DNA of 64,000 nt from Yuukianura sp. NJ FZ-2021 (Eukaryota). Made by a program: the position numbers and the translations under genes. The notes beneath the pieces were generated by a model. That model saw only the letters and a list, made by a program, of their open reading frames with translations, was not told where the DNA came from and ran no database searches. Below, in pieces: positions 1 to 64,000 of this stretch; positions within the stretch are counted from its first letter, which is position 1; the number at the start of each line of letters is the position of its first letter. The stretch is from assembly GCA_046563655.1 (NCBI GenBank), contig CM102283.1:5952001-6016000 (forward strand), given 5' to 3'.

Positions 1-3000
1 GGATTTGGTTTTAGTTGAGAATGGAGATGACAAGATGAAGGGCTTTGAGAACCGTGGATTCAAAGATGACTTTCAAGATGAGGCTTGTCAAAATACTAAC
101 AGTGAGTATCCAGATAAGATGCTAATAAAATTTTATGAAAAAAATAGAAACTTTTATGACGAGATTGTAACAGTTGTTGTAAGCCATTAAGTTCCAATCT
201 TAAGTACTCCCATTTGGATACATTGTAGGGCAAGGTCTCAAGGCCACCACAGACAAAACGAGATTCGAAACCACCACTCCACGTAAAGGACCTGATCAAG
301 TGGTAAGAAACTGTTTGAAAAACTTTCCAATTTTCACATTTCTGCATTCCTTCAACTTGTTTTTCGAAAGTAAAAGTTTTAACTGAACAAACAAAATCAG
401 AAAAGGAACTGTGAATTCAAAATTTGAGGTGAACAAACAAATCAAAACGGTTTCTCACCCTCAATTTTTAATTCTTTGAACTTCTGAACTTTGGATTCAA
501 AAAATGGAATAAATTCAATTTGAAAAAATGGAATAAATCCAATTTAAAAAAAATGGGATGAATTTAATTTTGGCATTTGGAGCTTTTCTGAATTTTTATT
601 TGTTTATTTTTCTAGAATGGAGAAAATGGCGAAGGAAGTCGAAAATCTTCTTGGGCTAATTTGGGCTTCCTGTTTAACCATGGAAAAGGCGGAACTGGAT
701 CATCCGAGAGCCCTCAAGGGCTCAACTACTCAGTGAATCTCAAAGGTCACGATTTTACTGGACTTGGATTTACACTGACTGGAGGGGTCAAACCAGGAGT
801 GTTCATTAAAGAAGTCATGCAGCGTGGTCCAGCAGCCGAGACCAATCAGATGAGTCCGGGTGATCGAATCCGCTCGATGGCAGTTTCCTTCGATGACATC
901 GTACTGCCCGATGCAATGGCAATTATGGGACATGCTTCTCCATATTCCATCAAACTTGACTTAACTAGACATGGAGGTCAGGCGGTCAAAAGCACGGGGT
1001 CAGTGACCTCTCCGGAGGTTACAAACAGCAGAGAGCAAGAAATCATAGAAACTCCAGCTGTTGTTTCCGAAGCGTCTCCGGTCGACAGAGCTGCGGCAAT
1101 GCACATTGAAATGGAATCGGTTCAGATGAAGTCTCCGGATATTCTGGACATGCGTCCTTCAGCATTCCCGCGAAATAAGGACAAGAAGCAAATGCAATCT
1201 GCGCAGAAGCTTGACGCTGAACAGCCAACTACTGCCCGTTCTCCGACGCCGAAACTAATTGCATGCGTAGACGTACCGGATTCAGTGTTACATCACATGG
1301 AAGGCCTGACACCAAAAGAAAACACGAAGGTGATCGATGCTGAACCGATGCTTTCTGTGCCAAAAGCGGTTGAGAACGAGCAAAAAATGGCGCCAGAAGT
1401 TGAAAGTCAAATTTCTTCAGAGTTACCCCTGGTGAGGGGAGTGAGCTCGATGTTATTAACTTCTGAACAAAAGCAACCAATGACGACCAAGGAGAGTCCA
1501 ATTCCAATGTCCAGAAGCAAATCCAAGGAAGAAAAGGACAGGCCGAAGTCGATGCAGGATGACCTTGTTTCCGGTACAAGTTCAGATACAACTTCCAAGA
1601 ATTTGGACAAGGATCGGCCAGCATCGGCAGATTCCGCTTCCTCCAAAGCCAAATTTCACATTCGCTTATTTCACAAAAGCAAGCAATACAGTCTAGATCA
1701 TGAGCCTTCACCACCAAAGTCACCAGGAATGCCAGAAGATGAGTTACTTCCCACAGTACGTAAAATGGAAACGGAAGAATTGGAGGCAAATTTGAATTCT
1801 CAACCTCCCACTCCCGCCAAAACTGAAGATCGGCATCACGAAGACAACTTTGTCACAAAAGGACTCAAAAGTATACGAGACTTAACTGGAAAAATATCTC
1901 AGCGACTGTCAATTCATGACTCACATAGCAGCGATTCCGAGTCAGGCGATTCTCCACATGCTAAAGGACGCAAGAAAAAATCATCGGAGAATAAAACAAG
2001 CAAAAATTCGTCTTCCGAATCCAAAAAACATCCAGAATCGGACGTTTCCGCTGATCTAGGAAACGGTAACGCTACTGAAACTGCGTCAAAAAACAAAGTC
2101 AAGGACGACGACAGTTCAGAGGTCGAAGGTGAAGATGAAACTCCGAAAAAGCCTAAAAAGTCTATCAAAAGGAAAGCTCCAATTCCACCAATAGAATATA
2201 ATTCAACAGTTTCCACTACAGTTGAAATCCATCTTCCGGCTGACCAGCCTCCAAAGTCACCGACGTCTGCATTAGCTGGAATTGAAACAAGAAGATCTGC
2301 GTCTTACGGTGAATTGCGATCTACACCAACTCCACCGTTGAACTTAACGGATCGAGCTGTATCACTTGACATGCATCTAACTACACACAATGAAGGTCAA
2401 ATGACATTGGCTGATGTGGTGAACGACCTCAGTTGTTCTTCTGACCGACCTCTGCATATGCCCCACTTGACCTCTGCTTCTAGCCAGACATCATCTTCTT
2501 CTTCTCAGGCTTCGTCGTCTTCGGAAACGCTTACGGAAGGCACAATCTTGAAAATCAACGGTGAACTTAGACCGCAGAACGACAAAGTCGAAAAACTTCC
2601 GGAAAGTGTTGGAATTCATCATTCGCCTCCGAAATCGGCAGAAGTCGGCATTTCTGAGCGTGATCAGGCAGAAGTAGCAATAAGAGAAGAAATTGAACGA
2701 ATTGCAAATGAAACTGTGCGGGAAGTTTTAAAAAAAGCTCAAGAAAATCTAGAAGCAAATCCCGACGGGGATGAAGTACGAAAAGCTGTAAAGCGAAGTA
2801 TTAGTCAAGACAGTAACAAAAAACCGTCACGGATTCCTGTTCCAGCGGGAAAAGCTGGACACAGTCCGCCCGATCCAGACGGACGAGGTCACCGTGAAGA
2901 CAGGAAGACGCGTTTAATGCAAACTGTTGCTGATGCTAATGATATCAAACTGAGTCCACCGAGAATCACTCCACCTAAAACGATTGAACTGTCACCAAAA

Positions 3001-3342
3001 GAACTGGACAAGGTCATGATGTCACATTCGGAGTTTCTAGCCAGGCAAGAAGGAACTGCCCCACCGAAAGACAGTTCATTTGATTCTTGGATCTACGTAG
3101 ACCAGAAACTTCAACTCCCACCTACTGATACACCACCGTTGACCCCGGAAGAAAGCGAGGTCACGCTGAAACAGAGTGGCAACGACTCGGATTTACCCGG
3201 AAACGGAGGCAGCGGAGTCGTTTTTTCTACAACAATGACCATTCCGGTCAACAATTCTGCTGAATCGGATGGAAAACGTTTTGCTAAAATTGAGTCTCCG
3301 CAGATTCAGCTGCCAAATTTGGAACCATCTACCAAAAGTTAA
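1..3342 (+). CDS. PDZ-domain protein (periaxin/AHNAK-type PDZ) with long disordered S/P/K/E-rich tail; 5' end outside window
   Basis: Frame-consistent exons <1-101, 229-302, 616-3342 (GT-AG). PDZ motif GLGFTLTGGVKPGVFIKEVMQRGPAA...PGDRI...SFDDIVLPDAMAIMGHASPYSIKL resembles the periaxin/AHNAK PDZ. AATAAA at 4416-4421. Confidence 0.8.
499..570. repeat. Degenerate ~24-bp tandem repeat x3 in intron
   Basis: aaaaatggaataaattcaattt / aaaaatggaataaatccaattt / aaaaatgggatgaatttaattt. Confidence 0.7.
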
Positions 3343-4832
3343 ACATGTAAATTGACTTTTCTGTATAATTTAAAGATGCATTTTCCTTTTTCTCGTTTTT
3401 TTTTTCAAATTACTTATTTTTTAGAACGGTTCTTCATTCATAGTAATTCAGTTTCAGGAAATAGAATCTGTACTTTTAACAGTTGAATGAATTTTTTCAT
3501 TCAATTTAGAACAAAAGTCGAGAACAAAGTTGAGGAAAATTGATGAAATAGAAAGGAATTTATTTATTTTAAACGTGACCCGCCTCAGGGTGGCCCATTT
3601 TTTGGTTCTGTGTATTTTTAGTATGAATTTGTGTGTAAAGATTTTAGTTTAGCAACAATTGGACGTTTTCCGTCCCTCTTCAAGTACATTCCGTCCGCTC
3701 TGTGAAACTGTAAATCTTATGTTAGAGGCATTTAAAAATTTTATTTTTTGTTGTATTATTTTAAATATTTTGTGAGAGTTAATTTAAAATTTGACTCTGC
3801 CGAGTGAATGTAAATGAAACAGATTTTTTATAGTTTTAATGATAACACATAAGTAATTTGGTATTATTTTCTTGAAAGTATGAAACTTGTGGTTGCGTCT
3901 GTCGTATATGGAACCCATTTTGTGTAAAGTTTGGAATTGAAAGGCACTTAAGTTTCCCGCGTTAATTTGCTGGGCAAAGTGCAATTTGTGTAAATTGTGT
4001 GGAACTAGTACTATTTTAATTGTTATTCAATTAAATGTAACTAGAACGTTAATTTTTACAGGTACGTAATACATGTAATGTTTAGCAAATCTTCGAAAAA
4101 TGGATTCGAAGTGACGCGTCAAAAACAATCACAAAACGGATTTTGGAAGACACTGTTTGAGTTTACCTCTTTGACAGTCTGTGCCATCATGTCGTTTGTA
4201 AAAAGTATGGTATAAGTACGTAGCTTTATATTAATTTAGTTAAGCTGTTATATTTTGAGAGTTATAGTTTTCTATGGTACGAGTTTTAACTGAAGTTATT
4301 TGCATTTAAACTAAAGCTAACCTTAAAAACACTGTATTTAACTAACTTTATCAATAGCTTATTAAATGATTCGGTTCTGGGCTACAATTCTGTACTTTGA
4401 AACGTTTTTGTTTAAAATAAATTCATCTAATTGGACATTTTCTTTAAAAAAAAAACGTTATAATGTGCGATGTGCACATGCGATAGCGATACGCACGCAG
4501 TAGCGAGGTGCGGTTTTTCCGAAGAGGGCATTGACTGGGTGGTTAAGGGGTTGACTTGCGCGCCACGCCACCTCGGGCGGGGATTAGTCTAGTCATCCAC
4601 ATCCACACTAGAAGAAAGCCAAATGAGAAGAAACGGGAGGAACACAGAATTTTCTATTGGCAGTGTCCGTGTGATTACTGATTGTCGGTTTATTTAACAG
4701 TTTCTTGTATTTCATATTCAAGATAATCTAAAACCATTTAAGTTCTAATAAACTAGTTACTGAAAGCAAGCGAGAGACAGATTTTGTTACTATTTCCTCG
4801 GATTACACAGATTCAAATTCAGACTAAACAAG

Positions 4833-7800
4833 ATGGCGGATCGTAAGTCTTTAAATCAATATTTTCCTTTGTAGTGTTCCTTTGGTAATCAAGTTTTAGA
4901 AGTTACGCATTTGATCATGTTCTTCAAGTGGACCGAACGTTACATTGACGTATAATGTTTGAAATTGATTTTTATTGTTCTTTTAGCGTACGGAGCCAGT
5001 TACAACTCTGGAGGAGGAAGTTATGGTGGCTATGCTGCTGGAGGAGCAGAACCTAGCGCTTACGGGTCAAATGGTTAGTAATTTTACGTTTCTGATTGAA
5101 AACTAACTATTGGAAAGAGTAACTGATGACTAATTCGTGATTCATTGTTTTTTTTTTTTAGGAAGTTCAGGTGGAGGGTGGAACCCTGCTGGCGCTGGAG
5201 GTTACGGAGGTGGTGGAGGTCAAAGCTATGGCGATCCTGGTGTTCCTAGTTATGGTGGAAATTATGGAGCTCCTCCTCCGCCTCAAGGCGGTGGTGGTAA
5301 GTTGGAAAACCTTGGCAGTGTTTTTCTAATATAATGTCTATTTTATCTTATCGATGGTATTAAAAATTCAGGGTATGGAGCTGGTGCAGGTTACGGAGGT
5401 AGTTCTATGAATCAAGGCGGTCCACCATCTTCTGGAGGAAGTTACGGTGACTATTCTGGTGGTGGTGGTGGCGCGTCATATGGATCAGGCGGAGGTGGAC
5501 CCCCGTATGGAGGATCCTCATATGGAGGAGGCAATAACTCCTATGGAGGCGGTGGAGGTGGAGGAGGTTATGGTGGTAAGTCAGCAGTTAGCAGTTGTTC
5601 AACGTCAACCTTAAACTTTATTCAACATTTAGAATATCTGTTTTAATATTAGGTGGAGGTTCTGGTGGATACGGTGGTGGTGGCAGAGGTGGATACAAGT
5701 AAGTGAATTCTAAACTTCATTATCATTTATATCGTCAGTATTTATGTGTAATACCTTGCAATTGCCATCTTGCGCCGCGTATTCGAGATTGACCGGTGTT
5801 AAATTCTGGAATGTTGACTAGTTGACGAATGCACAAGCGCAATTTCTGTAGTGATAAACCATAAAGAAAGCGAAGAATCCCTAATCCCTGATAGTTTTCT
5901 CGGATAGAAATATTTTGATCTTCTGGCGTGATTTTGGGAGTTGCAATGATTAGAGAACGAAAACGACATTGTGCAGACAAGAAGTGAGTAAATACTAAAA
6001 GCGTTCAATACAACAATACAAATTATGGGCAGGGTTGCCATTTGCTAAAGCATGAAGAGTCCTTTGAGTGTACTTAAATATTTGAATTATATGGTGAAAA
6101 GTCAAAATGGTTTTAGAACTGGTTCAGTAGACTAGAGGGTTAAGTGAATTCCAGTGTCCTGTCCTGCCGGAAAGTTGTCGCACAATTTCCTTTTCTTTTT
6201 CTATCATGGAAAACGTGGAGTTAGGTGTAGGTAGCCAATTTAAAAAAAATGACAAATGGAACTTGAAGTAACTTGAATTACTTTTTTGAGAGATGTCACA
6301 TTATCGAAAATAATTTATCAGTGAACAATTCTGAAATCGATTCAAACACAAGCGAAACTAGAAGAGTTGGAAAAAAAAATGTTGTGTTACTTCGTATAAA
6401 CACACTCAAAGTTACACTCAAACATTCGTAGTTGTTTGTTGCAATTGTTATGCTCGCAAAAGTGTTCCTTGAAAGCCCAATATTAACTCAAAACATTCAC
6501 TGGTATACGTTCGCTGCGTGGCTATTTAGCCTAACGTTATACGTAGTATGCGTACCATTTGGTATTACTTACTAAATACTTAGACAAAATTGAGCCAAGC
6601 GCGGCCTAGGAATCCTTACATGCGCACGTGAAAAAGTGTTACTGGTAAAACGTGCTTGTGCCTTGCTGGCCCGGGCGATTTTCAACACAGGTATTAGTGG
6701 CGAGTACTTACGGTGGTAAATATTGTGGTAAAAAGTAGTAGTGTGTGGTTTGGAATGAAATTTAATGTTATATTGAGGTCTGAACTAAACATTCCGTTGA
6801 GTTACACTTCCACAGGAATCAAAGATGGTTTGAGTAAACGAAATGATGGGGAGCAGGGTGTAGTCTACAAAGATGATGGTTGAGGTCTCGTGGTGTTTAA
6901 CACCTCTACGAGTCCTCGAGGTCACTTGTGACCTGAATCAACGTTCTTCCAATACTCAAGAGTTATTGTGTCTTTGTAGTTCGGGTCCAAAGCCAGCAGG
7001 GTCGTCATACCCTGCCAAAGGTAACAAAACAAATCTCTGTCAGTCTCTGACAACCATTTACAAATCTTAAGTTTAATTAATTCACACTTCTTTTACTTTG
7101 TTGTTCGTTTAAGTGGCAACCAGCGTATATAATATCGCTAAATTTAGCCTCAGTCTCTATCGTCCAATACTTAGATTTAAATGCCTTCCTAACCAACTTT
7201 TTTTTTTTGCGTACATCAGTTTAAAACTTAAGTTTACGGAAAGCTGTAGCTAAGCTGCATCACAAAAGAAGGTTAACTCCGATATTACATAAGAAAAAAA
7301 AGTATCTCGATGTACGAAAATTGAAGGCGTCATTTGTCTTCGTAACAAAACCTAACTCAGAAATTACGAATATATCTAAAGAAGGTACTTAAATAATTTA
7401 AACTTGCCCGGTTAACTATTAATTGGTTGAAAAAAAAATTAAGGGCAGTTGTCATGCGTTTGGTGGTTCGATGCAAGTACAGTATACGAGACTGATGGTT
7501 AGGTCACATCACGCACTATTGAAAAAAGAGTTTCAAGGGTTTACTACTACATGTGATACATAAACATAATGCATTTTATGTATAATACATGTAAGTCCAT
7601 TAGGTCAATCGTATGATTTGAAATTCTACTGAACTGAAGCATGTTTCAGTGAATTGGTTCAGCATTTTTGTAGCGTTCAACCAGGCACTGAAGTTTTTGA
7701 GTTTTTTTTTGTCGGTAGTATTGTTAAGTTTGTTTTGTAAATCGGGTTATTTCTTTTGTCTAAAGTAACAGCAAATGTTACTTATAGCCCTACGCTCGTT

Positions 7801-9194
7801 ACCTTTACGTTTGTGTCTTACGGTTTTTCATGTGTTAGGACACAAAGAGAAAGAATTTGATAGTTTACTTATTAGATGTACTTAATACGACTGTAAGCTC
7901 CACCCTTCGATTTAAGTTTTGGTTTATTCCGAAACATTATAATCTAACACTGTTGTTTTTGTTATTCTACCAACGAATTTTCAGGAGGCTATGGAGGCGG
8001 TGGGTTTGAAGAGAGAGGTGACACTGTGTTCGTAGCAGGACTCCCGCCGACTGCCACGGAACAGGATATTGCGGAATACTTTGGATCCATTGGTATCATC
8101 AAGGTAATACTTTCACTTTCAAAAGTCTACATTGTATATTGAAAATTTAAATATTAATGTGTATATGCTTTTACAGATTGACAAGCGTACAATGAAACCC
8201 AAGATTTGGATGTACAAGGATAAAATGACTGGAAGACCCAAAGGAGAATGCACTGTCACTTACGACGACCCAGATGCTGCCAAGTCAGCCATTAGCTGGT
8301 TTGATCGTAAGCGATCTTTGACTATTTCCTATAGAATTTGATTTAACACTTCTGAAAATGTACCTTAAACTTATGTCCTTGTATTGTGCAGAGAAAGAAT
8401 TTCAAGAAGCCATCATCAAAGTTTCGATTGCCACTCGTGGCAGTTCATTCACCCCAGGAGGCGGTGGTGGTGACCGTGGAGGTTATGGTGGGGGTGGCAT
8501 GGGCCGAGGAGGTGACAGAGGAGGTCGCGGTGGAGGAGACCGCGGCGGTGGTCGTGGTGGGTTTCGTGGAGATTCCGGACCGAAAGATTGTAAGTGTAGA
8601 TTTGGAAGAACTGATTGGTCCTAAGTTGATTTTGGGATTCATTTCATAAGCAGACGGTGGTGGCGGACGTGAAGGAGATTGGATCTGTGCTGACGAGGGA
8701 TGCAAGAATCAGAATTTTGCGTGGAGAATGGAATGCAATCGATGCCGGAAACCCAAGTCAGGTTAGAGTTGAATACTTTCAAAATATTACACTTTCTTGT
8801 ACTTGCCATTCACTTTTACCGTGTTTGATTTCAAATACAGATGATGGAATGGGCGGAGGAGGAGGTGGAGGCGGCGGAGGTTTCCGAGGAGGAAGAGGCG
8901 GTGGTGGAGGAGGATTTCGAGGTAAATAACTTAAAAACAGATTGTAAAGAAAGAAGTAGAATTTTGAATTTTTGTGTTTATCAATTTATAGGAGATAGAG
9001 GAGGTGGACGCGGAGGAGGCAGAGGCGGAGATCGCGGTGGCGGTTTTCGTGGAGGACGTGGGGGTGACCGTGGCGGTCGCGGTGGAGACCGTGGAGGGTT
9101 CAGAGGTGGCAGAGGGGGAGACCGCGGTGGAGGTCGTGGAGGAGTAGGTCCGATGAGAGATGGAAGAGGACCGGAGAGGCCACGCCCTTATTAG
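4833..9194 (+). CDS. caz: FET-family RNA-binding protein (cabeza / FUS-EWS-TAF15 orthologue), ~454 aa
   Basis: Exons 4833-4842, 4987-5073, 5162-5296, 5372-5575, 5653-5698, 6980-7020, 7985-8103, 8177-8306, 8392-8589, 8651-8761, 8841-8921, 8992-9194. G/S/Y low-complexity N-terminus, FET RRM (TVFVAGL...[39 protein letters not shown]), RGG, RanBP2 zinc finger ([24 protein letters not shown]), RGG, C-terminal PY-NLS (RPRPY). Confidence 0.95.
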
Positions 9195-9510
9195 ACACGC
9201 TGATTTTTGTACAAGTTTTGTCCTGAAGATTTCCAGATTTCCTGAGTTAAGCCGTCATCTTGAGATGTTGTTATTATAAAGCAGTTGTCCGCTTATTAAT
9301 ACTTTATAGGCCAATTGTATCTGTGGACTTTATTTATTTATGTTTATTTGGGAGTCTAGCTATTGTATAAACAGTTGCTCTAAAATTTCTATAAGCTTTC
9401 ATAGAGTTAGGGTTGATTAATTTGGAGTATTTGCAAATAAATTGATTTTTACGTTAACTAATTCAATTAAATTAGGTGTAACTTATGACTTTTCATTTTG
9501 ATTAATCTGG

Positions 9511-12500
9511 TTATTGGTCATTGTTTTCCACGTATGCTTCTGGTAGTTCTTCGCTCGTCTGGGTAGCTACATCATCGAACTCGGTGACTGATAGCCTCTC
9601 TTCATCATTTTCAGATTCAGTTGGAATTCCATGAGCTGGAAAATGCTTGTCAGCAGCAGTTTCGTCTTCAGCGTTAGAAAGTGGTGGTGATGCATAGATT
9701 TCTTCTCTGGAAGCATCTACGACTGCGTCGTTGCCTTTGTTCGTCCTCTCTGGTTGACTTACGAGTTCAAATCCGGCGCCTTGTTTGTCCAGCGAAAAGT
9801 CCTCGCTGGATAATTCAGGATAAGTAATTGGCAGTTCGTCTTCATCGGAACCTTTAACTCGTTCTAGCAGAAGTTCGGAATCCGAGGCATCTGATTGGTC
9901 AGTGAACTCCTCAAGCTGGATTCCGTCGGCGGGAGTTTCAACCTCCGAAACGAATTCAAATTCATTCCTAGATTCTGCTTGTGTTTCGCCTTCACGGACT
10001 TCAGATTCAGTGGGAGTTTCAATTTCGGATGAAATTTCGTATTCGTTGCCAGGATACTGAGACGGGGTTGGTTCTTCTGAAACTGATATGTCGTACTCAT
10101 TTGACCTCGCGGGTTGGATTTGACCTTGACTTTCTGCTGAATGTTTGTCAAATGGTGCATAGGAATCATCACCATTGTCATCAGGATAACCGATTTCTAA
10201 TTCTTTCTCGGACCTAAGTTGAACCGATTCAAGTGGAAGTTCTGAGTTGTTAATTTCTGGTGGATCGTTGGACTCCTCAAGCTGAATTCCGTCGGCGGGA
10301 GTTTCAGTCTCCGAAATGACTACAACCTCCTTGACAGATTCTGGAACATACTCATGCTCGATAGGTTCTGGTTCAATTGGTTCGAATTCGGAAACTCGGA
10401 ATTCGTTTTCAGAGGAAGTTGAACGTTGGTCTTCAGGAATTTCGTATTCAGAAGTAGAATATGGCGGATTTTGTTCTTCTGAAACTACTGAACCCTGTTC
10501 TTCATTGACGTTTACAGATTGGGTTTGACCATGAAATTCTTCCACTTCTTTGTCAAATTCAAAGCCTCCACCGGAAGCATCGGAGTAAAGAATTCCTGAT
10601 TCATCGTCGCTGGATGGTTGAGTTGATTCAATTGGACGTTCGGAATCAGTAATTTCTGCTTCATCATTCAATGGTTCAAGCTGAATTTCATCGATAGGCG
10701 TTTCGAACTCCGAAACGATTTTATCCTCCTTGGCAGATTCTGTTAGCGATTCGTCTGGATTAACTTCAGATGCTACTGGAAATTCTGGAACTGAGGAATC
10801 GCTTGGAATGTAGAACTCTTCGTTATCGTCAGGAACTCCTTGCTCGGTTGGAAGTTCGTACGGTTCAGTACTACTTTGGAGTGGTCCTTCCGTGGATTCA
10901 GTGTCGTCTTCTACTATTACTACTTTCTCTGGTTCAGTTTGACTTTGACCTTCAACTTCTGCTGGGTCTTTGTCATATGAAATTTGATCACTGGAAAAAT
11001 CAGGATAAGAAATTGCTGCTTCAGGATCGCTGGAAGGTAGAAATGGTTGCTCAGATTCGGAAAATTCTGTTGGCTCATTGAACTCTTCGACCTCCGAAAC
11101 ATTGACGAATTCTGGAATTCTTTGGTCATCATCGGTTTCAAATTCCGTTGGAAATTCTGGAACTGAGAAATCGCTTGGACTGTAAGATTCTTCGTCGATG
11201 ACAACTGTATCTTCAGGGACTTCTGCCTCGGAAGGAATTGCTGGGAGGTAAGTTTCTTCTTCTGGAATTATTGCGTCCTCGTCCTCGGAATTTTCAACTC
11301 GGGTAGGACCTTCAAATTCTGCTTCGTCTTTGTCCAACTGAACTTCCCCTCCGGAAGCTTCAGTGTAAGCAGTAGCTGGTTCATCATCATTGGAAGGTAG
11401 AGCAGGTTGGAATGGAAGTTCGGAATCAGAAGTTTCTGCTCGGTCATAGACTTCCTCAAGCTGAATTTCATCGGCGGGAGTTTCAATTTCCGAAACGACT
11501 TCAAACTCCCTGACGGTTTCTGTCATTTTCTCGTCTTCATCAGGATAACCACTTGCTAATTCATCGTCTCCGGAACGTTCAGTTGATTCAAGCAGTAGTT
11601 CGCCATCAGAGTCTGGAATTTGAATAGATGATTTAATTCCTCAAGCTCTGAAATTACTTTAAACTTTTTAACACATTCTGCGGTAAACACTCACCCTCAT
11701 TGGCTTCTGCTTCCATTGGAAATTCTGGAACTGGGAAATCGTCTGGACTCTGGAACTCTTTGTTAGCGACAGTACTCTCGTGCTCTGAAAGAATTTCGAA
11801 TTCAGTACTGCTAGAATGTGGTGGAACGTAGATTGCTTCTTCTGGAACTACAACTTCGTCTTCGTTATTCTCCGATCTTGTTTCGGCTTCAATTTCAAAT
11901 TCGGGTTTTTTGTCAGTCAAAAAGTCCTCCCGGGAACCATCCGGATAGCCAATTGCTGCACCGTCTTCGCCGGAAGATTGAACTGCTTCAAATGGAGGTT
12001 CTGAATCGGATATTTCGGCTGGGTCATTGAACTCCTCGACTTCGGAAACGACTTGAAACTCGTTGGCAGATTCTGGCAGAGTTCCGCCATCATCGGTTTC
12101 ATATTCCGTGGGAAATTCTGGAACTGAGAAATCGTTTGAGTTGTTGAATTCCTCTTTCACGTCAACTGGATCTTCAGGAATTGACGAATCGGAAGGAATT
12201 TCCTGGAAGTAGACTTTTTCTTCTGGAGTAATTCTGTCATCTTCCTTTGAATTTTCAAATTGAGCTTGACTTTCAAATTCTGCTGCGCCTTTGTCAAACT
12301 CAACGTCTCCACTGGGAACGTCAGCATAAACAATTGGAGGTCCATCATCGCTGGCAGCTAGCGTAGGTTCAAGTGCAATATCGGGGTCATAAATTTCTGC
12401 TGGGTCATAGACGTCCTCAAGCTTGGTTGGATCGGCAGGAGTTTCGACTGAATCTGAGATTTCGGTTGGGTCATTGAACTCTTCGACCTCCGAAATGACT

Positions 12501-15500
12501 TCAAACTCACTCTCAGATTCTGGTAACGTTTCGACCTCATCAGGAGCAGGATAGGCAATTGGTTCGTCTTCACCAGAAGGATGAATTGGTTCAAGTAGAA
12601 GTTCGGAATCTGAAATTTCGTTAGGATTTGTTTAAATTTTTTTTAGCTCTGAAACGACTAAAACCTCTTTGACAGATTCTGGTAAACTCTCACCCTCATT
12701 GGCTTCGGATTCAATTGGAAATTCTGTGGTTGGGAAATCGTCTGGACTGTGAAACTCCTCGTTAACGTCAAGAATTTCGTGCTCAGAAGGAATTTCAAAT
12801 TCAGCACTACTAGAATGTGGTGAAATATAGATTTGTTCTTCTACTAGGTCGTCTTCATTCACCACTTCCGTCTCCGTGTCACCTCCATGTTCAGCTTGCT
12901 TGTCAATTGAAAAGTCATCGCTGGAAGCCCATGTATAGCCAATTCCTGGACCCCCTTCATCGGAAGAGTGAATTGGTCGCAATGGAAGTTCTGAATCGGA
13001 AGCTTCTGATTGGTCAACGAACTCCTGGACTTGAATTGCGTCGGCGGGAATTTCAACCTCCGAAACGATTTCAAGCTCCTCGGCAAACTCTGATGGTGTT
13101 TGGTCCTTATCAGCTTCCGATTCAGTTGGAACTACTGGAATTGGGAAATCGTCATCAGTGGATGGTGAATGTTCGGCAGGAATTTCATACTCAGCACTTG
13201 AATACGGTGGTATCTTTTCATCTTGTTCTTCTTCTGGAATTGCTTTATCTTCTTCATTAAAATTTTCAAATTCGGTTTGACCTTGAAAATCTGCTGGCTC
13301 TTTCTCATACTCAACGTCACCACTGGAAACATCAGGGTAAACAAATACCGATTCCGCTTCGTCGGAGGGTTGCGCTGTTTCAAATGTAATTTCGGAATCA
13401 GAAATTTGTGGTAGGCCATTGACCTCATCGAGCCGAATTCCCTCGGCAGGAGTTTCAAACTCCGAAACGATTTCAACCTCCTTCAAAGGTTCTGACAGCG
13501 TTTCACTTTCAGATTCACTTGAAAATACTGGAACTTGCAAATCCCTTTGACTGTACAACTCCTCTTCGACGTCAGGAATTTCGTGTTCAGTAGTAGAAGG
13601 AGATTTTACGTAGATTTCTTCGTTCGGAATAACCGTGTCGCCGTCGTTTTCTGTCTCCGATTGTGCTTGAACGTTAAATTCTGATTGTTGTTCGTCAAAT
13701 CCAAGCTCCCCCTCATCGCCAGAAACCTCTCCAGGATAAGCAACTGCTAGTTCGTCTTCATCAAGTTGAATTGGTTCAAGTGGAAGTTCGGAATCGGCAA
13801 TTTCTGCTGGGCCATTGAACTTCTCAACCTCCGTAACGACTTCCAATTCCTTGACAGATTCCTCCGCTTTTTCGTCATCATTGGCTTCAGATTCGATGAG
13901 AAATTCTGGACCTGCGAAATCGTTCGAAAGCAAGAATTCTTCCCTGACGTCTACTGAATCGGCAGGAACGTCTGCAGGAATTTCTGGGAAGTAGACTTCT
14001 TCTGTTGGAGTTATTCTGTCCTCTTCCATTGAATTTTCAAATTGAACGTGACTCTCGTATTGTGCTGCGTCTTTACCAAACTCAACATCTCCACTGGGAA
14101 CGTCAGTATAACCAATTGCTGATCCAGCGTCATTGGCAGCTAGAGTCGGTTCAAATGGAAGTTCAGGGTCAGAAATTTCTACTGGGTCATAGACGTCTTC
14201 AAGCTGGATTGGATTGGCGGGAGTTTCAATTTCTGAAGCAACTTCAAACTCTTTCGTAGATTCTGGTAGCGTTTCGACCTCATCAGGAACAGAGTAAGCA
14301 ATTGGTACTTCGGCTTCAGAATCTGAAGGAATTTTGGACAAGTATTCTTCTGGAACAATCTTGGCGTCCTCCTTCTCATTGGAATTTTCGAATTGGGTTT
14401 GACCTGAAGATGCTGCTGGTTCTCTGTCAAAGTCAACGTCTCCACTGGAAACATAAGGATAAGGAATCGCAGGTTCATCGTCACTGGAAGGTGGACGTGG
14501 GTCAAATGAAGACTCGGAATTTGTAAGTTCTGTGGGAATTCCATAGGCGGGAGTTTCGATCTCCGAAACAACTTCAAACTCCTTGACGACTTCCACTGGA
14601 ATTTCCGATTCTGAATCAAAGTTGTCCGGTATGGTCAACTTTTCTTCAATTCGAACATCAACATTTTTGAATTTTTCGTCTGGATATCGTTTTGGTTCAA
14701 AAATTTCAACGTGCTCGGATTCTGTCACCTTCGGGACTCCATACCTATTCGGTTGTCGATTGAAGGCATTTTCAGCAGTGTCGCTTTCTAAAAATTTGGA
14801 AAGCCTCTCTGAAGTGATTCCGTAGTGGGCCAAATAGCGGTCAAATATTTCTGGTGAAATAGTTGCATGACGTGGTACATGTTCATATTCGACGTTTCTT
14901 CCGCAGTCGCTGAGGTGTGGTGGGACACATCGGCGGTAAATTCTGGAGAATAACTTGTCATCTGGACATGCGATGACAAAAGATTCCAGAACATTTCCAG
15001 ATCCCGAGAGACAAACCAAGTATTTCTTACAGTCTCCTTCGATGTAGAAGAATCCAGGATGCGAACATGCGTTGCTTAAAGTTTTCACTGGTTGAAGACA
15101 ATCCGGGTTAGAATTTAAAATTCCTTCTTTGGAGTCGCGAATCTCCTGTCCGGTTGGAAATGGAAATTCCGTTGATCTTGTCCTGGAGATTTCCTGGAAG
15201 CGACCGAGATCATCTGGATCACGGTTGGATGTACTGGAGAACCTTGATGGATCGGCTGGATTGTTGAAAATGCTGGATGTTCTTGTATCCTCTGGTGTGA
15301 ATTTGGTTCGGATAACCGATTTTTCAGCGGTTACACGACGTTCGAAGACTACTTGCGTATCCCGTTCATTGAAAAGCTGCTGCCGTTGATTAGAAAATAC
15401 TGGAATCGGACCCTGAAAAATTACAAGAATTTGAAGTTAGCACTTGTTATCCGCTTCATTGTTCAATTAGAATTAGAATTGAAACCAAATTCTGCAGAAA

Positions 15501-15644
15501 AAGTTAAGATTTTTTGTTCTCTTTTTAAATTTTTAAGGTAAACTTGATGCTTACCGCTAAAACTGGACGTTGAAGTAACGCAACAGCGATGATAAATGCT
15601 GACAGCGCGGAAAAACAAAATCGCGTGGGGTCCATCGTTGACAT
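9511..15644 (-). CDS. Secreted chitin-binding (CBM14/peritrophin-A) protein with very long acidic E/D/P/S repeat region, ~1941 aa if both repeat-derived introns are spliced
   Basis: Exons 15644-15555 (signal peptide MSTMDPTRFCFSALSAFIIAVALLQRPVLA), 15412-12694, 12609-11695, 11612-9511; frames join. Six-Cys domain CSHPGFFYIEGDCKKYLVC...CPDDKLFSRIYRRCVPPHLSDC, then repeats such as EFEVVSEIETPADGIQLEE...EISDSELP. Confidence 0.8.
9520..14640 (-). repeat. Degenerate coding tandem repeat array (units of roughly 100-130 aa with sub-modules)
   Basis: Recurring ES(V/A)KEFEVVSE(I/V)E(TPA/EFN), EISDSELP, YPDVSSGDV(D/E)F, PEFPxExE blocks across the three large ORFs. Confidence 0.9.
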
Positions 15645-16273
15645 CTCCCGAATTTTACTCAATTTATGTGACAAAATGTTTAAAAGTTAGCAGCGCTCGT
15701 GATCAACACTTCCAATTAGATTATTCGACGTTAGTTTCTTTTAAATTACAAATGTGCTCCTCCACTCGATAGCTAAGACTGACAAGGAAATGTACGAATT
15801 ACGAATCGCTTGGATTGTGAATTAAGAATCTTAAGTATGAATCCATGAGTAAGGTCAAGGAACATATAGGAATCTCAACTAAATTCTCCATCTTGAGCTC
15901 ATGATCTGTCAAAGCGGTTCTAGAACTTCCGCTTGTCATTGACAAGCGATGCTCCACATTCAAGAATTCCTTGAATGCTCAAACGCAGCGTCATTTGTAA
16001 ATCATGATTCATCATGGGAATTCGTTTCGAGAAAAAAATCACAATTTATTCGAAACTAAGAAAAGAAGCACTGAAGAATTAAAATAAATGCGTTAATCTG
16101 TCACGAGGTGATGAAATCTCTGGAAAATTAATTAACTACGAAAACTAATTTTGTCGTATCACAAAGAGTTAGACGGTCTACAAGTAGTAGTAAGTGAAAC
16201 GACTAGTGATGATTCTGATTCAGTATTCAGTCGTATTGCGCATTAAAAATGTTTAAACTAACCTGTTGTGAGT

Positions 16274-18043
16274 CTATCCTTGCTTATTTTTTAAATTGGA
16301 CATGGCTAATCCTGCTTTAGAATTTGTAGAACGATTCAGTACTTGACAAATATAGTCAGCAGTAAGAATTAGTTTTCTAAGATCAATTCCTGTTTCGATG
16401 GACATTCCATGGAGCATGTACACTACATCTTCCGTTGCGACATTCCCACTTGCTCCTTTGGCATAAGGACAACCGCCAAGGCCTGCAACGGAAGCATCCA
16501 CTGTTCCAACTCCCATCTATAACGCAATAGATGCATCAATTTTTTAAGAAACAGAATCTAAATCAGGGTTAAATACCTCAAGCGCTGTCAGGATATTAGC
16601 TAAAGCTTGACCGTAAGTGTCGTGGCAGTGAACAGCAACAACATTGGCCGGAACAACTTTCAAAACTTCTTCCAGAACTTTACGCATTGACCCCGGAGTG
16701 CCAATCCCAATTGTGTCACCAAGAGAAACTTCGTAGCATCCCATGTTGTACATTTCCTTTGTGACTTTAGCAACGACCTTGGGATCAATCTGACCTTCGT
16801 AGGGGCAACCGCATACACAAGACACGTAGCCACGGATTCGAAGGTTATGGGCTTTCGCTACTTCAACGACCTATGAACAAGAATGTACTGACTTAGCACT
16901 TTGGAATCCAAAATGTTTCATCAGCAATAGCGTTAGCAATCATAAAATATAGGTCACACTTACTTGTCTAAATCGGTTGAGCGATTCTTCAATGCTACAG
17001 TTTATGTTCTTTTGACTGAAGGACTCAGAAGCTGCACCGAATATAGCAATTTCCTTGACTCCGGCAGCGATCTACAAAAATATCACATTTTGTTCATGAA
17101 ATTACTTCGAAAACGCAACGAAAACGTTTGTTTACCGCAGCCTCTAATCCTTTTGTGTTTGGAACTAATACGGGATATGAGATTCCAGGCTTTTTGTCTA
17201 TGTCGTTAAACACTTTAGCGTGATCAGCCATTTGTGGGACCCATTTGGGAGAAACGAAACTGAAACATAAGTAAAAATACAATATAATTATTTTTGTTCC
17301 AACTAAAACACAAAATTGAATCTTACACGCCGAGAAATCTGTGCAGTACCTGGTAACTTCGATTGACTGGAGTCCTGTTTGTGACAGCCTATTGATGAAT
17401 TCGACCTTACAGGAAGTGGGAACGATAAATGATTCATTTTGCAGCCCATCTCTTGGCCCAACTTCAACGATTTTCACACGTTTCGGTACATTCGGAGTCG
17501 GTACGGCTGAGATTCCGGAAACAACCTTTTCCCATTTATACCTTTGATCAGTAAATATTACAACCACAGGTATTGGTTAATTTGGTTAATTATTAATTAA
17601 ATAAGCACCATTGCGCTTGCGCAGTAAAAGCATATCATCAGCAAGTTGCAACTTGATTATTATGAGCAACAAAACACAGTGTTATTAAGCGAAAGACTAA
17701 AGAATCCAGCAAACTTTTAAGTTTCGTGGTTATATCAATGGAAAAGCTATTGCGCAATTTGTTGAAGTAACTACATAAAAATTAACACTGAAATATCGAT
17801 GCAGCAAAAGCAGAATCTGTGTAGCGGACGTTACGGAATCGTATACGAAAAGATGTTAGTATTGCATGATTCTGAAATCTGAATTAAGCAATCTCTTCCC
17901 TACGCGTTCCTCAATTAATGTATTAGTCGTATTCTACATTTAACCGATTAAATCTTTACCTCAGTAGTGCTGCTGTATCGTCGAGCCACATGTTTGATGA
18001 AGTGGACTGCGGAAATGGGGCGGAAGGATGAGAGTAGTGACAT
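16274..18043 (-). CDS. HMGCL: Hydroxymethylglutaryl-CoA lyase, mitochondrial
   Basis: Exons 18043-17960 (presequence [28 protein letters not shown]), ~17525-17350 (acceptor uncertain), 17259-17136, 17071-16964, 16870-16577, 16516-16274. Motifs [66 protein letters not shown]. Confidence 0.95.
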
Positions 18044-18793
18044 TGTGTTGACCCTATTCTGCAATACCGATTCTCCAATATGTGGAACAACTAAAAACAA
18101 CAATTAAATTTTAGTAATTTTGGTAATTTAAAAGGCGAAAAGTGGAGACGACAACTTTTGACGTTTGTTTCTGGTAACCTCTGGAAAAGTGAACTTGAAA
18201 TTCCTGGTGAATCAGCTGAGATAAAGTAAATTGCGAAGCATTGAAATCAGCGTACATGGGCAAATTTGGCAGAGTGGAAGAAGCGTGATTGACCTTTTGA
18301 CCTTGAGCATGATATGTACTTAGCCTGTGCAAATTTGGCTTACAATCGAAATCATGAATAAAGAATGGCACCTTTCTCAACTTTGTGACGAAAATTTGAT
18401 GTGGATTTTGCAAACGCTTTTAGGAAATGTTTAAAATGCGCAGGCGCATGTCCGGGTACTCCATTCCATCGTAAACAGTTTATGGTCGTAACCATATACT
18501 GTCATCAAAAACGACTACAAACAAGGCTTGCAGCATAGCATTGGTTTCAAGCACAAAAGTTTCAAAACACTGATAAGTCAGCGCAAAAATCGCAACTGAT
18601 CATCTTATATTTACGATGCTGTAAAATAAATTTAAGTTAAATTGCTAAATTAGCAATGCGTCATGGATTGCGGACATTTTAAACCAGTCAAAACGTATAG
18701 TATAAAAACACGAGCTTCCTTGTTTTAGAATTCACAACTAAAGTTCATTTACTAAAACAGCGTCCCTTCCGTCAAATCAAAATTTGAAACAAA

Positions 18794-19223
18794 ATGGTTG
18801 CTATTCAAGCGTTGATTGTCATTGCGCTGGCTTGCAGCATGGTCCAAGTCGAAGGCTTCCTTCCAGGCCTTCCACTTCCAGCTCTTCCAATTACACACCC
18901 GATTACTCCTGGTGGTAAGCGCTAAAATTTCTTACGAAACGCTGCGAATTCATTTAGTTTTACAAGGCAAAAGTACTATAATTTGTAATTATTTTCTAGA
19001 ACTGAGCAAGATTTGTCATAACGTCAAAGAATATTGCCAGCATTTCCAAGAAAAACTAAACGAAGCTGGTTCTCACGGTGCTAAAGCAGTTCCGGACGGT
19101 GCTGTTCCAGTGAATCCATACGAACATTCGGAAAAGGTCAAGCAGCATTGTATAGACACCTTCAACAAACTTTGCCATGTTCCAAATCTTGGCAGTGACC
19201 TTTTGTATATTCCGACAGTGTAA
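18794..19223 (+). CDS. Small secreted protein of unknown function, 114 aa, 4 Cys in mature part
   Basis: Exons 18794-18914 and 19000-19223 (phase-1 GTAAG...TTCTAG); signal peptide MVAIQALIVIALACSMVQVEG; AATAAA ~19340. Confidence 0.75.
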
Positions 19224-19373
19224 ATTTTCCATCCATGGACACCACTGTATTTTCTCGGTTAACAAAAATGTAGTGAGTACAATACTTCGAGATTTCTTTA
19301 TTTGTCCTCTTCATCTAGAATTTCTTGAACAATTTAAAAAATAAACTTCCTTTTTGCTGCAAAAGTGTGTGTG

Positions 19374-20612
19374 TTAAGAATCCTTTTTAGATTCCGGTTC
19401 TACTGATGTGGCAGTTGCCTTATTTTTGTTTTTGAGGTCCGATTGACGTGATGCTCCGTCATTAGTATCATTGGATTCTTCAGCACTAGGCGTATGTGGC
19501 AGGATGTGCAGTCTAATTTCAGTTCCACTTGCCTTCTTTTGGTGAATTTTAGCTGCAGGAGTTAACAGCTTCTGAATTTCTTTGAAAACAAATTCCTGAA
19601 AGCCAAAAATTCATAGGACTTGAGTTCTTTTAAATAGCAATTCCAGATTCATAAAGCCATAGAACTTTTATAACTCACGGGATCGCCTCCACCACTGATG
19701 AATACTCGAATAGGATGGCCTTTCTCAGCCAATCGATTCAGTTGCTTGACCTTTGCTTCAAGGTCATGCTTCGAGATTTTACTAGTCAGAAGAATCGTCT
19801 TGTCTTCCTTCTTTCGTCGCTCTTTTTTGTCTTCTTCCTTGTCGCTGTCGTTTGAAGTATCGTCTTGATGAACTGTCAGTAATTAAAAAAAAAATTCAAC
19901 GGCTTACATTTAACCAGTGGACTTTTGTAAACAGTAGTTACTTACGTCTCTTTTTCCAGTCTTCTCCGAAATGTTGAGCCAGACTTTCAAACTTGTAAAC
20001 TTTTTTGTCAGAGTGCAGCTTTTTTTCCTGGTCAACTACTTCGACTAACTGGAACCCTTTTTTCCGAGCCATTTTCTCTGCGTCTGCCAATGTTGTAATA
20101 GCGATGTTCTGTGTTTCAGAAATTAGAAGTATTTTTTCAGGTTCGGCAGTTTTTCCCTTTGCTTTTCGTTTGGCAGCCTCCGAAGGATTTAAATTCGCAT
20201 CCAAGCCTGTAGTGGTGGCATGGCGTGAATACACCCTCCTGAAAAAAAAATGCAAATCAAAACCATCGGTTTATGTCACAAGTGCGTTACAGTAATAACC
20301 CACAATTCACAGCTTTTGTTTTCGTACCTTTGATTTGCGATGCAGAATTGATTGAACATAGACTTAACGGGCCCTTGGATTTCAAGTCTTCTGCTGCGTA
20401 GCAAACATATCCTTTCAATTGTTGGGAGATTTGGTCCTTGAGTTAGGCAAGCACTGCTAGAAACGTTCTTGGCGAATACCTTTGACCCGTTACGTGGGAT
20501 AGCGGAGCTAAAACACACAAAATATCTTATTTAAGAAAACTTGAATAAATGTTAAGTTTATAGCCCCCTGTGGTTCTTACCATATATTCCGGAACTGCAT
20601 TAATCTGGACAT
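19374..20612 (-). CDS. MTIF3: Mitochondrial translation initiation factor IF-3
   Basis: Exons 20612-20581, 20507-20328, 20238-19946, 19872-19679, 19595-19374. IF3 N-domain (ILLISETQNIAITTLADAEKMARKKGFQLVEV...VYK) and C-domain (SKISKHDLEAKVKQLNRLAEKGHPIRVFI); basic presequence. Confidence 0.85.
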
Positions 20613-21168
20613 ATTCTTCAAACGAAGGGCTCAAGATGAAGCAAATTGGTCGTCTTCTCTTGGACGCAGTGAGTAACGTCAGTTGCGGGGTCACCCAACA
20701 ACGAAGGAAGTTGGTGGCCAAGAGTGAGATCAAATTGTTGAACAATTTAAAAATTCAATTTGAGATTTCAGAATCGGAATTCGGTGTAATAAATAATCAA
20801 TCTTTTGTGTTTTGCATGGTTGTGTTAAAAAAAAACTGCTCTTGAGTAAAGTTTGTTTCCCGCAAAAAAACAAGAGGGTGAAGGTGAACCTAAAACATAG
20901 CGGATGATCTTTTTCGGAATCCGGACAAAGTAAATGATTTGTGTTAATTGAACGTCAATGACGCCTCATTAAATTAAGATATTACAGGTCAAGGTATAAA
21001 AGGCTCGAGAATCCTGCACAGGGCAATTTAATTTGCCAAAAAAAATTGAAAGGCGTGAATTGGAATTAAATTTTTCAAGTTTACTCAAAAGCTAGGCTAG
21101 TGGCTTGTAAAATGGATCTGTGTTGAGAATTTAAATCTTGAATCCTAAAATGTCGCTGTCTTTATTCG

Positions 21169-21997
21169 TTATTCCAGCTGCTTGTCTCGATTGATCACGA
21201 ATTCTTCAAACTGAATGATGTAATAGGTTGTGTCATTGTGCCACTGGGCAATTACTTTAGCAGGCTAGAAATATAATCAAGTTTTAGATTTAAGCGTTTA
21301 AGACATCCCGAGTAATAGATTGAATTTTCACTTACGAATCCAGATGTTTCAAGTACCCCTTCCAGAATTCCAGCGTTAAAAGCTGCACAGTTCAGTGTTC
21401 CCTTGTCTTTCGGAACCGAAATGAACCTATTCACGAGTGGTTCCTTCTCTATGATGTAGTACTGACGTGGATCGTCTGTGGAATGTTCCAATTTATCAGC
21501 TTCTTTCCCAAACAGTGTCTAAAATATTAATAGTTAATTTAATCAATGGTTTAGTTTCTTTTCATGTTTCTATTACTTTCGATTAACGTGTGTAACTCAC
21601 CTTCCAAACAACTGAACGGATAAACAGTAGAATGTGAAGTAACTTTATTTCTCGTTTATAATTTTTCTCACGAAGAATAATGAGGTCAACGACTTTCAAT
21701 CCAACTTGTTTTCCAACTTCGGCCAACCTAAACCCATAAAGACAACATTAGAAACACTGAGAATTGCTCGGAAACCCAAGAAATTGGTTACTTGTTTTGA
21801 AGCTCGGTGATGCTGTTACTTCGGTTTTGAGCATACTGGACAATCTCTGAAAATAATAGTGCGAAGGGACTTAAATGAAGTTCCGTTTTTCCTTTGCTCA
21901 GTGATTTATCGAGGATACTTGTTTTGGCTTTTGATTGATTCAGCGAAATAGTTGAACTCGGGATGGCATGTGGATCAACTTCGATTATTTTCTCCAT
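21169..21997 (-). CDS. TRAPPC5: Trafficking protein particle complex subunit 5 (Trs31)
   Basis: Exons 21997-21792, 21727-21601, 21518-21336, 21264-21169. SILDKSLSKGKTELHLSPFALLFSEIVQY, WKTLFGKEADKLE, EKEPLVNRFISVPKDKGTLNCAAFNAGILE. Confidence 0.95.
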
Positions 21998-22234
21998 CGT
22001 CAACCATTAATCGATTACTTCATGCCGATTCAACACTAGAAGTGGTAAAGAAATTTTTAAACTGACAGACACAGCACAGAGTACAATATATAAACAACAA
22101 CAGCTGATCACGCTGACACGGAACAGATCAGGTTGCAGTAAGGATTAGGTTGAGTGATTGTACCCACAGTTGGCAAATGTGTTGTACGAACGCAGCTATA
22201 GACACGCGGAAGATTTAAAATCATGGAGTAAACC

Positions 22235-22320
22235 AAACCAATCGATATCGAACTATCCTAGGATAAAGGTAAAAAACCAATCGATATCGAATTTTCCTAG
22301 GATAAAGACAAAAACCATCC
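22235..22320. repeat. 39-bp tandem repeat (~2.2 copies) with palindromic cores, between Ctr1 3' end and TRAPPC5 5' end
   Basis: aaaccaatcgatatcgaa(c/t)t(a/t)tcctaggataaag at 22235 and 22274, partial third copy at ~22312. Confidence 0.85.
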
Positions 22321-22657
22321 GATTTTTTTATTTAGAACTCAACGCTTTTGAACAAAACTTGATTTTGGACAAAAAGAATTTTAGAACGCGAAATGTAATA
22401 CATCAGATCTCAACATACTCCTTAATTTTTATTTGAATTTGCTTGTACAATTAAAGAGACTCTCGGATTGCCAGTACTTAGTCTCTTATTATCAAGAGAC
22501 AGTCAAATATAATTTTGTGATTCATTGTGCCGATATGAAGAAGACTGAAGAGAAAAGTAACGTCGCTGGATTTTGTTTCGACGAAAGAAATTAAGAATGT
22601 GGCCTTTGGTTATTGAGGGACGGGAGAATAAGGGAGGCGAATGCAGATCAGTCTTCG

Positions 22658-24110
22658 TCAGTGACAGTGTTCAGTAATGTCCACCACTAAAGACTTCTTC
22701 CAGCCGAAGAAGAAATAACCACAGCCCGCTCCAAGGATGACAGCCAGACAGAGCCAAACGTTGTACGTCATGAAGATGAGCATGAGAAGATAAGAAAGGA
22801 TCACTTGCACTACGTGCAAAACAGTCTGCCATGTATGCATCCAGCTCAGCATCTTGACCCTGGAAGTATAAACAAAAAGACGTAATTTTAAGTTCTGCGA
22901 TTTGATTTTCGAGTAAAAATCGAGAAAAATAACGGAGTTTTAGCAAAGCTTGGACTGGAAGCGGTGTATTGCGGTATGAACTAGAATGCTCAATAGTTAC
23001 TTGTAGGCGTGGTGAACGTTAGTTGAAATCGTAGTGGAACATCTCCGAACGTTCATATTGCATCCAGGAGCGTTAGCATTCAAATTGTTGTTGCTTTCAA
23101 GCTTTGCATTAGTACAGCACGAAGAAGTCTCCAGGCGTTCAGTAATCATTTCCATGTTGCTAACCGATTGGACCAGCGGAATTTGTGCCGGCGGACAGGA
23201 ACATGAGGCCCCTTGAGAAATGAAAATCGGTGTGATTTCGGGTGCCTTGAAATCTGGATCCATGGAGAACGTTTGTGCTCCAATTTCAATCCTAAATGAG
23301 CAAAGCAGGACAGGGAAGTGGAAGGAAGTTAACATAAAAGCAAGGTTTTAAGCACTCTTGCGCAAATAAGCAGTAGAATGCGAATCTTAAAGTGACTTAC
23401 TGGACCGCTTTTTGAGTTTCCTTGATAGTCCCTCCATTTTCAACTGGAATGGTCACCGTGTTGAACTGGATTGTACGGAATGACCTTCGGTAGAGATGTT
23501 CCCGGTAGAACTTAAGCGCTTCATACAGGAAGGACACGAGGAAGATCACGATCATAGACGCGATCAATGTTCCGACTTCCGTCGGTTTCCAGAATTCAAA
23601 TAGAATGGTGTCATCCAGGCCGAAGTGAAAGAACATCTTAAATTCATCCATAACAGAAACAAAATGTTAAACGAAGTCCTCAAAATCAATTTGGCCGGCT
23701 TAAATATATTGTAAGTGAAGTTCAAAGATGGAGGAGCAGGAGGAGTCACTTTGTCATGCTCAACTTTTGTAACCAAAGACAAACAAAACTCGGAGCGTTC
23801 ACTTTCAAATTCAAACAAACAATCATAAGACAAAGCGTCGTCAAGGAAACCTTGTTCATTTCAAAACTGAAACTTTTTGGGAACATTTCACATGAATTTG
23901 ACTTTGCAAATGATTTTTCTAGTTGTCATTTTAATGAATAATGAAAAATACCTTCATCATGGACATGTGAAGACTTCCGTCACCGCCATGTACATGGCCT
24001 CCATGAACGTCGACATCTAGATCGCTAGATGCACGATGCTCAACGGGTTCCGTAGACACAGATCCGCCCATATCGTGACCATCGTGACCGTGATGTTCAT
24101 GGCCTGGCAT
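22658..24110 (-). CDS. Ctr1: High-affinity copper transporter Ctr1 (SLC31A1 family)
   Basis: Exons 24110-23952 (His/Met-rich ectodomain [14 protein letters not shown]...HMSMMK), 23636-23401 (MFFHFG, TM1), 23291-23001 (optional), 22859-22658 (MLIFM = MxxxM, GxxxG, C-terminal HCH). 5' UTR acceptor at 24271; upstream non-coding exon(s) probably near 26 kb. Confidence 0.95.
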
Positions 24111-27100
24111 TCCGAAGCACCAAACGAAAACTGTCTCTCAATATTCCAGTTCCAAAGGGAGGTTTAGTACACTTTGGACCGTGGCAGTGTTTATGGTGAA
24201 TCGGAATTCGATAATTTGGGTTTACTGAGGATGGTGTTCTTCTGCTCGTCCAGTCTCACAGCAAATGGTCCCTGCAAATTCAACGAGATCGATTAGAATT
24301 TCATAATAAGTGTACAAACTTACTTTACACCTATAGTAGAACTAGACTCATTAAAAACAACCTCTGGAGTAACCCAAACCTACCAATAGTAATTCTACCA
24401 ATTCGAAAACTGGTTCTTCTCTTACAAATGCTAACCACAGCAAAAGGTATCTCCTTCAGATATAACTGAAATAACCCTGGGTTAGTTGGTATGGTGCGGT
24501 GGTGTCAAGGCAAGACACTTTTGAAATTGGACACCTATCAGTATTGTTCGTTTTCTAATCTACTGTGGTCGGCGATGCGTACTGTACGTTCATATAAACT
24601 GTTCATGTAGTATACTGTATACTTTCACTTTTTCGAAATAGTGCGTTACATCTAAGCACGCAACGTAAATTAAACTGTAAATTGCAATTTACTAGGTAAA
24701 TAAACTCTGATGCATGAAAATCGGAGTACAGGGGGCGGCAAAAATGCCTTAGCGACCAAAACCGATTCTTTATTTGTTTACAATTTCACTCACAGTGACG
24801 TCACTCCGAGTGAAAATACAGGTTCATCCGAGTGTTTAAGCTATTTTTAAGTTGCGGCGAAAGTATTTCGACTAAAATGCTGAAAATTTTGAACAACACT
24901 GTAAATGAGTGAACTCGGAGTCAAAGAAATCCCATAGCAACTCAGTTTTGAAAAAACAATTTTCAACGACCGTACCTATAAGTATTCTATTTACCTTGAT
25001 CGGAGTAGAGCAAAATTTTCTAACTGAAAATGAATATATTTTTAAATCAAGAAACTTGCAGTACTGCGGTTGGTTTTGCAAACGCTCAGTTATTAATTAT
25101 AATTAGATTAGAAGTTTGCAATTTCTGAACGAGTCATCAACCTCTAGTGGTTCTTAAGCAAAATACATTGAGTAATAGCTTATGCAACTTAAAACGTCTA
25201 ACGTCTAATTGTTCGATAGGAAATTTTAAGTGTGACCTGGACCTGACGGTGCGTTTTCCTTGTTATGACTGCAGTCTGTAACTTATTTCTGTCCTTCCGT
25301 ATAATAAGTTAACGATAAGGGGAATTTTCCGCACTATTTTCAGCAACTTTCAACAATGTCGCAACAACTACTAGACTGCGACCTAAAATTGCAGAAAGTT
25401 GTGCATATTGGGGGTAAATTGAGGGAACTGATGAAAAGAAATGATGACGCTAGTGGTATAGAACTTGTTGGTCTCTGCATTCGATGAAAACAAGTATAAC
25501 ATGAATATTGTATGCATTCATAGAGATTCTACCTAACACGACGATGATGAATTTAATTAAATCCTAAGTTACTGGCCTTGCGATTGGGTGGGATCTTCAT
25601 GACAAGTCAACTATCAGAAGTTCGCTGAGATTAATCTCAAAAGAGACTAACCTTCAAAATCCATCATCAAGCCAAGTACTACTAGTACGCGCAACAAAAT
25701 AGCCTCGTGTATTTTTAAAACCAACACTACTAAACTATAACAAAAAATATACTAATATGAATAACTAACTTCCTGCAAGTTCGTCTATCAAAACCTACAG
25801 CACGCAACGCCATTGAAGTTGTGTTAAGAAACGGTAAATAGCAACTACCTAAATTTAAATTAAAACTAACCAGCATTTTTTTTGTAAAACAACTCCGAGA
25901 CACGGTGTCATCGATCCAGGAATTTCTTATTGGAAATTCCAGTTGTTGTACAACGCTTTCTGCAAATTGCACTTTGACTTTTCAATTACCTGAAAGTCCA
26001 GTCTCCAGTGTGGTTCCCAATTCCAATTAGAATCAGCGCTCCAAGAAACGGTACCGCTATTGAATGATACCGATTAAACTACTAAATCAGCTGACTGCAA
26101 CGAGATTTCCAACCTAAGAACAACAGAAATGCTATTTTTCACTGCTAAATGTCAACCGAGCGCCTGCCATTTTGCACTTCTCTGAAGATGAGAATCGATA
26201 TGACAAGAAGTCAAGCCAAACTATTTTAGCAAGTAATTAACAGCTGCTTACAATGAATTCACGAACTCTCAGTAATTGTGTAGGTGGAATTTCCTCCTCT
26301 TTGTTATCAAATACAGCAGCAGGTTGTCGTCTACCGAATGAATCACGACACAACTCTCACTTCAATACATAAACGCACCGTGCCGTATCGCCGCACCTCA
26401 CGTAAAACTTAGCAATTATGGGGTACGGTAAAATCCGTTGACGTTGTACAACAACGGATTTCTGAATTCTTGATTCAGCTTCGTTTTGCCTTTTGAAATG
26501 AAACCATAAAATAAATGAATTTTTACAGGTACGAGTTGTTTAACTAAGGTATTTAATGAACACAATAAAAACCGAATTCGGATTGAATCGGAATTTCGAA
26601 CCCCAAATGCTCAACTGTGATTTCCTGTTATCTCTTATCTGTCATTCATTTTATCAGAGTAATGTTTACATATGATCTGTTCATCACTCCCTTCTTTTCA
26701 CTTAACACGGTGGATGACTTCAGTAGTCTATTCTAGTAATCTCGTCTCATTCAATTTAGTATTTCAGTCAGTCTCATCTCTCTTTGTTACGACTAAATAG
26801 AATAAGTAATAACTGGTTTCTCATCCTCTGTCCACATGTTTTCATCACGTCATTAAATCCAATCTAAGAAGTCAATCAAACTCTAAACTCCAGTGAGAAT
26901 GTGTGAGTTCTGGGTAAAAGACATCGACATGGTACACAAATAGTGACGAAGGGTGAGATTCTGCATTTGAAAAATCAATTAACTGTTTGCTGAACTAAAT
27001 GTACATGCTTAACATGGTTTTCTTAAAAGCAGGACAAATCAGAAGGAACTTCGGTCCTGGGGGTGTAGTTTTCAGTTTTTCAAGACGAAGAAGAAAACAC

Positions 27101-27212
27101 CCTCTTTTCTCTCCGGGAAAAAATTCACGTCATCTTCACGAGTCACGACAGCCATTCATTGATTATCCAGTGTATTAGTGGAGTTTTGCCCGTGAACAAA
27201 GGAGTATTTCCA

Positions 27213-29704
27213 ATGGGTTCTCGAATAAGGTGAGTCATGACGACGCCGAATTTATGTAGGTCATATAGTGCTATTTTAATATCTAATCTCTTAATCTTGT
27301 TTTTACAGGTGCAGAACGACAGTGAAGAAAACATTTCTGTGCTACGTTACAATACAACCACCACCGACTGACATTTTCTCTGCTGCATCGTCATTTCCAA
27401 ACTTGGATCCAAGTTCTGTCGTTAAATCCGTTTTCCCAGCGTCTTTCAATGATCCAGACGTCCTGAGAACGGCAGTACAATTTGCCCTTCCGTGTGTAAC
27501 ACAAAGGTAAGGTCATGTCAAGTTTATTCTGAAATCAATACAAAAACAAAGAAAGTAGTTGATGTAAATGACGTTTGTATGATTTCTGCAGCGGTGTTGT
27601 TGAAGTTTTCACATTCGTCTTAACAAGTGGCGACTCCAAATGGACGTTCGGTTACTGCCGACATCCACCAGGAGTAAAGACTGTTACGCTCATCCTGTCG
27701 TTTCTACCATGGCAAGAAATATTTTACCGTACATTAAACTACTGCGCAGAGTTAGACGACACAACATTAGTCACATTTCTGGAACGGATGTATCGCACAC
27801 CAATCCCCGAAGCAGGGACTTGTCTCTTCATTCCAATGATGCCGAAACCATTCGTATGCCCTATTCCCAGTGACTTTGCTCTTCCTTCAATACCAGAAAA
27901 TGTAAGTGGAATGCTCCCTGCTGGGAAGATTATGAACCGTGATTCAATTACTTTTTTCATACCAGGGTAACAATCAATTTTGTTTTCAGAGAAATGTCAG
28001 TGAGTTTTACAACGCTCTTGGGACAGACTCGATGCTGTTATTATTTGCGGCTCTCCTAGCTGAGCGCCGAATCGTTGTTACATCGAAGAAATTGTCCAGA
28101 CTTTCCTCCATTGTGATCGCAGCTAACTTGTTTCTCTATCCCATGTCGTGGCAACACATCTTCATTCCCATTTTACCTGGATCTTTGCAAGACTATTTAT
28201 CCGCCCCAATGCCATTTCTCGTAGGAGTTCCTCTGCCAATATGGAATCTCATTCCACTTGAGTCTCTTGGACAAGTTGTTCATGTAGACGGTGACACGGA
28301 CACGGTGACTACGCCATTTCCAGAGGACTTAGCCACCCTCCCGGATGACATTACGCATCCACTAAGAAAAAGTCTCAAAGGGGAACGTGTGCTTGGAGAT
28401 GGACTAGCAAGAGCTTTCTTACGTGCACTGGCACAACTGATGGGTCACTATCAAGACGCTATCAAAGAGACTGCTGAAAACGATGGAGCAACGTTCGACG
28501 CTGACACGTAAGACATGATCATTTGTACCTCATTTTGGAATCTGAATTGTCAATATCTTTGTTAATCTTTACCTCAGATTTGTTCACTGCGCCCGCCCTT
28601 CACATCGAGCGTACATCCAAGAAAAGTTGCTGACCCTGCAGATTTTTCAACAGTTTATTGACGAAAGGATTGAGAAGATAAAGTCTGGATCGTGTGAATC
28701 TGATGAATTCGAGTTTGAAGCACTAGCATGGAGGTCGCATTCAAAAGCTAATGGAAAGAACGGAATTCCTGTTTTGAAGAGTATTGGAAGCCAAAATGTG
28801 TAATAACCTAAAAACATATGAGCCAAACCTAAAGACAACACCAGTTTAGTAGAACTAATTTTGAAACATCTAAATTTTTTCAATAGTGCTCTCAAAAAGG
28901 CTGGCAAAGCTGTGATCATGAGCGTTAAAAGAGAAAGTGGACACTTACTGGGAGCAGTGAAGCAAAACTCGGCATTGAAGTCAGCGATTCGCTCGGTAAT
29001 TGAGTTGGAGCTTTTCTTAATCTATGGTTTAGATGATACACGTTAGATTAACGATAAATAATGCCGGTTTTTGGGATGTTTAGGTGAAAGAAGGCGGGAA
29101 ATCCGTGAAACAGAAGGGACACATTGCATATTCCGATATCAAGTCTAAGTTCCATGTCGCCCTACCGTCCTCAGCGTCGAACCAAATTACACAAGGGAAT
29201 GAAACGACTTTAGCAATGATGGACCATAAATCATATCGAAGACATACAGCACTGACGGCGACTGAAACACCCACGACCACCTCAGACAGTGTACGGAGCC
29301 TTGGACTTTCCTTGCCCAACACAGAAACACATCTGATGAGTTCGTGCTCTGCATCGCACTTGCCACGATACGGAACGCCCAACGAAGACTCTGCAGTCAC
29401 ACCAAGGCTGTCCAAGTCGGAAGAGAATTTAATCGATTTGGAAACGCCTGATGGTGGTGGATTGGGATTTACAATGGAAAATCCACTCTACGACTTGGTC
29501 ACGAACAACGCTGTGTTTGAAGACATTGTCAAAACGGATGACCAGCTCATTGCCGAGTATGGACTAAATTCATACTTTGACAAGCTCAACTTTTCATCGA
29601 CCTTAAGTGCAAGTGCATTGGGAGAAAGACGAACCTCTGCTGCAAGTAACCAGTCATCTCAGCATTCCGCTTCATCTTCTGACAAATGGACAAAGTTTGA
29701 CTAA
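27213..29704 (+). CDS. DENND1: DENN domain protein 1 (connecdenn, Rab35 GEF)
   Basis: Exons 27213-27229 (MGSRI), 27309-27506, 27592-27901, 27990-28507, 28578-~28799, 28887-28995, 29084-29704. FTFVLTSGDSKWTFGYCR, LYPMSWQHIFIPILP, APMPFLVG, QIFQQFIDER; clathrin-box-like LIDLE and terminal WTKFD. Confidence 0.93.
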
Positions 29705-29980
29705 CATTTTTAGTTACTATCAAAATTACTAAGGTCTGACAACATTATGGTACGCAAACGTCATTAAATGCTTTAATAATAAGTTTAAATAGCAAGTGTA
29801 TACGAAACGGCGTGAATTTGGATCGACTATTCCTCAGAAACCTACGTAAGGTATGGTAAGGATCACAATTCTGAGGATTAGTCACTTTTTCCATACCACA
29901 ATTATACCTACACCATGGTTCAAATTAACGGACGTTGTGCAAGATTTGAAAATTAACTTTGGTACGGTTGGTCATTAGAT

Positions 29981-31385
29981 TTATCCTATCCTGAGAATCT
30001 GCACTTGGATTCCCAACTTGTCAATTGTTTCTTGGCACATACAGAACACGGGGTTAATTGCTTTTAGTTTTAGTAGTTTATCACCATCGTATCCAAGGAT
30101 TGACAAGGCCCCAAGACCAAATAACGTATGGAATGGGTCGACAACGTCCCCAGGTCGGTCAGCAAAACCACCGGTAGCAACATCCTGACAAGAGAGAATA
30201 AACTTCACCAAAGCGTCTTTGTTGATCCAATGGGAACGTCCAAGAATCGTCAGAGAGGCAAGAACCCACCTAAAAATTTTAAGGTTTCAATTATTATCGG
30301 TAAGCTGCCATAGTAAATTGAACTAGATTTCAATGCTTGGCAAAAACGTTACCAGGAATAGCAAACGTCCGGAAGTTTTTCAGGCCGTCCGTTGAAGCCG
30401 CCAGATTTGAGTTGCCTTTCACAAAGCCACCATCCCAACTGGTCACCGTCAATTTTGTCTACTTCTTCTAAAATACATTACGATTAAGCAGTGATTATAC
30501 TCTTCGAGACATGAACATTTGGAACCCTTTTTTCGAAACTTACTTAGAATAGAAAGAGCACCGACAGCACAGTAGATGAGACCGGCGTGTGACTCTGAGC
30601 CAGGTTTAGATCCAAACCCACCGTCAAAATTTTGACAGGAGAGTATAAATTCTGCCGCTTTCGTCGTATCAACCTTGTCAAGTTGTTTCTAGATCACAGA
30701 AATTAAAAGTATATTAAGAGTCTCATTCGCTTTGAATTCAGTGTTTTACCAAAAGGGCGAGCGTCGCTACAGCACAGAATGTGTATCGCATGTCAACTTC
30801 TCCCCATTTATCGCCAAAGAAGCTTCCATCCGGTTGTTGTAATGACTGTACAAACGTTACGACTTTCGACGTGTCGATGGCATCCAGTTCATCATACCTG
30901 GCAAAGCAATGAGAAAAAAGGTAGCTGATACCGACGGTATTTAAGAAATTTTGACACTAAGAAGTTGTAATTACATGCTAAGGATTTGAATAGCGCTCAG
31001 TGTATACAAAAGGTGAGGATCATGGTCCTTGGCAGGGGAAATTCCTCCGGAGGTTTCATCGAAACATTCACGAATAAATTCAATCACGTCAGGTTTCGGT
31101 ACCGAGTCGACTTTTCCCATGAGATCCAGTGCTGTTAGGCCCCAGTACATTCCAGACATTCGTAGAAATTCTGTCATACAAAACTCCTGTAATTACATCA
31201 AAGGAGAGTGTTCTCACGATCACGGCAAGTCAAGAATCATATAAGAAGTATTTTTAAATTAATGGTAATCTTACGTAATCATCCTTAGCAGTCCCGTACT
31301 TCGCAAGAAATTCAATGTGCTTGGGGAGATCCAGATTGGGAACGGTATCTGGCAACAAGATGTCTGATGTTAAACTTGCTGCCAT
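29981..31385 (-). CDS. RABGGTB: Rab geranylgeranyltransferase (type II) beta subunit
   Basis: Exons 31385-31275, 31186-30975, 30897-30750, 30688-30544, 30467-30353, 30269-29981. [68 protein letters not shown]. Confidence 0.97.
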
Positions 31386-32145
31386 TGTGAGTGAATATCT
31401 GTGTGTACACAAAAATCAATTTAATTTGATTGTTGTCGAATTTTATGAAGAAACTGTCAACTGTTCCGGCCTACACTACTACCTATAAAAAAAAATTTAT
31501 TTTTTTTTATAAATAGTGTACAGTACATATAGTGAAGTTAAAAAAAATGAGAAAATGTTTCGTTCTGTACACTTTCAATGCACAACATAAGCGGGCATTT
31601 CGCGAATACGTCAACTGAACCCGAACGACTAAAGTGTATCCAGTAAGAGCCTACACGGTATCCAAGATTCACGATAAACCACGTTTACGAGATAAAATTA
31701 ACACCAGTGCTCAAATTAGGTTTAGGTCAAAGGTCAACTAGAGTAAGATGCTAAAATCTAAGCCTTTTGACCAGGGCAGGTTTTACTTTCAATGAAGGTT
31801 CCGTTCCAATTCTAAAAAAAGTTTTTGTTGGGCCACTCACATTTTGGATGTTGTCTTCTTGGTGCTTGGATTAATGTACAATAGGTATTTTTAGCTCCAC
31901 TTCTTATTCAGAGTTCGGGGAGTGTTGTTCCAGCAGCTGATCAGTGGCTACGAACTTTTCCTATTGATAAGTATACATGTAGTCAGAGCAATTTAATTTA
32001 GTTTTTAATTGTTGACACGTTGACCTAGTGACACTAACTACCTGATACTGTACCGCATCTAAAGGGAGAAGGCTTACAATCCTTGCTATCGAATCCGAAG
32101 AAGACTGATTAGTAGTTCAATTACTCTACAATACTCAACTAAGAA

Positions 32146-35100
32146 ATGGAAGGAGACGGAGCCTTTATGCTTTTGTATGAAACTGTACGAAATGCTACTT
32201 CGCAGGATCCTCAAGTACTGAAGGGTGCTGAATCTAAACTTACTAGCTGGGAATACCAACCCGGGTTTTACTCAGCATTGGCTGTAAGGTTTTGCGCATC
32301 TAATATGAATCAAATTTACTACATCAGTTTGCATTAAATTTTCCTTTCAAAACCTTGTCATTGTTTTACAGAAACTGGTGACAACGGAGTCATGCGACCC
32401 GAACGCTCGGTTCATGGCAGCGGTATATTTGAAGAATGGAGTAGAGAAGCAATGGCGAAAGGCTCCGAACGGTGCAATGTAAGCAGTTACTTAAATTCTT
32501 TCACAAGCGGTGTAGGATTCAATTTTATTTCATTCTTTGTAGCGGTCTCGGTGACGATGAGAAGAACGCGATCAAAACACTGCTGGAACACCAAATGTTA
32601 GTGGAGCCAGTTTTATCCATCATTGCGCAACTCGCTGTTACCATTGGCAAGATTTCGCGTCTCGACGTTCCCAAGGATTGGCCAACACTTCTACCCCTTC
32701 TCCTGGAGAACATTCGATCAGAAGATCCTGACAAGCAGAACAGAACCTTGTTGGTTACTTATCAAGTAATCAAGATTTTATCAACAAAGCGACTCACAGG
32801 AGATCGGAAACTGTTCCAGGACGTTTCTCAGCAGATCTTTGACTATTTGTTTGGACTTTGGGATTCTCTTTTTCTCAGTTGGGCAAATTCTGGAGCTTCC
32901 GGTGATTCATTGATGAGAGCACACATTGCTCTAAAAATATTGCGGATTCTTGTGATCCGGGGCTACAAAATTCCACATGAAAGCACGAGTGTTCTCAACT
33001 TTATTCCAAGTATCATGCGTCGAGCTAAGGAAACCTTGGAGTTACGTAAGTTGAAATTGACACTCATATTTCGCAGTTGAGGTACTAAAAGTGTAGCTTC
33101 TGATAGTCATTTTGTCATTTAGGGGCATCTCGACAGGACAGTTCTGCTTTATTGGAGAAACACATTATTGTGATGTGGAAAATCGTTGGAGATCTTTTGG
33201 AGACACATCCTCTGTCGTTTGTGCCATTCCTCCAAGGAGGTCTTGAGTTTGCTGCCTACTTTGGATTTTCGGATGAAGCTCAAGGTCTCGTCTTCGAACG
33301 AGTGGTCATCCATGCCTTCAATTTACTCAAAGGAATCTTCCTATGCCCTGAATTCAGAGCTCCCAAGCGTCTTAGTATTGACGAGCAGGAGGAAGTTGAT
33401 TTCGCTTGTAAGTTACGCAACCGCGTTTGAGTACAAATACTTTCAATTTTTTGACAGGTTGAACTATTTGAATAATTGCAGGGCGACGGTCAAGCTTCAG
33501 AGATACAACGCCAGAAGCAGATCCACTCACCTTCCAGGCTGCCAATGTGAAACTTAACTTTTTCACGGATGAGACGTTAGCTGGTTTAGTGCAAATCTTA
33601 GTTACCCGGTACCTACCTTTAACTACTGCCGAACTCAACAGTTGGAGCGAAGATCCCGAAGAATTCAGTAAGTTTGTCGTTTTATTTCTCCCAATTATTC
33701 ATGTTAGTCAACTTTGTCTTTGTTTACAGCATTACGGATGGAAGACTCGGGGGAAGCTTGGCGGTACACTTTACGTGTAAGTTTGAATTTCCCGCCTTTT
33801 CCTTAAAGAATTTCATAACATTCATTCCACTGTCTCTTCTCCTCCAGCAAAGTGCAGAAACCCTATTCGTGACGCTCTTCAAAGAGTACAGGCAATGCAC
33901 TGAGGTCCTCCTGTCGATGCTGAAGATGTACGAGGGACCAATCAGCGATCCATCTGATCACGCAAGCATTCTCGCCAAAGATGCACTGTACAACGCAGCA
34001 GGGATTGTGGCATATGAGTTATACGACGAGGTAAACTTGTTATTCGAAATTCTTAACTGTACTCTGAACTGATTGCAAGTTTTCCTTTTCAACAGTTCTC
34101 CTTTGATACGTGGTTGACCTCCACATTGATGCTTGAACTGTCATTACCTGTTCCAATTTTACATCGTCGCATCACATGGCTTGTGGGGCAGTGGACAGGA
34201 GTGAAAATAACACCAGAGTCACGACCACGTATTTTCTCCCTGCTTTTGGGCGGACTTCGTTCTTCCGATCTGGTCGTTCGACTCAGCTCTTCTCAAGCCT
34301 TACGACGCTGTCTGGATGACTTTGATTTTGTACCAGAACAACTCGAACCTTATATGAATGAAACCTTCCAGTGTCTCTTTGCACTGTTGAAGGATGTGAG
34401 GGAATGTGACAATAAGGTAAACACACTTCAGAAATACATTTCGGAAGCATCCACAGGTACTAATTCACTATTTGATTTTATTTCAGATGCGAGTGCTGCA
34501 TGCGATGAGTTTCATGATTGAACGGATGGGGCCACAGATCAAGTCTGTGGAGCAAATCCCAGCACTGACTCAGTATTTGCCAATGCTTTGGACCTCTGAT
34601 CATAACATGCTGAAAGCTGCCGTACTTTCTACTTCTATTCAACTAGTGCATGCTCTGGGCAAGGAATCAGCATGTCTCCGGGCTTTTCTCTTCCCTGTTA
34701 TTCAAGTATCTACGGATCTAACAAATTCCGAACATGTTTACCTTCTGGAAGACGGACTAGAACTTTGGTTTGCTTTGATGGAGTACGTTGAAAACCCGCC
34801 AGAGTAAGTAGATACTTTTGTATACACGTTTTATATCTATTTCTTACTTCTCTCATACCTAACATTGAAATAATTGATTCTTAGCGATCGTTTTCTAAAA
34901 TTGGTGGACAATCTGATTCCTCTTCTGAGCATATCCACGGAGCATTTGAAAGTATCGGTATCTCTCGTCAACTCATACTGTCTCATCTACCAGGAATTCT
35001 TCGCAGAGAAGTTTGGACCGGCCATTGTGGAAGAACTCAATTCTACAATGTCTGACATTCGCTCAGATGGCGTTGCATTGATTCTGAGGTGTATCGAAAC

Positions 35101-35989
35101 TATTCTCCGCACTGCTCCAGTCCACGGGCCTATTGCAATCAAACCAATCCTTCCCAAAATATTTCGGTAACTAATCAATGACTTCGTTTCAATACAGACG
35201 TTTTTGAAAAGGTTATTTACTAAATCATCATCATTTTTGACAGGGCGGCTTACGAAGCGATGGATACCCCTATGTTGATGTCACTGTTCTTATCAGTCGT
35301 TTCTCGTCTCCTCTTTAATGCTGAATCTATTTTTCAAATTGGTTTGGAAGAGTGTTCTCGTGGCACTGATACGCCAAGTACTCCAGCAACAGTGTTGGAT
35401 AAAATCGTTGAAAATATGTGCACTAAAGTCCTCGTCATAGGACAGGCAGAACGAAAGAAACTAATCTGCCTCGCACTGTTGAAACTCCTTTCAACCGGTG
35501 ACCAGGTAATCGACATCAGCTTACAATAATTTTAAACTGCTTCAATGTTGTGAAAACGGGATTAACGTAATGGTTTCCTTTTTGTGTAGATGATCCTGCA
35601 CCGTCTTTGCGGAATTTTTCTGGCGTTAGGAGAAACACTGAACGACACGACCAAACAAGACGATTCGGGGAACATGATTGAGTACGTTCATTTCAAACCA
35701 GAAATCTGTCACTGTTTTGCTTATAATAACTTTAACTTTTTGTTGCAGTTCACTCTGCGTTGACTTTGAGTTTCCGATGCTGGCAAATATCGAAGATGGC
35801 GTAACGGAGAATGACCTCAGGAGGAAGAATGTGGCCATGACTGATATCGTGTACAGCGTTGACTTGCTACAACTTGTGCGTCAAGAAATCATGGCACTAC
35901 GCAAAAGAATGGGAGACGTTGCTTTCAATGATGTGCTATCTACCGTTGACGAGGAAACTCTTGCGGCAGTGAAACCATATTTTGACTGA
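32146..35989 (+). CDS. IPO11: Importin-11 (RanBP11)
   Basis: About 13 exons (32146-32283, 32372-32478, 32543-33045, 33123-33407, 33482-33667 ... 35749-35989). ATSQDP..LK.AE.KL..WE..PGFY, YLKNGVEKQWRK, KISRLDVPKDWP.L, LSTKRL..DR, WSEDPEEF, HVYLLEDGLELW. Confidence 0.92.
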
Positions 35990-36448
35990 TCTAACCTCAC
36001 GAATCACGACAACTTCACATAAAAGCTTGTCAAAATTTACAAACATTTGACCTTTGCAAATCTAATTTGTAATCTAAGTTGTAGATTAAGTAACTGACGA
36101 CGATGAGATGTGTTTGACACTAACTACTTCCTTAGCTCCTGCCTCTTTGTGGCCTTGGTTGAACTTCGTCTCTTCTTTTTGCAACACCACGAACCTTTCA
36201 GAATGTTTTAGTAATTAAGACAAACAGGATGAAATGAAATATTAAAAGTGCTATTTATCTACCTAAACTATTTTTGTATTTTTAGTTTTCACTTTTTTTT
36301 ATAATTTGGAGTGGGAGCGTATACTTTTCATAAAATTTTAGCAAAGACTTCAAATTTTGTAAATTCTAAGCTAATATTGTCAATGGTCCCAGAAGAACCA
36401 ATTTACAATGGGGTCATTAATTAAAAAATCTCAAGGATTCTTGAAAAC

Positions 36449-44154
<7,706 letters not shown>

Positions 44155-44763
44155 ATCAGCCAACGGTGTGGCAGGAAAAGGGTGGCTAGAGTTGACCTTG
44201 ACACTGATGAATCTTTAGACAACTAGAGTAAGTTGTGTCATGTCAGAGCCCCATGGATGAACTAATTGAGGCTGATGAACGTAAGCCTTAAAACACTTGA
44301 AGTTTTAAGACGCAAACTAAAGATAAAACTGCTAAAACTAAAAAGCTCTCCGCTCGTCTTCAGTTAAAATTGAGGTGTTAAGTGCAGAAAGAGGGGGCGG
44401 GATCACCCCAATTTGAAAAAGTAAACACAGGTGGTGGTTGAGCAAAAACACACCGCACTAACAACCTTCACAAGATTTGGGTATTATTTGCACGAAGTAA
44501 CTTACTATTAACTTAATGAAAGGAGTTGGCTACTTTATGATCTGGTCAAGTCTGTCCGTCTCTCTGTCTCGCCTTTTGTTGGTCAGTGGTCAGAATAACT
44601 GTGCTTAATTTAACCTTTAAAGCAGAAATTAAGCCTCATACACCTTCGAGTTCGACTTAACTATAGTGTAAAATAGAAGGTTATGATATGTTAGGTTATC
44701 TTAAGTAAACGACGATAAACCACCAACCGGGGACTGGGAGTCTGATTCTGAGTACAGGAAACT

Positions 44764-44810
44764 ACATTTCCTTGCCTATAAGACGCACTCGCGTATAAGA
44801 CGCACCCAGA
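44764..44810 (+). mobile_element. Possible degraded terminus of a Tc2/pogo-like DNA transposon
   Basis: catttccttgcc-tataagacgcac-tcgcg-tataagacgcac: duplicated 12-mer (44777-44788, 44794-44805) resembling Tc2-type ends as I recall them; no second end found. Confidence 0.3.
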
Positions 44811-45096
44811 AATTATCAAAAATACCCCGACAGCGCGAAAACCTAAAATTCGAAGCTGTAAATTTACTTTTTCCGCGAGACGCCAAATTTGGTACATGTC
44901 TAGCGAAATAAATTTATAGATATTTAACATTTCAGTTTCTGACGAATGTGAAGCCAAAAGTGGAAAATTAATCGAAAATTATTCACAGTAGGATTCCAGA
45001 TTGCGAAGTGCTTATGTCGTTGTGAAGAAGTGCCTTGGTGCAGTTTTGTCAATGCGTCTTTTAAATATGGACGGAGAACCGTGCCAATTTGATTTA

Positions 45097-45317
45097 TGGC
45101 CAGTTCTGCCATTTCAGGTTAAAGTTAAACGGAGTTTAGTGAAAACTAGTTCCACCTTTAAACTCAATTAACTTAATTATGCGTCAATTAATCTTGGCGT
45201 GCAAGGTATCAAAATTCTTGTATTCCTCCGGTTAAACTCTGGTTAAATTTAACGGGCCGATTTTTTCCGGTTAAATTTTTAAACTCCGTTTTTAACCTGC
45301 AATTGTAGAACCGGGCA
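45097..45317. mobile_element. 221-bp MITE, PIF/Harbinger (Tourist)-like
   Basis: Imperfect ~37-40 bp TIRs (tggccagttctgccatttcaggttaaa...aacggagttt vs reverse complement tgcccggttctacaattgcaggttaaaaacggagttt) flanked by TTA at 45094-45096 and 45318-45320; internal ggttaaa repeats. Confidence 0.7.
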
Positions 45318-45438
45318 TTAGAAGACACCAGAACCATGGCGATACTGTTAGATTTGATGAACTAAAATTACATTAAGAATGTATCAAGCAGAGTTTAGTA
45401 AATTTTTCGCAATTTGTACAAATTTTTAACAAAAACCC

Positions 45439-47985
45439 TCAGCTTTTAACGAAAAAAATAATTTTCTGTTTCAAACTTGGGCGAAATTTCTCAGATAAGA
45501 CGCGTCTAATAGGCGAGGAAATACGGTATTTGAAAGTTTTCTTAATACAATTATTAACTCGATGAGCACTTTGTCGAATTTGTTCCAAAACATTAAGACT
45601 CATCCGTATTCGACATGTACGATTTCTTTTTTGAACGATTATTTTTGCTTTTTGACGAAAATACCAAGACTGGACAGCCTTAACTATTCTGGCGTTGAAA
45701 GCAACCTCCTTTACGAATACCAATGCAGATACTGCAATTCCTACCAGAAGTAACAAGAAAATCGTCCCGAACTTTTTAGTTAGCCCCATTGGAACAACTT
45801 TTGCCACTTCCCGCTGGAACTCGTCTTCATCAATTTGAAAACTCTTCTTTCCATCGTACGTTCTAAGCGTTTCCCAGTAGTGTAAAAATCCACCAGTAGA
45901 CAGCGCATCTATATTTGATTTGATGTAAACATTGTCGTACGTCTCTTCCGTAGGAGAAACGACATATCTTTTATCGCTAAACTTAAATTGCTTCATCTCC
46001 ACGTGTTTTCTATTTCCAAAATAAACAGCACTCTTGGCTCCGTTTTCCAAAGTTGTTCTGAAATGAGACAAAAAGATGTCTTCCATGGGCATTGCAAATA
46101 CGGTCTTATTACATTCCTGGATTTCTTTCAAGATGAAGGTGTTTGGATTAATTTTTTCCAGCTCTAATTGCAAATAGTACAGGTCTATCGGAGATAAATC
46201 TTTGGCTGCTGAACAATTCATTCTAGGTCTAGGGTAATCTTTAGGAAATCTGGAATGCTTTTTAAGTCGTAGAGCCATCTTTTTCTTTTCTTCTTGTTGT
46301 TCTTTCGTTAGGCACATGTTCTCTGCGAAAGAATCTGCAAAGTACAGAAGAAGTTCTTGATAGTCACCAACAGTAACGTTAGGATTTTTACACTGCTCTT
46401 TTAGCATCTGAGAGATAGATTTGAAATACTTCCCAAGAATTGAGTAGTTCTTGTCCATCACTTCTTCAAACGTTTCAAGTTTTTGCCAGGAAGGAGCCAA
46501 GGAGAGTTGAGAAGTGAGAGCACTTCTGTAGCCATTGGACAACAAAAGACCAAGGAGCATCATTGGAATGGCCACAACATAGTAGTGGCTACTATTGGAC
46601 AATTCTTTTGTAACTTTGGGAGAAATTTCGAGGAGAGATGCAAAAATGATGAGCCACGGTTTGTCTTGAGATTTAAGTCTCCAGATGAGGATCCAAGTGA
46701 AGGTGAAAACGGCGCTAATTGTTAGAAAGATAACTCCCCATACAGTTAGGTCGAATGCTTTAACGTACATCTCGTATGGATTTTCAGATGTGTATCTCCC
46801 ATCACAAGTGATAAAATTGAACTCCCCGCCGTAAGTACTTGGAATCATTGCAATTGTTAGCGGGAGCATGACTTTAAAGTAATCGTTATAACTCTCTGAC
46901 TGCTCCAGTAGGAAATGAAAAGTAGCCTTGTGGGGGAAGTCTCGATACAGGACAGTATTCGCCGTGTTTAAAATATGTTGGCCTTCCGCATTAAGAATAA
47001 AAAATTTATTGAAACAAGATTCGTTTCCTTGGTTTGCTACGTTTGCTCTAAAATCACCTGGGAATGAAACGGCCAGCGCCGTTTTGTACTTTCCGGTTGA
47101 CAAGAAATTCAGGAGAAGGTACATGAAATGGTAGTTTGAAAAATGGCGTTGTCCTGGATCCAAAAGGACAGAAGGTGGCGGTGCTGATGAGATGCAATGC
47201 CGCGCAACTCCAGTTTCAATTAAGGATCCTACTTTGAAAACTTTTGTATTGTTTTCAAAGTGGAAACGGACCTCCTCCACCCAAACCTTATTATGGATAG
47301 AGCCTATGCCACTTAATTGTGAGATTTCTATGAAAAGTTTAACATAGGAGTTGTACAGCAATTTCTGAGGTTGTACGAGGATGCTTCCGTTAAGCAGCAT
47401 ACGAACTTCGATTACGGTACAACGGCACATATTTGCCAATTCACGCATTATTCGCTCAATTACGTTTTGTTCGATTATTCCAACTACAAATGAATTTTGC
47501 GTTTTGAAGGGACGGTTGTACCACATCAGATCACCAATAGATAGGAGATTGCGTTCGGGATTAGTTAAATCTCCAGAGATCAAGTGTATGTATCGCCAAA
47601 TAAATCCTGAAAACGTGTTAATATGCTCGTTTTTCATAGTTTTGTTGTTATCCATTCCACAGAATACAAAAGCGAAACATTTCACTTTAAGTTGCAGTGT
47701 ATGATTTGTTTCCAATTTTGTAAATCCTGGTCCAGGTGGTTTTGAATCAGAACTGAAAAGTAGTGGAAAGTCGAGTGGTGTATTGATTTGGCATAGTTCC
47801 AAACGATTGCTTCTTTCATAATTCATTGTCAAGAATTCCGTCCAACAACTGTTAAAAAATTTTAAAACTTCCGTATGAATTTGGTCAGAATTTTTTGCAA
47901 CCACATAACTGTGACAAGTTAGAAGAAAACGGACAAACAGGATTAGACTTGCAACAAATTTGGTTTTGTCGAAAATCAACGCCAT
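45439..47985 (-). CDS. Intronless divergent ionotropic receptor (IR/iGluR-like chemoreceptor), ~848 aa
   Basis: Single ORF from ATG 47985; hydrophobic N-terminus, FNFITCDG, M1 (YVKAFDLTVWGVIFLTI), M3-like LLLSNGYRSALTSQL, LETFEEV, GFLHYWE, terminal helix GTIFLLLLVGIAVSALVFVKE. Confidence 0.75.
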   Translation of the reverse strand: MALIFDKTKFVASLILFVRFLLTCHSYVVAKNSDQIHTEVLKFFNSCWTEFLTMNYERSNRLELCQINTPLDFPLLFSSDSKPPGPGFTKLETNHTLQLKVKCFAFVFCGMDNNKTMKNEHINTFSGFIWRYIHLISGDLTNPERNLLSIGDLMWYNRPFKTQNSFVVGIIEQNVIERIMRELANMCRCTVIEVRMLLNGSILVQPQKLLYNSYVKLFIEISQLSGIGSIHNKVWVEEVRFHFENNTKVFKVGSLIETGVARHCISSAPPPSVLLDPGQRHFSNYHFMYLLLNFLSTGKYKTALAVSFPGDFRANVANQGNESCFNKFFILNAEGQHILNTANTVLYRDFPHKATFHFLLEQSESYNDYFKVMLPLTIAMIPSTYGGEFNFITCDGRYTSENPYEMYVKAFDLTVWGVIFLTISAVFTFTWILIWRLKSQDKPWLIIFASLLEISPKVTKELSNSSHYYVVAIPMMLLGLLLSNGYRSALTSQLSLAPSWQKLETFEEVMDKNYSILGKYFKSISQMLKEQCKNPNVTVGDYQELLLYFADSFAENMCLTKEQQEEKKKMALRLKKHSRFPKDYPRPRMNCSAAKDLSPIDLYYLQLELEKINPNTFILKEIQECNKTVFAMPMEDIFLSHFRTTLENGAKSAVYFGNRKHVEMKQFKFSDKRYVVSPTEETYDNVYIKSNIDALSTGGFLHYWETLRTYDGKKSFQIDEDEFQREVAKVVPMGLTKKFGTIFLLLLVGIAVSALVFVKEVAFNARIVKAVQSWYFRQKAKIIVQKRNRTCRIRMSLNVLEQIRQSAHRVNNCIKKTFKYRISSPIRRVLSEKFRPSLKQKIIFFVKS

Positions 47986-50900
47986 TTTTTTTCTCTGAAA
48001 TTTGAACAGATTCAAACCCTCTTCGATTATTTACAACAATCGAAATGTGGAAGAAGAAGGTTTTAATTCCTTATTCAAACTTATTACTGCGACGTTCTCA
48101 CACAATTCGTTCGTATCGTGCCCAAAATTTTTAACACGGATCTCATGTTAACCTTAACCTTATGTTGCACAGAGGCTTCTGTGAAAACTCTAGACTCGTT
48201 GAAAGCTCACGAATTTTTTTGGCAAGTACTATTTAGTAAAACGCTCTGTATATTCACGGCGCGCTTGTTGTCAATTTATAAAGTTTAATATATTATCCAT
48301 TATCTGCTGAGAACATGCAAAAACCATTTCATTCCGTTAATGGAACGAATCCATCTGAAGTGACGAGGGGAGTTATTATTATATTTAAAATCATGATGGA
48401 CTTAAAAAGAAAATTCAAAAAATTCTGTTAGATTGCGATTGCAAGCGGGGATCCAATAAAGTTTTTCTGCTAAGGTGTCTATTTGATGAAACTTTCACTT
48501 TATATATGGTATGTGCCATTTTGACTTCCATGACCTCTTCGCACTTCGCCTCGACTGATAGTAAAATTATTTCATGTGACATTTGAAGTGTTTCGGATTC
48601 AATTTGACTCATCCTGTATCACTTTCTTTTATTCTGTTTGAAGGTAGGCCATAAAAAGAAAGTTGAATAAGTTGTGAGCGTGTCAAAGGCAGCAGGATAT
48701 AGTGGTTAGAACATATCTAGTGTAGAAAGTGTTATTAAGGGAAAGTGTGAAGGCGTGGAAAGTGAAAGTGAGAAAGGGGTGGAGACAGGGGAGGGGGAGT
48801 CCCTTGTTTTGATTTCCCCCGCGTGTCAACTTCCCCCCTCCCTTCCCCTCTTACCCCCAGGGGGAGGGGTGGATTTCCAGCCGAATTAACCCAGAGATTG
48901 CCCAATTTGTAGGATGGAGTTGATTGGGTGGGGGGAGTGGGGGATCCTAAATGGAACTTACTTTCTCTTTCATGGATTTGTCCCAAGGGAGGGAGCGCAT
49001 GAGGAGAAAGCACTCAATTTCCCCGTCGTACTTGTTCTAGTCAGTCTCAATTCAGAATCTGTCGGAGCAGAAAGCCTCAGTGACGATGAGAATCTCAGCA
49101 GCACAAACTTTTAGCTACTTTCTCCGCCGCCTGTCCCACTCACTTTAAAAAAAATACTTCCCTCCCAAAAATTTGTCTCCCTAATGACTCCCGCTTTCCA
49201 CTTGTACTTAAAAGACTTTCCAAAAGGACTTTTAGGAGGATCACATCAAAGGAAACAGGAACGACACACACATGGTTACAATCTACACGCAAACCATATT
49301 CTACTCACACTTTCACTTCACACTTCTCTCCACTTTCACCGCAATCCTCTACTAACCTCACTTTGTAGCAAATAACGTCCTAAAAACTTCCAAATTATGA
49401 ATTGCAAATTAACTCGTTTATTTCTTCTTTAAAAACCACAGTTTTTAAAAGCATGTTTCAATTTACCTTTTATACAAATTTTATGCCATCAAAAATGAAT
49501 TACACGTAATGTACATAAGTAATGTAAGCTTTCATATCAAATTTTGTTTATCCGGGTAAATTTTCAACGTTAATTTCAGAAGGAGGGGTGCCTCCTAATC
49601 GTCAGAATTTTCGGAACCTTTCAGATTCCTTACTTCCGAAGCAATGTTTTTTCAGTGAAAAGTGAAAGTAGAAAAGGGCTAAAAGTTTGAACCACATTTT
49701 GATGGGAAAGTTTTTTCCTCAGTGAAATTAGAAAGATAATTTACTACCAAATAATGTAACATCATGAAATATTGGAAAGAAAATTTTGTTTAGTAAAAAT
49801 ATAAACAAAATTTACAAAAGTATACCGCTAATAATCTTGCATAAAAAAAAGTTTTTGGTGAAAGCAAAAATGCAGGAGCGGGAAATGTGAGATTAAATTG
49901 TGAAGAAATGAGATACATTAACCGTTAATTCTGAAAAATGAAGAAATTACGTGACGCATTGACAGTTAGTTTTGAAAAAATGATTAAATTAAGTGACGCA
50001 TTGATGGCTAATTTAATAAAATTTTGTTCTATTGTATTGTTTGCGTGGATTAATAGAGGAGGAGGAAGTTTATTAATTGTGGCGAGGTGACTGGGCTTTT
50101 GGTCACACAAAGTTGTTCCCTTTAGCGCTTTATTGCATCTTCAACCTCCTCTCAACGGACTTTAATTCCGTCGACTAGGTTCTCAATTAATCATTTTTGA
50201 AAAGAGGGAGTGTTTTGCGTGTTTTTGAAGTTGGATTGAAGTCAATTAGAAATTCATTAGGGAAGATGATGGTGCATTCTAGAGAGAGGGAGATCGGAGG
50301 TATAATTGCAGAGTAAGTGGGGAATAATAGGAGGCTGATTATGGCTGTTCCAAAGGGAGCTATGGGAATTATGGACTTCATCTTCACTACGATTACACTT
50401 CCATTATGTCTCCAGACACTTCCCTTTTGAATCTTCCTCTCTTTTTTGAATCTTCTCTCCTTTTCAACAGTCCATTCTTCCTAGAACTACTTTATTCTGT
50501 CTTTGTTAGGTTAGGTTTGTTCCCCTGGCTACTGTGAATTACAGTTCGTCTTGTAGCGTCAAGGGCCTCAAGAAAATGACTTCCTTAGGTGACAAATGAT
50601 GAAGCTTTTTTTGAAAAAGTCTCCGTTTAACGCTTCATTAAACCAAACTTTTCAAAAGAAGAGTTCTCTCTAACAACGTAATTATGATTATGATGTCTTG
50701 TCAAGTGGTCGTCACAAGGAAGTGGCTTATTCCTCAACGTCTAATTTCAGAATAAAGACATTTTTGAGTAGTAATCTGGCATCTTCTCAACAAAGAGTAA
50801 ACGGCATTTTGAAATGTTTTGTAATGCTTTTCAGGTTACAAGCCCAATTTACCTCAAAAATTAAGAAAACTCACTCAAGTTCACTTTGGGTTCCGCTGAT

Positions 50901-53900
50901 AGTGATTCTCTTCGTGAAATCTTTATTTCATGTCAAAATTCAGAGATTTTAAAACAAGTTTACGAAAACACTTTAGCATTTTTTTTTTCAAAACTGTTTA
51001 CGAATAAATGTTTTGGATTAATTCAGGTCATAAATCTTCAAGAGTGAAAACTGTTTGGCCTACGCTTAAAAATGTCAAGTTAGGTGGTTAGGGTAAAAGT
51101 GTTATTTATGGAAAAGTTGAAAGTTGTGTTCTGGTCACTGCGTCCAATTCTATAACCGCCACGGTTCAAAATTCAAAGCTCACCCTCCCTGTTCTGAAAC
51201 GATAAAAGATCCGTGAAAGGTTTTCAACATTAGGTTAACATTATGGCTTCAAAGTTGTGTACCCTGATCCTGATCAACATCAGAACAAAGATCAAGTTTC
51301 CAATCGTGTTTGGAATTGATGTGGGAACTTTGAAGTTAAAGCAAAGCAGAAAGTGGAGTACTTTGATCTAAGTTGGTGATCTTTTGGAATTAAGGCATTC
51401 ACTGGATCATTGCTCAAAACCTTCACAAGAGCCTTTAAAACTTCCCTCAAATAGGACCACTTTTCCCTCTTGAACACACATCCCAAGAGGGAGAAAAATG
51501 GACTGCTTTAGCGTTCTTTTGCAAAAGAAAGAAGCTTTTTGCATTTTTTAAATTTCCCGCAGTTGTGCTCAAAGGGAAAAAGATACAAATTGGATTTGAG
51601 GAGAAAACCGACAAAAGCAAACCATTTTGCTACAATCGAGTATCGATTCAGAAAGCAGTCGGAGAAAGCCGACTTTCTCCAAAGAGTAAAATGCAGTCGA
51701 CCAATTTAAAAGTAAAAGTAAAATAGTAATACCGAAGTAAAATTAGTCAAAATCAACAACAATATTAAAAGTAACACAAAATTAAAATGTAGTAGTAAGT
51801 ATACACCAAAGCGCACCGATAAATCCGAAATTCTAAAAGTAAACTTTAATTAGAATAACTTAAAGCAGTAAAAGTGGAGAAAGTTTGTATTTTGTAGACA
51901 GATTTCCATTTCCTGTCTCGATTCCAAGTGGGTTGTAATTGAAGCTTTGTGCAATTTTGGTTTTCAAAAGAAGAAGATGAGGGTGGGGGTTGGGAGGGGT
52001 GTTGAACAAAAGCGTTAATGACAAGAGAATTAATTTTGAGGGTTTTACAATGGGAGGAGGGGGAGGGGGACGTAGAAGTTGGAAAAGTGCGGTATTCTGC
52101 CTAAGTAAAATGTGTTTAAATGAAATTGAGAGTCGTTGAGGGTGCTGTTTGAACAGAGAGCAGTTTTTGGATCCTGTTTGAACAGAGGAGAGAGAAAGTG
52201 GTACTTTGGAATCACTTTCCCTTTTCGCTTCCTTTGTTGTTTCTCTGCCTCAAATAACAATAAAAGTCCCACTAATTCCCTCTTTTCTTCCCCCAACTTT
52301 CTCTTTCAAATGGTCTAACATTAGGCTAAGGCACTTAACGTTTACAACTATTTAAACAACGCCCCAAAACTACGTTTGACAACGCTTATTTTGAGCAAAA
52401 ATGAAACAAAGACATTTTTTATGTAAGTTTCACCATAAACATTTTTAATTCAACCGTCCTCGGTAGATACTAGCGGTTGGAATCAAAGAATTACAAAAAT
52501 TGCATTTAAAAAAACGAAAATGAAAAAGTCGATGTTAGAAAGTTTTAAACGTTACAATTTTGTGCCAAAACACCGCAACTTGTTTTGTTTGTGTCAGAAT
52601 TTGCCGAATAGTGAATTGCGTGTTTTTGAAATCTGAGAAAATCTCACCACTTTTTTTGTGTTTTGGCGAATTGAAAAGTTGACCGAGTGCTTGAAGCTGG
52701 CGGGTTTATTTGAACTTCTTTTTTTCTGTAACTTCGTGGGTTTACTTGATTTTCTTTCAAAGTTGGCGGCGGGTTTATTTGAAAAGCTGTTTTGATTTCG
52801 TGCTGGGAATGCGGTGTAATATTTTTTTGTTATGTGAAGTCAATTGGTATTTGTAAAGAAAACAATGGAGGGGAAAGGGAATTGAGGAAAGTGAGTTCCG
52901 GTCGTTGTTTAAAAGAAAGTCCATTTCTCCCGCCGTTGCAGAAAACACACTTAAGTCATTTCCTCTTCCTTGAGGACAATGGACTTTGGCGGGCTTTATG
53001 GTTTTATTAGCTCAGTTCACAAGAAAGAAAGTGCTAAGCAAGAAACCAAGGCTAATGCAATTCCGACGACTCCCCCTCCACAAACCGAATTTATTTTCCC
53101 ACCCCCCGAAAAAGTCCCGGGAACTTTTTAAAAAGCGAAACTGGGAGAGACAGGCGGAAATCCTAATTTATCCTTGGAGTATCCATTGTCTGATGTGTCA
53201 TTAGCATAAAACCCGCCATTTTGAAGCACTTAATCGACATTAAGTTGGAAAGCGCGGGAACATTTATTCAAAACCGCACTTGATAGTTCTTTGGCTGGCT
53301 GGAGTGTTGATGACTTCCGGAGTTGAAAGGGTTTGGAGTCTCCCGGGACTTCCGGAGCTGAAAGTGGAGAAGTGCGTGTGGAGGGAGTAACTAATCAAAA
53401 GCTCATGTTGAAGTCTAATGGGACTCCAAGTGCCTCTTGTAATACAATAAGTAAGTTCAAAAGGCTAGTCCACAAACGACTATGTTCTAAACCCTCCAGA
53501 GAGACACGGCTTTTGCATGCCTTGGTCCCATTAGAACTGAAACCGATTAAGAGCCACAAAAGTGCCACTTATCTCCCGAAGAATCGGAACCAGAAAACAA
53601 CCAATTCCCACATTTCCATTTGTACAATCAAACACAAGATCATCTCAAAGGAGGATCAATTTTTATAACACACAAAAACAACAGACTCAAAAAATCGGGA
53701 AATTATCTTCTCCAAAACCCTGTCATTTGTTTAAGAAAAAAAAACAAACGAAAATTAATTTTTGCAAAACCTACTGAAACTTTCAAATCGCTTTCGCTTT
53801 GAGAAAACCAAAAGCGTTGTTTTCAAAACATTGTAAAATTTTTAGAATTCTACCTTCAAAGTTCAACATAAAAAATTGTAATGTTTTTAGTTTTTCTAAA

Positions 53901-56900
53901 TTCCAAATTTTTGTAAATCAGAAGGTCATAATTTTTGTTTGCTTAGGATTGGCTTAGGTGGGTTTTCTTACAGAGATTCTGACTGGAGCGTTAAAGTTGT
54001 TTTGTGCGAAAGTTTGTTTGATTTCGAAGTTTCCGAGGTTTGGTAAGCTCTTCCTCTTCCGAAGGCGTTTTCTTGTGACGAAGATGGTTGTTTGTGTATT
54101 CTGGAGAGGGTGTCCTATCTTTTCTACAGAAGCGAGTGTTAGTTGTAGTGACAATTTGGAATGAAGTGGTAATGGGTTTTCCTTTATTTGATATTCATGA
54201 GCTTTCGAGGCGTAAGTTACGGACTTCAGGCGGAGAAAGCAGAGGGGAAATCAGAGCAATAAACGAGACAGAGAAGGAGAAAATCCCACGAGAAACAGCT
54301 CAAATCTCAGCTCCTGCGACACGCAGACCAACACTGCGCAGTCGCAACTTTCCCCTGAGCATCTCCTGTCTCTTTCTTGTTTGAATTCAGGCGCTCAAAT
54401 CACATTTTCAGATTTTCATGGCGCCTTTTCAAAAAAATTCTTCTTCTTTTTCAGATTTCCCCGCCCTTATTGTCTTTAACGGTACTTGATCTGCTGATGA
54501 AGATCTGTTGTTGGGCTGCTTAAAGAGGTGCAAAGTGATACACAATTGACGACGCCAAATGAAGTCTGCTGTAGTGAGAGGTCAACAATTTCAATTGGTT
54601 TTCCGTGACTTCACATCGTTTGTCTATTGTGAAGAGGTCAATTTGAAATAAAGAGGGAAGTTTTGAATGATACAAGGGCTAATCATGAGCATACCCCTCT
54701 ATTCATTTCATAATTACGGTTCATGATACTTCTTCAGTGGTGTACTAATGGCCCTTTGATCGTTTTCTCACAATTCGGAGAGTACACTTGGAAAAAGACA
54801 ATTTAAAATTTAGTTTTCCAGTGCCAAGTGGAGCATAGACTAATATTTCAAATTTCCCCCTTCCATTTTTTTTCTTTGTCATTTTGATTTAAGTTGGTCT
54901 GCTGTTTCCGCGGCGCCTTAAATCGAATTATTTTAGAAGTTGATTATGGTAATATCACGGAAACGTGTGGACTCCTTCCAGGAAAATTCAGACCTCTAAT
55001 TTTCAAAACCAATTTCAATCCTTACCACCATTCAACTACCACTTCAACGCCAGTTAACAATTCCAGCACATGCTACTCCGCGCCAGTTCTGAATTTAAAA
55101 AAACTTTTCTTAAAAAAAGTTCAAATCAGTGTTAGTATATTAGGTTTTTTGAAACTTTGAAATTTGACATTTGATTATGTGCTTTTTTTTAAAATTCTTT
55201 TGCCTTTTTTTTGTGACAATTTTTTGTACTGTTTTGTAACTTGAAATTATGAACAAAAGTTAATCAAATGGAAACAAATTGACACTGAAAGGCACTTGAC
55301 CACTTTTTATTTTTTGTTTTTTTTTTATTAAAATTTTTCATTCCATCTAAGTTTTGTGTCACTTCAGCTTTACGTTCCGCTTATTACATTTTTCTGCTTT
55401 GTTTTTAACAATTTTATTATTTTATTTTGATAAATGTTGTATGAAATATAATTTTGAAACTTTAAATTTTATTGCCTCGTAAGTAGTTTAATGTCCTTTT
55501 CATGTATAGTATTAAAACGGGGTTTAGAGGAAAATGAGTCTCTTTTTTGGCAGTTAAAGTTCCCTCGTTCATCTCCAAAGTGATCATTCATTTTGTAATT
55601 TTTATTTCGTTATAACCCTCCCGCCTCCTCTTTCCGTCCATAAGTAATTGTGTATTGAATGATATAATTTGAAAAAATTCATTTGATCGTGAGATGTTAT
55701 TTCTTTCTTTTGCTCCTAAAGGAAACGATTCCCTGCTACCTCTGTATTCTTCTCCTAATTTTTCAAAAATGTAAAGACCCTCATTTACAACAAAAATCAA
55801 ATTATGATTGGAATCGTGACAATTTGTTTTCTTCTTCTTCGTTATCCTATTCAACTAGACCAGTAATTTCTACTATTCACAAATACATTTTTATATTATA
55901 TTAACAAAAAAAACTAACAATTTTTCATTTCAATTCCACTTTTTGGTACGCGCTGGTTTGTTAAACCGTCAATTGGCTTTTCTGTTTTTCACTTTTTTTT
56001 TGTTTTAACTTATTTTTCTACCTAAAGCCAAGTTAACACTAAAAAATTTTTAGTTTTGAGTTACGTTAGCATATTTTGATATAAAAAATTTTAATTGCGA
56101 GAAAAATATTTACTCCGAGATAAAATCCTATTTCAATTTCCTTGTGCGGAAAACTCTTTTTTTGCAAAGTGAAGAGGTTTTGCACAAAATAAAGCATTTT
56201 TGCACAAAAACTAGTTTTGTTGCCAGAATTGGCGAAATTGAGGCGTAAGTGTTGGAATTAGATTCGAATCTAAATTGGATGATTAATTGCACCAACTTTG
56301 AGGCTTTAACTTTGTGTATTTTTTGTGCGTCGATTTTTGCTCATCCTATTGTTTAAGTTTAAAAGTTTCATAAAGACTTTAGAGGTCGACATAGTTTTGT
56401 GTGTTAATTCGACTGTGACGATGAAATAAAGTGCTGCTTCTGCTCCAAGTTTCCTTTCTAAACTGGATTCTTATCCCATCAACTAAAATCCACCAAAAAA
56501 ATCAAGATTATTTAATTCGCCCCTTTAAGTCTGTTTATGAATTCAGTTAGTAATTATGTGCGTGTATGTTTCACTTATCCCTCTGAATCTTCCCACAACT
56601 TTACTCAAAACCTTCCTCCTCCATATCTTAAACTACGCATTTAACCCCGCCAAAGTTTAAAATTTAAACCAACTTAAAAGGACAACCGGTTTGAACTTTC
56701 CACACAAAGAACGGCTTAATCTGTAAGATCTTAGTCAAATTTACAACTCACTATAACTGACGCTTCACAATTGTAATCGGGCGAACCCATCTAAAGTCCC
56801 ACCGAGGTGGAACAAAATGTAAAAATCAACGCAACGGCGCAAACGCAAGAGATAAATTCACCTGATCTGCATCTGCGCAGGTCACAACGGAGAGCTGCGC

Positions 56901-59684
56901 AGATGCAGAAGCTATAATGCAGGTTGTCGTCGCTAGAACTTAGCGGAACTGGAGCATTTTGAAAGTTAATTTTGAATCTTTTGTTTCGCGCCTGTTCGAC
57001 TTTGAACTTTTGTGTGAGCGGGAAGAATTTGAACAATGAAAACGCTGGAAGTGAGCCTGTTGTTACTCAGTGCGGAAATGCCTTTTGTATCAAATTTTAA
57101 TCGGTTTAAACAATTTCCTTCCGGCCATGTGGAGCTCTTATTCCTTTTGTCCATTTTACCATAAGCTTCATGCCCCACTGCCTCCAAGTGGAAACTTACC
57201 CAATTCAGGACTCCTTCCAGAACAATCACAACACTTTTCCATCAATTCAAAAAACGAAAAAGTGACAGAAGGCATCCGCCCTCAGCTACAACTTCAGTCA
57301 AGACCTTTTATTTCATTTTTAAAACATCAATTTGTTCTACCAAAACAGAACAGTTAGTTCCTGGAACACACTTGATGCTAAAAAATTTTTTAAGTTTTTA
57401 AAAAACTTGTCTCAAAATGCTTCCGTTTTCTCAAAATTGGAATTATGCTGGGCATTGTTAGAAAGTCTTGTTTTGAAAATTTGAGTTTATACAAAAGAGA
57501 AACTCAAAACGCAATTTAGAACAACAAAGGAACTCTTCAAAGGAAAATGACTTTTTAAAAAAAAAGAACGATGATCATTTTCTTTTGAAAATTTTGAAAA
57601 GGGAAGCATATGGAAAGACTCCATAAGCTGATTCAAATTTCCCGCTCCCTCTCCTCCGGCTTTAGCTTATGCTTTTGATGGATTGGGGCAAGTTGAGACG
57701 AGAGACTGTTTTTGAAAGGTGTTAAAATGGTACCAGGCAGTGGGATTCGATCCTCCGCCTTCCTCCCTTTGAAGTGGCAAGTATGAAACTTTTGAAAAAG
57801 GAAAGTGACGGATTAAAAAGTCTGTTCAAACAGTGTCAACTAGGGAATATCACAGACATCACAGCAGCAACTAAGTCGCCACGACACTTCAAAGTCAAAA
57901 AAAAAGCTTTTCCTATTCAAAATTTCAAAATGGAGACTCAAAGGGGAAGATTATCCCTTCAAACACTGTTTCAAAAGAAAATAAAAACAAGTTCAAAAAA
58001 GAAGCCTCTTTTCACCAAAGACCAGAATCATTTTCCGAATATTTTAGTTCTCATGTTTCGATAGAGGATATTACTAGTAGTGCACAGCCAATACTGCAGT
58101 GTACTGTAACTATAGCAAGTACTGGCAGTATTGGCTAATGTGCTGATTTAAATTCCAATTTCTCAATTCCAACTTGACTTTTCTGGAGTTTGATTTAAGT
58201 ATTCGGATTTCCGGCCCTGGAGAATATCATTTCCAATTCAACCGAATCCGTCCTTCCTGGAATACGAAAAAAGGCTTTCACTTTTTTTTTGAAATTGGAT
58301 TCGATATGGCTCTTTTGAAAGTGGAATCAAAAAATACGAAGCACAATTTATTCAGGAAACGCTCAAAATCTACCACAGTCTCATGCTTGTTAACTGCTCA
58401 TACTTTACATTCTCTCAATTTGATTTGGTTTCAAATAAATTCAAATCTGTCGCGGAAATGAAACTAGCATAAAAACAAAAGCTTCAAGCAAACATAACAA
58501 ATACATCCTAACCTAACTTTTAAAAAAATATTTCAAAAACAAAAACTTTTTTCAAAAACATCAGGTTTAGCTAAGAAATTCATTTTTTAGCTATTAGTTG
58601 TTCAAATCTCGCGGGAACCGACGATCGGTCGAGTCAAGTACAAAAGCGTGGGAGAGAAATTGACGTGTCACGTGACCGTATGGGGTCAAAGACCTTTGGA
58701 CCACGAGCGCTTCTCGCTCATGCGCATGACTCCGCAGACTCGTGCTTGGGCTGTCGTGTGCTGTGTGGCATTTGAGTAATTGCGTTGTTTTGTCGTGTCG
58801 TATGGCGTGTGAGGGCCCTTGTTGAGGATTAGCGATGATGACGAGATAGAAATCGTCCCTTCCCGCCCTAAACCGCTTCATTCCCTGTGTTCTCTCGAGC
58901 GGAACTGTTTGGACGTAGTGTTTTGGGTAAGTTTTTAGTTCTTTTCAAAAAGTCCCGCCACAATCAGGAACTGCCTTGTGACAAAGTGGCGGATGTTCCT
59001 TTCAAAGGAAACGTTATTGCATACAAATGGACTCATTGCGTGTCCATAACGTTGTTGTTGATCAACCTAATGAGAGTTTAGCTCAACTTAACTGCCCAAT
59101 TCTACTTCAAACCAATTAAGCTTCAACATGTATGCTTCGTGTGGACAGTCCTGGACATACCTACGACCTAACTTCCGCTGAGAAGAAAGCTTAAGTGATT
59201 CATCACCAGATTTGTTGACTTAACTTTTACCTATTCAGTGCAAAAATCGAGATAGAATCGTGGGAAAATCGTTCAAAAGAAGGCAGTAAGTCAAAAAAGT
59301 CAACAATTTTTTGTTGCTGTGAATTTCGAAATTGTCTAATTCTGACGAATCCTTGAAATAACATAAACTGTCGAATTCTGACGAATCCTTGGAAGATTTA
59401 GATCAGATCAAATCATAACTGTTTGAAAAAACAATTTTTTCAAAATTTACCGCCAAATTTGCCCCTCACGTTAAAGAATAAGTTATTCCTGGAAAAAATT
59501 AGGTGCGTCAATGGAGGACGGAAGGCGGAGACCAGCCGATCGACGACTACAGCTAAAAGTTGACTCGGTTGACTTGGAATTCGGAAGTAGAAAAAAGAAG
59601 GATGTTGGTGTTCGGAGGTCGTTTAAGTTTGTCTTTGACGATCTGTTTAAGTGTGTTTAGGTTAGGTTTTAAGATCTGTTTAGA

Positions 59685-59860
59685 GGAGGAACCAATTAGG
59701 AACGATCTTCTGGTTGCCCCCCTCCAGTTGCCACCAACCAAAGCAACGGAAGGTGGGGCAGGGGGCGGAACTATCCAAAACCACTTCAGAGTACTTTCCC
59801 CCTCCAAGTCATCTGCAGTTACTCCCTCCACTTTAGTCACTTCAGTGTCTCAGCCACTGC
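59685..59860 (+). promoter_or_regulatory. Putative BarH core promoter
   Basis: CCAAT at 59691, GC box ggggcgg ~59762, initiator-like ttcagt ~59841, ~430 nt upstream of the ATG. Confidence 0.35.
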
Positions 59861-60275
59861 TCCACTGGCAACAAGTGTAAACACTTTACTTTAACAATTA
59901 ACACCATCTCAAACTCAATTAACCAATCACACTTAGGCTCAGGAGTTGGCAGTGCTAAAGAGGCTAACAAAAGTATTAAAGAGGCTACTTTAGTAGCAAA
60001 GTGCTTTTCACAAAGTTCAGTATTCAAAGTTAGTCAGTTAAAACCTAGTTAAAAAAGTTAAGCAAAGTATAACAGTGTATTTCAAAGAAAAATTCAGTTA
60101 TATCGACTTCGCAGTTTCAACAAAAGTTGCTATTGTGAAATTTATGAAAATCTGAGCAACATTTTTTCTCTTTTTGAATTTTTGAACAATTTGGACTTTC
60201 CCGCCAGGAACCTAAAGTGACCAAGCTGATTGCTATAAATGCTACTGCAGCAACCGTTGTCAGTAGTGAAGAACT

Positions 60276-63200
60276 ATGACTGTGAATGGAAGTTTTGAAA
60301 GTTCCGGTGAATTGCCTCCCTCTCCCTTGTCGTCAATTTCCTCCGCGACCTCTGACCTGTCCGTCTCCGACGAAATTCCGGCTCTCCCCGCACGGCTTCA
60401 AGGTACAATTTTTGTCCCAGATTTAGGCACACCTCAGCATTCTTTTTCTGGCGGAGCCTCTGTCCCACCCGGTGGAGCCGGAGTGATGTCTCTTCTGGAC
60501 CACCATGGTCCAGCCACCACGAATGGACCCACCAATAACAACAGTGTCACTACGAACAGTTCAATGAAGAGAGCACGATTCCTCATCAACGACATTTTGT
60601 CTTCGGCTGCCGGAGAGAAGGAAGATGGACACCGATTCGGTGGGAACAATAACCGAACGCAGCTCCACCACCACCCCCTGCTCCATTCGCAGTTCCACCT
60701 CTTGTCCCACCATCACCTTACCCCCAACGTACCTCTTGGAGGTGACCTTGTACCGAAAGATCTTAGTTTCCATAGAAACAGTACTTGTGCGGGTGCTGGA
60801 GATTCGTCGGACTACGATGAAGCCGAATCAATCAAAGGTACAAGAAATACACCGTATCTTTCTAATCGATTTAAAAAAAATCTATCAGTAAAAGTGGTGG
60901 TGAGAAAAGAGGTGAGGAAAAGTATAGTCAACACAATTTCAGCGACGCATGAAAACCTCAAAAACTGAAAATATCAAACGTTACAAACTATAATAGGTTC
61001 CTTAATTTCTCGACGCAATTAATTTTGACAGTATTACATTAAACCAGAATCTGACTAATACCGTTTTCCCAAATTATTGGTTTTGGCAATTTCAAATTTT
61101 GAGTTATTTAAAAAAGTCAGACTTTTTTTCACGTTATAATTAATTATAACTACTTTATTTGTAAATGCACGTAAGGATGTTAGTTTTAAGTGAAAAGTCA
61201 TGTGTTAGGTTAGTTTTTTGTTTAATTGAACAATGGAAATGCAGGTGAAATTGAAAGAACGTGTTTTGATGAGAGAGGGGGATGAAGGGGGTGATTTTCC
61301 AGGCCGTGGAGCGAGGGCTACATAATTGAAGTGCCACTTCCGGTTGTGTCAGTTCACCTGGTCCCTTGACTTTTGATTTCACGATACCCCACTAAACCTC
61401 TGATACGCACATGACCACCACTTTTAGAAGTAACATGAACATCAGTTCCAGTCACATCACTGGTCACTAAACTCCGAATTATTGATGACACCACATACCC
61501 CATTCTATACAAAAACCTATTCTTCTTTCGTCATTCTGCAACTTTTATGAGCACTACTACATCGATTCATGTCGATTCTGTTGAAAGCTGCTGTCTCCCT
61601 TCCAGAACTTTTTGTGTCCATTGTTCATGGACAACAACGTTAAATGTGGAACGTTAGCCTCAATCAGTGCCTCGCTGTCATGAGTCACAGTTTCATTTCA
61701 ATTTATTCCTTTAGTCCTTTGAGCTATGAGGAACAAATTGGAGTTGGAACACGCCAGACTTAAATATTTAATTGACTCAATATGCTCAGAACGTTGAAAA
61801 TTGACTAAAGTCAAGTAGGGTTTGGATTGACCAATTACAAATGTCCTCTGATTGGTCAATTTCATGACAGAAAGAAAAGTTTGAGAAATCTTTAATTTAA
61901 ATGGCAATTTGTTATTTCGAAATCAGAAAATCCAATTTGGAATTGACTTGTCCTTCATATTTTTCTTTTCATTTTTTTTAAAGTTTTTTTTTCTTGTGTG
62001 TGCAAAATTGCAGAAAAATGAGCAAAGGTTATGCTTTGTTGGAGTTTAAAAAAATTGGTGGCAATTTTCCATTGTTCCAATTTGTTTCCGTCTTCCCACG
62101 CGTGTCTTCTTTTAAAAGTTCGCACGGATTTCCTTACATGAAACGAAATATGACAACGAAAAACAAGTTGAAATTAAATCCGGCAAATTTAAAAAAAAAA
62201 AGTAAGGCTTCAGGTTGAAGAAAAAAATATTTACATCAATTTGATTCCATTTGGTGAATCATGTAACCATTTTACATAAAAATTTTACATGAATCATCGA
62301 ATACATTAAATTATTCATTGCATGCTTTTGTAAATTATTTAAACAAAACTTCGTAAAATTAAGAAACAGTATTGAATTAGTCACAAAATTTTTTTTAAAT
62401 AAGCGCAGTTGTCTAAAATATTGTTTTCTTTAAATTCGTTGCAAATTTTTCTAAAATTTAGCTTTTCAAGTTAAATAGCTTCCAAATTGAATTTGCACAA
62501 GTACTATATTATTCTCACATATTTTAGTGAAGGTAGTGTTAATTAATTTTTGTAATTAGCCATTTACAACGCAAACGTTTCCGTTGAAGGACACTTTGGT
62601 TTCTCACCAGAGAAGTTTAATCGCGTGGGAACATTTAAATGTGTACGTCAACCGCCAGAATCTGCTTTTCTACTCCTGAAAATGTTTCAATTCCCTTAGT
62701 TTGCACTTTAAAATAAATCCTAATCTGAAGCTGAAAAATGGAATTTAAACCTTTTCCCATCGTTTACTCAAAATAACAAGACTTGATGAAGACATTGCCT
62801 ATTTACGACTCCATAAATCAGACAGATTCACAAGCCTACTTAGTAACTAAAGATAATTTTGATAACTTTGAAACTGGAATTCTGAGCATCTTTTGTATTT
62901 GAATTGCAGGAAGTGGGAAGGGGGATGACGATGACGATGAGAGTGAAGGGGGTGGATCATCCCCGCGGGGTCAATCGGGTCATCACCCGGGTAACAACAC
63001 TTCGCCCAACCACCACCACCAATCAGGGCTCAGCAAGAAACAGCGCAAAGCCAGAACTGCATTCACTGACCACCAACTTCAGACGCTCGAAAAGTCATTT
63101 GAACGCCAAAAGTACCTCTCAGTTCAAGATAGGTCAGCAGAAAATTTTGAAAAATTTTCAAGTCATTTGTTTTTGGATTTTGATTTTTCAGGAAATTAGA

Positions 63201-63562
63201 AAGTTCATCTTCAATTTCATGAAAAAAAAATTGTTGAATTTGTTTTTTTTTTCTTGAATTTTAAGAACTCCAACATTGTTTTGGATTTTGTTCCAAATTA
63301 TGCGAGAGATAAAGCGAGAGTGTTTGAATTTTTAAATTTTGGGCGATTTGAATTTGGCGAATTATTTGTGTTGAAAAGGGAAGTTAATGCATATGGTGAA
63401 AATGGCGTGAAATCCAGCGTTTTCCAGTAAATTTTAGGTTAGGTTTCCAGGAACTATTAGCGTAAGTAATTAACCTTTGGCTTTTGATTACTACAGAATG
63501 GAGTTGGCGGCAAAACTGAATTTAACTGACACCCAAGTTAAGACTTGGTATCAAAACCGGCG
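60276..63562 (+). CDS. BarH: BarH-class homeobox transcription factor (B-H1/B-H2; BARHL); 3' exon(s) beyond window
   Basis: Exons 60276-60837 (eh1/FIL motif RFLINDIL), 62910-63132, 63497-63562. Homeodomain [53 protein letters not shown] with the Bar-diagnostic WYQN. Confidence 0.97.
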
Positions 63563-64000
63563 GTAAGCACACAAAAATTTGAAATCTCCTTAATTACTTG
63601 TAATTAACCCATTCCACACACAATCTTAGCCACAATTACGTTGGTAAAGTAATTACAGCCCTCGCACCTTCTCATTTGTGCCAAATTCAAAACGTTAAGG
63701 ATGGAAATTTTTTGAAAATTATTCTTAATTATTTTGAGCATAGCCCAATTTCGTGTTTATCTCGAAGCGGGAAATTTGATTCTAATGGTTTCGTAATGGG
63801 GGTTTACCGTGTATGTGACAATTTTTCTCACCACCAGAGGACTCTATGCTCTTCAACTCCACAAAGATCGCATGCAAAGGAGTAATTGTTTAGTTAATTA
63901 ACCCATTACAAAGTGGAGGGACGTTGGGACATGAGTTTTTGCCCCACCATTGCATGTTAAAAGTTCCCGGGAAACAATGAAACGGAAACAATTTCTCTCT

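Follow-up and report, generated by a model that had tools for sequence, protein, structure and literature searches.

A conserved, frame-essential microexon ahead of the RRM exon in a springtail cabeza gene, a candidate dosage switch

The cabeza gene and its exon layout

The window, i.e. the whole stretch of 64,000 nucleotides analysed here (Yuukianura sp. NJ FZ-2021, contig CM102283.1), contains a springtail member of the FUS/EWS/TAF15/cabeza (FET) family. When 6980-7020 is included, its 12 exons form an open frame of 453 aa (1362 nt) that closes with a TAG at 9192-9194. The FET domain list given in a review (PMC5100351) served as yardstick. Pfam searches with the exon translations detected RRM_1 on exon 7 (24.1 bits, cutoff 20.7) and on exon 8 (22.9 bits) and Zn_ribbon_RanBP on exon 10 (36.4 bits, cutoff 27), which is the FET order of an RRM followed by a RanBP2-type zinc finger. 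The family's repeats and tail were read from the translation: a Gly/Ser/Tyr-rich N-terminus precedes the RRM, RGG/DRGG repeats lie on either side of the zinc finger, and the C-terminus ends in ...GPERPRPY. The best named protein matches were cabeza proteins of Folsomia, Timema, Schistocerca and others, the nearest being Folsomia candida cabeza isoform X6 with 81% identity over exon 8. The features around the RRM start are the following.

4833-9194, + strand: cabeza/FUS-family gene, 12 coding exons, 453 aa (gene model and translation)
5653-5698, + strand: exon 5, 46 nt, ending in phase 2 (two bases carried), ...GGATACAA before the donor gtaagt
5699-6979, + strand: intron 5, 1281 nt (1621 nt in the counterpart on the genomic contig L005)
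6980-7020, + strand: microexon, 41 nt, phase 2 in and phase 1 out, between acceptor ctttgtag and donor gtaaca
7021-7984, + strand: intron 6, 964 nt (counterparts of 871 nt on the genomic contig L003 and 1005 nt on L005)
7985-8103, + strand: exon 7, 119 nt, starting in phase 1, acceptor ttttcag before GAGGCTATGG
8007-8009, + strand: TGA reached in the main frame upon skipping, 9th codon counted from the junction codon (...GGYKRLWRRWV, then stop)

A preliminary description of this DNA had proposed that the phase 2 end of exon 5 (5698) does not fit the phase 1 start of the RRM exon (7985), that joining the two directly runs into the TGA at 8007-8009, and that the 41-nt exon restores the frame between introns of about 1.28 and 0.96 kb in a gene whose other introns are shorter than 150 nt. 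All of this was reproduced from the sequence. Joined straight to exon 7, exon 5 reads AAG AGG CTA TGG AGG CGG TGG GTT TGA, and the exon 7/8 junction follows 94 nt after this stop, with more junctions beyond it. The nine remaining introns measure 64-144 nt, typically about 75 nt, in comparison to 1281 and 964 nt around the microexon. Together with its split codons the microexon encodes 15 residues, (N)...(G) with 13 between, and its length of 41 nt, like the 35 nt of its homologues, is not a multiple of three.

Frame restoration alone is weak evidence for this exon, since 127 other AG..GT segments in introns 5 and 6 also restore the frame without a stop. The exons might accordingly be bridged in another way, with 6980-7020 being no exon at all. 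The 50-nt segment 6778-6827 ranked top in summed splice-site score and 6980-7020 fourth, on a crude PWM that was built from only 10 sites of the window gene and is too small to decide; the 18-residue peptide of 6778-6827 is, however, unlike the neighbouring low-complexity sequence. Direct joining to 7985 would also keep the frame from six GT sites within exon 5, whose last exonic bases range from 5658 to 5688, though all of them are weak.

Conservation of the microexon and of its introns

The comparison with relatives bears directly on this choice. A relative's mRNA contig (L002), with exons 7 and 8 spliced, reads ...RGGGGYNSGSKQGSYPSKGYGSSG...CVFVSGL and includes a 35-nt homologue of the microexon, which is the sole segment separating the RRM exon from the Gly-rich part. 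On L003 the 35-nt exon occupies positions 8-42, between tttgtag and gtaacaaa, and is followed by the 871-nt intron. On L005, exon 5 ends in ...GGATATAA before gtaagt, the 1621-nt intron follows, and the 35-nt microexon at 3157-3191 is separated by its donor gtaaca and the 1005-nt intron from the RRM exon; skipping would there lead to a TGA at the 8th codon. Between exon 5 and exon 7, the microexon and its splice sites form the only island conserved on L003 and L005. The microexon is more than a chance segment, because its homologue is found in a spliced mRNA and is kept with its splice sites on both genomic contigs. A different bridge is hardly credible in view of these data, and that reading is close to refuted. 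The sequence comparisons thus indicate that 6980-7020 is a real, conserved and frame-essential microexon.

The unusual layout noted in the preliminary description is also kept in these relatives, with 1621 and 1005 nt around the microexon of L005 and 871 nt downstream of that of L003. The microexon donor is non-consensus: GTAACA carries a C at +5, where eight of the window gene's ten other donors have a G, and the same hexamer was found in all three genomic sequences (window, L003 and L005).

The parallel drawn earlier with the long conserved flanking introns of FUS held for length and failed for sequence. Local alignment scores of the intron interiors against L005 and L003 lay within those of dinucleotide shuffles in all four homologous pairs; this comparison has little power, given how distant these relatives are, with 69-79% nucleotide identity in the exons. 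A word-7 BLAST of the intron region against the relatives returned matches only at the exon and its edges, and intron 6 aligned with the contig L001 over no more than about 40 nt adjoining the exon 7 acceptor. The two termite-like contigs L009 and L016 share 94% identity along their whole length, so that islands of conservation would not stand out between them. Inside the introns the longest stop-free frame spans 89 aa, the repeats are short two-copy matches with nothing large among them, and no copies of the introns were found elsewhere within the window. An Rfam search over 4500-9500, intron 5 included, yielded no family above threshold; a hit to TMV_UPD-PK3 on the minus strand (7902-7951) reached 21.7 bits against a gathering score of 34 and was taken as chance.

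Counts of GGTG, GTGGT, GGT, TGGT, GTGT and TGTG over the whole introns were within those of shuffles, and thus no enrichment of FUS-type motifs was detected. This absence neither supports nor excludes Caz binding. A cluster of GTGGT towards the end of intron 5 (6713-6890, within its last 400 nt) was matched by 7 of 300 shuffles and was picked out post hoc. The region around the window's microexon folds stably (z -3.55), a result that was not reproduced by its L005 counterpart (z +0.34). The microexon itself contains a small hairpin.

6996-7015, + strand: hairpin within the microexon (GCAGGGU-loop-ACCCUGC), its end 5 nt short of the donor

It is part of the MFE fold of all four microexon sequences and includes a double change, with a C-G pair in the window and an A-U pair in the other three. 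Its energy is exceptional in the window only, where 9 of 300 shuffles equalled it, and ordinary in the other three.

Skipped forms and their possible fates

In F. candida isoforms X5 and X6 the N-terminus is rich in Val, Ala and Glu and corresponds to the Gly-rich region read in another frame; both isoforms return to the normal frame at ...R/GYGSGG, a junction of the exon 5/exon 7 type. Models of this frame-shifted type made up 34 of the 81 assessable FET proteins and came from insects, ticks, a spider, Daphnia, molluscs, cnidarians and frogs, which makes the Val/Ala/Glu-rich N-termini of public cabeza/FUS models a matter of annotation as well. Such alternative-frame models are most simply explained by a skipped form or by a missed microexon followed by reading in the wrong frame; many of them could be prediction artefacts of the latter kind and not skip mRNAs. 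Among the protein-search matches no springtail inclusion-form protein was found, inclusion isoforms of F. candida included. A Centruroides model that had appeared as top match in one of these searches was discarded, its high score being due only to a duplicated RRM segment.

Transcripts from two other animals show skipping at the RNA level. Transcript L062 lacks 53 nt that are carried by four contigs 98-99% identical to it, a group that over the RRM segment is a 99% match to Clytia hemisphaerica cabeza-like isoform X2. Transcript L054 lacks 56 nt carried by L024 (95.7% identical), whose closest named proteins are chelicerate. The frame-shifting segments at the pre-RRM position thus measure 41, 35, 35 and 35 nt in the springtail-like sequences, 53 nt in the Clytia-like and 56 nt in the chelicerate-like transcripts, and all of them are 2 mod 3.

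These transcripts argue against a microexon that is always included, with long introns as historical baggage, no regulation, and frame-shifted models that are annotation errors. Such a constitutive exon would agree with the only springtail-like mRNA contig found (L002, one of one), which is the inclusion form, with the lack of conservation in the intron interiors and of motif enrichment, and with the origin of several frame-shifted models from ab initio pipelines ('hypothetical protein' entries). Yet the forms lacking exactly 53 and 56 nt coexist with inclusion forms, for the cassettes of worm and human, regulation was established by experiment according to the accessible text of the respective reports, and the weak donor with C at +5 was kept in three of three genomic sequences. 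Moreover, it is only here that the window, L005 and L003 retain long introns, the others being short. We therefore regard constitutive inclusion as unlikely.

The segment 6980-7020 is best explained as a genuine conserved coding microexon, needed for the 453-aa protein, and as the hexapod counterpart of FUS exon 7 and of fust-1 exon 5, and it probably acts as a dosage switch. At high levels of nuclear Caz, the microexon, with its non-consensus donor and its place between two introns of about 1 kb among introns of about 75 nt, would be skipped or its flanking introns retained. After skipping, the main frame would end at 8007-8009. The resulting mRNA would be unproductive, being either degraded by NMD or translated, from the ATG at 5480, only into a protein with a changed N-terminus, and the output of Caz would drop. 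We infer this autoregulatory reading from the F. candida models, the Clytia-like and chelicerate-like skip transcripts and the fust-1 loop of the worm; that the springtail itself skips the exon, that Caz governs this, and what becomes of the mRNA afterwards we likewise infer. Regulation via the microexon in springtail cabeza is thus probable, if unproven.

Translation in place of decay would turn the switch into one between isoforms. The skipped mRNA holds a suitable start codon.

5480-5482, + strand: ATG in exon 4 opening an alternative-frame ORF of 326 aa on the skipped mRNA (position read by hand)

The predicted product joins a Val/Glu-rich N-terminus to the normal RRM, zinc finger and C-terminus with its nuclear-import tail, resembling isoform b of the worm and F. 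candida X5/X6. F. candida X5/X6 and many other models are annotated in this way, and in the accessible part of the worm study isoform b is expressed and is without the activity of isoform a (Cao 2021, bioRxiv 10.1101/2021.03.22.436400). However, in the window a stop interrupts the alternative frame 71 codons upstream of the junction. Initiation at 5480 would need leaky scanning, as this ATG is located downstream of the main ATG. An open alternative frame is also what GGN-rich sequence is expected to yield as a by-product of its repeats, and it is no evidence by itself. We consider such a worm-type isoform switch in place of decay to be improbable.

The dosage mechanism of mammalian FUS is itself debated, between exon 7 skipping with NMD and retention of introns 6 and 7. 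In the accessible text of one study, FUS represses its own exon 7, and the skipped form, which meets a stop in exon 8, is an NMD substrate (Zhou 2013, PMC3814325). [quoted passage not shown] By analogy, introns 5 and/or 6 of the springtail gene may be retained and the transcript detained in the nucleus, in place of skipping. Early in-frame stops are present at the first codon of intron 5 and at the 16th codon into intron 6, and two introns of about 1 kb would be slow splicing steps in a gene of about 75-nt introns. The intron sequences are nevertheless unconserved, and the Clytia-like and chelicerate-like transcripts are of the skip type and not of the retention type. Retention as the actual switch seems quite improbable to us; it would moreover be compatible with the dosage-switch explanation and does not exclude it.

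Age of the cassette and comparison with known systems

Control of FUS dosage matters for ALS, and human FUS exon 7 is 35 nt long. In the springtail gene the RRM starts within the exon that follows the microexon: residues 14-39 of exon 7, with the RNP2 motif VFVAGL, correspond to RRM_1 profile positions 1-26. The frame-shifted FUS models of frogs switch frame about 20 residues before RNP2, in agreement with the earlier suggestion that the microexon occupies the position of the FUS cassette. That suggestion had left its origin as either ancient or convergent. The segment lengths at this position, all 2 mod 3, speak for the first option, and the 38-nt exon of the worm described in the accessible text of Cao 2021 shares this remainder. 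An ancient pre-RRM frame-shifting cassette is therefore favoured over a convergent one on the sequences compared here.

Since the same architecture is found in hydrozoan-like and chelicerate-like transcripts, and in print for the worm, the device appears old and general in the FET family. A bolder version would be a single FET device (2 mod 3, upstream phase 2, downstream phase 1) that existed in the cnidarian-bilaterian ancestor and persisted, as a switch to unproductive splicing or to another isoform, in hydrozoans, nematodes, chelicerates, hexapods and vertebrates, as its peptide and introns turned over; we regard the arguments for and against it as evenly balanced. If true, the ALS-relevant regulation of FUS exon 7 would be more than 600 million years old (an estimate), and FUS-type regulation, that of cabeza included, would be open to study in any arthropod model. 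The springtail microexon between two long introns is a concrete candidate for such a dosage element in arthropods. In fly motoneurons, FUS overexpression lowers cabeza according to the accessible text of a review (PMC7831090); no mechanism for this effect was found in our literature search.

With exon 7 of human and mouse FUS the springtail microexon shares the gene family, the short length, the position in the RGG/Gly-rich part just before the exon in which the RRM starts, and the frame shift upon its loss that leads to an early stop in the next exon. The flanking introns are also of comparable length, with 1453 and 1355 bp in the E7L minigene (accessible text of PMC3814325) and 1281 and 964 nt here. 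In contrast, the block of intron 6, exon 7 and intron 7 of FUS is conserved in sequence (77% between human and mouse, same source), whereas conservation of the springtail gene among the available relatives does not extend beyond the exon itself and some 40 nt next to the splice sites. Binding, exon repression and NMD were demonstrated experimentally for FUS and are predictions for the springtail gene.

Genes with unproductive-splicing feedback are similar in that negative feedback acts via an unproductive form of the own pre-mRNA. Many of them use a poison exon, whose inclusion is unproductive. The cabeza microexon would be of the opposite kind, with inclusion productive and skipping unproductive. 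In the F. candida models X5/X6 (XP_035706573.1, XP_021952650.2) the Gly-rich exons are joined directly to the RRM exon at ...R/GYG, identical to the skip junction predicted for the window, although these isoforms are computational models.

A further parallel is exon 5 of C. elegans fust-1, as described in the accessible text of Cao 2021 (bioRxiv 10.1101/2021.03.22.436400; Genetics 2021). FUST-1a promotes skipping of this exon, which is 38 nt long and thus 2 mod 3, the mRNA without it being read in the +1 frame. Skipping puts the upstream Gly-rich region into another frame, giving a Val/Glu-rich N-terminus with the same RRM, zinc finger and NLS, and a comparable ORF exists in the window. Unlike the unproductive form proposed for the springtail, the skipped product of fust-1 is a translated isoform, which in that text the author contrasts with NMD. 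The dependence on FUST-1a was demonstrated with reporters and mutants, whereas the springtail case is built on genomic and transcript comparisons. As far as the accessible text goes, the worm case already bridges human and invertebrates.

Gene model and the 41-nt microexon

Exons were put together from GT/AG boundaries in the region 3000-10500, which yielded a cabeza/FUS-family (FET) gene of 12 exons. The N-terminus of the translated protein is rich in Gly, Ser and Tyr, and is followed by a Pfam RRM_1 domain on exons 7 and 8, a RanBP2-type zinc finger (Pfam) encoded by exon 10, RGG repeats both before and after the finger, and the terminus ...RPRPY. The closest named protein was the Folsomia candida 'RNA-binding protein cabeza isoform X6' (XP_021952650.2) with 81% identity over exon 8. 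Directly 3' of the gene, positions 9500-10500 hold a long stretch with a repeated unit of ~35 nt (e.g. near 9905-9945 and 10265-10310), which by eye resembles a repetitive coding region of a candidate neighbouring gene.

Features of the cabeza gene (slashes mark splice boundaries)
4833 (ATG) to 9192-9194 (TAG), + strand: cabeza/FUS-family gene, 12 exons, 453 aa, from GT/AG exon assembly
5653-5698, + strand: exon 5, carries two bases over its end
6980-7020, + strand: microexon, 41 nt, ctttgtag/.../gtaaca, encodes a stretch of 15 residues
7985-8103, + strand: exon 7 (RRM-start exon), needs one base at its start

When exon 5 is joined straight to exon 7, the reading is K R L W R R W V stop, with the TGA at 8007-8009; inclusion of 6980-7020 restores the frame. 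Intron 5, on the 5' side of the microexon, spans 1281 nt and intron 6, on its 3' side, 964 nt, against 64-144 nt for the nine remaining introns. The coordinates, phases, TGA, 41-nt exon and intron lengths of the preliminary description were thus all reproduced from the sequence. Within the interval, 127 AG..GT segments restore the frame without a stop, and frame restoration by itself is not strong support for 6980-7020. A crude PWM drawn from ten of the gene's own sites placed this segment fourth by summed site score and 6778-6827 first, and weak GT sites within exon 5 could also join 7985 in frame.

Orthologous exons and flanking introns in relatives

An exon 8 alignment was used to scan metagenome contigs and returned 80 loci, three of which were decisive. 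L002 is a spliced transcript in which exons 7 and 8 adjoin and a single ORF runs through to the C-terminus (...RGGGGYNSGSKQGSYPSKGYGSSG...CVFVSGL); a 35-nt segment of it aligns to the 41 nt of the window and is two codons shorter in the nucleotide alignment. The genomic contig L003 starts with tttgtag/CTCCGGGTCGAAAGGGTCTTCTTACCCTTCCAAAG/gtaacaaa, from which an intron of 871 nt leads to the RRM exon. The third, L005, comprises 9.3 kb of genomic sequence.

Features of contig L005
exon 5 end at 1535: ...GGATATAA/gtaagt, then a 1621-nt intron
3157-3191: microexon, 35 nt, ttttag/...AAAG/gtaaca, then a 1005-nt intron
4197-4324: RRM exon

Translation with the L005 microexon included gives NAPSKQGSYPSKGYGGGGG...TDTVFVSGL, and without it a TGA is reached at the eighth codon. 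Other frame-bridging segments such as 6778-6827 are ruled out, because the L002 mRNA and the genomic sequences of L003 and L005 carry a homologue of the microexon. Conservation thus covers the exon, its frame role, the GTAACA donor and the long-short-long layout. The observation in the preliminary description is confirmed by this orthologous mRNA and genomic evidence, and the microexon is almost certainly real and frame-essential.

At +5 of the microexon donor, the three genomic sequences (window, L003 and L005) all carry C; of the 10 remaining donors of the window's gene, 8 carry G. A weak donor kept on a 35-41-nt exon is consistent with, but no proof of, a regulated exon. A hairpin lies within the microexon at 6996-7015 (GCAGGGU-loop-ACCCUGC). 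Its counterpart in L002, L003 and L005 is AAGGGU-loop-ACCCUU and shows one double change (C-G to A-U); the energy is unexceptional in three of the four sequences.

Sequence conservation ends ~40 nt from the splice sites. In all four homologous pairs, the intron interiors of the window aligned with those of L005 and L003 no better than dinucleotide shuffles, a test of little power because these relatives are distant (69-79% exon nucleotide identity). For introns 5 and 6, an Rfam search returned no family above threshold, no stop-free frame exceeded 89 aa, the repeat search found no large ones and no copies occurred elsewhere within the window. GGTG and GTGGT were not in excess in either whole intron. 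Four GTGGT lie within ~180 nt at 6713-6890, 90-270 nt 5' of the microexon, a weak, post-hoc cluster: when the last 400 nt of intron 5 were shuffled 300 times, 7 of the shuffles reached this count. The sequence around the microexon (6870-7050) folds at -57.3 kcal/mol (z -3.55, none of 200 shuffles as good), and the L005 counterpart has no such excess (z +0.34). In the termite-like genomic contigs L009 and L016 (94% identity to each other), the Gly-rich exons (~990-1280) and the RRM exon (~8800) are ~7.5 kb apart, so that a long interval before the RRM exon is not confined to springtails.

Skip-type protein models and transcripts

The N-termini of the F. candida cabeza isoforms X5 (XP_035706573.1) and X6 are rich in Val, Ala and Glu, corresponding to the Gly-rich exons in another frame, and enter the normal frame at ...R/GYGSGG. 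The predicted skipped mRNA of the window does likewise at ...VDTR/GYGGGG, with an ATG at 5480 and a 326-aa ORF. Out of 137 public FET proteins (P0001-P0137), 56 were set aside (36 with short upstream sequence, 20 without an RNP2 motif). An alternative-frame N-terminus rich in Val, Ala, Glu and Met was found in 34 of the 81 assessable FET/cabeza/FUS models, originating from insects, ticks, a spider, Daphnia, molluscs, cnidarians and frogs, and several further models came close to the threshold. Part of the 34 may be mispredictions through a missed microexon; even then, the models show that a short frame-shifting exon is present at the same place. As skip isoforms or missed microexons, these models deserve an annotation flag. 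Two other models were conspicuous: in P0012 from Lutzomyia longipalpis, ~400 unrelated residues separate the Gly-rich part from the RRM and by eye resemble a candidate mobile-element ORF taken from the long intron at this place, and in P0138 from Centruroides sculpturatus the RRM segment is present twice.

Skipping was also encountered among the contigs. Four contigs with 98-99% identity to L062 (L074, L075, L077 and L078) contain 53 nt that it lacks; in L062 the gap follows position 410, just 5' of ...GNNKFKDGMIIQEDT, and the long ORF then lies in the alternative frame. These contigs match the Clytia hemisphaerica cabeza-like isoform X2 with 99% over the RRM segment. L062 is an assembled skip isoform from a hydrozoan-like organism. 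L054 lacks 56 nt directly before the RRM exon (positions 491-546 of L024, 95.7% identical, whose closest named proteins are chelicerate), and its main frame stops after 14 codons.

Judging by the F. candida models, the 34 of 81 public models and the L062 and L054 transcripts, each of them indirect evidence where this species is concerned, the microexon is likely a switch. In springtails it is probably skipped, or its flanking introns retained, at a regulated level; that Caz, the encoded protein, itself drives this as negative feedback has an even chance. The skip stop lies 94 nt 5' of the exon 7/8 junction, with additional junctions downstream, and given this position the predicted skipped mRNA would in one option enter NMD; in the other, it would be translated into the alternative-frame isoform.

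Comparison with human FUS, worm fust-1 and fly cabeza

Human FUS exon 7 is 35 nt long. [quoted passage not shown] In the mouse and human data described in Humphrey 2020 (PMC7337901), exon 7 skipping was not seen, and the proposal made instead is that introns 6 and 7 are retained and the RNA is detained in the nucleus. In the worm, as described in Cao 2021 (bioRxiv 10.1101/2021.03.22.436400), isoform a of FUST-1 favours an mRNA without the 38-nt exon 5, and this skipped mRNA gives isoform b, translated in the +1 frame from a downstream AUG, with a Val/Glu-rich N-terminus and unchanged RRM, zinc finger and NLS. For fly motoneurons, a review (PMC7831090) describes cabeza as lowered by FUS overexpression. 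Within the library searched, no paper described such a cassette in an arthropod, and none united the exons of human and worm into a single ancient element.

The cassettes measure 41, 35, 35 and 35 nt in the springtail-like sequences, 53 nt in the Clytia-like and 56 nt in the chelicerate-like ones; all are 2 mod 3, as is the worm exon, and in every checkable case the cassette stands directly before the RRM-start exon. Taken by itself, a common frame class would be expected by chance about once in 8 to 16 for four or five independent lineages. Because frame class and position are both shared, we favour common descent of the cassette, with turnover of the exon peptide and intron sequence, at close to evenly balanced chances.

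The reading of the microexon as a FUS-exon-7-like switch is partly supported: the exon, its frame role and the long-intron layout are conserved, but the proposed 'long conserved flanking introns' hold for length and not for sequence, the interiors resembling shuffles in all four pairs with distant relatives. Compared with vertebrate FUS, whose block is described as sequence-conserved, the flanking-intron parallel is, as it stands, one of length only. With this partial support, the microexon would join the known autoregulatory cassette type, and the wider evolutionary reading is worth testing.

What the first reader, a model, noticed from the sequence alone, without database searches (positions are those of the whole stretch)
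11613..12693. Two introns apparently born from the gene's own coding repeat (intronization)
Seen: the chitin-binding ORF is broken at two homologous places, each right after ...FPxExEANEG. Both breaks are removed in frame by phase-1 GT-AG introns on the minus strand: 12693-12610 (84 nt, G|gtgaga...cctaacgaaatttcag|AT) and 11694-11613 (82 nt, G|gtgagt...ttccag|AC). Their interiors still read as the coding repeat (GESLPESVKEVLVVSELKKI*TNPNEIS; GECLP[ca]ECVKKFKVISELEELNH) and align to intact 81-nt coding copies such as 13875-13795 (DEKAEESVKELEVVTEVEKFNGPAEIA). Only these two copies show stops, indels and AT drift, while their flanks stay open. Inference: GAG GGT GAG created a donor, ATT TCA GAT supplied an acceptor and CCT AAC a branch point, so a repeat segment of typical intron length became an intron, with the ancestral exonic state preserved in the same gene.
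Basis: partly seen in the sequence, partly recalled or inferred. Interest (0 to 1): 0.85.

Follow-up and report, generated by a model that had tools for sequence, protein, structure and literature searches.

The report
Two candidate introns from coding repeat
Two short stretches inside a repeat-rich gene for a secreted chitin-binding protein look like introns made out of the gene's own coding repeat, a rarely caught way of gaining introns, but no RNA data were available to show that they are spliced.

Summary
On the minus strand a 1941-codon gene (signal peptide, one CBM14 chitin-binding domain, about 14 acidic repeat units) is broken only at 12693-12610 (84 nt, in-frame TAA) and 11694-11613 (82 nt, frameshift). 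Removing both GT-AG segments gives one open frame.

- **Origin:** Both interiors are homologous to the coding repeat core (blastn E 1e-22 to 1e-31). They are each other's closest relatives (tree support 92/89).
- **Intron-like features:** Length and GC (84/82 nt, 32%) match 19 reference introns in the window (59-142 nt, median 86; GC 24-34%). Exons are 44-45% GC.
- **Splice sites:** Donors are strong. Acceptors are weak, I1 especially.
- **Contigs:** In contigs of other haplotypes and of a second organism, all 26 exon-only pieces shown keep length differences in multiples of three. Five of 6 pieces spanning a candidate intron do not.

This fits non-coding islands inside a constrained frame: intronization, most likely once, then copied by block duplication. 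Splicing itself is untested: no RNA run, no orthologue, no homologue of the repeat array. Intronization is a known mechanism, so this is a new, unusually legible member. Confidence about 0.6.

The parts
15555..15644 (-). Exon 1: ATG plus 30 codons, a signal-peptide-like hydrophobic N-terminus (MSTMDPTRFCFSALSAFIIAVALLQRPVLA)
   Evidence: Read from the sequence. The joined CDS translates without a stop. The signal-peptide reading is by eye; no predictor was run.
15413..15554 (-). Conventional intron, 142 nt, phase 0, GTAAGC...TTTTTCAG
12694..15412 (-). Large exon: N-terminal region, CBM14 domain and the first repeat units
   Evidence: Open frame
14903..15067 (-). CBM_14 (peritrophin-A) chitin-binding domain with six cysteines
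   Evidence: Pfam PF01607, E 1.1e-6, 29.1 bits against a cut-off of 22.1, residues 124-178 of window:12694-15436:-
12610..12693 (-). Candidate intron I1: 84 nt, phase 1, GTGAGA...TTTCAG. The interior is a degenerate repeat core with one extra codon carrying TAA (12634-12632).
11695..12609 (-). Exon between the two candidate introns (915 nt)
   Evidence: Open frame. dN/dS below 1 against paralogous blocks.
11613..11694 (-). Candidate intron I2: 82 nt, phase 1, GTGAGT...TTCCAG. The interior is a degenerate repeat core with a +2 and a -1 indel.
9511..11612 (-). Last exon: 699 full codons of repeat array, plus the split codon, plus the stop at 9513-9511
13795..13875 (-). Intact 81-nt coding paralogue of the intronized core (EKAEESVKELEVVTEVEKFNGPAEIA)
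12002..12085 (-). Intact coding paralogue of the core (GTLPESANEFQVVSEVEEFNDPAEIS)
12449..12532 (-). Coding core copy that already carries an acceptor-like TCTCAG|AT at the homologous place, but no GT donor motif of any strength
   Evidence: Read from the sequence

Best explanation
The two segments are spliceosomal GT-AG introns made from formerly coding sequence (intronization).

The gene encodes a secreted, very acidic protein with one CBM14 chitin-binding domain and about 14 divergent repeat units of roughly 130 residues. In one unit, the most conserved 27-codon core (xxLPESxKEFxVVSEVEEFNDPxEIS) acquired two sites. A donor arose where ...GAG GGT GAG... replaced GAT GGC GGA-type codons. An acceptor arose where the codons for I-S-D read ATT TCA G|AT.

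Splicing removes the core cleanly and rebuilds an Asp codon, giving ...EANE-D-SELLLEP.... Freed from coding constraint, the interior drifted to about 32% GC, changed acidic residues to Lys codons, and picked up a stop and non-3n indels.

The block of about 300 codons carrying this intron was then duplicated inside the array, giving I1 and I2.

Shown here:
- the broken frame and its exact repair;
- homology of the interiors to coding copies;
- intron-like length and GC, and strong donors;
- lesions confined to the two segments;
- the sister relation of I1 and I2.

Inferred: that the segments are actually spliced, the order of events, and the direction (coding to intron), which rests on 12 of 14 copies being coding.
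For: 1. Removal restores a 5760-nt open frame. The whole CDS is 1941 codons with no stop.
2. The interiors align over their full length to coding copies, E 4e-22 to 3e-31 (alignment A1).
3. Nineteen reference introns in the window are 59-142 nt (median 86) with GC 0.244-0.344. I1 is 84 nt at 0.321 and I2 is 82 nt at 0.317. The gene's exons are 0.44-0.45.
4. Donor PWM scores are 6.2 (I1) and 7.6 (I2), ranking 6th and 1st of 255 GT in the gene. Leave-one-out reference scores run from -0.9 to 9.9. For break 2 the proposed intron is the best of 61 frame-restoring GT-AG solutions.
5. At least 3 frame or stop lesions lie in 166 nt, and none in the other 5733 nt of the large exons. Under a uniform spread, (166/5899)^3 is about 2e-5 (my arithmetic).
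6. The 1003 codons downstream of the TAA hold 414 single-base paths to a stop. P(no stop) is 1e-3 at 5% neutral divergence. dN/dS between paralogous blocks, including those downstream of the lesions, is 0.26-0.73.
7. Between I1 and I2 all three gaps in the interior are 2 nt long. In the flanking exon the gaps are 6, 3, 6 and 3 nt.
8. In the 32 contig pieces shown of 490 (recomputed), all 26 exon-only pieces have a net length difference of 0 mod 3, and 11 of them are non-zero. These include pieces from a second organism and study (X4) that lie downstream of both lesions. Of the 6 pieces spanning I1 or I2, 5 are non-3n (-4, -5, -5, +17, -10) and 1 has no gap. That gapless piece confirms the window's I2 length, and so the net +1 frameshift, in an independent contig.
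9. In other haplotypes and in X4, the change at 11616 turns I2's acceptor TTCCAG into TTTCAG.
10. I1 and I2 are sisters (ultrafast bootstrap 92, SH-aLRT 89). Their flanks are reciprocal best matches at an offset of about 303 residues.
Against: - No RNA evidence: none of the 5 listed runs is on record as RNA.
- I1's acceptor scores -2.8, below all 19 reference introns (1.4-13.5), and ranks 223rd of 461 AG in the gene. I2's scores 2.0, which is marginal.
- For break 1 the proposed intron is only 7th of 51 frame-restoring solutions by PWM sum. The PWM rests on just 19 introns, and the better-scoring alternatives are 126-279 nt long with AAG or GAG acceptors.
- Interior divergence between I1 and I2 (p 0.25) is no higher than in the flanking exons (0.18 and 0.26). 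There is therefore no rate contrast, only a contrast in the kind of change.
- No disabling lesion is shared by I1 and I2. Constitutive splicing before the duplication is therefore not shown.
- The places of the non-3n indels in the contigs were not displayed. Only 32 of 490 pieces and 12 of 86 indels were shown. The divergent contigs could be paralogues rather than alleles or orthologues.
- No orthologue or homologue of the array exists in any searched collection. The ancestral exonic state therefore rests on paralogous copies only.
Confidence: 0.6

Rival explanations
1. There is no splicing. The gene, or this allele, is truncated at TAA 12634-12632, and the 3 kb downstream is a recently disabled remnant of the repeat array.
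For: No RNA evidence for splicing. I1's acceptor is weak. The repeat protein evolves fast and has no homologues, so it may be dispensable. At several places every contig of the laid runs differs from the window (for example 9738 and 11390), so the window may be an unusual haplotype.
Against: All lesions fall in two homologous 82-84-nt segments bounded by GT and AG, and none in 5733 nt of flanks. The 1003 downstream codons have no stop despite 414 one-step paths to one. The exon-only contig pieces downstream of both lesions, including those of a second organism, differ only by 3n indels. Both segments show intron-like GC.
Confidence: 0.15
2. The segments are removed from the mRNA, but not as proposed. 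Either other boundaries are used (notably for break 1), or the splicing is partial and exitron-like: retained-I1 transcripts meet the stop and are degraded, while spliced ones make the full protein.
For: I1 is a multiple of three, keeps a repeat-like first half (ESLPESVKEVLVVSELK) and has a weak acceptor. Six frame-restoring GT-AG pairs score higher by the local PWM. Both interiors contain an internal TTTCAG|AG. The intronization literature expects weak, part-time sites in young introns (passages of PMC3443670; PMC4484396).
Against: The alternatives for break 1 are 126-279 nt with AAG or GAG acceptors and would delete conserved repeat sequence. The proposed sites of I1 and I2 are at homologous positions. 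For break 2 the proposed intron is the top solution.
Confidence: 0.15
3. The stop and the frameshift are assembly or consensus errors in a repeat array that is hard to assemble. The segments are ordinary coding repeat copies.
For: The array shows many alternative joins in short-read contigs (skips of 2380 and 3155 nt, a jump back of 3418 nt). The window differs from all contigs at some sites. I1 contains an A8 run.
Against: An independent contig (X2 record 10) spans 11476-11967 with no gap, so the window's I2 length, and with it the net +1 frameshift, is reproduced. The two segments differ from coding copies by many substitutions (Glu to Lys codons, GC 0.21-0.30 in the 3' third), not by single-base errors. 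Changing the length of the A8 run would break the downstream frame rather than mend it (reading).
Confidence: 0.05
4. The introns came from inserted DNA (an introner or transposon), or from the tandem-duplication route that uses two copies of an AGGT motif, not from intronization.
For: The units carrying I1 and I2 are unusual. A second core follows only 158-159 nt downstream, so local duplication or deletion did reshape these units.
Against: The interiors are homologous to the gene's own coding core, are the same length as it (84/82 nt against 81), and have no significant copy elsewhere in the window (best outside hit 20 nt, E 0.013). The sequences at the two boundaries are unlike each other (...AATGAGG|GTGAGAG against ...ATTTCAG|ATTCCGA). 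The duplication model requires them to match.
Confidence: 0.03

Closest known systems
Intronization of exonic sequence (Irimia et al. 2008; Roy 2009; Zhu & Niu 2013; retrogene cases of Szczesniak 2011 and Kang 2012), as reviewed in PMC3443670. I read passages of that review; the primary papers I saw only as search listings or reference entries.
   Same: A new intron made from formerly coding sequence with no added DNA. Splice sites are forged by a few point changes in codons. The route through a premature stop (Catania & Lynch; passages) fits I1's in-frame TAA.
   Different: Here the ancestral exonic state is kept as 12 paralogous coding copies in the same gene rather than in an orthologue. 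The new intron seems to have been copied together with its repeat block. Known cases have transcript support; this one has none yet.
Exitrons: alternatively spliced introns inside coding exons (Marquez et al. 2015, PMC4484396; passages read)
   Same: An intron lying within a long coding exon, derived from coding sequence that encodes a disordered region, with rather weak splice sites. I1 is a multiple of three.
   Different: Exitrons by definition keep their coding potential and have no stop (passage). I1 has a stop and I2 a frameshift, so retention cannot give full-length protein.
Intron gain by tandem genomic duplication of an AGGT-containing segment (Rogers 1989; Hellsten 2011; potato RdRp case PMC4974935, search listing only; passages of bioRxiv 10.1101/051292)
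   Same: Arises inside a gene through its own duplicated sequence. The spliced product lacks one repeat element.
   Different: The two boundaries are not copies of one motif, and the intron is not one duplication unit. Duplication here seems to have copied an existing intron rather than created it.
Secreted arthropod proteins with a peritrophin-A (CBM14) domain and low-complexity repeat tails (family knowledge recalled, not searched)
   Same: Signal-peptide-like N-terminus, one six-cysteine CBM14 domain, and a long repeat region.
   Different: The acidic array of about 1650 residues (D+E 29%, K+R 4%) has no detectable homologue among 1.84 billion representatives.

Membership tests
Spliceosomal GT-AG intron | GT at the 5' end and AG at the 3' end; removal joins the flanking frames | tested here: met
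   Both segments; 5760-nt open frame after removal
Spliceosomal GT-AG intron | Length and base composition typical of the genome's introns | tested here: met
   84/82 nt and GC 0.32, against 19 local introns of 59-142 nt and GC 0.24-0.34; exons are 0.44-0.45
Spliceosomal GT-AG intron | Donor matching the local consensus | tested here: met
   PWM 6.2 and 7.6; ranks 6 and 1 of 255 GT in the gene
Spliceosomal GT-AG intron | Acceptor with a pyrimidine tract matching the local consensus | tested here: inconclusive
   I2 scores 2.0, at the low end of the references (1.4-13.5). I1 scores -2.8, below all 19. The PWM is built from only 19 sites.
Spliceosomal GT-AG intron | Branch point | not testable with these tools
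   I1 has CTAAC with its branch A 11 nt before the 3' end (reading). No local branch-point model exists.
Spliceosomal GT-AG intron | Absent from mature mRNA | not testable with these tools
   No RNA run listed. Reads were laid on DNA contigs.
Intronization | Intron sequence homologous to exonic (coding) sequence | tested here: met
   blastn E 4e-22 to 3e-31 against coding copies; alignment A1
Intronization | No DNA added relative to the exonic state | tested here: met
   84 and 82 nt against 81-nt coding copies
Intronization | Ancestral state exonic, shown by outgroup or orthologue | tested here: inconclusive
   Twelve of 14 paralogous copies are coding. No orthologue was obtainable. Organism B contigs span the sites, but their sequence was not shown.
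Intron gain by tandem duplication (AGGT model) | The two intron boundaries are duplicates of one motif, and the intron equals one duplication unit | tested here: not met
   The boundary sequences are unlike each other
Introner / transposon-derived intron | Related copies elsewhere; the element is unrelated to the host coding sequence | tested here: not met
   No significant copy outside the gene in the window. The interior is the host's own repeat. The whole genome was not available.
Exitron | Keeps coding potential: no stop, usually a multiple of three | tested here: not met
   TAA in I1; 82 nt with +2 and -1 indels in I2
Processed or decaying pseudogene | Disabling lesions spread along the former coding sequence | tested here: not met
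   Lesions occur only in the two segments. 5733 nt of exons are open, and other haplotypes show only 3n length changes in the exon pieces shown.
CBM14 / peritrophin-A chitin-binding protein | Pfam PF01607 above the gathering score, with six cysteines | tested here: met
   29.1 bits against 22.1, E 1.1e-6. Six Cys in CSHPG...LSDC. Chitin binding itself was not tested.

The most novel reading that the evidence does not exclude
A constitutive intron was created de novo from the 27-codon core of a coding tandem repeat and was then multiplied when its repeat block duplicated. One gene would then hold the whole series:
- intact coding cores;
- a coding core that already carries a latent acceptor (12499);
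- two intronized cores at different stages of decay.
Intronization combined with repeat-array expansion would be a way for introns to arise and spread inside long repeat exons.
Probability: 0.5. Interest if true: 0.7.

Novelty: new member of a known kind. Interest (0 to 1): 0.55.

Why it matters
How new spliceosomal introns arise is a long-standing question. The 2012 review I read in passages (PMC3443670) tabulated only 29 intronization events, all with indirect evidence only. Cases are usually inferred from orthologue comparison after the signal has faded.

Here the 'before' state survives as paralogous coding copies next to the 'after' state in the same gene. The point changes that made the donor and the acceptor can therefore be read directly. 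The locus would also be a ready-made substrate for minigene tests: which of the few substitutions suffices to switch a coding core into an intron?

If confirmed, it would also show that an intron can spread within a gene simply by repeat-block duplication.

For annotation, it warns that in-frame stops in long repeat exons need not mean a pseudogene.

Tried and rejected
- **RNA evidence:** The look-up of sequencing runs listed 5 runs and no RNA holder. This is no evidence either way.
- **Whole genome and earlier findings:** neither was available.
- **Homologues or orthologues of the repeat protein:** four searches found none.
  - The search for homologous proteins, read-through query of 1260 aa, lengths 693-2205: none.
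  - The search of protein representatives, 748 aa against 1.84 billion representatives: 0 hits.
  - ESM Atlas: no usable hit.
  - Metagenome contigs: 96 pattern matches, none confirmed.
- **Rfam and tRNA scans of the window**, run for taxonomic clues: 0 matches each.
- **Tandem Repeats Finder:** it does not see the array because the units are too divergent.
- **Whole-protein self-blastp:** returned only the identity hit. I replaced it with 120-residue chunks.
- **Gene-wide GC windows:** the two segments are among the lowest, but exonic windows at 13290-13208 (0.289) and 14712-14630 (0.301) are as low. I dropped 'lowest GC in the gene' as an argument and kept only the comparison among homologous copies.
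- **Substitution rate:** I1-I2 interior divergence is not higher than in the flanking exons, so I dropped the rate contrast as an argument.
- **Third-position bias:** my hand count on the 16 exon-2 differences shown gave 4, 6 and 6 for codon positions 1, 2 and 3. There is no bias, so amino-acid-level constraint is weak.
- **Reference introns:** of 21 neighbouring HSP pairs of the ABCC gene, one had no intron. Six were dropped because the best solution implied 18-117 missing residues. For one pair I took the second-ranked solution (90 nt, no length discrepancy) over the first (114 nt, 8 residues short).
- **A paralogue inside the window:** none; 12 of 12 tblastn HSPs lie in the gene.

Full report
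**What is there.** The minus strand between 15644 and 9511 carries one gene.
- A 30-codon first exon (15644-15555) encodes a hydrophobic, signal-peptide-like N-terminus.
- It is followed by a conventional 142-nt intron, GTAAGC...TTTTTCAG.
- The rest is essentially one very long coding region.
- Stop-to-stop ORFs are 12632-15436 (934 aa), 11654-12631 (325 aa, same frame, separated from the first by a single TAA) and 9511-11640 (709 aa, a different frame).
- Pfam finds one CBM_14 chitin-binding domain (E 1.1e-6, 29.1 bits against a cut-off of 22.1).
- The remaining 1650 or so residues are acidic (D+E 29%, K+R 4%). They consist of about 14 divergent units, each built around the core xxLPESxKEFxVVSEVE....

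The neighbours are ordinary intron-rich genes: an HMG-CoA-lyase-like gene and an ABCC/MRP1-like gene. The best hits of the latter are springtail and insect proteins at 51-59% identity. The organism is therefore probably an arthropod that is not close to any sequenced relative in the collection.

**Check of the observation.** It holds exactly.
- 12693-12610 is 84 nt, GTGAGA...TTTCAG.
- 11694-11613 is 82 nt, GTGAGT...TTCCAG.
- Both are phase 1. Removing both gives 5760 nt without an internal stop, ending at the stop at 9513-9511.
- The interiors are homologous to coding copies over their whole length. I1 matches 13923-13753 at 69.7% over 178 nt (E 4e-22) and 12138-11962 at 69.4% over 180 nt (E 7e-24). 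I1 matches I2 at 73.6% over 193 nt (E 3e-31). The alignment is A1.
- Of the 14 core copies, 12 are open and in frame.
- I1 has one extra codon that carries the TAA. I2 has a +2 and a -1 indel.

**Do they look like this genome's introns?** I built a reference set of 19 introns from the window.
- Fourteen come from the ABCC gene, by tblastn with P0003 and frame- and length-consistent GT-AG refinement. Twenty-one HSP pairs were examined. One had no intron. Six were dropped for large length discrepancies. In one I took the second-ranked solution, which had no length discrepancy.
- Four come from the HMGCL-like gene, and one is the gene's own first intron.

The reference introns are 59-142 nt (median 86) with GC 0.244-0.344 (mean 0.305). 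The candidates are 84 and 82 nt with GC 0.321 and 0.317. The gene's exons are 0.44-0.45.

- **Donors** are strong. PWM scores are 6.2 and 7.6, ranking 6th and 1st of 255 GT in the gene.
- **Acceptors** are not. I2 scores 2.0, at the bottom of the reference range of 1.4-13.5. I1 scores -2.8, below all 19.
- Among all frame-restoring GT-AG pairs, the proposed I2 is the best of 61. The proposed I1 is only 7th of 51. Its competitors are 126-279 nt long with AAG or GAG acceptors, and the PWM is small.

The AT drift is real against homologous copies. GC of the 3' 33 nt is 0.21 and 0.30, against 0.39-0.61 in the 12 coding copies. It is not unique gene-wide, because some exonic windows reach 0.289.

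**Are the flanks still coding?** This is the main indirect test of splicing.
- All frame or stop lesions (at least three events) lie in the 166 nt of the two segments. None lies in the other 5733 nt.
- The 1003 codons downstream of the TAA contain 414 one-step paths to a stop. Staying open through 5% neutral divergence has probability about 1e-3.
- dN/dS between paralogous blocks is 0.26-0.73, including blocks that lie wholly downstream of the lesions.
- Between I1 and I2 the interior differs by three 2-nt gaps. The flanking exon differs by gaps of 6, 3, 6 and 3 nt.

The DNA contigs of four public runs add independent support. Three runs come from one sample of organism A and one from a different organism and study, X4.
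- Of the 32 pieces displayed (of 490), all 26 that lie only in exons differ from the window by a net length of 0 mod 3. Eleven of these are non-zero: -21, -15, +6, +6, -21, -15, -15, -21, -18, -15, -6. Several are the same variant seen in more than one run.
- Three of the gapped pieces (two of them from X4) lie in the last exon, downstream of both lesions.
- Of the 6 pieces that span a candidate intron, 5 have non-3n differences: -4, -5 and -5 over I2, and +17 and -10 over I1.
- The sixth spans I2 without any gap. It therefore reproduces the window's length over I2, and so the net +1 frameshift, independently (recomputed).
- The table did not show where in those pieces the non-3n indels lie. 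This is suggestive, not conclusive.
- One displayed substitution (11616) turns I2's acceptor into TTTCAG in other haplotypes and in X4.

**History.** I1 and I2 are sisters in a tree of the 14 units (ultrafast bootstrap 92, SH-aLRT 89). That tree includes the intron columns themselves. Independently, the protein segments flanking the two junctions are each other's best matches at an offset of about 303 residues (794-967 against 1096-1281, 54-55% identity). Donor and acceptor are at homologous positions.

The simplest reading is one origin, followed by duplication of a block of about 300 codons that carried the intron. No disabling lesion is shared. At the time of duplication the segment may therefore still have been coding-competent and only partly spliced.

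Paralogous coding copies show the path to the splice sites:
- At the donor, GAT GGC GGA or GAT GAC GAA became GAG G|GT GAG.
- At the acceptor, ATA TCC GAT or ATT GCC GAT became ATT TCA G|AT.
- Coding copy 12499 already reads TCTCAG|AT.

The units carrying I1 and I2 are also unusual in having the next core only 158-159 nt downstream. Splicing thus removes a redundant core.

**Rivals.**
- *A decaying, truncated gene* fits the lack of RNA evidence and the weak I1 acceptor. It does not fit the confinement of the lesions or the 3n-only changes in the exons.
- *Assembly error* is unlikely. An independent contig reproduces the length of I2, and the segments differ from coding copies by many substitutions.
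- *Inserted DNA or AGGT-type tandem duplication* is excluded. The interiors are homologous to the host core and the same length as it. The two boundaries are unlike each other. There is no copy elsewhere in the window.
- *Other boundaries or partial, exitron-like splicing* cannot be excluded, above all for I1.

**Comparison with what is known.** Intronization is an established proposal. Documented cases come from Caenorhabditis, Cryptococcus, Schizosaccharomyces and mammalian retrogenes (review PMC3443670, passages; listings). A variant route via a premature stop has also been proposed.

Exitrons (PMC4484396, passages) resemble I1 in position and origin but by definition lack stops.

A search for 'intronization' together with 'tandem repeat' found 14 papers (13 listed). 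I read passages of two. PMC12457776 treats intronization and repeat changes as separate causes of indels. bioRxiv 10.1101/051292 found no sequence signatures of intron creation in a mite. Neither describes a coding repeat unit turned into an intron. I did not read the others, and supplements were not available.

**Verdict.** I file it as a new and unusually legible member of a known kind (intronization), with confidence about 0.6.

Noticed in passing
window 9500-13400 (reads): Short-read contigs of the same sample join distant parts of the repeat array (9953 to 13109, 10460 to 12841, 13335 back to 9918, and a 414-nt skip from 10210 to 10625). Several haplotype-like contigs are 5-14% divergent. 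These are either copy-number or structural variants of the array, or contig chimeras among repeats.
   Followed up: no
window 9738, 10271, 10291, 11390: At these places every contig of at least two of the runs from the presumed source sample (X1-X3) carries a base different from the window. The window's haplotype is then not the one assembled from those runs, or it has residual consensus errors.
   Followed up: no
window 12376-12540: Core copy 12499 is a hybrid. A short-type core (EFEVISEVEEFNDPTEISDS) is followed directly by the tail of a long-type core (VETPADPTKLEDVYDPAEIY). This is a sign of slippage or unequal exchange inside the array. It also carries the latent acceptor TCTCAG|AT.
   Followed up: partly
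window 36455-42990, minus strand: An ABCC/MRP1-like transporter gene with at least 14 short introns (59-103 nt). Best hits are springtail and insect MRP1 at 51-59% identity over one NBD exon.
   Followed up: partly
window 16274-17576, minus strand: An HMG-CoA-lyase-like gene (Pfam HMGL-like, E 2e-22 and 2e-8 on two exons) with four introns of 60-93 nt.
   Followed up: partly
window 7948-9200, plus strand: ORF pieces that read like an RNA-binding protein with an RRM, long RGG/GGDRGG repeats and a zinc-finger-like stretch (FUS/TAF15-like by eye). No family search was run.
   Followed up: no
window 45442-48030, minus strand: An 863-codon open frame with no relative at E <= 0.001 among proteins of 474-1511 residues.
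   Followed up: no
run X3, loose ends at 12970, 13676, 14185, 15231: Contig ends carry GATCGATC-type letters. From memory, this is what filled-in, religated GATC sites of a proximity-ligation (Hi-C) library look like.
   Followed up: no
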